A stretch of DNA of 64,000 nucleotides, taken from the NCBI GenBank assembly GCA_905178155.1, contig CAJINV010000012.1:2072166-2136165 (forward strand). Reading direction: 5' to 3'. The notes under the pieces are model-generated. The model was not told the origin of the DNA. It saw nothing but the letters and a program-made list of their open reading frames with translations, and did no database searches. Positions 1 through 64,000 of the stretch are shown here, piece after piece (the first letter of the stretch is position 1; each line of letters starts with the position of its first letter). Origin of the DNA: Amoebophrya sp. A120. Its lineage: Eukaryota; Protista; Dinoflagellata. A program made the position numbers and the translations under genes.

Positions 1-61
1 GAAGAACAAGATGCAGGACCTGGGCCACTGCGGCTTGGAGACGAAGATTTCGGCGAAACAT
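1..61 (-). CDS. Probable 5' end of a gene running off the left edge (MFRRNLRLQAAVAQVLHLVL...)
   Basis: ATG at 61-59 opens a hydrophobic N-terminus; bases 1-151 are duplicated at 7414-7564. Confidence 0.3.
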   Translation of the reverse strand, partial: MFRRNLRLQAAVAQVLHLVL

Positions 62-887
62 GTTTTGTACTTTTTGGATGCAATGAAGTCACATCAGTAC
101 AAAGAGGCTTAATCTGAATCTGTCTTCTTTCAGTTATATTTTCCTCAATAACTTTCACTTTTTGGCTACCCCCGACACTTGTTTTTATTATTTGTTGTTC
201 TCTCTGTACATAAGGCCAAAAGTGCCACCGGGACAGCCTGCCCGTAGATCACCGATGTCATCTACAATGAGTGCTATTCTATTATTTAATTTGAATTTTC
301 GAGCACGAGCTGCAAAATGAATTATCAAGATCACACGACGGAAAATAACGACAGCGAACCAATGGCAGAAGCTGCACTTTGACTTTGTGTAGTTTAGTGA
401 TTTTGGTTTCGCATCGAGCACGTAGAAGACGACAACAAGAGCACCGGTGGAAGACATAACCTACGACGCTCATCGGTGGTACTTTATTCGACGGGTGACG
501 ACTTGCTCTCGGCTACCACAATTAGTTTTCGTCCAAACGAGACACCAGCGACGCCAAGTAAGTAGCTAGCTCCTCGGTTATCAGCTAAAAAGATGAACAT
601 CAAGCACGGAAGATGAACAGGAAGCTGCGTATAGCTTTTTGTTTTCCTAATGGAGCTGACTGCTCAGTACGATACCTTTCGCATTAATGTCGTCGTCGTT
701 GTTGTATGAGTAAAAAAATGTCAACAAGAAGTGTCGCTCAACAAGAAGATCTTCATCTTCATCTTGGTTGAATGCGCAACCACATCCGTCGGCGCAAAAG
801 AAGGTACCAGCCTCAACATCATAATTAATATTCTTGGTCGTCTTCAGTAGAAACCTCTAGAATGAACAGCTGCTGCGCCCCCGCATC

Positions 888-3800
888 CTAGGCTTGGACG
901 CGTCCCTTACTTGAACTGCGTTTCCTCTGAGCTTTCGCCAGTTCTTGCTGCTGTGCTGGTGTATTGCTTATTTTCCGTGTGAACCATTTCGCCCGCTGGT
1001 CTTTAGCAGAAGAAGTGGATCGGCCTCCATAATGTTGTTGACCACCGATCGTCCCACCGCAATACAGCACCAACTCCCTCCGGTTCTCAGCTTCATCGCA
1101 GTAAAACGCGTACCCGAGCTCCTCCGTGAGCCCGCCACCGGAGATTTGCTTTTTCGCATTTTTCAAGTTTTCCCAACAGTGACGGACGGCTTTCTTGTTC
1201 AGGCCAGAAGGAACAATTGGATTTGTCGTCCGGGCCTTCTGGTTGTTGTGGTCGTGTTTCTTGTCCTCGAAATGCTGGAAGTGTCCGAGCTTTTTCATCG
1301 CCGGGGGTCGTGGTTTCTTGTCAGCAGTAGAAGGATCACTTACCACGTGCACGTCGTGGTCGTTCATCTTGTTCTTATCCGCAGATGCCACTGACAGCAG
1401 TTTTTCTGTGGCCCGGAAAACGATCCGCTCGAAGACCTGATAGAGAATGAAGTCGGAAGAGGACGACGAAGGGTCACTTTGCAGCTCCTCTTGCGCTCCT
1501 CCAACAACGTCGTGTTCACCAGGAACAGCAATCCGCAGCATATCCGGGGTGAGGCAACGGCTTGTAGTCGCAGTCGGTCCAGCCGTGGTGCTGGTCCTCT
1601 TCGTCGTCGCAGGTAGTTCCACTCCAGCTTGCGAAACATCATGTCGGCTCCGTGCTTCATTGCCCTTGGCCTTGATTTTAGCATTGGAACTTACAGTATC
1701 GGGCTCCGTGCCGCCACATGCTTGTTCGAGTTCGGCGTCGTCCGCAATTAAATCTCTATCCAAGGACGCATTCCACGGCTCCGCGATATTTGCGACCACC
1801 TCCCGCATGCGGTTCCAGTCGGTTTTGCAGCCGAGATTTTCAACTTCGGACTCAAGCTCATTCAAATCGAGGCGGAAGATGAGAAAAGTGTCGACACAAC
1901 TGATGTCTTGATGAACAGCTTGATCGTTTGGAAAATAAACGAATTTCCTTTCCAATTTCGTGACTCCCGCGGCCAGATGCTGAGACAGAACGCTGTAATC
2001 CTTCAGAAGCTGCCTCATGGTGTTGGTCTGTGCTTGAATTTTCATAACAACATCCTGTTCTTCACCTTGACAGCCTGCGCCTCGACGAGCTTCGTTCTGT
2101 TCTTGACAACATTTCTTCTCTACAACTTCCAGCTGGAGCACGCGGTCCAGGGTTTTGCGCATCACGCCCCGCACACTCCAAGCCGGCGTGGAGTCTTTCA
2201 AGTAGGGGCATTTCGGGCGGAGGCGGGGCAGGCCGAGGTACATGTGGTCTTGGTCAACACTTTCTTGTTGCAGATAATTCAAAAAATCCCTCTTCCTCCT
2301 CTCCACAAACGGCCGGTAAAGCAACACGTCTCCAACAATCCTCACCTTCTGCATGCCATCTGGGCCAGTGCTGCCCTCGGGGAAGAGGTAGTGGCCCCGG
2401 GTCAGATTCTCCAGCCGGTTTTCGTCACAGTCGTCTTGGTGGTGGCCCAGGAGGACGACAGGCTGCATCTTGTCGTGGTGGGTGTTTGTCATGCTTGAGT
2501 CTACTTGACTTGCATGATTTGTCATGCTGTGAGCTGCATCTCCACAGAGTTTCTTCCACGCCTGTCTGTACATGTGAAACCGGATTCCCCGCGTGTACCG
2601 CTCGTATTCCTCTCTGCTGAGACCGTATGCAAGAAAAAAACTGTGTAAGTGTAACTCTGTAATGCAAAACATGTAAACAGAGTTACACCTGTCATGCCAC
2701 ACAGCCATGAAGTCCTTTTTTCATGGGTATTTTCCCTTACAAGCCACGCATGACAGGTTTTCTCTGTCATGTAGAGCAAATTTGTGATGCTGTCAGCCAA
2801 AGAAAGTTACACTTACACAGTTTTTGTCTTGCATAGACCGAAGACCACAGGTTTCTTTGACTCACAAGAACTCCGACGCTCACGCTTCTTGCCCTTTAGA
2901 AGTTCAACATCTGGTGATGGTGCGCTACTACATTTTGGTGCTGGGCGCAGGTCACTCTGTTCCATCTTCTCCTCCGCATGCGGGCGCTTCAATTCGATGG
3001 AGAACCAGTAGAGCTTGACCTTAAAAACGTGCCTACACACGAACTTCACCCATTCCAACTCCAAATCTGCAGTAGAATCTACTTCATTGTCCTCCTCTCT
3101 GTTCGCCGGGTAGTGCAGATAGAGGCAGGCGAAATCTGTGAAGGGACAAGTAGTAGAAAGCGGGTTCTTTTTCGCGGTCATGATCCCACTTTCAGATGAA
3201 CTGGCGTAGAGGTCGAGGTCGTCGTGTTGGTTTCCCTTGGATAATTTCCTGTCTAACAACTCGCGCAACAGACACCCACAAGCCGTACTGTCGACGCCGG
3301 CGCTGAAGGAGAGGAGGACGGGAACTTGGTTGCTTGCGGGTGTCGTTAATAGCCCGCAGGAGGTGGTCGTGATGTCTCTAACGATATCGGTCGTGGCGCA
3401 GCTCTCGTTCCCCAAACAAGATTCCTCCGGCAGCGTCATCAGCTCTCGCAAGAGGGCCTCAGTGTGATGTCGTGGTCTTTTGATCTTCATGTTGTCGTCT
3501 TCCCGCTCCTCATCACCAGAAGAAGCTTGCTCTTTCCACCGTCTTTTAATTTCCCGTAGTTCCTCGGGGACGGTGCGATGTGCGTGGGGCTTCTTATTCT
3601 CGGCACGAAGATCTTCAACGAGACCCTCGTCCGGCAGAGCAGTCGAAGAAAGCCAAGAAGCGCACTCCGGCGCCAGAATTCTCTTGAATTTCTCCCTCTG
3701 TTCGTCGGAGAGATTTGTCGTGAAATAGGGATTTTTGATGATATCCCCCTCCGAATCCTCCTGCAAGAGATCCACCTCCAGTACTTCCTCCTCATTTGGA

Positions 3801-5311
3801 AACGTCTCCACTGCCAGTGCTTTTTCGATAAATGCGAGATCTTTTTTCCTTTGCAGCACCCTCTCGTTCTCCTCCCACACACGGATCGCGAACAATTTCA
3901 CGGGCTCGAGATAAAAATCAGCGTTGCTCTGTTCTTTGATTTGCAGCTCTCTGTCTGATACGAGGCCGCCCTCGGGTTCTTGTACTGGTGCAGGAGCTCC
4001 TCCCGAATAATACGCAAGCTCAACATGATCCGTGGTTCTCTCCAACATATCCTCCAGTCTGGTAAAAATCACTTCCAGCAGCCTTCTCCCAGTCTCCATT
4101 TGTTTTACATCACCACCGTGTCGCCAGCTGACGGTAAGAAAGATGTAGAGAAGGAACCACCGCACTACATGCTGCTCCCGATCATGTTTAATATTGTCGT
4201 GAATCTTGTTCCAGCAGTCGGTCCCGCTCGCGTTGCAGATACCAGGCAGGGCATTTGTACCAACATTTCCGCGATCCTCGTCATTCCAGAGGTCTGGTTT
4301 CAGTTCGAGTTCCTCGTGGAGAGCATTTGCCACTTCCGTGGCGAAGCTCTGCATGTGGCTGAGAACAAATAAAGGGGTCTTATTCATTTCCTCGCTACAG
4401 GTTGTAGAAGTGTCTTGTTCCTGCGACGAAGTGGATGCAGCTGGCGCCTGTAATTTTTGACCGCCGTTGTTCTTGTGGTCGACGTGCTCTTTTGGCGGCG
4501 GAGCGTTTACGTTTTTCAAATTCCGGACGTGCTGGTCCAGGAAAACAGATAACGTCAAGAGGTCGTACAAACGTTCCTCGCGGCCTCCACGTCGTGTGCT
4601 GGAAGTGGAGCAAGGATGCAAGGACTTCAACTTCTCCTCGGAATAAACTCCTTCTTCGCAGCGTTTTATTCGGAGGGCGGGGTCCTTCTTCGCACACATT
4701 GGTGGCGAGGAAGGTTGTGCCGCAGGAAGTCGTGCGCCTGATAGTACAAGAACATCTTCAGCACGACCAGAGGTACTGGATGGAGAGCTGCGGCCCCTGC
4801 TGTTGCTCGTACTACACCACGACCCGCTGCTTTTACAACCATTCGACATAACCACGACGTCCGCATGTTGATCATTATACACGTAGTCGGCGAAAACTTG
4901 TATAGGAAAACTGGTATTCAGCTCCCTGTAAAATTTCCGGTTCCGCTTCTGCTTCGCCCCAAACCAAACGTCCGGAGCCGTTTTCGCGAACCAGATTTTC
5001 GCCCAGTTCTTCGCGTGGGATATCAAAGCGTCGTCTTGTTCTAGGGGAGTGTCTTCTATTTTGCACTTGTCAGCAGGCCAAGATGAAATACGCTGGAAGG
5101 AAGCTCCTGCACGTCCGCTACTAGTTGCGGGAAGAGCGTTTGCCGCGGAAGGCAAAGATACCGGCTTTGCGACAGGAGCTGCTTCATCGGCAGAGGCAGG
5201 ACCCACGTTTCTCGGCTCCGGGGCAGGCTCCATGACGGTCGTAGCCACGAGGACCGGACGAGATTGTTCAAGTAGAGAACACTCACTCAACATGGGTGCT
5301 GACTTGCCCAA
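888..5311 (-). CDS. tilS: DUF924-like N-terminal domain fused to a TilS/PP-loop (tRNA-Ile lysidine synthetase-like) domain; 2 exons, about 1402 aa
   Basis: ORFs 2813..5311 and 888..2708 join in frame (KKPVVFG|LSREEYERY) after removing element 2626-2835 plus one DR. TilS motifs: LSFSAGVDS, LGHHQDDCDENRLENLTRG, LYRPF, DSTPAWSVRG. DUF924-like motifs: VWF, LDQHVRN, FLTVSWRH. Confidence 0.75.
2626..2835. mobile_element. Introner-like element, family C
   Basis: TIR TATGCAAGAAAAAAACTGTGTAAGTGTAACT; DR GACCG/GACCG. Confidence 0.9.
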
Positions 5312-6254
5312 TTATCATGGGGGTGGCCTGCAAAAAATCTCCTGCGCCTGCTGGTGGAAGACTCATGCTTCTAAAAATCAGCGTGCTGCTCATGAACATG
5401 ATAGATCACAACCTTTTTCCGACGAACGTAGTGACGAGGTCGGGTGACGTACAGTTAGTAGAGTTACAGAAGTGAAACTAGGAGAACAGGAAAGCGATAT
5501 GTTAGTGCTGGCAGTAGAATAAAAGTAGGAGTACTTCTACGAGAAGGAGTACTAGTACCAAACGAAGAACTCAAATTCAACCGCTAGCCACGACTGATCT
5601 TTTTGTTTTCCGATCGGAGAAGAACCAATTTCAACGTGTCACGGCAACATTTCGCGTCCTCCTCGTCCGTATGTCATTTTAGTTGTCCTCTCTTGCGATC
5701 TTCATGTGGACGAGGACTCCTGCGGGACCACTTTTGGATCAAGATCTCTTCCAACTATCCGGAAGATCTTTTCTTTTTTTACGACCTTGTAGAGAAACTA
5801 CATATCACGACCATCTGTAGGTGCAGTAGGTCTATTTTCCGTTGGATCACTACATGACTTTGATGACTCCGAAACGGAGGGTGAAGAAATGTGAATGCAT
5901 TTGATGCATCAAAACTGTGCGTATAATTTTTTTTTCAGGCTTCTACACTTCTTCAGAACCAGGCTAGGCTATGAGTGATAAGCAATCTGCTGAACTAAAA
6001 TTCTTGTTGAGGACGCCTGATTATAACTGAAAAATCCTAGTACAACTGAAGCCATTCAATATCAGTTTTCCCTCGTAGTTGTACTAGTCGAAAAATAATG
6101 TTGATTCTTGTATCCCTCTTGTCACACAATGTAATTCCTAATTTCTCGTACTAGGTAGTTCCAATATTGTACTACTACTAGTATACACAACATCTTCACT
6201 TCTTTCTTAAATCTATGGCAGAAAGAACGAAACCAGCCAACTCGCATGCATTTG

Positions 6255-6322
6255 ACCCTGCAACGAAATCGAACCTGCATGCTGCAGATGTGTTTCGATT
6301 TCTCTCTTGTCGCTGATATCCA
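6255..6322 (+). repeat. 68-bp direct repeat, copy 1 (copy 2 at 7569-7636)
   Basis: ACCCTGCAACGAAATCG...GATATCCA, 3 mismatches between copies. Confidence 0.85.
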
Positions 6323-6329
6323 TTACAAA

Positions 6330-6710
6330 GGAAACGCTTTAATTGGCGGGCGATTCGAACTTTTCCAAAACTTTTCCTTTGACTTTTCAGGATTTCAGGG
6401 CATTGAAAACGATTTGATAATGCGACTCAGAACGAAAAAACGCAGCGAAGATACTCCAAGCGACAGAACAGGGGCGCCTGCGAGGTCTTGGGCGCCGACG
6501 CCTCCTCTTGTCCCGCGGGTGATCGGCGAAGCCCGAGCGACCGCCTTTCAACCCGCCGAAGCGTGCGCGCGCCGGGCACCCGCCGACCGCACCCAGCCAA
6601 CGGCTGCCGGCGCGGGCGCCCTAAAGAAAAAGGCCATGACCGCCCATCGCACCCACCCGCCCCCCCCCAGGCACGGAAGGCCTACCCGGGAACGGACTAG
6701 GAGGAGGGCT
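6330..6710. repeat. GC-rich segment, probable interspersed repeat fragment
   Basis: Abrupt compositional shift, C-runs, no credible protein. Confidence 0.35.
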
Positions 6711-6718
6711 TGCATAGC

Positions 6719-6879
6719 TATATGCTATTGCATTGCAAAAGCATCGCACTCGTACTAATTGCAAGTATGCATGACAAATCTCCTTCTTGACCTCAATCCG
6801 CATTACAAATTTCATTTTTCATGCTGAGGGAATTTGTCATGCGATTTCTACTAGTGCGAGGATGCTTTTGCATTTCATA
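6719..6879. mobile_element. Introner-like element, family B (left end uncertain)
   Basis: TGCAAAAGCATCGCACTCGTA...GATGCTTTTGCATTTCATA; DR ATAGC/CTAGC. Confidence 0.7.
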
Positions 6880-6934
6880 CTAGCTGGGTAACCGCATTGG
6901 TCTTCTTCTCGCTGAAATACCGGGCGTTCGTCCG

Positions 6935-7255
6935 TATCAGAATGAAAAATCCCCCCTCCCCATATCAAAACGAAGTTTCTGATGCTGGATTTGCGTACAC
7001 AAATCAGATTTGTCTTGCTGGCGAGGACTGCAGGCCCATCTTAAGCCTGAGGCTACAGGTTTTGGCCTAGGCGCTTAGCATGACAGACGTCGACGCTGTA
7101 GCTAAAACAGCATGACAGACCGCCTGTAGAATGCGGCGGAGCTTGGGGAGTTGCGTTCATGCAACACAGAGACGATTTGTGACCTCAAATCAGCAACACA
7201 AATTTTCGGCAACGTACCTTTTCAATATGGGGAGGGGGAGCTTTTCCTTTTGATA
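6935..7255. mobile_element. Introner-like element, family E
   Basis: TIR TATCAGAATGAAAAATCCCCCCTCCCCATAT; DR GTCCG/GTCCG. Confidence 0.85.
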
Positions 7256-7413
7256 GTCCGGCGGTGATGGTTCTTTTGGGTCGCAGCTTCTTTGGACGAA
7301 GCACCGGAGTTGAGGGTGGAAAGCTCGCGGTAGGAACGGAGGGCCTGAGTTTTAAGTACGCGTTTTTTTTTTTCCGTTTCTTTTTTTGTTTGTCTCCACT
7401 CTACCACGGGCGG

Positions 7414-7564
7414 GAAGAACAAGATGCAGGACCTGGGCCACTGCGGCTTGGAGACGAAGATTTCGGCGAAACATGTTTTGTACTTTTTGGATGCAATGAA
7501 GTCACATCAGTACAAAGAGGCTTAATCTGAATCTGTCTTCTTTCAGTTATATTTTCCTCAATAA
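7414..7564 (+). repeat. 151-bp duplicate of window positions 1-151
   Basis: Identical by direct comparison. Confidence 0.9.
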
Positions 7565-7644
7565 TTCCACCCTGCAACGAAATCGAATCTGCATGCTGGA
7601 GATGTGTTTCGATTTCTATCTTGTCGCTGATATCCACTTCATAT

Positions 7645-10600
7645 TCATCGGCTCCTGGAGGATTTCCCAACCAGATCGACGAAGCCAGGCTGGCCCCACG
7701 CATTTTTTTCCACGTTCGCCCTCCAATGATTCTGTGACACAGAAGAAGAGGAGGATTCGTCCTCTTTCATCTCCCTTCTCATCTTCATCTGCAAATGCCC
7801 AGCCCCGAGCGGAAAAAAGCGTCCAAGCTCGAAAAACAGGCGTCCACAGATTTCCGACCGCGGCGCCGAAATCATATTCTTAAACCCGTTCGGAAACACT
7901 GTCAAATGAAAATATCATCTCTGGGTGGTCCTCTGGAAGAAAAATGCAATGTCTACTGTCATGCACATTTTACATGACCCATGAACATGAAGTGTGTAAT
8001 CATTTATGATGCATGCCAAAGCAACATGACATCGGAGTTCTAAGGGCTGTGTCCACAGCAACATGACAGATTTTCTGAGTGCTTCTCGATGCCTATCCTG
8101 CATGAGAAATAATTCCGTCTCCGCCCGCGCGTAGCAAGCGCGGCTGGACTCCCCTTGCTGCTCAAGAAGCAATATTACATCAGATAGTTATAGTTTCAGA
8201 ATCAAAAAGCACCAGCATAGTCTACCAATCAGTATACATAAAAATTTGCGCCCTACAACAAACTTTCAGACCCAGACATCTTTTTATTTGCGCTGCATAA
8301 ACACGCTGTTGCCGCAATGTTCTTGTGTGAAGCTTCTGCCGATTTTCACGAGTTCTGACTTCGGAGGAAGAGTCTCACGGCTTCCGTAGTTCTGAGGGCG
8401 GTTATTTTGTTCGAGTCCAGCACGGGCGGGACCACGAACATCATCTCGAACTCGATCTTCATCGACCCGCTCAACCTCTGTTGCCAACCTCCCAACATAC
8501 GCGTAAAATGGTTCCATCTCAGTCTCCTCTGCGTGCGCGCTGGCCATGGTGACGGTCAAGATGCGATTTTTCGGGATCCTGTAAAACTTGTTCGCCACCG
8601 TCCGCAGACGCATCGTGACCACGGGAAGATTTTCGTTTTTGATCGGTACCAATAAGTCGCCTCTTGTTGTACTATTTATTTCACTGCCTTGCTTAGTGCC
8701 ATTTGATGTCCTCCTCACACCCGCCAGCATCGCTTTCAGCACCGGGAGCAAGTCGGACGGCCTGAATATTTGGTTCCGAGAAACGTCACCAGTGATGTCC
8801 GTCATCTTCATAAAGCCAAAAAGGGCAAGAAAATCTAGCTCATTGTATAGGTAATCGCGAAGCCCGACCCTTTTGCTCACGAGCGGCATTCTTGTTCTTC
8901 GGTCATACAGTTTCTTGCAGGGCAAGAATCCGCTGCAGATTCTTTCCACCAAAGAACTCCCGTCCACGAAATATTTCGTGATTTCAGCCTGCGTTAGCGT
9001 GTCGATGATGTTGCTCGTGGTTTCATCCACACTTCTGTCAAAAACAGGCGAAGTTGAAGATGGTGCCCTCGTGGCTCTACTTGTTGTTCCTGAAATTCTT
9101 CTACTTGCTCTCTCCGCCGCTAAATTCTCGAGTTCGTTTTCCAAAAACGAAACCGCTTTTTCCAATCGGAAAACGGTCGAGTCCCCACATTTCCAGAGGA
9201 TCAAGCGGGACGCGTTGTTCTGCAAAGCTGGAAAAATTGCGGAATTGTCCAAATACGCGCCGTCCATGTAGGAAGCCCATACCGGGGCAGTTTTAGTATT
9301 CACTTTTGCGGTTTGATGTGATGCTGAACCTGGATGATCACCTCCACCTCGCCCAGTGTCAACATTCTTGACCGGCATTCCGATGAGCTGCAACGGTGAG
9401 GAAACGTGTCCGAGAAGATTCGCCGGGGCATTCGTACTAGCCGCGATCGCGTTATGGGAGCGTCAGGATCGAAGTCGATATTAAAGTTGAAAAAAATGTG
9501 ATGCAGAAAATCAATACCAGTTGTGGAAGCCCAGTTTCCAAGTAGCGCACAACAAATTTTGGCACTATATAAATCCAGTCTGTCATGCTGACTTTTTAGG
9601 GAAAGAAGGCGTCTTTTGTCATGCTACTTTAGCAGCTCTATCGCAGACCCCAAACAGGGCGACAGTCGGCCTCGTCACTTGCCATCCCTGCAAGCGAGGC
9701 ACTTCATGCCTTGCAATTTATGCGTGAGAAATTCTTTCAACTTTGTCGATTTCGGTCCTGACGCTTCCATACGCATGCGCGACCGATGGCACGCCAGAGC
9801 GTCTCGTGTTTTTTGCTTCAAACTGTCTGCTTCGGATGAACAAAACGCTCTTCACACGGTCCGCAAAAGTGGAGCGGTAGGTCGAGAAGGTAGAGGAAGT
9901 GTAGGGCTGTTTATCTAGAAGTTGTACTTTGTGCAGGACAGGGCGAGAGCCTGCTGATGTTCTGGGAAACGAATTGTCAAATTCCTCGTCCTCTGGCACG
10001 GACACCGCGAGCCCGTCTCGGTAAAAGGACAACGGCAAACATATTGTAAGGAAAAATATCCCCTCCCCATATTGAAAAGGAAATTTTTTGTGATGCTGAT
10101 TTGTGAGCAGCTTTAATGTCTTGCGTACAAGGCAAACGGCACCCATGACGTGGCGCCTTGTGCAGCGAGTCTGTCAAGCGTTTTCTCCTACCATGTGAGA
10201 CTTGTTTCTCGTGCTCAGCTGCTAGCCAGATGCGTAGTACCAAAATGGGCTTAGAACAATATGCCGACAAGCTCTTTCTGCAGTACAAAACGACCCATTT
10301 GTGTAGTACGCAAGAAATCCAGCAACGCAAATTCATCTTTTGAATACGGGGGGTGTCACTGTCAGGGCTTTTTTCACTTTGATAAAATACCCGTACTTGT
10401 GCAGCGCAGAGTTCTTGGCTGTTAATCTCGGCAGAGATACCAGTTTACTGCTCCATGACCATCTACGGATCCCGGTGACGAGGATCGGTTGCGGAGCGGT
10501 CGCGCCGAGGAGTCTTACTGGTGCGCTGTCCATCAGTGGTGGTGGCTCGAGGTCATAATTTCTTGGCTGCAGCAAATGTTGATTCCAATTGCTTTCCAGC

Positions 10601-13600
10601 GATGCCAATGCTTGTCCTTGCAGAATCCCAGCGGCAAAACTGCTATCAAATGTAAAAGTGTCTGGGTCTGGAAGAATGCAACTTGTCATGCTAGTAAATC
10701 TGAAGCATGCAAAAATCTGTGTTGCGTGATTACCAAAAGTCGTCCAGTTTTGACCAAGTCGGGAGGCAGTTTCTCAAGCGGGATAGGCAGGAGAAAGATC
10801 GCACAGAATCTGTCATGCTAGGTCCTGCATTCCAGACCTCATCGGTCATGGAAAAGCTGCATGACAAGTCGCGCATTCTTCCAGACCCAGACATTTTTAC
10901 ATTTCATAACTGCCCAGTAAACTCGATTTTGACAGGTCGTAGACGGGCGGGCGAGTGAAATTGAAATTGAGATTGATCTGCTCGTCAGCATCATTGATGT
11001 TGTAGAAGTTCTGGTCAGCTCTAGAAGTACTCCCACCTCCAGCGGCCTTAACAGCTGCCGGCGTGGTCGTATTTTTTGCCTCCGCGACGTCTGGTCGAGG
11101 TCGAGCCCCACCTCTTGTTCCAAAGAACAATCTTCGCACCAAGCCTACTCGCGAGGTGGACTTGCGTTCTTTGAGAAGCAATTGGCGCAATTCCGTCACG
11201 GTTAAGCCTCCGGAAAACCGGATCAGCCGCGCGTTGTGCGCGGCACGATTGTTATTGTGTAGTTCTTCTTGTTGAGTGTCAATAGAAGTAGTTGCACCAG
11301 CAACATCTTCGAAGTGGCTGCGTCGTGCTGCGACGTTGTTCCTGCTGTAGCTGTCCTGCCAAGTGGGGTCTTCTTCTTTCACAAGGGCAACATTGCGCAA
11401 AAACTCACGCTCAGCCATGAGAGTGGGCTCCTGGTGCGGCAGTGGATCATAATTATATGGATTTTCACGTAGTAGACCGCCGGCGTGGTCTACATCTTCA
11501 CCGTGCAGTTGTAGTTTGTCTGCAGGAGGAGGAAAATTCCCCTGATCTTCCAACCGAATCTTATGCAATGCAAATATGTCATCCTCTGGGCGGTCTGAAA
11601 TCCTATGCAAGATTTGCCATGCTTGTCTGGCACGACCCTGAGGTCTGTGATGCACACACACACACACGAACAGCCCCTGCTCTTGCCTGTTATGTTGCAA
11701 AAACGCCATTTATTCTTATTGCCAGGCGGAATACGAAACACGTAGCAGGAGCTGAAAAATGTTGCCATGCGTGACTGCCCACTCCAGGAGCTGCGCGCCC
11801 TTCAATCGCAGACTTGCATTATACAGTTTTCCAGATCCAGACATATTTGTATTTGATAACTCTCGGCCCCGTACAAAAGCTTCGCCACGGTCCAGGACCC
11901 ACCCGAAGAACCAGTCAGGTACTATCCTATGTAAGAACGTCCCCACGAGGACCCCACAGTTGTCAAGTTGGAAACTCAGCAACGCAATAAATCCAGAAGT
12001 AGTTTTGGGCGTTACGCATGACAGATTTTGCGCTGTACTATTGTGTTGCAGGTTAGCTGCAAGGACAGCCGCATCACAAAGAAATCCATCTTCCACCTAT
12101 CGTGCTGTTTATGTACTACAGCACTACAATTGCGGCCAATAAAGAACGACTGTGAACGCCTCGCAAGAACATTGGGATGCGTATTACAAGTGTTCCTGGT
12201 CGTCCTCCGATTGGCGATTGCAAATTATCTGCATGACGAACAACTCTGGGAGGGCTATGGACCACGTCTTTGTTGAGGATAGGTACTCGGGCCACTTCCC
12301 TTCGATAGTGGAGTTGACAGCAGCACGACGAGGACCAGCACCACCGGTATTGTTTACATCATTGTCGTCGTCTTCAACTTCTCCACCACTGCCACTAGCC
12401 AGCGTGGTGAACAAAGCCTGAGCAAACCCGATCCCGGTTAAGTGCATCCGATACCCGCCGCCAGCAATACAGACGGCCGTAATTGGGTGCGGTTCGCCCT
12501 GATACAGGAGTTTGAAAGAAGTGTTTATTGTCCTTGTTGTTTTGGCGCGAGCAGTAGTAGTCCCACTGTCATCAACATCAACACCCGAAGATGTTGAAGT
12601 CGTCACCAACTGCACCTCTTCATCTGCGGCAAACGGCTCGGTTGTGCCGGTAAGGGTCAGATACTGGTGTGCAGCAAAACTACCTGCCACAGGAGGTGGA
12701 GGCTCGGCAACTCCACGTGGTCCCCCAGATTTTATGTCATCAACAAGCGGGGGTGGACTCGCTCGGTACACGTATTCGTACCGGAAAGTAACCACGGAGG
12801 AGGAAGTCCACAGAAAAGACGAATCTACTTCTCGTACTCGTTCCGCGGCCGATAATGTTGAAGATCGCGCCCCCACATCATGATCCAGCTGATCTAGTTG
12901 ACTTATAACTTGGCAACCTGTCAGCTTCACGTCTTGCTCCATGAGTACTTCTACCTTTGATTTCGTCATATTATGGTCCTCGTCGTGCACATCGTGCAGC
13001 ACAACTGTCTGCACTGGCACATTCTGGATACGTGCGTGGTAGAAGAGCGGAGGTTCTTCGTCATCTTCTTCTTCTTGTTCAAAATGATCTACCTCGCCTT
13101 CATCAACAAGAAACGTGGCGCGGCGTTCGCCATCACTTCGACTTCTGTCGTTGTTCAATTCTCTCCTTTATGCATTGCAAAAGTATCGTGCTCGTAGTAA
13201 GTGTTGCAATACAAGTTAGCTCAGCATGACAAATGGAATTTCTCATGCTGATTTAGCTTGAAGAAGAAATTTGTCTTGCATGACTGCGATTAGTACCAGT
13301 ACGATACTTGTTTTGCACAGGATATCCTTCTTTATAGGCTCTCGGAAATTCATGTGAGAGTCCATTTCTGAAAATTTAAAATTCGCAAACTTCGAAACCC
13401 TCTGCGAATCTTATAACACGCGCCCAAAACCCGGCCCCGGCGAACCCCATTCAGCTTCCAAAGTCAACAAGGCCCCGAAAAGGGGGCTTCGAGAACTCTG
13501 AAAGATACGCGCCGTTTTTCTTCCAGAACTCTGGAGCTTCTCTTTTGTGGACTTCGAACAAGCCGGCCCTCGATCCGGAGCCGCTTGATCCCCGAACGCC

Positions 13601-16600
13601 GAGGTTGGCTCCATTGCCTAGTCCATGAGGTGCCCACCACGGCTTTGAGGTTCCGAAGCCAACAAATTCGACACACATGAATTTCTCAGGCTCTGAAAGA
13701 AAAACGGCGTCTTTCTTTCAGAGCCTGAGAAATTCATGTGTGTAAATGTTGAGCCAATCCCCTTCCATCAAAAGGGCGGCTGGTCGCCGGCCGTCTGGGC
13801 TGGCTTGATTGCCAGCTCCGGATCACGGCGGCCAAAGGTTCAATCTTTTCAAGTAATCAAATCTGACACACATGAATTTCTCAGGCTCTAAAAGAAAAAC
13901 GGCGTTTTTCTTCTAGAGCATGAGAAATTCATGTGTGTAAATGTTGAGCCAATCCCCTTCCATCAAAAGGGCGGCTGGTCGCCGGCCGTCTGGGCTGGCT
14001 TGATTGCCAGCTCCGGATCACGGCGGCCAAAGGTTCAACTTTTTCAACAAATCGAATTTGACACACATGAATTTCTCAGGCTTTAAAAGAAAAACGGCGT
14101 TTTTCTTCTACAGCCTGAGAAATTCATGTGTGTAAATGTTGAACCAATCCGCTTTCGCCAACAAGGCGGTTGGTCGCCGACCGTCGGGGCTGGCTTGATT
14201 GCCAGCTCCGGATCACGGCGGCCAAAGGTTGAACTTTTTGAAGAAATCGAATTTGACACACATGAATTTCTCAGGCTCTAAAAGAAAAACGCCGCTTTTC
14301 TTTTAGAGCCTGAGAAATTCAAGTGTGTAAATGCCTTTCGCCGGCCCCCGGCTGGTGAAAATCCCCATTGGTAACTGAAACATTTTTCAGCTACCAATGG
14401 GGATTTTCACCACTCGGTGAGTGGCGAAAGCGCTTTCGCCACTCACCGAGTGGCGAAAATCCCCATTGGTAACTGAAAAGCTTTTCAGTTACCAATGAGG
14501 ATTTTCACCTCTAGGTGAGAGGCGACAGCGCTTTCGCCTCTCACCTAGAGGTGAAAATGCCCATTGTAAACTGAAAATCTATTCGCCACTGACGAAGGCG
14601 ACTCCTCCTGGTGGAAATTAATTCAAGTGTGAAAATTTGTTGGGGCTGTTATTGGTCTCGAAAAACGAGTCGCTTTCAGCACTCTTTTTTTTGCTACCCC
14701 CGATGGGTAACAATTCAAGTGTGAAAATTTAAAAGAGTCACTGGAACGACTCACTGCAATGACTCTTTCAATAGAGTCTCAACTATTTCTCTTCATAATT
14801 AAATTTACGCACTTGAATTTACTGTCTTTTAAATTTACGCACTTGAATTTGTTGCCAATGGCAATAAATTCAAGTGCGTAAATTTAAAAGACTCCTTCGA
14901 AGGAGTCCTTGCAAGGAGTCCCTGCCTGGACTCATTGCAAGGTGTAGCCGGAAGAGTCGAACGCAAATCCAAAACGAAAACGATTCATCCCCAACAATTT
15001 GCACTAGCGCCAGCAGATGTCCCAACTACCTCCTCCCCCAACCCCCGCTACCTCCCCTGGGGCCCGAGCCTTCTCCTTCCCAACCCGGACCACCTCCTCT
15101 ACAAGTTCAGCCGCCTACTCCCGGAGCCAGGTCTTCTCCTGTGGGCCCCGGCCCCCTTCACGCGGAACCCAGACCACTTCTTCCACAGCCCAAGCGCCCT
15201 CATCCGGAGCCTGGACCCCCTCCTTCCAAACCTCCGCCACATTCTTCGGAACCCAGGCGCCCCTCGTCCCAACCCGGAAACGGCCCCGGCCCTCCCGCTG
15301 CTTTCTTCTAAATGGCCAGACCCGAGGCGCTTCAGCTTTGAAGGCAAAGCCCATCGCCCCCTTCTGAGCTGAGGCCGCTCAACCCTTGCAGACCTACCTG
15401 CCCCAGAGGCCGAAGCGGGAGGAGCCTGCCTATGCTGGCATCCACGTGGGGCCGTGTCATTTGTCTCGCCTCGAGCCACCTCGCAGTCGGGGGCGGGTTT
15501 TACAAAAATGGCCGGAGTTGAGGCGCTTCACTTCACGAAGGGCAACCAGCTTGCCGAACCACGGCGAAGGCGCTCAGCTTTGTTGGCTTTGCTTGTCCAC
15601 GGCCCGAAACCTCTTGCGCCCTGGCCTATGCGAAGCCGGGCGCGGACCTAATGCCCTTCCTTTTCCGAGCTGGCCCTAGCGTGGCGCCACATCGACGACG
15701 ACTTAAAACACCCCACAAGAGAATGCCTGGAGGGCGCCGGAAGGAGGGCTCGGGCAGCCACCTTCCGGCAAAGCCTTGCAGCTACACACCGCGAGGGGAC
15801 CACAGAGCGCACCCCCTGAAAACCGGAGCCGGGCCCCTCACTATTCAGAACATGCCCTAAAGTGGTTCGCAACGCACTCCACTCAGCTGGTTTCTTAGCC
15901 ACAATCTTCATAGTGCCAGTGCCGATCGTGAATGCTTGCCGTCTGTAGAGGTGTCGCTCTGCCACTCAGAGGGGCGAACTACAGACGCTCCCGGCGGCCA
16001 GAACCCCTATGCCCTGCCCCCAAATCGCGGCCCCCGATGGCCGACAAAACCGCCGAAAACCGAAAACACGCAGAGCCACCAAACTGAGCCGAAACACCTA
16101 AGACCGAGAAACACAAGCCGGCGACCAGTGCAACTGCTCCAGTTTTTTCTTCGGGCAAAGGCCCCAACGTGGGCGGCAGGCCTGTGCCCGGGCGACGACC
16201 ACAACAGAGCAGGATGCCAGGAGTGAGGTCATAACCCAGAGGGCCGAAGCGCTTAACGTGCGAAATAAAAAGCGCGGCGCCGGCGCTGCCGTCGCTACTT
16301 CTTGCAGAACTGTAGCGGTTCGACTCTGGCAGCAGCTCCGTGGCTGGGCAACTTGCACAAGCAAAGGAGGCGCGCAATGTTTTGCCATTGGCGCTATTCG
16401 AAAACTGCGAAATTTAAATTTTCGAACATGGTACTAGACATGAATTTCTCTGAGCCCATATTCTTGTTCCAGCACCCGAGGCCGGGTTGTAAAAGTTCAC
16501 ACGTTATCAAGTGCAAATATGTCTGGGTCTGGAATAAACTTGTGATGCATGTGAGTGAACAGAAAGCGCGCTGTAATGCACCGCCAAGCATGACAGATTT

Positions 16601-17035
16601 TCTCGTGCTGGCACTGTGTTGCGTATTCCGCATGAGAAACATGGTTTTTGCATGACAGACAAGAGGAGGTGGTCTTCCGATGGCCCTACGCAATACAGAG
16701 TTCTGAGTCATGCCAAACTAGCATGAGAAATCTTGCAATCTTCCAGACCCAGACATATTTGCCATGCATACACGTGCGCAGAGCTCGGCAAAGGTCAGTG
16801 GTGGAGCTGAGCTGCGAGAAGAAACTTCATCTTCCTTCACCTTCAGAGCTGACGCTGACCGAGAAAAAACTTCGTCTTCCTTTACCTTCAGAGCGGCCAC
16901 AGCACACCAGGCCCAGCCTGCCGTTCCGTAGGACCGCTTAATTATCTGCAGATTATCCAGGACGTCGGTCAGGAAGCCCTGCAAGAGCAGCAGAGCGCAG
17001 CTCAGGAACTGCCGCTGCTGGTGGGAAAAGAACAT
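7645..17035 (-). CDS. cPLA2/lysophospholipase (patatin-fold) phospholipase, paralogue 1, with N-terminal hydrophobic signal; interrupted by 9 elements
   Basis: Reconstructed splice gives AVCIAGGGYR (oxyanion loop), YLTGSSGGSW (GxSGG nucleophile) and YMDGAYLDN (catalytic Asp); collinear with 18767-24106. Confidence 0.75.
7900..8299. mobile_element. Introner-like element, family A (degenerate)
   Basis: DR AACAC/AACAC; removal joins CGNSV|FPNGF as in paralogue 2. Confidence 0.8.
9453..9771. mobile_element. Introner-like element, family H
   Basis: TIR TATGGGAGCGTCAGGATCGAAGTCGA; DR CGCGT/CGCAT. Confidence 0.85.
10042..10384. mobile_element. Introner-like element, family E (degenerate)
   Basis: DR AAACA/AAATA; removal gives HKYGY|LPLSFYR, matching paralogue 2. 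Confidence 0.8.
10644..10908. mobile_element. Introner-like element, family A
   Basis: TIR TATCAAATGTAAAAGTGTCTGGGTCTGGAAG; DR ACTGC/ACTGC. Confidence 0.9.
11562..11858. mobile_element. Introner-like element, family A (degenerate)
   Basis: DR AATCT/ACTCT; same codon position as family B element 21937-22088 in paralogue 2. Confidence 0.8.
11923..12281. mobile_element. Introner-like element, family F
   Basis: TATCCTATGTAAGAACGTCCCCAC...GAGGATA; DR GGTAC/GGTAC. Confidence 0.85.
13169..13324. mobile_element. Introner-like element, family B
   Basis: TIR TATGCATTGCAAAAGTATCG; DR TCCTT/TCCTT. Confidence 0.9.
13670..14330. repeat. 195-bp tandem repeat (units start 13670, 13865, 14060, 14255), each with an approximately 73-bp hairpin
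   Basis: ACACACATGAATTTCTCAGGCTCT...AGAGCCTGAGAAATTCATGTGTGT repeated. Confidence 0.9.
14354..14580. repeat. Array of alternating palindromes (about 98-bp period)
   Basis: GGTGAAAATCCCCATTGG...CCAATGGGGATTTTCACC alternates with ACTCGGTGAGTGGCGAAAGC|GCTTTCGCCACTCACCGAGT. Confidence 0.9.
16505..16770. mobile_element. Introner-like element, family A
   Basis: Family A TIRs; DR CACGT/CACGT. Confidence 0.9.
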
Positions 17036-18766
17036 TTTGATGATACGAAATTGTACTTCTGCCGCCTCTTATTTCCAAGGCCAGCAGCTTACAACATTAG
17101 TTTTCAAGTGCTGGTATATATGAGAGTGGTCCAGGAGTGTGCTGGACGTGGTAGAAGAAGAACAAAAGTGAGCAGGAAGGACGGTCTAAAAAGGTAACTT
17201 CGAGTCGTTCAGATTGCAATCAAAATCATCAGTGCGGTTTACTATGGATTGGTGGCGAAGCTGTTGGTGCTCTTGTGGGGAAGTCGTTCTAAGTCTAATA
17301 CCTTCGCGCAGTACGTATTGCATTCTTGAAATTTACTTTATTGTGTCGACCACCTGTACTAGTAAGGACCGATTGTTTACCTTCGACTCCATGCGGTCGC
17401 GGGAACCGAAACTTCTGCGACAAAAAATCACCTCCTGGTTGTGGTTATTTTCTACCTCGAAGCTGCTAGGCTTCTCGTACGATTTTTCTGTTCTTGCGGC
17501 ACCTTCTATCTTCGGACAGAGGACACTTCTACACCGATGCGGGCAATTGAAGATTAACAACTGCATTTTTCATTGACAAAAAGAAAAAAGCTCTTTATTT
17601 CCGACTGACAAACCGAAACTATGCCGACAGCTGGTGCAAACTCCTGTTCTTATGCCTGGCATCTTCGTTCAACTTCAATGGAAACAAGCCATGCAAGAAT
17701 TATACGGCCCGATACTCGTACGCAGCATAAAATGCGACACAAAGTGTGCCTGTATTGCAGAAGACGCAAGGGAGGCAGATTGTAGTGCTGTGAAGATGAG
17801 GGCTGAGATCATGGCGCATCAAGCAATTTTCTGAACTCAAACAAGACACGGACACGAATTGTCACAGTAGAGGTCGACAACTATGTTGAGATCTGGCAGT
17901 CTTTCATCTACTGCTGGCTTTCCTCGCGGCGTGCTTTGTTCTGTAGTACACAAGAAGATCCTTTACCATGAAATCATTATGCATGTAGAAGTCTCTAGGT
18001 GATGAAAATATACATGTTTTTTTTTCCTGGCAGTGGAAGCAGTCACGACACGCTGTGGACGAGAGCGAGAGTTCGGGGAATAGTTGTACTGTAGGGTAAA
18101 AAAATCACTTATCGTCAAAGAATACCGGGGTGGTCGGGTACACGTCGCCAAGACAGGGTGTAAACGGTCTACTTGTATTTGGTAATGGTAAATATGACTA
18201 AAGACTACGATGGACACCGCCTATTTTAGTACTCGTCAGCTTTTGACTAGCAAATCAAACTCAACGGAAAGGGCAGCTAGATATGTCCCCTGTCTTCCTG
18301 GTGAAGCGCATCAACCGTCCAATGCAATTTATGCATTGGTTATTTCGCATTCGCTACAGGAGTGTTCGCCAAATACAAATTGATGAAACAACAGATTTCT
18401 ACTGATGAAAAAAGCAAATGCTTTATAGGTCTCTTCTATTTCAAGTGCTCTACTAAATATCCTCATGCAACGCTTCGATTTCGTATCTTCATCTCTTTCA
18501 ATAATTTTTTCTATCGGTGATTTTGTCAAACGAGTTTTTTTCTCGGAATTATCCTACAAAGCAGATATAGCTGCAAAATCCTACAACTGAAACCTTTTTT
18601 GTATGATCATTAAAAATCAAAATTATCCAGGCATAAGAAAAGAAAATATACTTACTTATTTTGCAAAAAATCTTACATCCAGCGAGTTCGCACGCATTTG
18701 TTGAAAAGAGAGCTGCAGCTGGCGCACCATGCTGGAGATGTATAAATCAATTTCTATCTGTCCAAT

Positions 18767-21700
18767 TCACTCTCGTCCACCCCTGGAGGTCCTCTGCACC
18801 AGATCCACGAAGCCAGGCTGGCCCCACGCATTTTTTGCCACGTTCGCCCTCCAGTGATTCTGCCACACAGAAGAAGACGAGGACTTGTCGTCGTCTTTCA
18901 TCCCGTCCCTTTTCATTTTCATCTGCAAATGCCCGTCCCCGAGCGGAAAAAAGCGTCCAAGCTCGAAGTACAGGCGTCCACAGATTTCCGACCGCGGCTC
19001 CGAAACCATCGACCAAAACCCATTGGGAAAAACCCTGCTGCCGCAATGTTTTTGTGTGAAGGCCTTGCCGATTTTGGCGAGGTCTGATATTAATCCTCGC
19101 CGAGAAGTTGTAGCCCTCGAAGTGCCAGCATCAACTTCACGCACCAACCTCCCAACATACGCGTAAAATGCCTCCATCTCCGCCTCCTCTGCGTGCGCGC
19201 TGGCAAAGGTGACGGTCAAGATGCGGTTTTTCGGGATTTTGTAAAACTTGTTTGCCACCGTCCGCAGACGCATTGTGACGACGGGGAGTTTTTCGTTTTT
19301 GATCGGTACAGAAGAACCGCCTGTACCAAAATCATTTTCACTATCACTGCCTTGATGTTTGATATTCCTTTTCACACCCGCCAGCATGGCTTTCAGCACC
19401 GGCAGCAAGTCGGACGGCTTGAAAATTTGGCTCCGCCTCAGGTCAAAGGTGGTACTGTCCGTCTTCATGAAGCCAAAGAGGGAAAGGAAATCGAGCTCAT
19501 TGAAGAGGTAATCGCGAAGCACCAACGACTTTCTCCCGTCCACGAAATGCTTCGTGATTTCACCTTGCGTCAGCGTGTCGATGATGTTGCGAGCGCTTGA
19601 AGTTGATATTTCTTCATCACTATCGAAATAAACAGGCGGAGTTGATGTCCTCCTGTCTCTACTTCCAGAAGTAGTTCTTCTCCTTCTTTCCGCCGCTAAA
19701 CTCTCGAGTTCGTTTTCCAAAAACGAAACCGCTTTTTCCAATTGGAAAACCGTTGACTCCCCGCATTTCCAAAGGATCAGGCGGGATGCGTTGTTTTGCA
19801 AAGCAGGAAAAATTGCGGAATTGTCCAAGTACGCCCCGTCCATGTAGGAAGCCCATACCGGTGCAGTCCCTACTTTTGCGGCTTGTGATGCTGAAACTGC
19901 ATGATCACGACGTCGTCCACCAGTCGTGTCCTCATTCTTGAGCGGCATTCGGACGAGCTGCAACGGTGAGAAAAAGTGTCCGCCAACATTCCCCGGGCCA
20001 TTCGTACTAGCCGCGACCGCGTGGGCAACCGAGGGCACGCCGGGACGTCGCGTTTTTGTCTCTTGAAAATGCCTGCTCTATCAACTGTAAAAATGTCTGG
20101 GTCTGGAAGAATCCAACTTGTCACGCTGATTTTGGATTCTAAAAAAATCTGCATTGCATGAGCAGCAAAGAGAGTCCAAGTTTTGCTACACGGGAAGAGC
20201 CTTTGTCATGCGGTATAGGCATCAGGAAGCCCTCACAAAATCTGTGACGCTAGGGCATGCATCACAGACATCAGGAGTCATGCAAAATGTGCATGACAAG
20301 CCTGGCAATCTTCCAGACCCAGACATTTTTACATTTGATATGCTCCGGAAAAGCAAAACGCTTTTCACACGGTCGGAGAAGTTGGAGCGGTAGGTGGCGA
20401 AGTTCGAGGAAGTGTAGGGCTGCTTATCTACAAGAACTTCGTGTCGGAGTCGGACAGGACGACACGAGCCTGCTCCTCCGGAGGGACACGAATTAAAATT
20501 ATCGAACGCCTTGTCTTCTGGCACGGACACCGCGAAACCGTCTCGGTAGAAGGAAAGCAGCAAATATCTGTACTTGTGCAGCACGGAGTTCTTTGCCGTC
20601 GCTCGTTGCCATCCTATGCAACAAGAAAGAAACTGTGTAAATGAAAATGTCTGTGATGCAAGAAATGCATAACTGTATACGCTTGTCATGCTGGGTGTGC
20701 ATCATAGGCAACTTTCATACGTGTTTCCACGTGCTAGCTGCGCATGACAGGTTCTCCCTGTACTGCAAAGCGAATTTGTGATGCTGTTCTTCCTACAAAG
20801 TTACACTTACACAGTTTTTTTCCTGGATACATCCCTTGCTCCATTTACCGATCGAGGTGACGATGATCGGCTGCGTATCCTGTGTAAAAACATCCCCACC
20901 CCGACCCCAGAGTCAAGATGGGGATTTTGCAACACAAACCTGAAAGTTTTGGGAGCCACGCATGACAAGTTGCAGGCTGTAGTGTAATGCCGTTTCGCAA
21001 GGGAAGGCGCATAACAAATCCTTCTCCTTATCCTGTTGACAGCATTACAACTTCCAAAACACGATGGGAAATGCCTCTCATGGGGATGCGCATTATAAAT
21101 GCTCTTGTGCTTGCAGATCTGCATGACAACTCTGGTGTGGGTACGTTTTTACTCAGGATACTGCGGAGCGGTGGCGCCGAGGAGTTTGACGGGTGCGGTG
21201 TCTATCAGTGGCTCAAGGTCGTTTTCATCGTAATTAGTATCATTATTCCTTGTCTGCAGCAAATGTCGATTCCAATTCCTTTCCACCTTTGCCAGTGCTT
21301 GGCCCTGCAGAATCCCAGCGGCGAAGGTGCCCATTAAATTCGACTTCGATAGGTCGTAGACAGGAGGCAGAGTGGAATCGATTTCGGCCGCGGCGGGGCC
21401 CGTATTCTCAAGAGCATCAGGGATGATGATGTTGTTCTCGTCATCTGTAGTACTCTCGTCCACTCCAGCGGCCTCAACAACTCGCGAGGTAGTTTTATTT
21501 GCCCCGCCCGGGTCGTCTGAAGATCGACGCCCTCTTCCCAATGAAAATCTTCGCACCACGCCTAGTAATCGTGAAGACTTGCGTGTTTTGGAAAGCAATT
21601 GGCGCAATTCCGTCACGGTTAAGCCTCCGAAAAACCTGATCAGCATCGCGTTGCGCGCCGCACGGTTGTGATTGTGTAGTTCGTGAGTGTCAATGGAAGT

Positions 21701-35000: not shown

Positions 35001-37824
35001 ATTATTCTTCATCTCCTTGTTCTTCTTCGCAAAGTAGTCCGCATACTCCTATCCTGTGCAAAAGTATCGTACTCGTATAATTGCAATCATGCATTACAAA
35101 TTTTTTTCTAAGGGTGCATTCGCATTACAAATTTGATTTCTCATGCTGAGGGAATTTGTCATGCATTTATACGAGTACGATAATTTTGCAATTCATAACT
35201 CCTGTTCTGCAGCGATTTTATCCGCTTTCAAGTATTTATCCCGTGTGCAAAATCATCCTATGCTTGTAGTAATCTTTATCCGATGAATCATGCATAGGAT
35301 AGTTCCCAAGATAAATCAGCATGACCACACAGCATTCCGTGTCTCTTCTTGCTGAGCCACTTTGTAAGTACTATTGCAATTACTACTAGCAGGATACAAC
35401 TTTTACTTTTGCAATTGATAGTATTCCACCTGGTCTTCAAATTTGAAGAGCTCCTCTTTCGTCTTTTTCACGTCGGTTTTCAAGTCCTGCTTCCTACCGG
35501 TTAGTTTCGTCATATCAACTCCAAAAGTGTCTGGGTCTGGAAGGGTCATGCTGTTTTTGCATGACACACAAGGTCTGGCATGGAAGCTCTAGCATCACAG
35601 GTCTCCAGAAGCTTCCGAAATGCCGAATCCGCATCACAAATCCCCCATTTTGGTGACAGAAAGTGGGCAGCTTTTGCTGCCTAAGCATGAGAGATTTTTC
35701 TGTGTTCTGAAATGCGCATCACAAGTTTGTACTCTTCCAGACCCAGACGTTTTTGCAATTGATACGTCAGCCGCAGCTCCAACACATTCTTCTCCGACGT
35801 AAACAGCCCCATCTTGCTGGTCGCGTCCTTCAGCTCATAGTCCGCGATTTTCGCTTCAAGCTGTTTCTTCTTCACTGTGAGTTGTTCAAATTTTTCCAGC
35901 TCCTCTTTGTCAATCATCAGCTCGTTAATCTTCTTATCCAGGGATTCGACCAGCTCTTTATCAAATGCAAAAAGGTCTGGGTCTGGAAGGATGTGAAGTT
36001 GTGATGCGCATTTCACAACACACAAAAACCTTTCATGCATAGGCAGCAAAAGATGCCCACTTCCTAGCACCAAAGGGGGGCAATTGTCATGCCGATTAGG
36101 CATGGCGAAACTTTCTCGAAACCTGTGATGCTAGGCCTTCCATGCCACCAGACCTTCTGTGTCATGCAAAAACAGCATGACATCTTCCAGACCCAGACTA
36201 CATAATTTGCATTTGATACTCTTTTCCGTAAACCAACTGCTTCTCCTCGATCTCTTTCAATTGCTGGATCGCCAGCTCTATCGAGTACAAAAATGTCTGG
36301 GTCTGGAAACTTGTAATGCTAAAAGTGAATGATAGACGCACTGGAATACGCCGCTATGCATATTCCGCATGGCAAACTGCGTTTTTGCAGGACAGGTAAG
36401 AGGGTTTTTTCGTGCCTATGCAACACAGATTCTCGAGCCATGCCAGACAAGCATGACAAACTTGCATTCTTCCAGACTCAGACATATTTGCATTTGATAA
36501 ACTCCCGCCTTTCGTCGAATTTGCTGATCCCCAAAAAGTCCTCCATGTACTTCAGCCTCTGCTTGCTGTTCATCGCCTGTCCTGTGCAAAAGTATCGCGC
36601 TCGTAGTAAAAATTGCAGCTATGCATTACAGAGCTTTTTCTTAAGGCAAATCCGCATTACAAATTCCATTCCTAATGCTGAGCAAATTTGTCATGCAGTT
36701 TATACTACTAGCACGATACTTTTGCAATTCATATTGCCCCCAGCTCCGCGATTTTGCCCTGTTTGATGCACCAGTAGGGAAAAGAGTTCAGCGCGCCGAT
36801 GCCGCACTGCTCCAACAAGTCCGACACGGTTTGCTTATCAATCGCTTTGTCGTTTAGCGTGTAGTTTTTGCTGATGATAAACCTTTTCAGTTTCAGCTGC
36901 TTGTTCTTTGTAGAATTGTTTTCCTGGTTTAATATCAAGTTTTGCGGATTGCTGTTGTTGTTTTTGTTCGCAACGAAATACTGCTCCACAATGGCCGTGT
37001 AGGACTCCATATTTTTCGGCACCTCGAACACTAACTCGACGTAGTACTGCCTGTCATCGATGCCGCCTTGCTGTGCAGCGGCCACAACTGCTTTATTTCC
37101 ACCCGCCCCGCCGGCAGATACACTGGTGTTGACATTCTGAAACTCGCCCTCGTGCAGAACAGATAAGTTGTTATTTTTGTTCGCAGAACGTGCAGCTGCT
37201 CCCGCAGCATTCTTCTTGTTCCCCGAGGGGCCGTTATTTCCCCCGACCTGGACAGTCAAAACGTTGTCCGACAGCACAAACAAAATGTATGGCGTTCTCA
37301 AACGTTAATACATGCTCAACTGCTACATGAGTTTGTGACGCAAGAGCCGCAACAGTGAAAGGGGCAAGCAGCTTGCAACTCTCGCATCACAAATTCGGCA
37401 CAGATTTAGGTGCTGTTTAGGCCGCCTTCGGGGATTTGTCATGCGAGGTAGCTTGATCGTCTGGTGGCTCATAGTAATTTTGCATGACAAATCATGTAAC
37501 AAACAGCTGAGAATGTAACGTTTGAGAATCCCATTGCCATAAAATGGCATCCAGCACGTTCGATTTTCCGGCGCCGTATCCTGTGCAAAAGTATCGCACT
37601 CATAGTGCAGCCATGCATTGCAAATCTTTTTCTTTAGGTGCGTCAGCATTACAAATTTTATTTCTCACGCTGAGGAAATTTGTAATGCATTTATACGAGT
37701 ACGATATTTTTGCAGTTCATACGCCGTTGTAGCCAACGATGAGATTCCGCCCCGGGTGAAACTCCTTCTTTCCGCTCTGCTTGTACGTCTTGAAACCCGC
37801 AATCTCCACCGAACGGAGCCACAT
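26046..37824 (-). CDS. SMC3: Structural maintenance of chromosomes protein, most like cohesin SMC3; about 30 introners plus 2 GT-AG introns
   Basis: MWLRSVEIAGFKTY, Walker A IVGYNG|AGKSN, IKQGKI, hinge IEC|VPLDRL and CI|TLDGD, signature LSGGQKT, Walker B PAPFYLLDE|VDAALDPEYR, QLLITSFRPEL; stop at 26048-26046. Confidence 0.85.
26123..26289. mobile_element. Introner-like element, family B (degenerate)
   Basis: B-type ends; DR diverged (GCTGG/ATTGT) but removing the element plus 5 nt restores frame (ENHN|RVSTI). Confidence 0.65.
26542..26798. mobile_element. Introner-like element, family A
   Basis: DR TTCAC/TTCAC. Confidence 0.9.
26894..27170. mobile_element. Introner-like element, family F, in Walker B
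   Basis: DR AACTC/ACCTC. Confidence 0.85.
27236..27488. mobile_element. Introner-like element, family D
   Basis: TIR TATGGCGCTCTCAAACGTTACATTCTCAACTGTTACATG; DR AGGGC/AGGGC. Confidence 0.9.
27703..27855. mobile_element. Introner-like element, family B
   Basis: DR CCCGG/GCCGG. Confidence 0.85.
28121..28411. mobile_element. Introner-like element, family G
   Basis: TATGAGAATGCACAAG...CTTGTGCACCACTCTGATA; DR CCAAC/CCGAC. Confidence 0.8.
28871..29191. mobile_element. Introner-like element, family E
   Basis: DR AATCT/AATCT. Confidence 0.9.
29237..29538. mobile_element. Introner-like element, family H
   Basis: DR TCCCA/TCCCA. Confidence 0.9.
29577..29812. mobile_element. Introner-like element, family D
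   Basis: DR TCGAC/TCGAG. Confidence 0.9.
29942..30092. mobile_element. Introner-like element, family B
   Basis: DR GCTTT/GCTTT. Confidence 0.9.
30211..30358. mobile_element. Introner-like element, family B
   Basis: DR AGTGT/AGTTC. Confidence 0.85.
30465..30663 (-). other. Canonical GT-AG intron in SMC3
   Basis: G|GTACTT...CCCAG|GT; AT-rich, no TIR; frame restored. Confidence 0.7.
30730..30891. mobile_element. Introner-like element, family B
   Basis: DR CGTCA/CAGCA. Confidence 0.8.
31150..31411. mobile_element. Introner-like element, family A
   Basis: DR TGCAG/TGCAG. Confidence 0.9.
31502..31655. mobile_element. Introner-like element, family B
   Basis: DR TGACG/TGATG. Confidence 0.85.
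31746..31956. mobile_element. Introner-like element, family C
   Basis: DR GACCG/GACGG. Confidence 0.85.
32024..32349. mobile_element. Introner-like element, family E
   Basis: DR TGTTC/TGTTC. Confidence 0.9.
32564..32818. mobile_element. Introner-like element, family A
   Basis: DR TGCGC/TGCGC. Confidence 0.9.
32874..33136. mobile_element. Introner-like element, family A
   Basis: DR ACACT/ACACT. Confidence 0.9.
33515..33712 (-). other. Canonical GT-AG intron in SMC3
   Basis: CAA|GTATAG...CCCCCAG|GCT; no TIR; frame restored. Confidence 0.7.
33761..33907. mobile_element. Introner-like element, family B
   Basis: DR TCTTT/GCTTC; frame restored. Confidence 0.8.
33963..34224. mobile_element. Introner-like element, family A
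   Basis: DR CTTCT/CTTCT. Confidence 0.9.
34268..34490. mobile_element. Introner-like element, family B (degenerate)
   Basis: TATGCACTGC...GCATTGCATA; DR TCAGT/TCAGT. Confidence 0.8.
34849..34983. mobile_element. Introner-like element, family B
   Basis: DR ATCCC/ATCCC. Confidence 0.9.
35050..35197. mobile_element. Introner-like element, family B
   Basis: DR ACTCC/ACTCC. Confidence 0.9.
35237..35420. mobile_element. Introner-like element, family B (degenerate)
   Basis: DR GTATT/GTATT. Confidence 0.85.
35513..35764. mobile_element. Introner-like element, family A
   Basis: DR CGTCA/CGTCA. Confidence 0.9.
35959..36218. mobile_element. Introner-like element, family A (opposite orientation to 35513-35764)
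   Basis: DR CTCTT/CTCTT. Confidence 0.9.
36279..36499. mobile_element. Introner-like element, family A
   Basis: DR AGCTC/AACTC. Confidence 0.85.
36578..36733. mobile_element. Introner-like element, family B
   Basis: Starts TGT; DR TCGCC/TTGCC. Confidence 0.85.
37288..37541. mobile_element. Introner-like element, family D
   Basis: DR AAATG/AAATG. Confidence 0.9.
37577..37721. mobile_element. Introner-like element, family B, in Walker A
   Basis: DR CGCCG/CGCCG. Confidence 0.9.
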
Positions 37825-39044
37825 TTTGTAGTTCTTGACAGTGTAGTTCTTGCTGCCTTATTTCCAAGTGGGCTAAAATTAAAAAACGAAAAAATAAAGT
37901 GTGGTACAATAAAGCGTAACCTTCGGAGGTGTTCTACTTCGTTGCTGTAAAAAAATTATCGTCCTCTCGGTCAACCGAGCTTTACAATTTGGGTCTTCTT
38001 CACGACATGAGCTTCCTATCGCCAAGCGATCTAGCTTTTTCTACTAACTTGGCAATGAATATGAAACCTCCTAACTTTCGGGGACAAGAGAAACCGCTTT
38101 GCGAGGATCCGCAAGAACCTGGAGGCCTCCAAATATATTGTTTTGGGTGCCCGTTTGACATTTTTGACTCGGTTTGCAATCAGTATTTCCCTCCAACAGC
38201 AATTCCCGTTTTTAATGCGATCTTAAACAAGAAACGCTCAGACGACTCTCGATGCGACTCCAAAAAATACGACTTCTGAAAAACGCCAAGATAGAAAGAA
38301 AAGAGCAGGCCGAAGATGAAAAAACAACAGATTCCTTTCGCAACGAATGTTATAGCTTGTTGGAAAAATAAGGTGTTGAAGCACTCGAGGATAAAACAGC
38401 TAAGCATGAAAAAACCGCCATCGTCCAGCGCAGCAACAAGGCCGCATCTACGCGAACGCAGCGAAGGAGGGTCAACAATAGAGCACATGGGAGCTGCTGC
38501 TCAGAAATGCGTGCTCTATCAGGTAAAGATTCAATCTTTTTATTTTCGTTTTTCGATGAAAATTCATCTCATCATGAGAGTTCTTACAATTTTCCTGTCG
38601 GGTGCGTCGTCCTGGCCCCAGGTTCTAGTCTTCAAACCAAAATCGTCATCAGTCGTACAGTTTTCTCAGATGCGTATTCACTTTTTTGTTGTAAAACGCG
38701 GTGACGTCTTTTTCAAATTTGCTCGTCTTCGCCGTGAGTTCTTTCAGCTCCTTGGCGATTTCTTTTTTTAACTTGTCGTTTTCTTCTTTATTCTCCTCGA
38801 GCTGGGAAAGGACAAGCATCTGATTCTCGTACCTGGTGTTAGTTTTACTTTTTGATTTTGTCCTTGGGATATAGGATATACACGTTCATCCTGTGTGATA
38901 AAATGGTCATGTTGGAGGAGAGTGTCCGCATCACGACACCATCACGAGAACAAGGACCACACGACTCAAAAACGAATAAACAATGTAGAAAATACAAATA
39001 CAGGTTGAATCACGCAAATTGATGATGATGAAGGTCAAAATTAT

Positions 39045-41486
39045 CTAAATCCATCTATATACGCTCGCTTGAGGAAGACGATCAGCTTCGAGGTCGGGAG
39101 TCGCTGCAGATTCAAGAAACAAGGGCAGCTCTTGGCGGGTCGCATGTCGATTATTTTGTGATCGTTTTCGTTTCGGAACATCCCCGGGAAGTTCCCTAAT
39201 TGCCAAACTTTTGACAGCATCAAATGCAAATATGTCTGGGTCTGGAAATTTGTGATGCAAGGAAGGGAATAGTGAGCTCACTGTAATGCGCTGCCAAGCA
39301 TGATAAGTTTTTTGCATGGTTCTGAGTTGCGTATTCCGCATGAGAGCCTGTGTTTTTGCATGACAGGGAGTAGCAGCTCTTCGCGGCCGCGCAATACAGA
39401 GCTCACATTCATGCAAGACTAGCATGACAAGTCTCGGAATCTCCCAAACCCAGACATTTTTGCATTTGATAGCCAGCCCGTCCGCGTCTACTGAAGGTGC
39501 GCTGATCCAGGTGCTCACCGGCACCTCACGGTAACCTGGATGACATAATTATCGCTATCCATACTACTAGCTGTGGTCTACTTTGTGCAAGAAAACGGCT
39601 AAATCTGGTGGTCCTGGCACAGCAACTCTGTGATACGACTATCCTTCAACAAGATGAAAGTACATAGGCCTGAGGAGCCTAGGTCAAGGCAGCGGCTCCA
39701 TCATGGTCATGCAGAAAGAAGCACATCAATACAGCTGCGCACGCGCAGCTGCTGCAAATATTAAAAAACTAGGCCAGAAAACAAACAAACCTTTCTTCGC
39801 AAGCGCTGTTTTGTAGTCGTAACCTGCCGGTGGCCATTGCGGGAAGACAAACCACCACCGAGAAAGAATATCCTGTGCAAAAGTATCGTAGTCGTACTAA
39901 TTGCAGTCCTGCATGACAAACCTGCTTCCTTCGCAAAATCAGCATTACAAGTTCCATTTTTGCTTCTGGAAAAATTTGTAATGCGATTCATACGTAGTAC
40001 GATAGTTTTGCAATGCATAAAGAAGCTGCGAAATCAATTCGGGTTTTCGCAGCAAGCCCTCGTGTCTTTGCAATGATGTCGACCAACCATTCACCTCGCG
40101 CGCGTCTTCTGACTCTGTCTTCTTGTCGTGGGCATCCTGTGATAGTTGTCGTGGAGTTATTTTTCCGTAATTGATGCACTTGGATTGAGTTTGATGTCTT
40201 TGTTGCCGTCGAAAATGGAAATCGAAACAATACAGGAACAATGCGGCCAGCAGATGACGAGCTTTTCATCCGCCCTCGTCTGAAGATGAGCAGATGCGTC
40301 TTTATTTCATGATTTCGTCAGCAAGAGAAAAGGACAGGGTTATCTTTGGCTCAGTCGCAGACGCAGACTTATCAACATAAGATTAAGAATGAAGCAGTCG
40401 CAGTCCTAGTCCATAGATTATAGTACCGCGTCACACATGGGCACGTCGTCTTCTCCCTCGTGTTATCAACTGCAAAAGTGTCTGGGTCTGGAAGGATGCA
40501 ACTTCTTATGCTGATTTTGGATTCTAAAAAAATCTATATTGCATGAACAGCAGAAGAGGTGCGTTTTGTGCTACGCAAGGAGGGCATTTCTCATGCAGTA
40601 TGAGCATCAGAAAACCCTCGCGGAATCTTTGAGGCTAGGGCATGCATCACAGACCTCATGGGTCATGCAAAATCTGCATGACAAACTCCTGGATTCTTCC
40701 AGACCCAGACATATTTGCAATGCATACGTGTAGCGGTAGAAGCCTGTCTTTCGGCGGAAAAACTGGCTCGGAGATTTTCGGCAGTTTCGGTTTCGGCCTC
40801 TCAGTATCCTGTGCAAATCATGTATCGTTCTCGTATTGCAATCATGCATTCCAAATCTTTTCCTTAGGGTAAATTCGCATTACAAATTTCATTTCTCATG
40901 CTGAGGAAATTTGTAATGCAGTCATACGAGTGCGATACTTTTGCATTTCATACTCAGGTGCACCATCGTCCTTCTGATTCATCTCGCCCTCGTTGTCGCT
41001 GGTCTTCATGGTGATGTCTATATCGCCGGTGTTATCAAATGCAAATATGTCTGGGTCTGGAAACTTGTGATGCTGGTTGGGAAAGACGCGGACGCCTCAA
41101 TTGGCTGGCAAGCATGACAAGTTTTGGAGGTGCTACAGTCAGGGCTTTTCTGCATGACAAAGTGAGCTTTTGCATGACAGACAAGCTAGCCTTTTGGGTC
41201 ATGTGCATGACAGACTTGAGAGTCATCCATGTCAGACAAGCATGACAAACTTTCATTCTTCCAGACCCAGACATATTTGCAGTTCATAGGTGTCCTGCAG
41301 GACCAACTTATTTTTGTTCCCCGCGGCGGTTTTCATGGCTGTTTTTATCGCTCCTCTTGCCGCGCTGCCCGGTCGGCTCGAGGCAGCGCCGCCTTTCTGC
41401 ACATCGGGTTTAGTTGCTGCAGCGGCCCTCCCATGCGGCGGCTTGCTGGTGGAGTCGATTGACTTACTCGCGTTCTTTTCTGGCAT
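39045..41486 (-). CDS. Hypothetical protein (MPEKNASKS...); first four exons splice cleanly, 3' part unresolved (possibly two genes)
   Basis: Frame restored across 41033-41288, 40805-40952 and 40464-40726; possible GT-AG intron 40280-40426; no recognised domain. Confidence 0.45.
39218..39471. mobile_element. Introner-like element, family A
   Basis: Starts CAT; DR GACAG/GCCAG. Confidence 0.8.
39869..40019. mobile_element. Introner-like element, family B
   Basis: DR AAGAA/AAGAA. Confidence 0.9.
40464..40726. mobile_element. Introner-like element, family A
   Basis: DR CGTGT/CGTGT. Confidence 0.9.
40805..40952. mobile_element. Introner-like element, family B
   Basis: DR CTCAG/CTCAG. Confidence 0.9.
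41033..41288. mobile_element. Introner-like element, family A
   Basis: DR GGTGT/GGTGT. Confidence 0.9.
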
Positions 41487-42299
41487 TTTAATTATTTATG
41501 AAGCTGAAACTGATTTATGAGAATTCTTGGGGACAACGACAAGTACAAGTAGTTGGATGTTGTCGTGCTACATAATAAAGTTCGAGTATAGATGAAAATG
41601 GGCTCTAATGACAATGAGTAGTAGATCTACTACGCAAGAAGAAAAGTCTTCTTGCTAAAGAAAAGCCGGGAGATATGTTGAGAGTCGCTGAGTAAATAGC
41701 TGCGTTTTAGTTTTACTTGTTCTTTGCACCATGATCTATTTGAAAGTCAAAGTAGCACCAGCAGGTGCGATCATATCCTTGCCGAGTCACCAGTATTAAA
41801 AAAGTAACTCTCGTATACTTTCAGTGAGCTCATCTTCAATATCGCCCACCTTTAGTAGAAGCATTGAACTTGTTACGAGATACTTCTTTGGCTGATCACG
41901 TAAAATAATATCATCTGGACTACTTAGGACTAGATAGATTTAAGGCCGTGAAGCTCGAATACAGATCGTGAGACTTGAACTTGTTGTTCTGAAGATCATC
42001 TACTACGTTTTTCTGAACTCCTGAGCAGCCAGGCGAACCGACGACGGTATGCACCTCCAGGCAGCACAACTGCACTACCCCTGAAGGAGAAGCTTGCTCG
42101 ATGTTGATCTAGGTCCTTGCGCTGCTTGCTCCTGGAAGTGTAACTTGTATCGACCACCTCGCTTCACGACAACAAGTAGAACAACAACGAACCATTGGCA
42201 ATATGGTCCGAGGATGCTGAGAGACAGACGACGCCCGCCGTCCGAAGCTGCAGAGCGAAACAATTTCTGTTCGCCGTTTCTCGTCGGTCGACAGTAGCT

Positions 42300-43690
42300 A
42301 GCACCATAAGAGTGGGCCACGGGGGACAAGGGTGGGTGAATGACAAGGAAAGCGACATACTATTGCAGGAGCAGCCACACACAGGGGCTGCATTAAGGCC
42401 CACACCGCATGGCCATGAGTATGCTTGCTTGATCCATTCACAGAGCTTCGCAGCCGTACCCGGGCGGGCGGCGCGGACATACAACGCCGGCCAAGCGGCC
42501 CCTGAAATGACGGGCGCCATGGATCATGCAGTTGTTGCTTGGCTTGCCAGGCTTGGCACTGCCCGGGCCCGGCGCGGCGGGGGCCCAACCGCAAGCATGC
42601 AAAACAAAGGAGGGGGCCGCCACATGCAAAGGCACTAGAGCAGGGCCACCCCTGGGGCCCCCCGCGCTGTCGATCAACCGCCACAACGGGCGACCGAGGG
42701 CGCAAGGGGCGGGGCGGGAGGTGACAGGCCCGGCGGCCGGGCGGGTAGACAGACAGAGAGACAGACGGCGAGCGGCGCCGGCCCCCGCCGTGTCGCTCGT
42801 CGTGTTGTGAGTGTATGGCTCACCGCGGTCGCCCGGCCCACCGAAAGGGCTCGCCCCCTTCAAATCGCGACGCCAGGAGCCCAGCCCGCGGAGGTTTTTG
42901 ATCTCGCGGCCGCGCGCGCCCCGCCCAAGCGGCGCAGTTGGTACGTCGCGAGCACCACCCCCCCCCCCCCCCCGGCCGGGCCGCAAGCGCCAGGGCGAAC
43001 GGGCCGGGCGCCCCCCTGCCGTGCAACGCCGCCCGCGCCCCCGCGTCCGGCCCGCGAATTTGGCGGCATATTTACGGGGCCCCCACCAGCGCCAAGGGAA
43101 GGGGGAACCGGCCCCGACCGCCCTCCGAGGCTGGCAATGTCGCGCGATGGCCCCAAGCTATACCCTGGGCGGCGGCTTTTCCAGATCGCGCGCGCCACCC
43201 TCTCCCGTCCCCGCCCGCGCCCAGCAGGGGCCTCCGCCCCCTGGGCGCGCTGTCTGCGCAATACTTCTCGCACATGCTGCGGAGCAAATATCTGGCATCA
43301 ACCTTCCGTCACCCTGTAAGTGGCAGAAGAAACACGCCAAACTTCCAGCCGGACAACTGCGCCGAGGAAATGTCTCACGCGCCAACGAGTCAACTTCTAT
43401 GCGAAGAGTCGGAAGTCCCGGCATCGCAAACAATTGCCCAGCCCGGGGGCTGCCGAACCTGCCGGAAAACGAAAAACGGCGCCGCAGGCGTGCGCTCCCC
43501 TCACAAAGACCACAGAGGCCCCGCAGGGCGGGCGCGACGCTCCTGAAGGCTTCCGGCGAAGGGCCGCGCGCGCGGCGCTTGCTGACTCCAAGGAACGAAG
43601 GGCGAGCTTCATTCTGCCGACCCTTATACACCAAAAGGGCGGATTCGGATACAGAAGGATACAATAAACAACCGGGGCGAACAACCTTCC
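42300..43690. repeat. Very GC-rich island, probable interspersed repeat or mobile element remnant
   Basis: Sharp GC rise, poly-C run near 42958-42973, ORFs in all six frames without a recognisable domain; boundaries approximate. Confidence 0.4.
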
Positions 43691-44207
43691 TCGTCTCCCT
43701 CTTGTGGGCGCAGAAATTTCAAGAAGCGTCTTCATTTGATGCACTTCGTTTTGATATGTCTTCTACCTTCCACGACGGCACGTCGCCAGTGCTGCCTTTT
43801 CCAGGGCACCAAAATCCATTCTGCGAAAAAGTCGCCAAGCATTTACAAGCCAAAATTTGCATTTGCTTGGTAGTTCCATCCAATTTATTTCAGCAGGCCT
43901 GAGTAATATCCGCAGTCGGAGTCTATGAACAAAAAAACGCAGGAAAACAGAACGTCATAAAGTCATCCTGTTCAGCACAGAAGACAATCTAATGAAAAAC
44001 AGAAATCGTATTCGTACAAGAAATCATACTAGTAGCAAAGAGCTCATCCAGGGCATAAATGAAATAAGCGTATGTAACTAGTAAGAGCTGTGACCGGAAT
44101 CGCCTGCCATCAATAAATAACATCGAGGCCACAAATACTCAACTCGATCCGCCACTGCGCCCGGGTAATTGAGTCGTGTCAGTCTACACTACAACTGTGC
44201 TCCACCA

Positions 44208-47200
44208 TCAGGGTAATACTAGCTCCGGCAGTTGTCTCGCTGGCATCTCTTCGCGCAACGAGTTCCAGTACCGCTGATCCCGTGCTGCAGTAGAGAAAAC
44301 AACACCTCCACCTCCACCTTCCGGTGCCTGCCCCTCCCCTGGCGTGGTTGGCCTCCCCAGGGCGCCGAGGCTGGTTTGTAGTTCCTGTTGGATTCCCACA
44401 TCGTCGTCCGCATGTAGGCCTAGCAAAACAGCTAGATCGTCGCGGATGCTCCTGCGATCCATCTGGTCCATGTGGAGAAATGTTCTCAAGGCAGCATAAT
44501 TAAGATCTTCCCTTCTTGGTTCAAGATCATGTTGAGCGCCTCGCCCTGTAGTAGCCCCCGAGTACTGCCGCCGGGACAGCACGTGGCTGCGTGGATTGCT
44601 TGGCAAGCGCAGAAGCGCAGGAGGAGAGTTGGTTCTTGCACTTCTTCTACCGCGGCCAGGAGCCGCCTCATCTGCTGCTGCTGTAACACCAGTACCAACT
44701 AGAGGACTTGTGTCGATTTTTCCGCCAACTCCGCTCCACAGGTAGGCGCTGGCAACGTCATCATCATTCCCGTATTGTTCCTCGTGACGGTCGTGTACTG
44801 CAGAACCATTCGCAGCTACGGGGGGAACAGTCGGCGTTGTAGGAGCAGCAGGTGGCACAGAACCTGCAGATGAACAAAAATCTTCCGGCACAACTCCCGC
44901 TAAATTTTCCGCCTTGAACCTTTTCCCCGCCTGCTCTCCTGCATCAAAGAACTTCACCGCCCAACGGCCGGAGGGCTCGTCAAAACCGACGACAGTGCCC
45001 TTTTTTCCGTTCAGCTTCGCGCCGGTTGGGCTTTTCAGCTATCAAATGTAAAAATGTCTGGGTCTGGAAGATTCTGAGACTTGTCATGCATGTTTTGCAT
45101 GGGCCATGATGTCTGTGATGCATGCCCTAGCATCACAGATTTTTTCAGGGCATCTTGATGCCTATTCCGCATGACAAATGCCCTATCCTTGTAGCAAGAA
45201 TTATACTCCTTTTGCTACTCATGCAATACAGATTTTTTTTGAATCCAAATGCAGCATCACAAGTTGCATTCTTCCAGACCCAGACATTTTTGCAATCCAT
45301 ATCAGCCCGTGGAGAACCACGGTCTGGCCGGGGTGAAGAGTTTCGGTCTGACTTAGTTGCGCCACTTCTCTCCTGGTCGTCGTTGTGCTAGGCGGAGCGG
45401 GCGGGGGCCCTCGTGGTCCTGGCTCCACTTGCTGTAGTCCCGGTAGAACAGGGAGTTCTTGCATGGCCACGTCCGCGTGCTCTGTTGGCTTTTCAAGTCC
45501 TAAAGCGTATTGGTCCACTACCTGCCACGCCCCTTGCAGCCCTTCTTCGGACCGCACTGCAGGTGAGTCGCAGACGACGCACGGTGTTGACGCAGTCAGT
45601 TCATCGACGGACGACATTGCGCAGTCAGGTCTTGCTTCTTGTACTTCTACAATGATCTCGTCTTGATTCTTTTTGTTCTTCAACATCTTCGTCTGCCCCA
45701 CTTCGACAAGCTCGCCCGGATGTGCAGAGGCTACCAACTTCTTTCCCGCCGCCGCCCCGAGGCGGCCCTCACCGTACATGGACCAATAGGAGTGGTAGCC
45801 AACCGACTCGGGCTGCTTCAGGTAGTTCATTTATGCACTGCAAATTATGTGTCTGGGCCTGGAACAACAGTGTGGACTTTTTAATGCAGTTTTTGCATGC
45901 CCCAGAAGCTCTGGCATGCAAGCACTCATGTTGGCATCACATGTTTTGCGAAGGTTTCCCATTCCCAATTATACCATCTTCCAACCTAGTATCCCGCATG
46001 AAAGGTTCCAGATTTTTTTGAAGATGTAGATGGCGAGAAGTTGTAAGCTTGTTCTTATTTTCCTGTCCATGCATAACGATAACGGATTTTTGTCTGACTT
46101 TGATCCAAAATGCGCACTGCAAGTTGCATCGCATCCTTCCAGACCCAGACATATTTCTTTGCATTCGATATCATCTCCAAAACCGCAATTTCCAGCAGCT
46201 TATCCAGCTCTTCGCGCACTCTATCCTGTGCAAAAGGATCGCACTCCTGCTATAAATCGCAGCCATGCATGACAAATGGAAATCTAAACCTCTACCTTAG
46301 GCTTATCTAGGATGATGACTTGCATTTTTCAACGTGCAAGCCGAAAGATGTGAAATTGTTTGTCATGCTGTTGCTGTTACTTATATTAGTAGTAGTACGA
46401 TATAGTTTTGCAATGCATACACTCCGTTTTCAAACAAATCCCCCTCGTCGTCGCTGTCCTCTTCCGATTTTTTCTTTCGCGCCTCGTGTCTGTCCAACCG
46501 GCCGTGGAACGTTTGGCTGAGGCCGTAGGCGCGCTGCAGCAAAAAGCCCACCGAGGGGGCGGACTGGTAGTTGCCCGCCGTGGCAAGTTTCCGCGCTGCC
46601 GGGCTGAACAGCTCGTAAGTTGCAGCTGTGCGTGCAGCGTCCTGGGTAGTGGCTGCTCCTCGAGAACTACCTGCTTTACCACCTTCATCTTGACCAACAT
46701 CTGTAGGCCCTGCACGACCCGGAAAACATTTCAGCTTGGACTGCTCCGTTTTCAGGAAAATCAGGTCAGTCGGGACGATGTCGGGGAGTTTTTCAACATG
46801 ATCGTTTTCTGTAGAACTTGTGCCAATGTTGATGTACTCGGCGCTCGTCCAGCGACCACCTCCTGCCGGGAGCGTCGGAGGACCGTCCAGAACGCCACTC
46901 AGGATCGCTTTCGGACCGATGCGAAACCAGATGTCGACCCGTTGATCTCTGGCGTCGTAACCAAAATTGCGGAGGTCGACGTTATATCAACTGCTAATAT
47001 GGCTGGGTCTGGAAGAGCCCAAGTTTGTCATGCACATTTTGCAAAAAAATCCGTGATATCTGTGATGTATATGCCTTAGCGTCATAGATTTTCCGAGGAC
47101 TCGTTGATGCCTGTCCCGCATGAGAAATGCCCTGCTCTTCGCGTAAAAAAAACTGGACTCGACGTCTGCCTGATCATGCAAGACAAATTTTGTTGGAATT

Positions 47201-48968
47201 ATCCAAAGGTACTAGCATCACAAGTTCTTGCGTCCTTGTTCCAGTAGAGCCAAAGAACATATTTGCATTGCATACATTAGTTCTGGTGCCGTCAGGGTCC
47301 ATTTCAGAAGCTCCTGCTGGACGTCGAATGAGAGTCAAACTACTAGCCTCTTCCTGCCGTCTTTCCTCTTCCACCTCGCGCTTTTTTGCTGCCAGCGACT
47401 GCGGAATGCTGGTAAGGAATAAATCAGAAGAGCCTTCTTCTACACCGGCCCTTGTTCCACCGGTGCTTTTCATTTTCTCCTTCCTCAATAGCAGCTTTCG
47501 TTTTCGCTTCTCCAGCAACCGTTTCTTATGAACTGCAAAAGTATCGTACTCGTATAAATGCATTACAAATTTTCTCAGCATGAGAAATGGAACTTGTAAT
47601 GCTGATTTACCTTGAGAAAAAAATTTGTAATGCAAGACTTGCACTTATACGAATACGATACTTTTGCACAGGATATTTCTCTTCCTTCAACAATTTATCG
47701 TCGGCGTCGTGCGCGCGGTTCAGTTCCATGTACCCGCTCAACAACAAGCGGATCACTTCTTTTCCGACTTCCTTCGTCAGTACCGGACTCCGCTTGTTTC
47801 TCCTCGGGTTCTTCGGATCAGGCCCGCCGTTCCACTTGAACTGGGCCGCGATAGTGTACGCGAAGAACTGGTTCAAAATGCCGCAGTGGTGTTCGATGTC
47901 CTTCAAATTGATGGCAATTTTCGGCTTTTTGTCTTTCGCGAGTTGGTTTGCGTAGTGCTCCGCCAGGAATTCTTTGGGCGGAATACGCCCACCCTCGGTG
48001 AGCCGCTCCAGCATGGCTGCGCGAAAGTGTTGTTGGCCGTCAACATTTTGGAGATGAAGACGCTCATCTCCAGTAGTTATAGCACCAGGACGAGAACTCC
48101 CAGTGGTTTCATCGTCCGCGAGCCTTGAGGCTGCAGCGGAACTTCTACCGCCCTGCAGGAACACGTGCCGCCCGGTCCAGCGCCGCCTCGTCGACCGAAG
48201 TTCTTCTTCTACCTGTCCTCTTGTTCCATGATGTGCCTCATTCGGCGGGTTGTGCGGTGATGCGCCTGCTGTAATCGCAGAAACATCAATCATGCTTCGG
48301 GAGAGAGAAGATGCTCGTCCTCCTTCTCGGCTTCGGGAACTTGTAGATCTTGTCGGGGGAAGTCTTGGCCCCTGCAGGAATTCCTGTCCGTCAGTTTCAG
48401 TCTTGTCGCTCCACCTATCTTGTTCCGCCAGCGCGTGTAGTGCAGCTCCTCCACCCGCGGTTCTTGCACTGGGACTGGTCAACATCCCAGTGCTCGTGCT
48501 TGGAAAGAACTCGAAGTATCCCATTTGAACCTGTTGCCCATGCACAAAGTCCGGGCCGAGATCGAGGACACGGCTTGCATGATGCGCGAGGTAGAGGCTT
48601 TGCCTCGCCGGAGGTGGAGACCCAGCAGGCCCTCCTCGGCTAGTAGTAGAACTTCGGCCCCCGCCCGTCGCACCGACTGCTTCTGGTGCGGCACTGTAGC
48701 CAACTACCTGTTGTCGTGGTGGGTTTTGATCATGCCCAACTGGTAGAGATGCCGCGGCTTGTACGAATATGTGGAACGACGTAGAGGACAATACGCCATT
48801 GTCGCGATAACCTATATTAAAAATGCCCGCTGGATAGACGGTCAGGAGAACCGCGCAGAACGCTGTCACCAGAGCCACAAATGTCATCTCAACAGAAGAG
48901 CGAGAGAGGTCGGCGTGCCTGGAAACAAGTTCTTTGCGAAATAACTTGACAGCTGCGCTGCGCTTCAT
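44208..48968 (-). CDS. Hypothetical protein with N-terminal hydrophobic segment and a C-terminal 'GL...LNG..G.V..FD...GRW.V' small beta (SH3-like) motif; 5 introners
   Basis: ORFs 47607..48968, 47174..47644, an exon 46420-46984, 45219..45830 and 44208..44957 join in frame, e.g. VVLHGL|KSPTGAKLNGKKGTVVGFDEPSGRWAV. Confidence 0.65.
45040..45301. mobile_element. Introner-like element, family A
   Basis: DR TCAGC/TCAGC; opposite orientation to 20079-20340. Confidence 0.9.
45832..46170. mobile_element. Introner-like element, family A (degenerate)
   Basis: DR TCATT/TCATC. Confidence 0.85.
46222..46419. mobile_element. Introner-like element, family B
   Basis: DR CACTC/CACTC. Confidence 0.85.
46985..47274. 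mobile_element. Introner-like element, family A
   Basis: DR CGTTA/CATTA. Confidence 0.85.
47527..47675. mobile_element. Introner-like element, family B
   Basis: DR TTTCT/TTTCT. Confidence 0.9.
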
Positions 48969-51222
48969 CGTTGTAGTGCGTAGTGGTGGCCGTGGCGCTT
49001 ATCGATATAAATCAACAGAGAAGGAATGATGCTTATAAATGGTTCCTGTTCATAATAATTATAGACTTTTTCAGTGGAAGATTGATTTTGCTTTATTCTT
49101 GGCGGGCGTCGAACTTCTCGAAGTTGCAACTAGTACTGCAAGTTTGATATACCTAAAGAGCTACAGCAAGTAGAAAAGAAGAAAAGGCTTTCGATCATAA
49201 TGGCAATGGATAGATGTAAGTAGATCATCAACATCCGCGGTAGCTGCAAGCCGAATAGAGCTTCTACGAACGACAATTCAGGTCCTTGCTGTTTCTACAC
49301 TTCTTTTTCGAAGTTGTACTGGCACAGATAGAGATAGAGTCATTGAGAGGAACAAAAAATTGGCGTCAGTGTGAGAAGACCAACAAATGCTACTTCGGTG
49401 AATTTCAGGAACGAGAAGTTGTCGCCGCACCAGCAGTGTCGAGTATTCCGTTATTCTTGTTCTACTTCCGTGATATAGTGCTCCTTGTGCTCCTGCGTTT
49501 TGCGTTTCACACACATCAAATATTCGTGAGCTGCGTCGATCTACAACTTCACGTGTTTTTTATCTTTTCATGTTCACATTCGTGTCCTTTGAATCAACTT
49601 TTATCACGGTGCTGGGGGGAGTGTCGTACAAATGCAGGTCCAAGCTCGATTATAAGACGGTATTTGTATTTCTTCAGCTGGTCCTGGTCGTTGTGTTGTC
49701 TTCAACTCCACACGAATATTACCATGCCGCCGGCTCCCGCCGCCCCGTCCCGGTGCGGCGACCAGCAGCTTCACCGCAGAACAAGTGGTGGCGGTCCCCG
49801 AAATTTTTTATATAAAGGTGGACAATAGACCGACGAAAAGCAGAGGCTGCAACTCATAGAAAAACAGAAACATCACACGACGCACCACGAGCATAGTTCT
49901 TGTGCATCCCCCCAGAAGAAGATGACGACCACACGACAGCGGCCACGCTTGCAGGAACTCACTACAGCCACGAGGACATTGTTAAAATACAAAGAACTCA
50001 CGATCGGCCGAGTCGTGGCCCGACGCAGCAGAAGAAGTGAAAAAAATAGAAAGAATTCCGTACACGCCGAATGTGTTCTTTGCACGCTCAAAAAAAGTGC
50101 CGTAGTTTGAGCGATTTTCAATGGAGTTAGTGTAAATAATCATACAAATACAGCAACAATGTCACAGCGTTGTGCTTTATTTTTAGGTACTTTCGGTGGG
50201 TTCACCACCGAGGCCTCGTGCATCCTTTTCAGCGAAACTTTCATACGCACCACCACGACGTAGAAGTCGAGGCACTTCTATTATCTCTGGTGTCATCAAC
50301 TTCAACCCATAGATATTGCATGACGGTGCGCTTACTTTATTTGCCTTGTCAAAAGGGCCTACACGTCGCGAGGCAAGATGCGCTGTTCTTGCGATGTCCT
50401 CCTCGCGTGCTGCCATCTGGGGCCGTAGTGGATGCAGCTTTCTGTTTCTTCTTCCGTTCGAAAGCGAACGACTAGAGTCGTGCACTCGAGCTTCAATTTC
50501 AAATGGTTCTGCTTTATAAAGTCTATACGTATACTCGGTATTTCAAACCAGCACAGATCACTTTCACATCGCTGGCTGCAGTCGCTACCTATCTCATATG
50601 GACGGCGGAGTACTAGGAGTATCTGCAACACCGACCGAAGCCGGACATTATAAAACATCAAAAAAATAAGGAGAAACCAGCGACGTTGTAGCGCAGCATC
50701 GGTGAAAAAAAACGCGCCTGTGAAGTGACAGTGAGCGAGTGCAATTAATTGCGAACTATAGCACTGCAATACTCCAGTACCTACTTCTCCGAAGCATGAT
50801 CTGTCAGGAAAATTGGCCGTTCGAGAAACTACCACCTTGCGCACTACTAGTACTACAAGACGGTAGTTTTGGAGTATCGAGCCTGTGGTAACGCCGCCGG
50901 CGGGCGGCCCCCGTATATATAATTATACAAGGTAGAAGGGCGAAAGTCCAAATGACGAGCAGTAGTTTTTAGTAAGGGACAATGGTGGTTATAACGTGGT
51001 CCAAGACTACAACAGCTAAGTATTCTTTTTTAGTATTTTCCATACTAGAAATTTTGGATTCGGTTTGGGACATTTTACAATTTTGCCGAGAGCACTTGCC
51101 ACTTGCTGTTCGATTGGACCGATGCGCAGACTGGTGTCTGCTGGTGCTGGGCGGATTTGATTACTGGTGTCCACCCACGCGGCGGGAGTGGGAGACTGAA
51201 TGATCTCCGGCTTCAGTAGTAC

Positions 51223-52386
51223 TTACTTAACATACGTGTCATCTAAGCCGGAGGAGTCGTCCTCAAATACGATATCTACTCCGCGCTGAAAAACCTCTTT
51301 TCCGCGCTTGAAAACCTCTCCTTTCTGGAAAACCTCGCCTGTCACGTCGACTTTTGCGGTCAAGCGCACTTTCCCTGTCCAATATTTTTTCACGTCGTGA
51401 CCACTCGGGGGAGTCTTCGCGTCTGTTCGGTTTATTTCCTGTAGTGTGAGGCGATGGCGGACAAGAATCTCCGTCTCTAGTACCCGGAGACTCTTTTCAT
51501 CAGAATCGTGCAGCAGTAAAAGCAAGAGCTTGACTCTCGGCACCTGCTTAGGGTCGTGGGGGAAGGAACCGGGCGGCACCTCCACTTGCTCGACACTCGC
51601 CATATGGAACATGAAAAAATTCCAGTTCGGCGGAATAGTTCCGCGTACTTCCTGCGAGCGAGAAAAAAAACAATCGCGCGGCAATTTGGTATGGAGTATT
51701 CGGTCCAGAACGATGCTATTTGCGTCTAGAAGTAGCTGTTCCGCAGTGAGCTCTCCCAAGTCTGTGCTTACAGACTGAGTGTGCTGTTGAGCGTTGATTC
51801 CGGTAGTTCCTTGTCGAGGACCTGGCGCGAGGCGGACATCGACCAAGAGCCTCCAAAGGCGTTTGTTCTGACGTACGAGCGTGTTCCAGACAAAGTCCCC
51901 AAATGCCTTGGCACTGTGAAGCTGACCCGGGTCAGAAAACAAATTACCATTACGGACGGAATGGCGGAGTTTGCGCTCCGGTTTGGCAGCGATGCCCATC
52001 TTCAGTTCAGGGAATCTCACCGCATGGTTGGCAGCAAAGAATTCCTTCGCCTTTTGCAGCGCGCGGGTCTGCAAGCGCGTGGCTGGGCCAGCGTGTGCGT
52101 GGCCTGCAATCGTAAAAATTTTTGCTTTGAGGAAAGGCTTTTCCTCGGCAAACTTGTTCCACGCTGCCATGTCCAGCGCCGGTGTACTACTATCCCACGA
52201 TTGAGTTTCGACGGGCGCCGCACTGCTAGTACTCCTCGGCGTCGCGGCATGACACAAGAATGTCGAGAAGCTAGCCGAGAGACAAACACACACGCGGATG
52301 AAGCTGGTGTAGGCTGGTCGTGTCCTCGAGTAATTCTTCATCGTGTTCCTCCTCGTGTTGTGTGGCGAAGAAGTGAGCGACATCAT
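51223..52386 (-). CDS. Single-exon hypothetical protein with signal-peptide-like segment
   Basis: 387-aa ORF, hydrophobic FIRVCVCLSASFSTFLCHA, same strand as neighbours. Confidence 0.6.
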   Translation of the reverse strand: MMSLTSSPHNTRRNTMKNYSRTRPAYTSFIRVCVCLSASFSTFLCHAATPRSTSSAAPVETQSWDSSTPALDMAAWNKFAEEKPFLKAKIFTIAGHAHAGPATRLQTRALQKAKEFFAANHAVRFPELKMGIAAKPERKLRHSVRNGNLFSDPGQLHSAKAFGDFVWNTLVRQNKRLWRLLVDVRLAPGPRQGTTGINAQQHTQSVSTDLGELTAEQLLLDANSIVLDRILHTKLPRDCFFSRSQEVRGTIPPNWNFFMFHMASVEQVEVPPGSFPHDPKQVPRVKLLLLLLHDSDEKSLRVLETEILVRHRLTLQEINRTDAKTPPSGHDVKKYWTGKVRLTAKVDVTGEVFQKGEVFKRGKEVFQRGVDIVFEDDSSGLDDTYVK

Positions 52387-53653
52387 TTGACTTTATTGTT
52401 TTGGTAAAATCCAACACTACAGGAATAGGAAGAAGAGATCTATCTAGCGTGCGATGGGACGCACCTCTTTTTACTGTTTCGCAGACTAGAAAAAAAAAAG
52501 AAACAGGGAAGGGTAAAGAAAAAAGGGAGTCGAGATTAGCTCTACTGCTTTTGGTTTTTCTATTGCCTTTCCTGAGTTATATTTTTAGTTTTACAGCCGC
52601 TTAGTGAGGTCAGTTTCAAATTTTTAGAGAAAGAAAGAGCAACAACTTTTTCGAACTAACCTGCAGTTTTAGGCGGGGACAAGGCGATACGTGTAGGATC
52701 CTGGAAAAACAGAGCGCTTGTGGAATTTTGTTACTAGTCAGTCTTTTTCTTTCGAAATAGAGCAGCTGTTAGAACAGACACTAAAGCGCCAGACTGTGAT
52801 CGGGTTCGACGTTGAGAACTAGCATCCACTTAACTCTCATAGCATGGGAGATTCCGCCTCATATATCACCATCGTTCTCATTGTCTCTCGTCGGGATGCC
52901 GCTCGGGAAAGTTGTGAGTGATCTCATTTCATCATGATCGTGGGTCATTTCAGCAGGATCCATTTACATCTCTAGCACTGGGTCCGTCGTCATGATCGAA
53001 AATAGGTGGAGATCGAGATTTGTTGATCATGCCTACATTAGCACTTCTGGCACGGCGGCGTGGCGATGGCGAAAACTAAAATTATTGCTTGCCCTGAAAA
53101 TATTTGATCTTCAACGAAAGAACAGCACGAGTAACTACCTTCCTCGATCAAGTCGCAGTATTCTTGTTGCGCTTGCGCCGCCATTGAAGCGATCGTGGGG
53201 CTCTAAAGTAGTCATGTAACAATTATGCACCTTCTTTGTTCTAGGTAATCTGTTTACATAGGCAAAATCGTACTATTGAACCCACACTTTTACGGATACT
53301 GAGGATTAGGGTCCTAGAGGTTTTTTTGTGAAGAGTATGACCAAATAAACAGCTTTCTGGGTCTAAAGGTAAGCCGTGTGGGGTAAAGAAAAAGATGAAA
53401 AAGAATAACTGACGAAAAAAGTGAGTGTGAGTGATGTTGAATCTCCTTCCTTGACTTGTACTGATATAATTCAAACATAATTTGCTTCACGATCATACGC
53501 AGGTGGCGATCCGAAACTTCTGAAAAGTAGAGTTCTCGGAAAATTAAAACTATCTTACATAAACATACTCTAGCAGGCACAGGCTCCTTGGACGAGTGGC
53601 GCCAGAAAATAAGCAGACCCGAAAGCAAGAACAGGAACACGACTCGTCACTAC

Positions 53654-53887
53654 TATGGATCTGTCAGGATTGAAATCGTCAAAGTTGAAATTATAGTTTG
53701 CCATGCATAAAATGCAACGCAGAGAATGCCTGTCTTGCAGAGTAGGCAAGGGAAGCAGATGGCAAGCCTGTTTCGGGGTAGAAATAGAGCTGCTAAAGTA
53801 GCAAAACCAAAGGCGTCTTCCTTCCACAAACAGCATTACTGACTGGATTTCGGCTCTCCTCAAATTTGTCATGCGCCGATAGCCATA
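53654..53887. mobile_element. Truncated family H element downstream of a stop codon
   Basis: Left TIR TATGGATCTGTCAGGATTGAAATCG intact; right TIR and matching DR missing. Confidence 0.65.
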
Positions 53888-53910
53888 TCCCCACCTCACC
53901 TCCTGCTCCA

Positions 53911-56900
53911 TCACACCGCATACGTTTGCGTTTCTTCTTCCTGCGTCGACTCAAGCAGAAGTACTTGGTCCACTTCCAAGACCTCGCAGGATTCGATATG
54001 CATTGCAAAAGTATTGCACTCGTACAAATTATCGCATGACAAGTTTGATGTTCCTCAGAAAATGAAATTCAAATTTCTAAAATGCAGATTTACCTAGAGA
54101 AAGACATCTGCAAGAATGCATGACTGCGATTAGTAGAGTACGAGTACGTCGCTACTTGTACAATCACAATGCGTATTCCATATGCTGTGCAAAACCATCG
54201 CACTACTACACTAGTATAAAAATAAATTGCATGACAAATTACATCCTCAGCATGAGAAATAACATTTGTAATGCGGATCTACATTGAGAATGACAATGAG
54301 ATTTGTAATGCATGAATGCGATTACTACGAGTACGCTATTTGTGCAATGCATATTCCAGCTGGTCCAACAACACCGGAATCTGGTTGTTCGGAATTCGCA
54401 TCACTTCCCCGTGCTGCGTGTCGTGCTTATCGACGTTCTTCCCCTGCTGCTGCAGCTGCTCGGTAGTAACATTTTTAGTAGAATCCGTTCGCAGGTGTTC
54501 CAAAAGTTCATACCGCTCTTGCCAGAAAGTCAGCTGATACGCGTTGTTTGCTTCACATTTCGGATCTTCTTCATCGCTCGTTTTGACAACGCCATCAGTC
54601 GACGTGGACAATGATTTCTTCTTCCGGATGCAGAGCTTCAGGTATTTTCGATCCCGCCGCAAGGCTTCGGGCACGACTTTCGCCACTGGATCCACTACGC
54701 AGCCGTAATTTATTTCCATGTTGGCAGCAGCTGCCCCGCGGGGTTCTACTCCCAGCATCCCACAGCTTTCCACGTCTTCCCCGTAAAGCGCTGCGTAGGG
54801 GTAAGAGCCGTACCGCCTTTCTGGGCCAACCGGTTCCCCCGTGCGCAAGTTTTTCCGCTCCGGCACGAGCCGGCAGGTGTGGGACAGCTGCGTCGGTTTG
54901 GATGTTCTAGTTTTTTCTTCATGCTGCTCGTCTTTTTCGTTCCCTCCTTTCCCTGCTTCGTTCCCTTCCTCCACCACCTCCGTTCGCACCACTTCCCACG
55001 CGAGAATCCCGTTCGGGAAAAGCCGCTCGTCCGCGGTGGCAAACCGCGCCCCCTGTTTGTCAAAGTCCACAGTATTGCGGATTTTCGAACGCTGCTCCTT
55101 CTGCGACTCCTGGAGGGGCGGCACGGCCATCGGAATTTCTTCATCCGAGGCTTTCATATAATTTCCTCCGCCGGAAGACGTTTTCATCCTCCTCTGTGCT
55201 CGTGCCGTTCTTGTACTAGATCCGTCGAAGACAGCGCGGACTTCCCTCATGATGTCCACGCTGACAACCTCCCTCATGAGAGTAACAAAGCCCTCGTCTT
55301 GGCCTTCCACGTCGTCCTCGTCCTCGTCGGACGTGGAATTTTTGTCCTCATCATCACTCAACTGCACCGTCGACGATGACGCAGCTTTGTCAACAGAAGA
55401 AGACTCGGAGGTGTCGCCAGCCGAAGATTCGGCAACGGCATCCTCTTCGTCATCTACTTCCACATCTTGTTCGGCGGGTGAAGAAGCGGAGTTCGAATCT
55501 TCATCTGCAAGAACTCCGTCGCGATCGTCCGCGTTTGCCGACGACGCACTAGCACCCGTCTGATGATCAGAGAACTTTTTAGTACTCAACATTTTCATCT
55601 GTCCTCCTGGTTTTTCCACCTTGGCCTTGCTTGGTAACATCTTTGTGAAATCTTTACAGAGTTGACGCGACGTTTCCACAGCTTTCAGTCGCGGGAGCAC
55701 AATATCTCTTCGTCCATCTTGCCATCTACCGAGAATCATTTCCGCATCCATCCGCATGTAAATCCCGCACAAAATTTTCCTGTTCAGCTCCTTGTTTTGT
55801 ATCCGTGTGTTCAGCTGCCGCCACTGTCTCGCCCTGCGTTCACTGTTCGGCGCATTGCCACCTGTTCCTTCTCCTGGATTATTATACCGCCTATTTTTGA
55901 ATTGTCCTATTCGCCGCCTCTTCATTCTCTTCAAATCTTTTGTCATCTTATCCAGTTTTAGTGCGAGGCTGTGCTTCACGAAGTCGATTTTGCATTGACT
56001 CAAAACATCTTCGGTGGACGTCTCTGAGGTTTCTGTTGCAGTGGATGTTCTTGTGGTTGCTGGGCAGCCCGTAGTACTATTTCTTTCCGCCTCGGGAACG
56101 CGTAATTCCTTCTCCAAAGCCTCGAGAGCTGCGGGCAGTGTGTTTTTGGTCATGACCATGGCGAGTTTCCGCTTTATGGGGCGAACAACATAATGCTCCA
56201 CCCGGGTCACCGCTTCCGTTCCCTGCATCACCGCACTCGTGGTCTTCACTTCCTGGCGGTGTTTTTTCATACCTTCTTCGCTCATCTCGTATGGTTGGCG
56301 ACCGCGGCCGGAACGGCGGGCGTTGATGATGATGGCTTGTTTTACGATCTCTTCGCCGGTGTTCTCGCTCGTCTCGGCAGCCGCGCCCGTCGACGTATCC
56401 AATTTATTGTTCATCTCACCGCTCTCCTCTCGATCTGCTCCTGGTCCTGCCAAGACTGCCAGTGACGCGAAAGAGGACGCGGCAGAGGCCGACGTCGTCC
56501 CCTCCAGCCCAGGAATCACTTTTTTCTGGATGTGCGGGATGGCCATGAATTGCGTGTTGATATGCAAAGAAAAAAGCGTTACAGTTTACACATTGTGTTG
56601 CAGGACCGGCAAGACAGACAACCTTTGTCATGCACGAAATGCTTTCGAGCCTGCTCGTTTCATACGTGTTTTCCCTTGTGATCTTTGCATTGCAAGTTTT
56701 GTTCTATGTGATGCAGAGAAAATTTGCGTTGCTGAAGTTCCACCATCGATCACCAAGTGTGTAACTGTAACTACACTTTTTTCGTTGGATAGTTTACCCG
56801 GTTTTCGCAGTAGTCCAGCAGGTCCAGCCCTTTGGCGTAATTGGTGAAGGCCGCACAGAACCTTGGCAGCGGATCCGTCGCGAAGATGGTCAGATACTTG

Positions 56901-59341
56901 CAGCAAATGATCCGCTCCGCCTGCGGCCCAAAGTCCGCGGTCGACCCGTGCTGCAGCATCAGGGACTTCTCCGAGGACGCAAAGTACTCTCCTTTGCCGT
57001 CGCCGTTCTTGTCGAAGCAGCGGTCGGAGTAGCACCCGATATTCGGAAGGTCCGCGTCAATTAGATCCTGCCACTTCTCTATCCAAGAAAAAAACTGTGT
57101 AAGTGTAACTTTGTGTTGCAGACGGCGCAAGACAGTCACAACTGTCATGCTGGACATGCATCAGAGGCACTTTTCGTACGTGTTTTCACGTACTAGCTAC
57201 GCATGACAGGTAGTAGTTTTCTCTGTGGTCATGCAGAGCAAGCTTGTGATGCTGTTCCTCCAAGAAAGTTCCACTTACACAGTTTTTTTGTTGCATATTC
57301 TCGCAACCTTGGTTGTCGCAGTTGTCATACTCATTCGGGTTCGACATGCTCACCGCGTACTGGTATCCACTTGACAAAAGTATCGCGCTCCTCCAGTACT
57401 AATTGCAGATGTGCATGACAGAACAAAAATGTGTTCTCAGCGTTTTTTTGCATCACAACTCCTTTTTTTCATATGAAAGGATCATTTGGAAGAATGCGAT
57501 TTGCACGGCTGGAAGTACGATACTACTTTTGCAAGAATGCATAAGTTGTACTCATCGGCTAAAGCGAACCACACATGCGAGAGTTCGTGCACGAAGACCT
57601 CCGCGTCCTGGGTCTTGGCCAGTTCGGGGTAGTAGGGGTTGCGGGTCATGTACCCGATGGAGTTCAGACTGCTCGCCATCCCCGCGTGCCAGTAATCGGG
57701 GTCCCGCCGGTCCTCGCGTAGGTTCTGGATCAGCATGATCGCTTTAATCGTCGGCAATTTCGAGGCGCAGTGGTCGGTGACCAGAACCTGAATTGCGTTC
57801 TCCGTTGCGTTCCCGTACTGCGGGTGTTGGTGGATGCGGCACATAAACTGGTCGTGCTGCAGGTCGCTCCACTGCCCCTGCAGCGTGTTCCAGGGCTTCT
57901 CCTTGGGCGCAAACGAACAAAAGTGGTCGTCGTCCCACGGGTGGGCGGCGGACACGAAGAAATAGTTGATTTGCTCCACATCCCGGGGGTTAAACGGGCG
58001 GTGCTGGATCGTGTAGAAGTAAATGTCGCGCACGGTCTGCTCCCATCTTGCTGTTTCGTCGTACACCGGGTCATTTTGTTTAAAGTCCGGGTGCCCCCGC
58101 AGCCGAAACCCGGAAGGCGCGAGAATCACGTTCAAAGCGTCCTGGGGGTGTCGCCAGAGGTGCAGCGCGTTGCAGGTTTCCAAGTCCCCACCCACCTCCT
58201 CCATCCAGTCCTTCGCCTCCGGACTGATCGACAGTGTTTCAGACACCTCGCCATTGTCCACCGGCGCATACAGGTTTGCCCCTTGTCCCAGCGTGTTATC
58301 GATGACAATGTCGCCCGGCGCATACGACTCCTCCCCGGAGATGCCGAGACTATCCAGTCGGTCCTCGTCGTCCCGCGGCGCTTCTGACCCGGAGCCGGCG
58401 CCCCCACCGACTCTGCTCGATTCTTTCGAGTTGTTGGCCTCGCCGTCGGAGGTGCCACCAAGCAGGTCACCGCAACAAGAACCATCGCTGCCTTCATTTT
58501 GTTGTAGTTCCAGAACGGAAGTAGAGAAAGATGTAGATCTGCTCCCGGAAGTTGTAGACGATGTTGCTTGTTCCGACTGGGTATCAACCACGCGGCTCGA
58601 CGTCGCTTCAAGAGTTTTTCTTGTACCACCTTCAGAGGACTCGTCATCGTCTTCCTCCTGGGCCGCCTCGCCAAGTACAACATTTGACGACGGGGACAAG
58701 GGTCCACCACCACCTCGAACTGCTAGCCGTACCTCCTGAGGGTCTTCTTCTTGGTGTAGTTCCTTGCCTAGGTCAACATGATCCGCATCGGTTTTTCCTT
58801 TTAATACCGGTGCTGCTGCTGGGTGAAGCTTGATGCCACGAGCAGAAGTAGTTGCGAAAGAAGACGCTCTTTCGGTTGACGAAGCAGGTGCTGAAGAACC
58901 GTCTCCACTACTTCTACCCGAAGTTGTAGAGCTGCTGCTTGATGTTCTCGCAGCTGCGACAATATTTTTCCTTCGAGGTAGGTCGCGTCCTTTCTTGGGG
59001 CCGATTTTCCTGTCTTGGAGAAAGCGGAAGGCTTCCACGGGCTGCGGGAAAAATACTAGATGAGCACCAGGTGCTTTTTCATCGGTATGATGCTCAAGAA
59101 CAAATTGTCCGGAATAAAGTAGGAATACCAAGGGCAAACACGCACCGGCCACAGAGGAAGGAGGAGCTCGTCCTGCAGTAGTTGTGAAAGTAAGGGGCAC
59201 GACCACACTTCTTCTTTTATCCGACTTGTCGGCGGTCATCGTGCCAGAAGTAGAGCCGGACAGAGGCCGTGTGGTCGTCGACACAGGTCTTGTCTTCATC
59301 GTCAACGAAGACAGGGAAGCAGGAGCTGCTGCTCCGGCCAT
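53911..59341 (-). CDS. Large protein with an M64 (IgA peptidase)-like zinc metallopeptidase domain and an uncharacterised C-terminal domain; 5 introners
   Basis: FVHELSHVWFALADEY (HExxH...DEY), upstream NVILAPSGF and PFN..QINYFFV, downstream KWQDL..GCY..SLM; last exon frame LESCEVLEVDQV supported by the paralogue at 60891. Confidence 0.7.
53997..54175. mobile_element. Introner-like element, family B (degenerate), tandem with the next
   Basis: DR TTCGA/TTCCA. Confidence 0.8.
54181..54353. mobile_element. Introner-like element, family B
   Basis: DR TTCCA/TTCCA. Confidence 0.85.
56561..56791. mobile_element. Introner-like element, family C
   Basis: DR GTTGA/GTTTA. Confidence 0.85.
57080..57297. 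mobile_element. Introner-like element, family C
   Basis: DR TTCTC/TTCTC. Confidence 0.9.
57364..57543. mobile_element. Introner-like element, family B (degenerate)
   Basis: DR ACTGG/AGTTG; immediately after the DEY motif. Confidence 0.75.
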
Positions 59342-60890
59342 TTCGATTTATTTCCTTTTTTAGGTATCGATACGAAGGATGCCGAAAAAAAAGTGTTTAC
59401 AGCTGGTTCTCGCGCTATTCAACTTAGGTGAAAGTAAAAATGAAAGAGTGCTGCAGGCTCGCTTCTACGAAAAAAACCAAAATTTAACTTGCTATTGCTC
59501 CTGCTCGCACCATACTTAATCTTCAACTTCATCTTTCTTTTCGTGAGCGACATTTTAGCATTACCTTTTGGGACAACTACGAGGCGGGGAGAATCATGAA
59601 AATCTGTTGTAGCACGACGAAATAGAGAAGAGCAACGTTGTCAGACGAGGCGGGCACGCATAACTCACATGTGAAAGTTGTAGAAAGTTGGACGAAATAG
59701 ACCACGAGAGGACGAAAGAAAGGTCTGCTGAAGATAGTACTCACTAGACGAACTAGCATTCCAGTGTTAGTTCACGGTCGTAGTCGGTCGTGCTACGAGG
59801 ACGATCGGCATTACTACAGAAGAAGAACGAGGAACGGGAACGAAATCACTTTTTGTACGCTGCACGATGCGAACTTCATTTAGCATTCCATCCTGCTTTG
59901 TACGGACGAGGACAATCGCAGGAGGACGAAAGAGATGAACCGACGGAAAACGAATATGTGACCTCCTACTTATTTTCAACGGAGGTTGACGATGTCTCTT
60001 CATGCTCGCAATTTGCAAGCAAGAACAGAATAGCGATTTCATATCACGGTAGCAGGAGCAGCACGAGCAGGGACGTCAATTAGAATTACGAACTACGGCA
60101 GGTCAGGCAACATCTTCTTGACGGCAACCAGAAGTCTTAAGAAGAAGGAACGACACGACCACAAGCGAACAACAAGGAAAGTTGTGACATAAGAAAAATA
60201 GGTGCTGCAGAAACTACTACAACTTGCACTTTACGACCGGCCGAAAAAAACATTTTTCAGCCTGTCTCGTCGTACTACATCAAGTGCCCAAATATGTACA
60301 AATTGAGTCTTCTTCCGTGGTAGAAAATTCGTGACGAACTACTTGCGTGGAAGTTGGTGGTGGTACTGGTGGGGATACCATCCAATAACTCATTCGAACT
60401 TACTTCACCGTTGGGAATAAATAGCAAATGATCAGGTTGGTGTCGGTGTAACTAAGTAAAAAAGAGAATTTTTTCAAATCTTTTGTACAGACGGTAAACG
60501 AACGAAGTTGCAAATTAGAACGTAAAACTTCTCAGTTCAGACAGTGCAATGAATGCGTATGCGATGCATGTAAAATAAATTATTGATCAAAAATCGGAAA
60601 CGCAAAGTTGAGTAGACTTGTGACGAAGATTTGCTCTGCGAGTGTTGTAATCAATCAGAGGTGCTTCAGATTCATACGAAGAATGAGAGTAAAAATAACG
60701 AAATAACTTCCTCTGCTGCACCTGCAGCTGTACTAACTTCTAAGGTATAAAGATAAACACCTATATGAAAATTATAAAAATCAAAATCAATGCACACTAC
60801 TAACCGAAACGTCTTCCCGTACGTTTTTTTTAACCTCCAGATGAACATCCTAGTGGTCCACACGACCAGAACCTCCACTGCAATAAGACC

Positions 60891-64000: not shown

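Follow-up and report, generated by a model that had tools for sequence, protein, structure and literature searches.

A 3.1-kb multi-copy TIR element that is likely removed from a transcript of Amoebophrya sp. A120 as one large non-canonical intron

Amoebophrya sp. A120 carries tens of thousands of non-GT-AG introns, and no U1 snRNA was detected (Farhat et al. 2021, PMC7789003). The introns were studied at 40–1000 bp only, and the mean length of the non-canonical introns is 240 nt. No transposase was found in the genome, and the agent that spreads the introns was left as an open question (PMC7789003). Introners of 0.8–1.6 kb and an integrase-like lead are already catalogued for A120 by Gozashti et al. 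(2025, PMC12130899). Its Dataset S2 describes fam38 (808 bp, annotated 'Ginger; 5-bp TSD, TA/TA Termini') and fam86 (1619 bp, TIR 84, simple repeats). For the nonconventional introns of euglenids, circular excision products are reported (PMC11282704). Here we describe a larger insert from A120, located within the window (the whole 64,000-nt stretch of DNA analysed). With good confidence, we regard it as a TIR transposon in which no gene was detected and of which near-identical copies exist elsewhere in the genome. It was likely inserted recently into an exon and is likely cut from the pre-mRNA as one large non-canonical intron.

The insert at 13333–16460 is 3128 bp long and has the ends TAT...ATA, written as TATRGGCTC...GAAATTCATGT. 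The TIRs are ungapped and identical at 47 of 64 positions. Across the whole window, the second-best inverted match of the left arm reaches 35/64 (mean 16.2, s.d. 3.6). The 5-bp direct duplication TTCTT borders the insert on both sides. Thus, the length, the ends, the TIRs and the duplication given in an earlier sequence-only reading were all reproduced in the recount. The hairpin arrays on the left and the GC-rich block on the right were also confirmed, as listed in Table 1. The hairpins of the 195-bp array are formed by paired GC[AC]TGAGAAATTCA[TA]GTG cores. The eight cores are likely to be transposase-binding sites, although this function is putative. No Rfam match was detected across the window.

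Table 1. Features of the insert and of its host locus (window positions).
Feature	Position	Strand	Remarks
Non-autonomous TIR element, multi-copy	13333..16460	.	3128 bp, TAT...ATA
Left TIR	13333..13396	+	Intron 3' end on host transcript; L004 copy begins at exactly the same T
Right TIR	16397..16460	-	Intron 5' end on host transcript
TSD TTCTT, left copy	13328..13332	.	2 nt in common with right TSD of neighbouring short introner
TSD TTCTT, right copy	16461..16465	.	Exact repeat of left copy
195-bp tandem array, x3.4 (92% matches)	13663..14333	.	Hairpins
98-bp palindromic array, x2.4	14353..14584	.	
Short hairpins with the core in AATTCAAGTG versions (5 sites)	14600..14940	.	
GC-rich block, no detectable coding signal	14960..16340	.	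63% GC at 15001-16000
Host gene, public model P0001 (CAD7965139.1, 1270 aa)	7648..17035	-	8 gaps including one of 3294 nt
Tandem paralogue without element (P0002 and unannotated N-terminal part)	18770..24106	-	
Short introner, 156 bp	13169..13324	.	TSD TCCTT at 13164-13168 and 13325-13329; lost along with the element in the mature form
Spacer of 8 nt between both elements	13325..13332	-	Net 3-nt exon if removed separately
Upstream exon, 38 nt	16461..16498	-	Between the element and introner 16505-16770; X3 contig 9

The element is repeated in the genome. Three DNA contigs of the element have depths of 437.5, 483.9 and 452.6 with no differences, and five unique flanking contigs have depths of 39–45. 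The ratio of 10–11 serves as an estimate of copy number, as contig depth is not the true number. A collapsed 931-nt DNA contig stops at 16460, the edge of the right TIR. Two contigs each continue behind 16460 and 16461 into other sequences, giving at least four other right flanks. Another copy (L004) covers the left 348 nt with 347 identical positions, starts at the same TAT and has a different, intergenic flank. In an estuary metagenome from another study, identical interior pieces of 364, 226, 213 and 79 nt were detected. Relatives of 92–98% identity are present at 13391–13620 and 15100–15957. In viral contigs, no match to the terminal pattern was detected, and an 18-nt TIR pattern gave three matches, which are due to chance, none extending beyond 21 nt. 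The consensus of two contigs behind 16460 starts with AAGAC and is compatible with the L004 flank AATTC; this weak hint is not counted as evidence.

The element thus combines TIRs, a TSD (seen at the 13333–16460 copy only), sharp-ended dispersed copies and the lack of a transposase, as in non-autonomous TIR transposons. The copies are 99.7–100% identical, and the element is young; its insertion into a coding exon is likely recent. It is an ordinary TIR transposon that is probably still active. A collapsed repeat misplaced into the gene by the assembly is a very remote explanation. The interior has many hairpins and repeats, and none of the listed DNA contigs spans from the element into its flanks at this locus. 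However, the exact 5-bp duplication is present on both sides, both ends coincide with boundaries seen independently at other sites, and removal of the element with one duplication restores the frame.

The sequence-only reading recognized no transposase in the GC-rich block, and the searches agree. In Pfam, none of 16 ORFs and none of 12 frames read through stops gave a match; a 13th query (39 aa) gave only an unrelated match (E = 0.1). One frame compared with 1.84 billion representatives and two ORFs in a homologue search also gave none. The comparison with the large protein libraries covered three of the six frames of the GC-rich block, two of them in part. At 20 variant sites, a synonymous excess was observed in no frame, and the stop depletion is not significant (P = 0.18). 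Two strings of the GC-rich block had resembled known motifs by eye, the integrase-like PWTSKANKAER and the RT-like GFLATIFIVP, and were rejected as Pfam gave no support. It is therefore most improbable that the element is an autonomous master, or a lightly damaged one, with a transposase in the GC-rich block. The size of 3.1 kb and the 64-bp TIRs are within the range of Ginger elements (PMC2836005), and diverged relatives of the GC-rich block with 3-nt gaps occur in likely RNA runs, but no stop-to-stop ORF is longer than 179 aa. The reading as a master is thus largely refuted for this copy. The suggestion that the element may point to the master element is not supported: the frames tested gave no trace of a transposase, and no autonomous relative was found.

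Neither a likely transcript nor the public gene model contains the element, and in both its absence is exact to the base. Contig 9 of run X3 (likely RNA, 3804 nt, depth 195.8) joins 13166 to 16461, shows no differences from the window in the three listed exon pieces, and also joins across three neighbouring introner gaps. Run X3 has no depth at 17409–17600. The RNA status of X3 is the guess of a tool, none of the listed runs that contain the sequence is recorded as RNA, and the joint is derived from one contig of one run. The contig comparison covered seven of the twelve runs (all except X2, X5, X6, X7 and X12), and contigs give no splicing efficiency. Among the matches listed, the joint or the 38-nt exon is absent from X4 and X9, and the joint is absent from X8, where in each case the left flank is only 8 nt. 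In raw RNA, runs X10 and X11 each yielded one read over 6.6 kb. The public model P0001 bridges this joint as well. The A120 gene models derive from aligned transcripts (PMC7789003). P0001 may go back to the RNA data that also underlie X3 and need not be independent of it.

The transcript could instead come from cells or a strain free of the insert, or from precise excision at the DNA level. We consider this improbable. As the element is young, a presence/absence polymorphism is plausible; X3 has relatives of 92–95% identity at places where the X1 contigs list no such letters, and rare variants are dropped from contigs. However, the exon pieces of X3 match the window letter for letter, the transcript-based model lies on a scaffold that bears the element and reads across it, no X1 contig has the 13166/16461 joint, and two variant letters of X3 (13366 and 13390) are also present in X4, the sample of which is that of X1. 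Removal by splicing is our preferred reading. A likely transcript precisely without the element supports the proposal that multi-kb inserts are tolerated by the non-canonical excision.

The skipped length of 3294 nt equals 156 + 5 + 3128 + 5, as predicted for removal in two steps, and the frame is open. The proposed excision in frame thus holds for the open frame, but the peptide that was quoted also needs removal of the adjacent introner 13169–13324. At an imperfect direct repeat at 11557–11863, the transcript retains the upstream copy, and thus the register of the cut is fixed. Because the TSDs overlap, the same product would result if the element and its short neighbour left as one composite 3294-nt intron (13167/13169 to 16460/16462) with the 3-nt exon skipped. 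This route seems unlikely. Its product is letter-for-letter identical, the public model has one 3294-nt gap, and no single-element joint is among the joints listed for X3. However, it requires a 3' cut 0–2 nt past ATA, whereas the imperfect repeat shows a cut 4–5 nt past; pairing between the non-cognate ends gives -8.9 kcal/mol, compared with -27.5 for the ends of the element; and the MFE fold pairs the element's own two ends together. Successive removal of the element and the 156-bp introner around a 3-nt exon is thus retained as the probable route.

In the MFE fold of 13140–16500, the TIRs are paired end to end (49 cognate pairs) and the spacer is unpaired, although an MFE fold over 3.4 kb disregards co-transcriptional folding. 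The TIR duplex has -60.7 kcal/mol, and two internal competitors have about -26. For the initial 30 nt of the element's ends the value is -27.5, a weaker pairing than the median of -33.4 for 35 short elements. TIR pairing is the predicted excision signal. According to our proposed mechanism, an element would first transpose, as documented by the TIRs, the 5-bp duplication, the further insertion sites and the near-identical copies. There is about an even chance that an integrase-like DDE transposase moves it in trans, with IS3EU/GingerRoot-like TA..TA ends and a 5-bp staggered cut, and that this enzyme would bind the repeated motif GC[AC]TGA[CG]AAATT, common to the element and the short introners. 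As no transposase was found, this step is drawn from the termini and the TSD; the usual TSD of IS3EU/GingerRoot is 6 bp, against 5 bp here. In the pre-mRNA, the 64-nt TIRs may, with somewhat better than even chances, pair end to end and bring the cut sites together irrespective of the interior length, with cuts at TAT (0 or -1) and 4–5 nt past ATA. The mature message, as seen in the one likely RNA contig and the public model, lacks the element and one TSD copy, and the original frame is thus restored.

A wider reading is speculative as a whole and rather doubtful. Introns would be removed by a pathway of end pairing, regardless of their length, in which the TIR stem and the 5-nt duplication are all that is read and no splice-site sequence is needed. 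Such a pathway could make a harmless intron of a whole 3-kb transposon that is currently active, and could resolve a 3-nt exon. The mobilizer would belong to an undescribed integrase-like superfamily with 5-bp TSDs and TAT ends, of which the autonomous member would be a diverged transcribed relative in the RNA contigs.

The relation to the short introners was analysed by a window scan for TA[TC]...[AG]TA pairs. It gave 58 pairs, of which 36 are shorter than 400 nt, and 35 of these 36 have a 5-bp direct repeat. The other 22 are the element itself and 21 pairs of 1.3–7.9 kb, which look like cross-pairings or chance. The element was said to lack the motif GCATKACAAA of the short family and to use a core of its own. 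The exact string indeed has 76 matches in the window and none within the element. However, the variant GC[AC]TGAGAAA occurs eight times in the element and runs directly into the core claimed as its own, and GCATGACAAATTCATGT or a one-letter variant of it is present at three sites outside. The core is thus a variant of the short-family motif. The end grammar is likewise the same only in part: TAT...ATA, TIRs and the 5-bp repeat are shared, but the A-run is displaced by 3 nt. It is located at positions 14–16 of the element ends and at positions 11–13 of the short elements, where A occurs in 63, 65 and 68 of 70 ends. Both ends of the element read TAT + 10 nt + AAA, not TAT + 7 nt + AAA as in the IE-family consensus. 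It is therefore a distinct family within the A120 introner class.

As in other A120 introners, the inverted repeats start with TAT, a direct repeat of 3–5 nt (TTCTT) is present, the sequence is repeated in the genome, and the likely removal from the transcript proceeds without GT-AG ends; no equivalent cut has GT-AG. The other copies and the likely transcript support the idea of a large, non-autonomous relative of the transposon class that spawns introners. We conclude that the element is a new member of this known class, non-autonomous and unusually large. The tandem paralogue lacks the insert as claimed, and its frame is uninterrupted at 22760–24145; the site is too diverged to act as an exact empty site. 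The dN/dS between the paralogues is 0.41 (658 codons), and the host proteins have no match in Pfam or PDB.

These results indicate that A120 excision likely copes with a 3.1-kb insert that lies next to a 3-nt exon and has its ends separated by 3 kb. End pairing is thus favoured over short-range intron definition. The young copies, the intergenic site and the occurrence in a wild metagenome connect the short introners with a TIR transposon that is ordinary and probably still active. Because the sequence is unique and the size large, assays should be easy for presence/absence polymorphism, for intermediates and for the lariat or circle that excision produces, which the repetitive 150–300-bp families do not permit. 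The element is therefore a good test substrate for the unexplained splicing of A120, and its TIR and core motif can serve as baits for an autonomous partner.

Compared with known systems, the element is most similar to the A120 introners (Farhat et al. 2021, PMC7789003) in the TAT start, the inverted ends, the 3–5-nt boundary repeat, the non-GT-AG ends, the lack of an internal transposase and the genome itself. It differs in the 64-bp TIRs (8–20 nt in the introners), the length of 3128 bp, the displaced A-run and the internal hairpin arrays. As described in PMC12130899, fam38, fam86 and fam200 are also intron-forming TIR elements near or above 1 kb with near-identical copies. Fam38 shares the termini and the TSD length, but has ORFs with Copia/Gypsy homology, whereas none was detected here. 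Among the 58 A120 rows of Dataset S2, compared by table description and not by sequence, no 3128-bp model is listed; fam200 spans about 2470 alignment columns and may be the same family. Two TIR strings are absent from 12 of the 14 supplementary files; the introner sequences and alignments lie outside this search and may contain the family. IS3EU/GingerRoot elements (PMC10045372, PMC6839031) share TA..TA termini, TIRs, kb size and non-autonomous members, whereas their TSD is usually 6 bp, against 5 bp in the element and in 35 of the 36 short elements, and GingerRoot TIRs are 100–150 bp; the element has no transposase by which to place it. In the Ginger1 and Ginger2/TDD group, TSDs of 4–5 bp agree with the element. 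TDD-4 and TDD-5 generate 5-bp TSDs, and the Ginger2/TDD ranges of TIRs (45–297 bp) and lengths (2.7–6.7 kb) cover it, but the termini are TGTNR instead of TAT (PMC2836005), and no integrase was found in the element. The nonconventional introns of euglenids belong to an unrelated lineage and have another terminal motif, but they resemble the element in their TSD-like repeats, in lengths of up to thousands of nucleotides and in non-canonical ends that are held by paired TIRs (PMC11282704), as predicted here.

Contig 9 of X3, a run classed as RNA by a software guess, is 3804 nt long at depth 195.8 and tracks the exons of the host gene with the joints 16498|16770, 13166|16461, 11916|12281 and 11556|11859. 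X3 depth is nil at 17409-17600, whereas DNA continues there. The joint 13166|16461 skips 3294 nt, corresponding to the giant element, the adjacent 156-bp introner and one 5-bp target duplication (TSD) of each, and it is absent from the contigs of the DNA run X1. The same joint is present in P0001, the public protein model of the host gene, as a 3294-nt gap at residues 101/102. A120 gene models are based on transcript alignments (PMC7789003). In a second contig comparison the joint was not among the matches listed, the left flank there being only 8 nt, and the raw RNA runs X10 and X11 each placed one read on the region. Thus, one likely RNA contig and P0001, which possibly draw on common RNA data, indicate that the giant element is likely missing from the mature message. 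A precise junction of the kind sought by the sequence-only reading was found in the likely RNA contig. The frame predicted to open on removal of the element and one direct repeat is indeed open, but the skip also takes the 156-bp introner and its TSD, and the joined product is that predicted for two-step removal.

No GT-AG is present at the equivalent cut positions of the removal. In the MFE structure of the 3361-nt pre-mRNA, the spacer stays unpaired and the terminal inverted repeats (TIRs) are predicted to pair end to end through 49 cognate pairs. The TIR duplex has a value of -60.7, versus about -26 for two internal competitors; over the first 30 nt, the pairing of the giant element (-27.5) is weaker than that of the median short introner (-33.4). 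At the introner with the imperfect TSD, the likely transcript retains the upstream copy. From this single case, the cut register is therefore predicted as TAT (0 or -1) and 4-5 nt beyond ATA. Removal of both neighbouring elements by one composite cut would require a different register, and the ends joined in this way pair weakly (-8.9). Under the predicted register, the giant element and the 156-bp introner would have to leave separately around a 3-nt exon. Imperfect-TSD introners of this kind could map the splice register genome-wide.

Features of the window and of metagenome locus L004 (TSD, target duplication)
Feature	Position (strand)	Description
Host gene, P0001	7648-17035 (-)	
Tandem paralogue, P0002	18770-24106 (-)	
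Giant element	13333-16460	3128 bp
Array	inside giant element	195 bp, 3.4 copies, 92%
Palindromic array	inside giant element	98 bp, 2.4 copies
Additional hairpins, GC-rich block	inside giant element	
Adjacent introner	13169-13324	156 bp
Imperfect-TSD introner	11557-11863	AATCT/ACTCT
Common-column introner, paralogue 1	11562-11858	297 bp; target ACTCT, one copy AATCT
Common-column introner, paralogue 2	21937-22088	152 bp; target ACTCT
Upstream open frame	23164-24106 (-)	aligns to P0001 N-terminus
GC-rich block	42200-43700	intergenic, 59-64% GC; open frames overlap, the longest 363 aa
Repeat pair	1-151; 7414-7564	151 bp, identical
Repeat pair	6255-6322; 7569-7636	68 bp, 96%
Palindrome	63411-63472	62 nt, near-perfect, intergenic
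Intron-free frame	L004:2181-7424 (-)	1747 codons

The length of the giant element, its ungapped TIRs of about 64 bp (47/64 positions identical) and the direct repeat TTCTT on either side were all reproduced by computation, and the hairpin arrays and GC-rich block described for the interior were located. The second-best inverted match of the left TIR arm within the window is 35/64 (mean 16.2, sd 3.6). For comparison, the window was scanned for TIR pairs with introner-type ends, which gave 58 candidate pairs. A 5-bp repeat is present in 35 of the 36 pairs below 400 nt (135-326 nt), and those 35 formed the short set; one 4-bp pair and 21 pairs of 1.3-7.9 kb, which look like cross-pairings or chance, were left out. 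The end grammar proposed to be common to both holds for the TIRs and the 5-bp repeat, but the A-run lies at positions 14-16 instead of 11-13, so the giant element forms a family distinct from the short introners.

With up to two mismatches allowed, the core AAATTCATGTG occurs 15 times: each TIR contains one occurrence and the interior the other 13. As had been read by eye, none of the 76 exact window matches to the short-family string GCATKACAAA is in the giant element. The core is, however, not a separate one: judging from the sequence, it and the short-family motif are a single motif, because GC[AC]TGAGAAA directly precedes the core in eight cases within the element and GCATGACAAATTCATGT or a one-letter variant is shared by three window sites beyond it. 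X1 contigs match interior hairpin pieces at 14357, 14454, 14464 and 14858 and then diverge, which suggests that these hairpin modules are reused by other elements.

Copies exist beyond this locus. Within the giant element, X1 contigs reach depths of 437.5, 483.9 and 452.6 with 0 differences; five unique flanking contigs are at 39-45, an estimated ratio of 10-11. A 931-nt X1 contig stops exactly at 16460, and at least four contigs run on past 16460 or 16461 into foreign sequence (no left-end case among the matches listed). Metagenome contigs scanned with the terminal pattern gave one locus, L004, which is identical to 13333-13680 at 347/348 positions, with the same TAT start and a different flank. 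This copy extends beyond the contig end and sits on the upstream side of a 1747-codon frame, at a distance of about 0.6 kb. Interior pieces identical to the giant element were also present in an estuary metagenome from a separate study. The giant element is a young, dispersed transposon, with its TSD seen at the window copy. The frame adjoining the L004 copy encodes a Thr/Ser-rich, likely membrane-anchored product.

The longest ORF in the giant element is 179 aa. Neither Pfam, searched with 16 ORFs and 12 frames (stops read through), nor the large protein libraries, queried with three of the frames or ORFs, gave a match; synonymous excess was absent at 20 variant sites from relatives, and stop depletion was not significant. 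The ORF length, the searches and the lack of synonymous excess make the giant element very unlikely to be the master element; nor does it expose one, as had been suggested, the searches being without a transposase. At 13391-13634 and 15101-15957, relatives of 92-98% identity were detected in X3 and X9, both likely RNA runs; some of them have 3-nt gaps and continue into foreign sequence. Variant letters at 15560-15600 are present in one X1 contig of single-copy depth. These relatives are a possible candidate for a longer or autonomous partner.

With the exon 12283-13164 as query, the homologue search gave the 100% identical P0001 (CAD7965139.1, 1270 aa), assigned by its source records to Amoebophrya sp. 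A120, and the tandem paralogue P0002. The host gene looks functional, since the paralogue dN/dS is 0.41 across 658 codons. Each of the two proteins is hydrophobic at the N-terminus and carries the motifs GGG[YF]R, G[SV]SGG[SA]W and DG, which resemble those of patatin/cPLA2-type lipases; neither matched Pfam or PDB. An open frame extends upstream of the late P0002 start, and this model is likely truncated. The paralogues have introners of different families at one common alignment column, and their remaining mapped gaps (7 and 5) are at columns not in common. The common column may reflect a hotspot with parallel insertion, or one element may have replaced another there.

Elsewhere in the window, the intergenic GC-rich block has no Pfam match, no Rfam match and no long TIRs. 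The two repeat pairs lie downstream of neighbouring genes and may stem from duplication of 3' regions or from a small mobile element. The palindrome stands among further short inverted repeats and may be part of another element extending beyond the window end.

TIR/TSD anatomy of this kind implies a trans-acting transposase with a 5-bp staggered cut, and because of it the giant element would have been inserted in this manner. The integrase-like IS3EU/GingerRoot group has similar TA..TA termini but usually a 6-bp TSD (PMC10045372, PMC6839031), and Ginger2/TDD can have a 5-bp TSD but has TGT ends (PMC2836005). The termini of the giant element would thus point toward IS3EU/GingerRoot; because of these differences, neither group is assigned. 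According to Farhat 2021 (PMC7789003), among the non-canonical introns of this parasitic dinoflagellate are introners that start with TAT and have direct repeats of 3-5 nt, the intron analysis was limited to 40-1000 bp, the longest annotated intron is 35,152 bp, and an A120 transposase was not found. Gozashti 2025 lists 58 A120 families; these include fam38 (808 bp, annotated Ginger, 5-bp TSD, TA/TA termini, Copia/Gypsy-like ORFs), fam103 (about 1.2 kb), fam86 (1619 bp) and fam200 (about 2470 alignment columns), and none of the 58 rows, compared by description, is a 3128-bp model (PMC12130899). The table gives descriptions without sequences, so the giant element may still coincide with one of these families. 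Among the non-subscription papers found by the literature searches, none described a 3-kb A120 introner. The giant element is already spanned by a public gene model and apparently undescribed as a family. The proposed large, non-autonomous relative of the introner class is borne out by the TIR/TSD anatomy, the dispersed copies and the lack of a transposase match; it is a real member of the known A120 class and is probably active. It widens the range of introner sizes and would serve as a clean substrate for studying how A120 introns are spliced.

Follow-up and report, generated by a model that had tools for sequence, protein, structure and literature searches.

Two unrelated introners at the same base of neighbouring paralogues in Amoebophrya sp. 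A120, and a target motif common to their families

Two neighbouring paralogous genes of the marine parasitic dinoflagellate Amoebophrya sp. A120 hold unrelated introners at one identical base. Both genes lie in the stretch of 64,000 nucleotides analysed here (the window): paralogue 1 (P1) carries a degenerate introner of family A (E1) and paralogue 2 (P2) a young introner of family B (E2) (Table 1). The two elements probably inserted independently into an empty preferred site, since one target signal is common to families A and B and the site of E1 and E2 carries it.

Table 1. Positions in the window of the two genes, their introners and the elements of the shared site
Feature	Positions	Strand	Remarks
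Paralogue 1 (P1)	7645..17035	-	1270 aa, 9 introners; possible patatin/cPLA2-like lipase
P1 introners	7900-8299, 9453-9771, 10042-10384, 10644-10908, 11562-11858, 11923-12281, 13169-13324, 13333-16460, 16505-16770		
Paralogue 2 (P2)	18767..24106	-	1291 aa from first Met, 6 introners
P2 introners	20079-20340, 20615-20829, 20876-21160, 21937-22088, 22139-22449, 22654-22862		
E1	11562..11858	-	degenerate family A introner, subfamily A2, in P1
Left target copy of E1	11557..11561	+	AATCT; downstream in gene; 1 mismatch to right copy
Right target copy of E1	11859..11863	+	ACTCT; upstream in gene; read in database protein (E-S)
TTG target motif, P1 site	11874..11876	-	positions -13 to -11
E2	21937..22088	-	young family B introner in P2
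Left target copy of E2	21932..21936	+	ACTCT
Right target copy of E2	22089..22093	+	ACTCT
TTG target motif, P2 site	22104..22106	-	positions -13 to -11
Tandem of two B copies	53997..54353	-	triplicated target TTCGA/TTCCA/TTCCA; site re-use or tandem duplication possible

The window is full of elements of 135-400 bp that start with TAT, end with ATA and are flanked by 5-bp direct repeats; 68 were catalogued, and families A and B account for 15 and 14 of the 49 that were compared. According to the text of PMC7789003, A120 introners are non-canonical introns of many families, with inverted repeats composed of TAT, seven variable bases and AAA, and are bordered by direct repeats of 3-5 nt. E1 and E2 have TAT, seven variable nucleotides and at least three A at each of their four ends, and their 5-bp repeats (4/5 bases matching at E1, 5/5 at E2) are of the kind by which A120 introners are defined.

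Gene models were built by removing each element together with one copy of its 5-bp repeat. Removal of nine elements from P1 and six from P2 left each gene with a single ORF on the minus strand (1281 and 1304 codons, respectively), and the encoded proteins are identical at 768 of 1169 positions, the flanks of the common site being in register. One database protein (P0002) equals the P1 model from its first Met and another (P0001) is a suffix of the P2 model; both are annotated as Amoebophrya sp. A120. For P0001, Pfam returned two matches below cut-off (PLA2_B, E = 0.051; Patatin, E = 0.066) and for P0002 none; the GGGxR, GxSGG and DG motifs of the host proteins may mark them as lipase-like (patatin/cPLA2). 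PDB held no match to the host protein, and its predicted structure was unusable (pLDDT 28).

The first-pass annotation had placed both elements at LYGAES|RL, and the positions and repeats that it gave for E1 (AATCT/ACTCT) and E2 (ACTCT/ACTCT) proved exact: both junctions fall in alignment column 1596, in phase 0. It was equally right that the 13 remaining elements are private (8 junctions in P1 and 5 in P2, none common; the nearest private cross-pair is 14 nt apart) and that the two occupants differ in family and in state. E1 clusters with family A and is degenerate, with 44 inserted bases relative to the consensus of its relatives, from which it stands at a distance of 0.29 ± 0.04, and with one TIR arm broken; E2 clusters with family B and is well preserved (0.065 ± 0.02 from the consensus of its relatives). 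The alignment proposed there as a check on non-homology gave a local score of 22, within the range of E1 against other B copies (21-28). This score was matched by 15 of 500 interior shuffles and 46 of 500 full-length shuffles, and the match itself is a short subterminal stretch of a type found in several families. With copies of its own family, each of the two elements aligns over its full length.

Neither E1 nor E2 can be removed as a GT-AG intron (on inspection, none of six cut registers is GT-AG). Removal of E1 as an intron is supported by restoration of the ORF and by the database protein. In P2, three of the elements are missing, with the register exact, from a contig of 2266 nt in run X3, whose RNA status was guessed; the match of this contig ends at 21931 with 49 nt remaining, which fit the next 45-nt exon plus 4 nt, i.e. 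removal of E2. The E1 junction is uncovered by RNA-type contigs in three runs guessed to be RNA, a result uninformative on expression, and equally uninformative are the reads of run X9, which match element ends only. A 1466-bp contig of run X1 (possibly the window's own sample) covers E1 together with its two flanks and shows 0 differences. An RNA hairpin was predicted for E2 (z = -10.0) and a weak one for E1 (z = -2.3, with 2 of 100 shuffles equally good).

Target preference was analysed in an outside sample from another assembly, where the family A end, used as a search pattern, gave 173 loci (L001-L173); merging reduced these to 153 stretches (440 kb), which have no exon overlap with the window. 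The loci were thus chosen through family A, and short ones are numerous. They contained 377 detected elements, of which 345 had usable flanks and 218 could be assigned confidently to A (172) or B (46). Insertions of A and B share a motif, roughly (A/T)(A/T)(A/T/G)-T-Y-G-Y, at -16 to -10 from the target duplication, which occurs on either side of the duplication and on either gene strand. The preference is strong for T at -13 and for G at -11 (~1.2 bits per position), and the 5-bp duplication itself is unbiased. Of 436 site halves, 148 had T-Y-G at offset -13; at each of the 15 other offsets that were tried, the count was 7-25. The motif is one-sided, since it was found on both sides in 11 of 218 sites compared with 37 expected, and its side is independent of element orientation.

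The signal is common to the two families: a model trained on A scored B sites at +2.5 bits, and one trained on B scored A sites at +2.8. Among held-out window sites (the 59 with a good repeat, E1 and E2 included, 9 of 68 having been dropped) the scores were +3.1 bits for A (n = 20), +2.7 for B (n = 16) and -2.9 for other families (n = 23). When 36 window A/B introns were viewed in gene orientation, the motif lay upstream in 18 and downstream in 10, and it therefore acts like a DNA signal and not like an RNA splice signal. We infer that the targets of A and B are chosen at the DNA level by common machinery. No target preference had been detected in the window alone with a matrix of ±10 nt (58 sites), a negative that was wrong because the motif sits at -13 to -11, outside that matrix. 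At the site of E1 and E2, TTG occupies -13 to -11 in both paralogues as the Leu codon of L-Y-G; the site scores +5.3 bits in P1 (rank 24 of 3846) and +3.0 bits in P2 (rank 160 of 3915).

The comparison with random insertion that the first-pass annotation had proposed was made for this gene pair only. The uniform chance of a shared site is 1.3%, and circular shifting gives the same 1.3% for at least one exact coincidence, a value that makes the case unusual but is not decisive for a case picked by a scan. With motif weights the chance of an exact coincidence in P1/P2 becomes about 2.7-3.0%; A/B-A/B pairs coincide at 7.2 times the uniform rate and supply 56-62% of the expected coincidences, though they are 10 of the 54 pairs. 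If insertions were confined to open regions common to the paralogues and covering 50-25% of the gene, which is an assumption, the chance would be 5-10%; a peak of introner spacings at 30-79 nt (90/242 in the outside loci) hints at such regions, as do the closeness of the other P1 and P2 sites and a near-miss in another paralogue pair (L011, below). Once the shared pair is left aside, the proximity of P1 and P2 sites is not significant (p = 0.077). No same-family intron is common to P1 and P2; the 90%-identical duplicates L044/L033 do have one. In a tandem pair of cysteine-rich paralogues (L011; 366/499 aa identical), whose nine introners are all private, the right ends of one A element and one G element (L011:4416-4679 and L011:9795-10118) lie 2 nt apart, an offset that is not obtainable by precise replacement; the left repeat of the G element matches at 2/5 bases only, which weakens this near-miss.

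The four-fold distance between P1 and P2 is 0.32 in total, or 0.16-0.22 per lineage. At 0.065, below 0.16 per lineage, E2 thus postdates the gene duplication. Two private P1 elements stand at 0.31 and 0.51, and none in P2 exceeds 0.20. In the L011 pair, private elements stand at 0.08-0.17 vs 0.08 per lineage; the age proxy therefore overshoots 1.0-2.1-fold if all are later gains, and E1 may be ancestral or not. Judged by the nearest relative in the window, P1 elements are not significantly older than those of P2 (p = 0.48); with outside relatives, four P1 elements have identities of 0.54-0.66, and the lowest in P2 is 0.81. Perfect repeats flank 126 of 144 young vs 17 of 37 old elements, in a catalogue whose detector itself favours good repeats, and the perfect repeat of E2 favours a fresh insertion by about 1.9:1.

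One alternative, which we consider unlikely, is direct replacement: A was present before the duplication and was exchanged for B in P2, either (i) by excision of A followed by repair of the gap on a B template via the common terminal 13-mers or (ii) by insertion of B in tandem at the intact motif side and deletion of A between repeat copies. Families A and B do have seven terminal 13-mers in common, the apparent age of E1 (0.29 ± 0.04) exceeds the 0.16-0.22 per lineage, and a motif at the site is expected under replacement too. Moreover, P elements give 32 tandem insertions and 2 precise replacements at a resident element (text of PMC3887531), and the window holds one shared-repeat tandem, in which the motif-side copy looks younger (0.18 vs 0.22, with overlapping errors) and around which the ORF reads through 1476 codons after removal of both B copies. 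However, this tandem may be a simple duplication, and none of 242 neighbouring pairs in the outside loci has a gap below 20 nt or forms a shared-repeat tandem. A/B chimeras are absent among 255 A or B elements, both halves of E2 being B, and the repeat of E2 is perfect. P2 is also without any old A-type element, and the other old P1 sites would likewise need clean loss; the age on which the argument draws comes from a proxy that overshoots 1.0-2.1-fold in the L011 pair. The second route requires a deletion on top of the insertion that parallel gain needs anyway, so that only a swap dedicated to gap repair would be able to beat parallel gain.

Pure coincidence, met through the reading of many windows and with target preference irrelevant, is very unlikely: uniform placement alone yields 1.3% for a pair of this kind, and about 40% of the expected coincidences involve no A/B pair, but what was observed pairs an A with a B element, at a site that the motif places among the top ranks of both genes. 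It can scarcely be credited that one ancestral intron diverged past recognition or that the assembly or alignment is at fault, since E1 and E2, in spite of similar first 13 bases of A and B, each align with their own family and not mutually beyond background, the flanks are in register, and a DNA-type contig places E1.

Under independent insertion, one putative transposase or integrase-type machine would move both A and B, with one half of the complex reading T-Y-G and the cut made 10 nt away with a 5-nt stagger; an old A copy would have entered P1 and a young B copy would later have entered the empty P2 site. Whether A reached P1 before or after the duplication divides this reading: arrival after the duplication is quite possible, albeit held at somewhat less than even confidence, and an ancestral A that was cleanly lost from P2 before B was gained there is somewhat less likely. 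The probability left for anything besides these two histories and direct replacement is slim. Against independent insertion stand the chance of only about 3% for P1/P2 even with the motif, the three P1 elements (0.29, 0.31 and 0.51) that appear older than the split, and the finding of neither a transposase nor an outgroup gene: the database protein search returned only the two window proteins, no outgroup gene was seen in metagenomes, and the representatives held only P0001. A-type element ends were likewise absent from the viral contigs searched.

The first-pass annotation had inferred either a nucleotide-precise hotspot or replacement. A hotspot holds in a weaker form, the site being among the roughly 220 effective sites that A and B prefer in each gene and not a unique nucleotide-precise one; replacement is the less probable reading. 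The target rule lowers the effective sites of A and B to this number from about 3850 per gene. As a tentative generalization, introners may be steered by family-specific one-sided motifs lying 10 nt beyond the duplication, with used sites staying targets and the intron sequence turning over. A used site would remain a target because insertion leaves the motif, the spacer and one target copy intact, and turnover could proceed by tandem re-insertion, by loss and regain, or by replacement. If true, 'conserved' intron positions arise without conserved introns. Shared intron positions are usually taken as inheritance, and here a base-exact position holds two unrelated introns. The frequency of parallel gain becomes countable in a genome that contains introners by the tens of thousands, and the one-sided distal motif both constrains the mobilising protein and groups families by common machinery.

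Parallel intron gain is known from several systems, as far as the texts of the cited reports go. Fungal introner-like elements were gained in parallel within a 15-bp window across species (PMC4457414); in Daphnia pulex, exon sequence at parallel-gain sites was not significantly different (PMC4202315); in Micromonas, parallel gain was hinted at and replacement judged less parsimonious (PMC4540971). The P1/P2 case resembles those of fungi and Daphnia in the independent gain of unrelated introns at the same or a near position, and differs in being base-exact, in lying between paralogues of one genome and in involving two mobile families with a shared target signal. We regard the single case as a variant of known parallel intron gain, and the distal one-sided motif for Amoebophrya introners as the more valuable result. 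In its text, the account of A120 introners by Farhat et al. 2021 (PMC7789003) compares positions between strains only, and this text holds no paralogue comparison, no same-site cases with different families and no distal target motif. Neither same-site, different-family introns between paralogues nor a distal motif for Amoebophrya introners was found in the literature searched, which included text passages of PMC7789003, PMC12130899, PMC9860276, PMC11282704, PMC5647799, PMC3879977 and bioRxiv 2020.10.14.339549.

Elements with common ends that insert at, or precisely replace, a resident element are described for P elements in the text of PMC3887531; that system is experimental with near-identical ends, whereas A and B have ~13 terminal bases in common and the site of E1 and E2 shows no intermediate. 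Retroviral integration motifs, as presented in the abstract of PMC10547254, resemble that of A/B in that they look symmetric in aggregate and are one-sided per site, and the stagger is 4-6 nt. Those sub-motifs are weak and adjoin the cut, whereas the A/B motif is separated by 10 nt from a duplication that is itself unbiased, and is apparently family-specific. A palindromic target model has been proposed for DNA transposons (PMC2577343), and Copia/Gypsy-like ORFs are reported within TIR-bounded A120 introners (text of PMC12130899).

Several further observations concern the introners at large. In the outside loci, none of 242 exon gaps between neighbouring introners was shorter than 20 nt, 90 measured 30-79 nt, and the sharp fall past 80 nt persisted in loci longer than 3 kb; targeting of linkers or a lower limit on exon size may underlie this pattern. 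The spacings showed no 10-bp periodicity, the motif faced toward the near neighbour in 40 cases and away in 39, and very close neighbours in the window (at most 5 nt apart) were not significantly in excess (2 observed vs 1.35 expected). Retroposition via a relict spliced leader was considered and rejected (4 matches to the leader motif vs 2.9 expected, none near P2). By eye, no common site was seen between two distant paralogues (54-59 kb and 61-63 kb), one boundary there being uncertain. Other families possibly have motifs of their own at -13 to -11, namely TAC in G (5/18 halves), CAA in H (5/16) and TGA in F (7/34), and T at -13 is apparently preferred in D, all in small numbers.

The A copy at 8466-9720 of L011 carries an insert of about 1 kb. 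In the window, a long coiled-coil gene at 26110-37830, which we take to be SMC-like from its motifs, holds 30 introners and three gaps treated as ordinary introns. The GC-rich stretch at 42300-43700 gave no Rfam match and is possibly another large insertion. Near-identical short duplications lie downstream of P1 (1-151 / 7414-7564 and 6255-6322 / 7569-7630). The P1 intron at 13333-16460 is a TAT...ATA element of 3.1 kb whose TTCTT duplication is perfect and whose interior has tandem repeats and a GC-rich core; it contains ORFs of 80-179 aa and leaves a 3-nt exon beside the B copy at 13169-13324.

Follow-up and report, generated by a model that had tools for sequence, protein, structure and literature searches.

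A Head-to-Tail Introner Dimer in an Amoebophrya Gene That Is Likely Removed as One Compound Intron

The window analyzed here is a 64,000-nt stretch of contig CAJINV010000012.1 from Amoebophrya sp. A120, and it contains two introners of one family that stand head to tail at a single target site and share the direct repeat between them. On balance, we favor the reading that this stack arose by an old in-place duplication of one element and is removed in one step as a single 362-nt noncanonical intron, through pairing of its outer inverted repeats. The evidence comes from the structure of the pair, from contig joints across it, from predicted pairing of its ends, and from rare substitutions common to the two elements.

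Structure of the Introner Pair and Its Host Gene

The stack has the order TTCGA-E1-TTCCA-E2-TTCCA. The left repeat copy (TTCGA, 53992–53996) is the 3′ copy in the transcript and has one mismatch, and the mismatched base is missing from the spliced contigs described below. E1 (53997–54175, 179 nt) has a left, outer terminal inverted repeat (TIR) close to the consensus and a decayed right, inner TIR, in which TAT has become TAC and insertions of 3 and 6 nt are present. The middle repeat (TTCCA, 54176–54180) is common to E1 and E2, forms the "zero-length exon", and leaves with the elements. E2 (54181–54353, 173 nt) lies in the same orientation as E1; its left, inner TIR contains substitutions and insertions, and its right, outer TIR is complementary to the left end of E1 across 11 bp. 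The right repeat (TTCCA, 54354–54358) is the 5′ copy in the transcript, of which no fewer than the first two bases are kept after splicing. Both units belong to the B family (~150 nt), as each has many blastn matches inside the window, both align over their full length with 18 single copies from the window, and the family HMM matches both. The original prediction of three repeat copies around two such elements is exact in its coordinates, and both units are indeed family B. The two are 76% identical overall (i.e., ~24% diverged), and their global alignment score is 108 on the same strand versus 36 for the reverse complement, so that an insertion in opposite orientation is ruled out. The outer ends of the stack carry the inverted repeat TAT + 7 nt + AAA with a perfect 11-bp stem (34 nt at 79%); the inner end of E1 alone is without this motif. 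An assembly artifact is an unlikely source of the stack because contigs of the DNA-like run X1 (53774–54232 and 54306–55000) match the window with 0 differences and cover all three repeats, X1 being a run that may be the window's own source and is not independent of it.

The host gene (53911–59341, minus strand) encodes 1474 amino acids once the stack and the introners at 56561–56791, 57080–57297, and 57364–57543 are removed; the frame is open over all 1474 codons, from 59341 to 53911, with one repeat kept per removed introner. The stack sits ~27 codons upstream of the stop. One repeat retained at the stack gives ...LLDQLESCEVLEVDQV... in the host protein, and a peptide near 60944, in the upstream paralogue, aligns with this one-repeat product. 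The frame is shifted if two or three stack repeats stay, and retention of either element leads to a stop within 4–6 codons. The open frame and the alignment thus bear out the earlier claim that one repeat copy is kept and that the paralogue supports the frame. A Pfam scan of four proteins, including two long pieces of the host gene, returned no family in any of the four. We note that a partial introner of a 308-nt family (53654–53880) overlaps the region of the host 3′ end, and that part of it (53774–53880) is retained in the contigs of runs X3 and X7.

Introner Families in the Window and in a Related Genome

Elements that end in TAT...ATA and carry 5-nt repeats abound in the window. We curated 60 of these, counting the stack as one, and 40 of the 60 have perfect repeats; the set is incomplete, as further ends were flagged afterward, and the boundary at 6727 is imprecise. 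In transcript orientation, repeat mismatches in the curated elements fall mainly at position 2 (10) and position 4 (7) and are fewest at position 3 (2). No target-site motif emerged around the 60 empty window sites, where no base exceeds 24/60 at any of 21 positions. For comparison, a pattern scan of a related genome that carries these families (best copy identity ~95%) gave 152 loci, which merged into 140 stretches, 496 kb in total. Family B is dispersed among unrelated genes, with a cluster of 205 members in the window and these loci. Positions 4–8 of the family-B TIRs usually differ between the two ends, and because of this 137 of 177 family-B copies are predicted to pair over 3 bp at the terminus and, beyond a loop, over a longer stretch.

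Other repeats sit inside introners. One (merged L015 ~487–665 and L035 ~6348–6525) is 99% identical between its two sites, which lie in two different introner families, and a second (merged L103 ~368–524 and L094 ~118–267), also with introner hosts, is 94% identical between sites; repeats of this kind may be another mobile element, one with introners as its targets. The window also has a tandem array of ~195-nt units with internal inverted repeats (13346–14330) and a very GC-rich island (42400–43900; 62% over 42001–44000) that is unlike the rest of the window and has no Rfam match. Rfam gave 0 matches in the window as a whole and 0 in six loci with inserts.

Evidence for Excision and Its Route

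Two of the four runs aligned, X3 and X7, which are two samples of one study, each contain one contig that joins 53990 to 54353, skipping 362 nt and keeping one repeat. The joint has 4 ambiguous bases and 217 nt on its shorter side, and depth in both runs is zero in the bins covering the middle of the stack (54041–54211). Five equivalent 362-nt excisions, from 53991–54352 to 53995–54356, yield this joint (span 53991–54356). The corresponding intron end pairs are GA..TC, AA..CG, AT..GA, TA..AA, and AT..AT, none of which is GT/GC..AG, and all five cut registers lie within the 5-nt direct repeats or one base beyond them. The kept repeat begins from the transcript's 5′ copy. An mRNA with two repeat copies had been put forward as evidence against the original model; the X3 and X7 contigs, which are probable RNA, keep one.

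The stack is probably spliced out of the mRNA. Runs X3 and X7 were typed "RNA?" by guess, and the raw-read run X9 gave 0 reads here and so provides no test; a DNA allele with an empty site would give an identical joint, in which case the stack would stay unspliced and the protein would be without its last 26 residues. We infer that the X3 contig is RNA because its length of 4616 nt fits full splicing and because it passes the point where the X1 contig breaks. This contig ends at 53774 and, if fully spliced, begins at 59395, 54 nt upstream of the ATG; without splicing, its other end would fall within the CDS, at 58751. It runs beyond 57107, the break point of the DNA-like X1 contig. In addition, X3 comprises 41 million letters versus 106 in X1 and contains 0.78 of the sampled words versus 0.97, and the exon pieces match the window with 0 differences. 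Against this evidence, we regard an empty-site allele as the most improbable of the explanations considered here.

Predicted pairing points to the outer ends as the ends of the intron. The outer-end duplex (−28.7 kcal/mol) is typical of the family, the median of 177 single copies being −28.1, whereas the own-end duplexes of E1 and E2 are −17.8 kcal/mol each, a value as weak as that of 13 of the 177 singles (the weakest 7%). The terminal stem is 11 bp for the outer pair, 5 bp for the own ends of E2, and 2 bp for those of E1; a 2-bp stem like that of E1 occurs in 4/177 singles. The predicted fold of the whole stack is −103.5, compared with −91.8 when the own ends of E2 are forced together, a cost of ~12 kcal/mol. 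On the transcript strand, 22.6 pairs are expected in the terminal 30 nt for the outer ends and 0.0 for either unit's own ends. The outer pairing has a z of −4.66 against 100 shuffles, and the inner end of E1 has the lowest score of 40 ends. These folding predictions suggest that the stack is likely removed in one step with its outer inverted repeats paired. The original prediction offered recursive excision or outer-TIR pairing as the two routes; the latter is the one that the 11-bp stem and the −28.7 kcal/mol duplex favor, and recursion is the less likely of the two.

Under recursion, the stack would likewise have arisen by copying of the resident element, but its removal would be stepwise, E2 with one repeat leaving first and the rebuilt single-element intron next. 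E2 is indeed transcribed before E1, keeps its TAT/ATA ends, and is predicted to fold by itself (−43.9), and a few single copies have end pairing as weak as that of E1 and E2 or a 2-bp stem like that of E1, so that E2 could leave first. Ends of unrelated family copies also pair as strongly as an element's own ends (median −27.2 vs −28.1), yet exons of 30–75 nt are common; as a rule, cells must therefore keep outer ends from pairing over a short exon, perhaps because the first introner to be made is the first to be removed. On the other side, both own-end pairs fall among the weakest 7% although the outer pair is typical, and the inner end of E1 scores lowest of all. No single-element joint occurs among the contig joints listed for the aligned runs, a weak point against recursion, as contigs lose rare forms and one-element intermediates would not show in them. 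A search of the transcript strand for AGGT, the AG/GT ratchet point, in the middle repeat and its flanks found none. We consider recursion unlikely, and one-step removal considerably more probable.

A broader rule can also be envisaged. We put forward, tentatively and with more doubt than conviction, that an intron in this lineage is defined by the best-pairing inverted repeats and not by splice-site sequence, so that a duplicated introner collapses to a compound intron with dying inner ends. The same rule would purge insertions less than ~30 nt from a neighbor, since a micro-exon between them would be lost when the outer ends pair, and if it is true, a zero-length stack is the one close arrangement without cost.

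Origin and Rarity of the Pair

E2 is probably an old duplication of the element together with one repeat, and not a new arrival, because two near-private substitutions are common to the right ends of E1 and E2. Both lie in otherwise near-invariant columns, and each occurs in just 1 of the 406 other ends compared, a set that comes mostly from the related genome and was partly selected for conserved ends. Two such rare states are shared by 2 of 22,155 other pairs and by 2/496 among rare-state-rich members; with looser rarity cutoffs, 4.7–8.1% of diverged pairs share two states. The tail of E1 was anchored by hand, post hoc, after the likeness had been noticed, and aligns ungapped across 15 nt. 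Overall identity (76%) alone does not mark E1 and E2 as sisters: against 211 other family members, with the E1 tail unaligned, E2 ranks 25th of 212 for E1 and E1 ranks 81st for E2. By a divergence-corrected pair score, the ranks are 4th and 7th of 212, and the score of E1/E2 is reached by 18% of 2,415 diverged pairs. A 20-row tree unites the two elements with support 84/60. The free 213-row quick tree separates them, and a 213-row tree that holds them together is +22 lnL over this free tree, with a p-AU of 0.607.

The sequence of events that we envisage starts from a single ancestral element, L-body-R flanked by two repeats, that would have been copied in place. The 5-nt repeats may have given rise to slippage or unequal exchange, or a transposase may have placed a copy of the element in its own repeat; the sequence cannot distinguish these routes. 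The outer L and R′ would restore the ancestral end pair, leaving junction and frame unchanged, and the inner ends, now unneeded, would have collected substitutions and indels.

The original prediction had favored reinsertion of a second, independent element into the existing direct repeat, and it had set a simple same-orientation tandem duplication against that idea. Such a duplication is probably what is present here, given the alignment scores of 108 versus 36 and the shared rare states, and reinsertion is accordingly disfavored. The rival account, an independent family-B insertion into the preserved repeat with right ends made alike later by gene conversion or chance, has a precedent: the text of 10.1101/158386 documents for P elements a double insertion that leaves a TSD between tandem elements. 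In 20,000 random-insertion simulations, an exact same-site pair appears somewhere in the window in 8.5%, and one stack alone therefore implies no special pathway; the repeats and the homology of E1 and E2 are not due to chance. The low overall identity fits this account too, as does the left end of E2, which resembles an existing family end variant and suggests conversion or a separate origin. At one related-genome locus (L093:301–600), a family-B element is followed 6 nt on by a family-A start, and one base separates their target sites; the locus stops inside the second element, and the arrangement is a possible cross-family near-stack that would mean that adjacent independent insertion can occur. 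Against the independent insertion stand the two near-private substitutions, the lack of a target-site motif over 60 window sites, when the text of 10.1101/158386 ties dimers to site preference, and the lack of nested copies and scarcity of close neighbors. We judge it rather unlikely.

Stacks are rare. None of 476 adjacent element pairs in the related-genome loci is an exact stack with a 5-nt gap; 7 pairs have gaps of 6–34 nt, 178 of 35–79 nt, and 56 of 80–124 nt. Short loci favor short gaps, a bias that does not account for the hole below 35 nt. Among 532 calls, none is a full element nested within another, though elements make up 21% of the loci DNA. The closest target sites in the window are 30 nt apart (44 spacings), when 4.9 spacings of 1–29 nt are expected (P 0.003). 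The lack of nesting in the 532 calls and the few gaps of 6–34 nt suggest that insertion of a new element right beside a resident one is disfavored. Introner spacing could reflect an insertion bias or selection on splicing, and a linker preference is reported in the text of PMC9860276 for other introners. The adjacent-pair counts rest on TIR and direct-repeat calls and family HMMs; a loose end-score junction scan was too noisy. Two further loci with short gaps, L018 (5 nt) and L043 (3 nt), were inspected and are not stacks. A strict consensus pattern for a head-to-tail junction, which would miss decayed junctions like that of E1/E2, had 0 matches in metagenome_contigs, and the element end pattern had 0 matches in viral_contigs.

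The stack had also been proposed as a plausible intermediate of an element replacement seen elsewhere in the window. The paralogues at 8287–13331 and 18770–24145 are 66% identical over 979 aligned residues and share one of five mappable introner sites, with the same codon, phase, and repeat, that is occupied by family A in one (11562–11858) and family B in the other (21937–22088). By our own arithmetic (5 × 6 sites over ~2,940 nt), the chance of one shared site is ~1%, and the sharing of this site by different families is genuine. The proposal that the stack is an intermediate of such a replacement draws on this site and finds no support in the stack. Both stacked units are of one family and probably sisters, and loss of either would not change the family; their ~24% divergence also points to a long-lived state. 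Replacement by gap repair is known from P elements, and either it or parallel gain would explain the 11562/21937 site without a stack. The text of PMC4457414 offers parallel gain at a single position as an alternative. We regard the stack as a replacement intermediate only as a quite improbable case.

Comparison with Known Systems

Recursive splicing at zero-length exons and the stwintrons of fungi use canonical spliceosomal signals (AG/GT ratchet points and nested U2 introns, respectively) and proceed in two steps. The stack likewise consists of two intron units that adjoin without an intervening exon and give one net junction. Unlike those systems, it is without GT/GC..AG in any register, and its units lie side by side. 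In composite transposons, two element copies act via their outer ends and the inner ends lose function; unlike these, the stack has no cargo, and what its outer ends are predicted to delimit is an intron in RNA.

Head-to-tail dimers of TIR elements with one TSD at the junction, and with junction ends that often decay, are described in the text of McGurk and Barbash (10.1101/158386), and the junction of the stack likewise has one TSD copy matching the flanks. Those dimers arise by double insertion at preferred motifs in Drosophila and are not introns, whereas here we find no motif, sister-like units, and probable removal from a transcript. Neither a dimer of introners sharing a direct repeat nor one that works as a single intron turned up in the literature searched, which included the wording of PMC7789003, PMC12130899, and 10.1101/2020.10.14.339549, with subscription papers, figures, and bioRxiv supplements outside its scope.

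The dimer, which combines two inner pairs of ends with an outer pair at a single locus, is a natural test of intron recognition, and the excised product or nascent RNA would tell whether TIR pairing or transcription order determines the cut. By itself, the locus is a rare curiosity and not evidence of a replacement pathway.

The closest relatives of the stack are the introners of A120-type Amoebophrya themselves. The text of Farhat et al. (2021, PMC7789003) describes repeated noncanonical introns whose ends are joined by inverted repeats of 8–20 nt that begin with TAT, seven variable bases, and at least three A; direct repeats of 3–5 nt overlap the borders, and a hairpin is proposed to bring the exons together. 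The same text reports no U1 snRNA and no border consensus. Its main text has no instance of "nested" or "recursive", and the text of its supplement has none of "tandem", "nested", or "adjacent". The stack is like these introners in its inverted-repeat motif, its short direct repeats, and its dispersed family; they are described there as single elements, whereas the stack has a repeat common to its two units, which are probably excised jointly. We see the stack as likely a modest variant of the published introner type, a real dimer that probably stems from an old self-duplication and acts as one compound intron.
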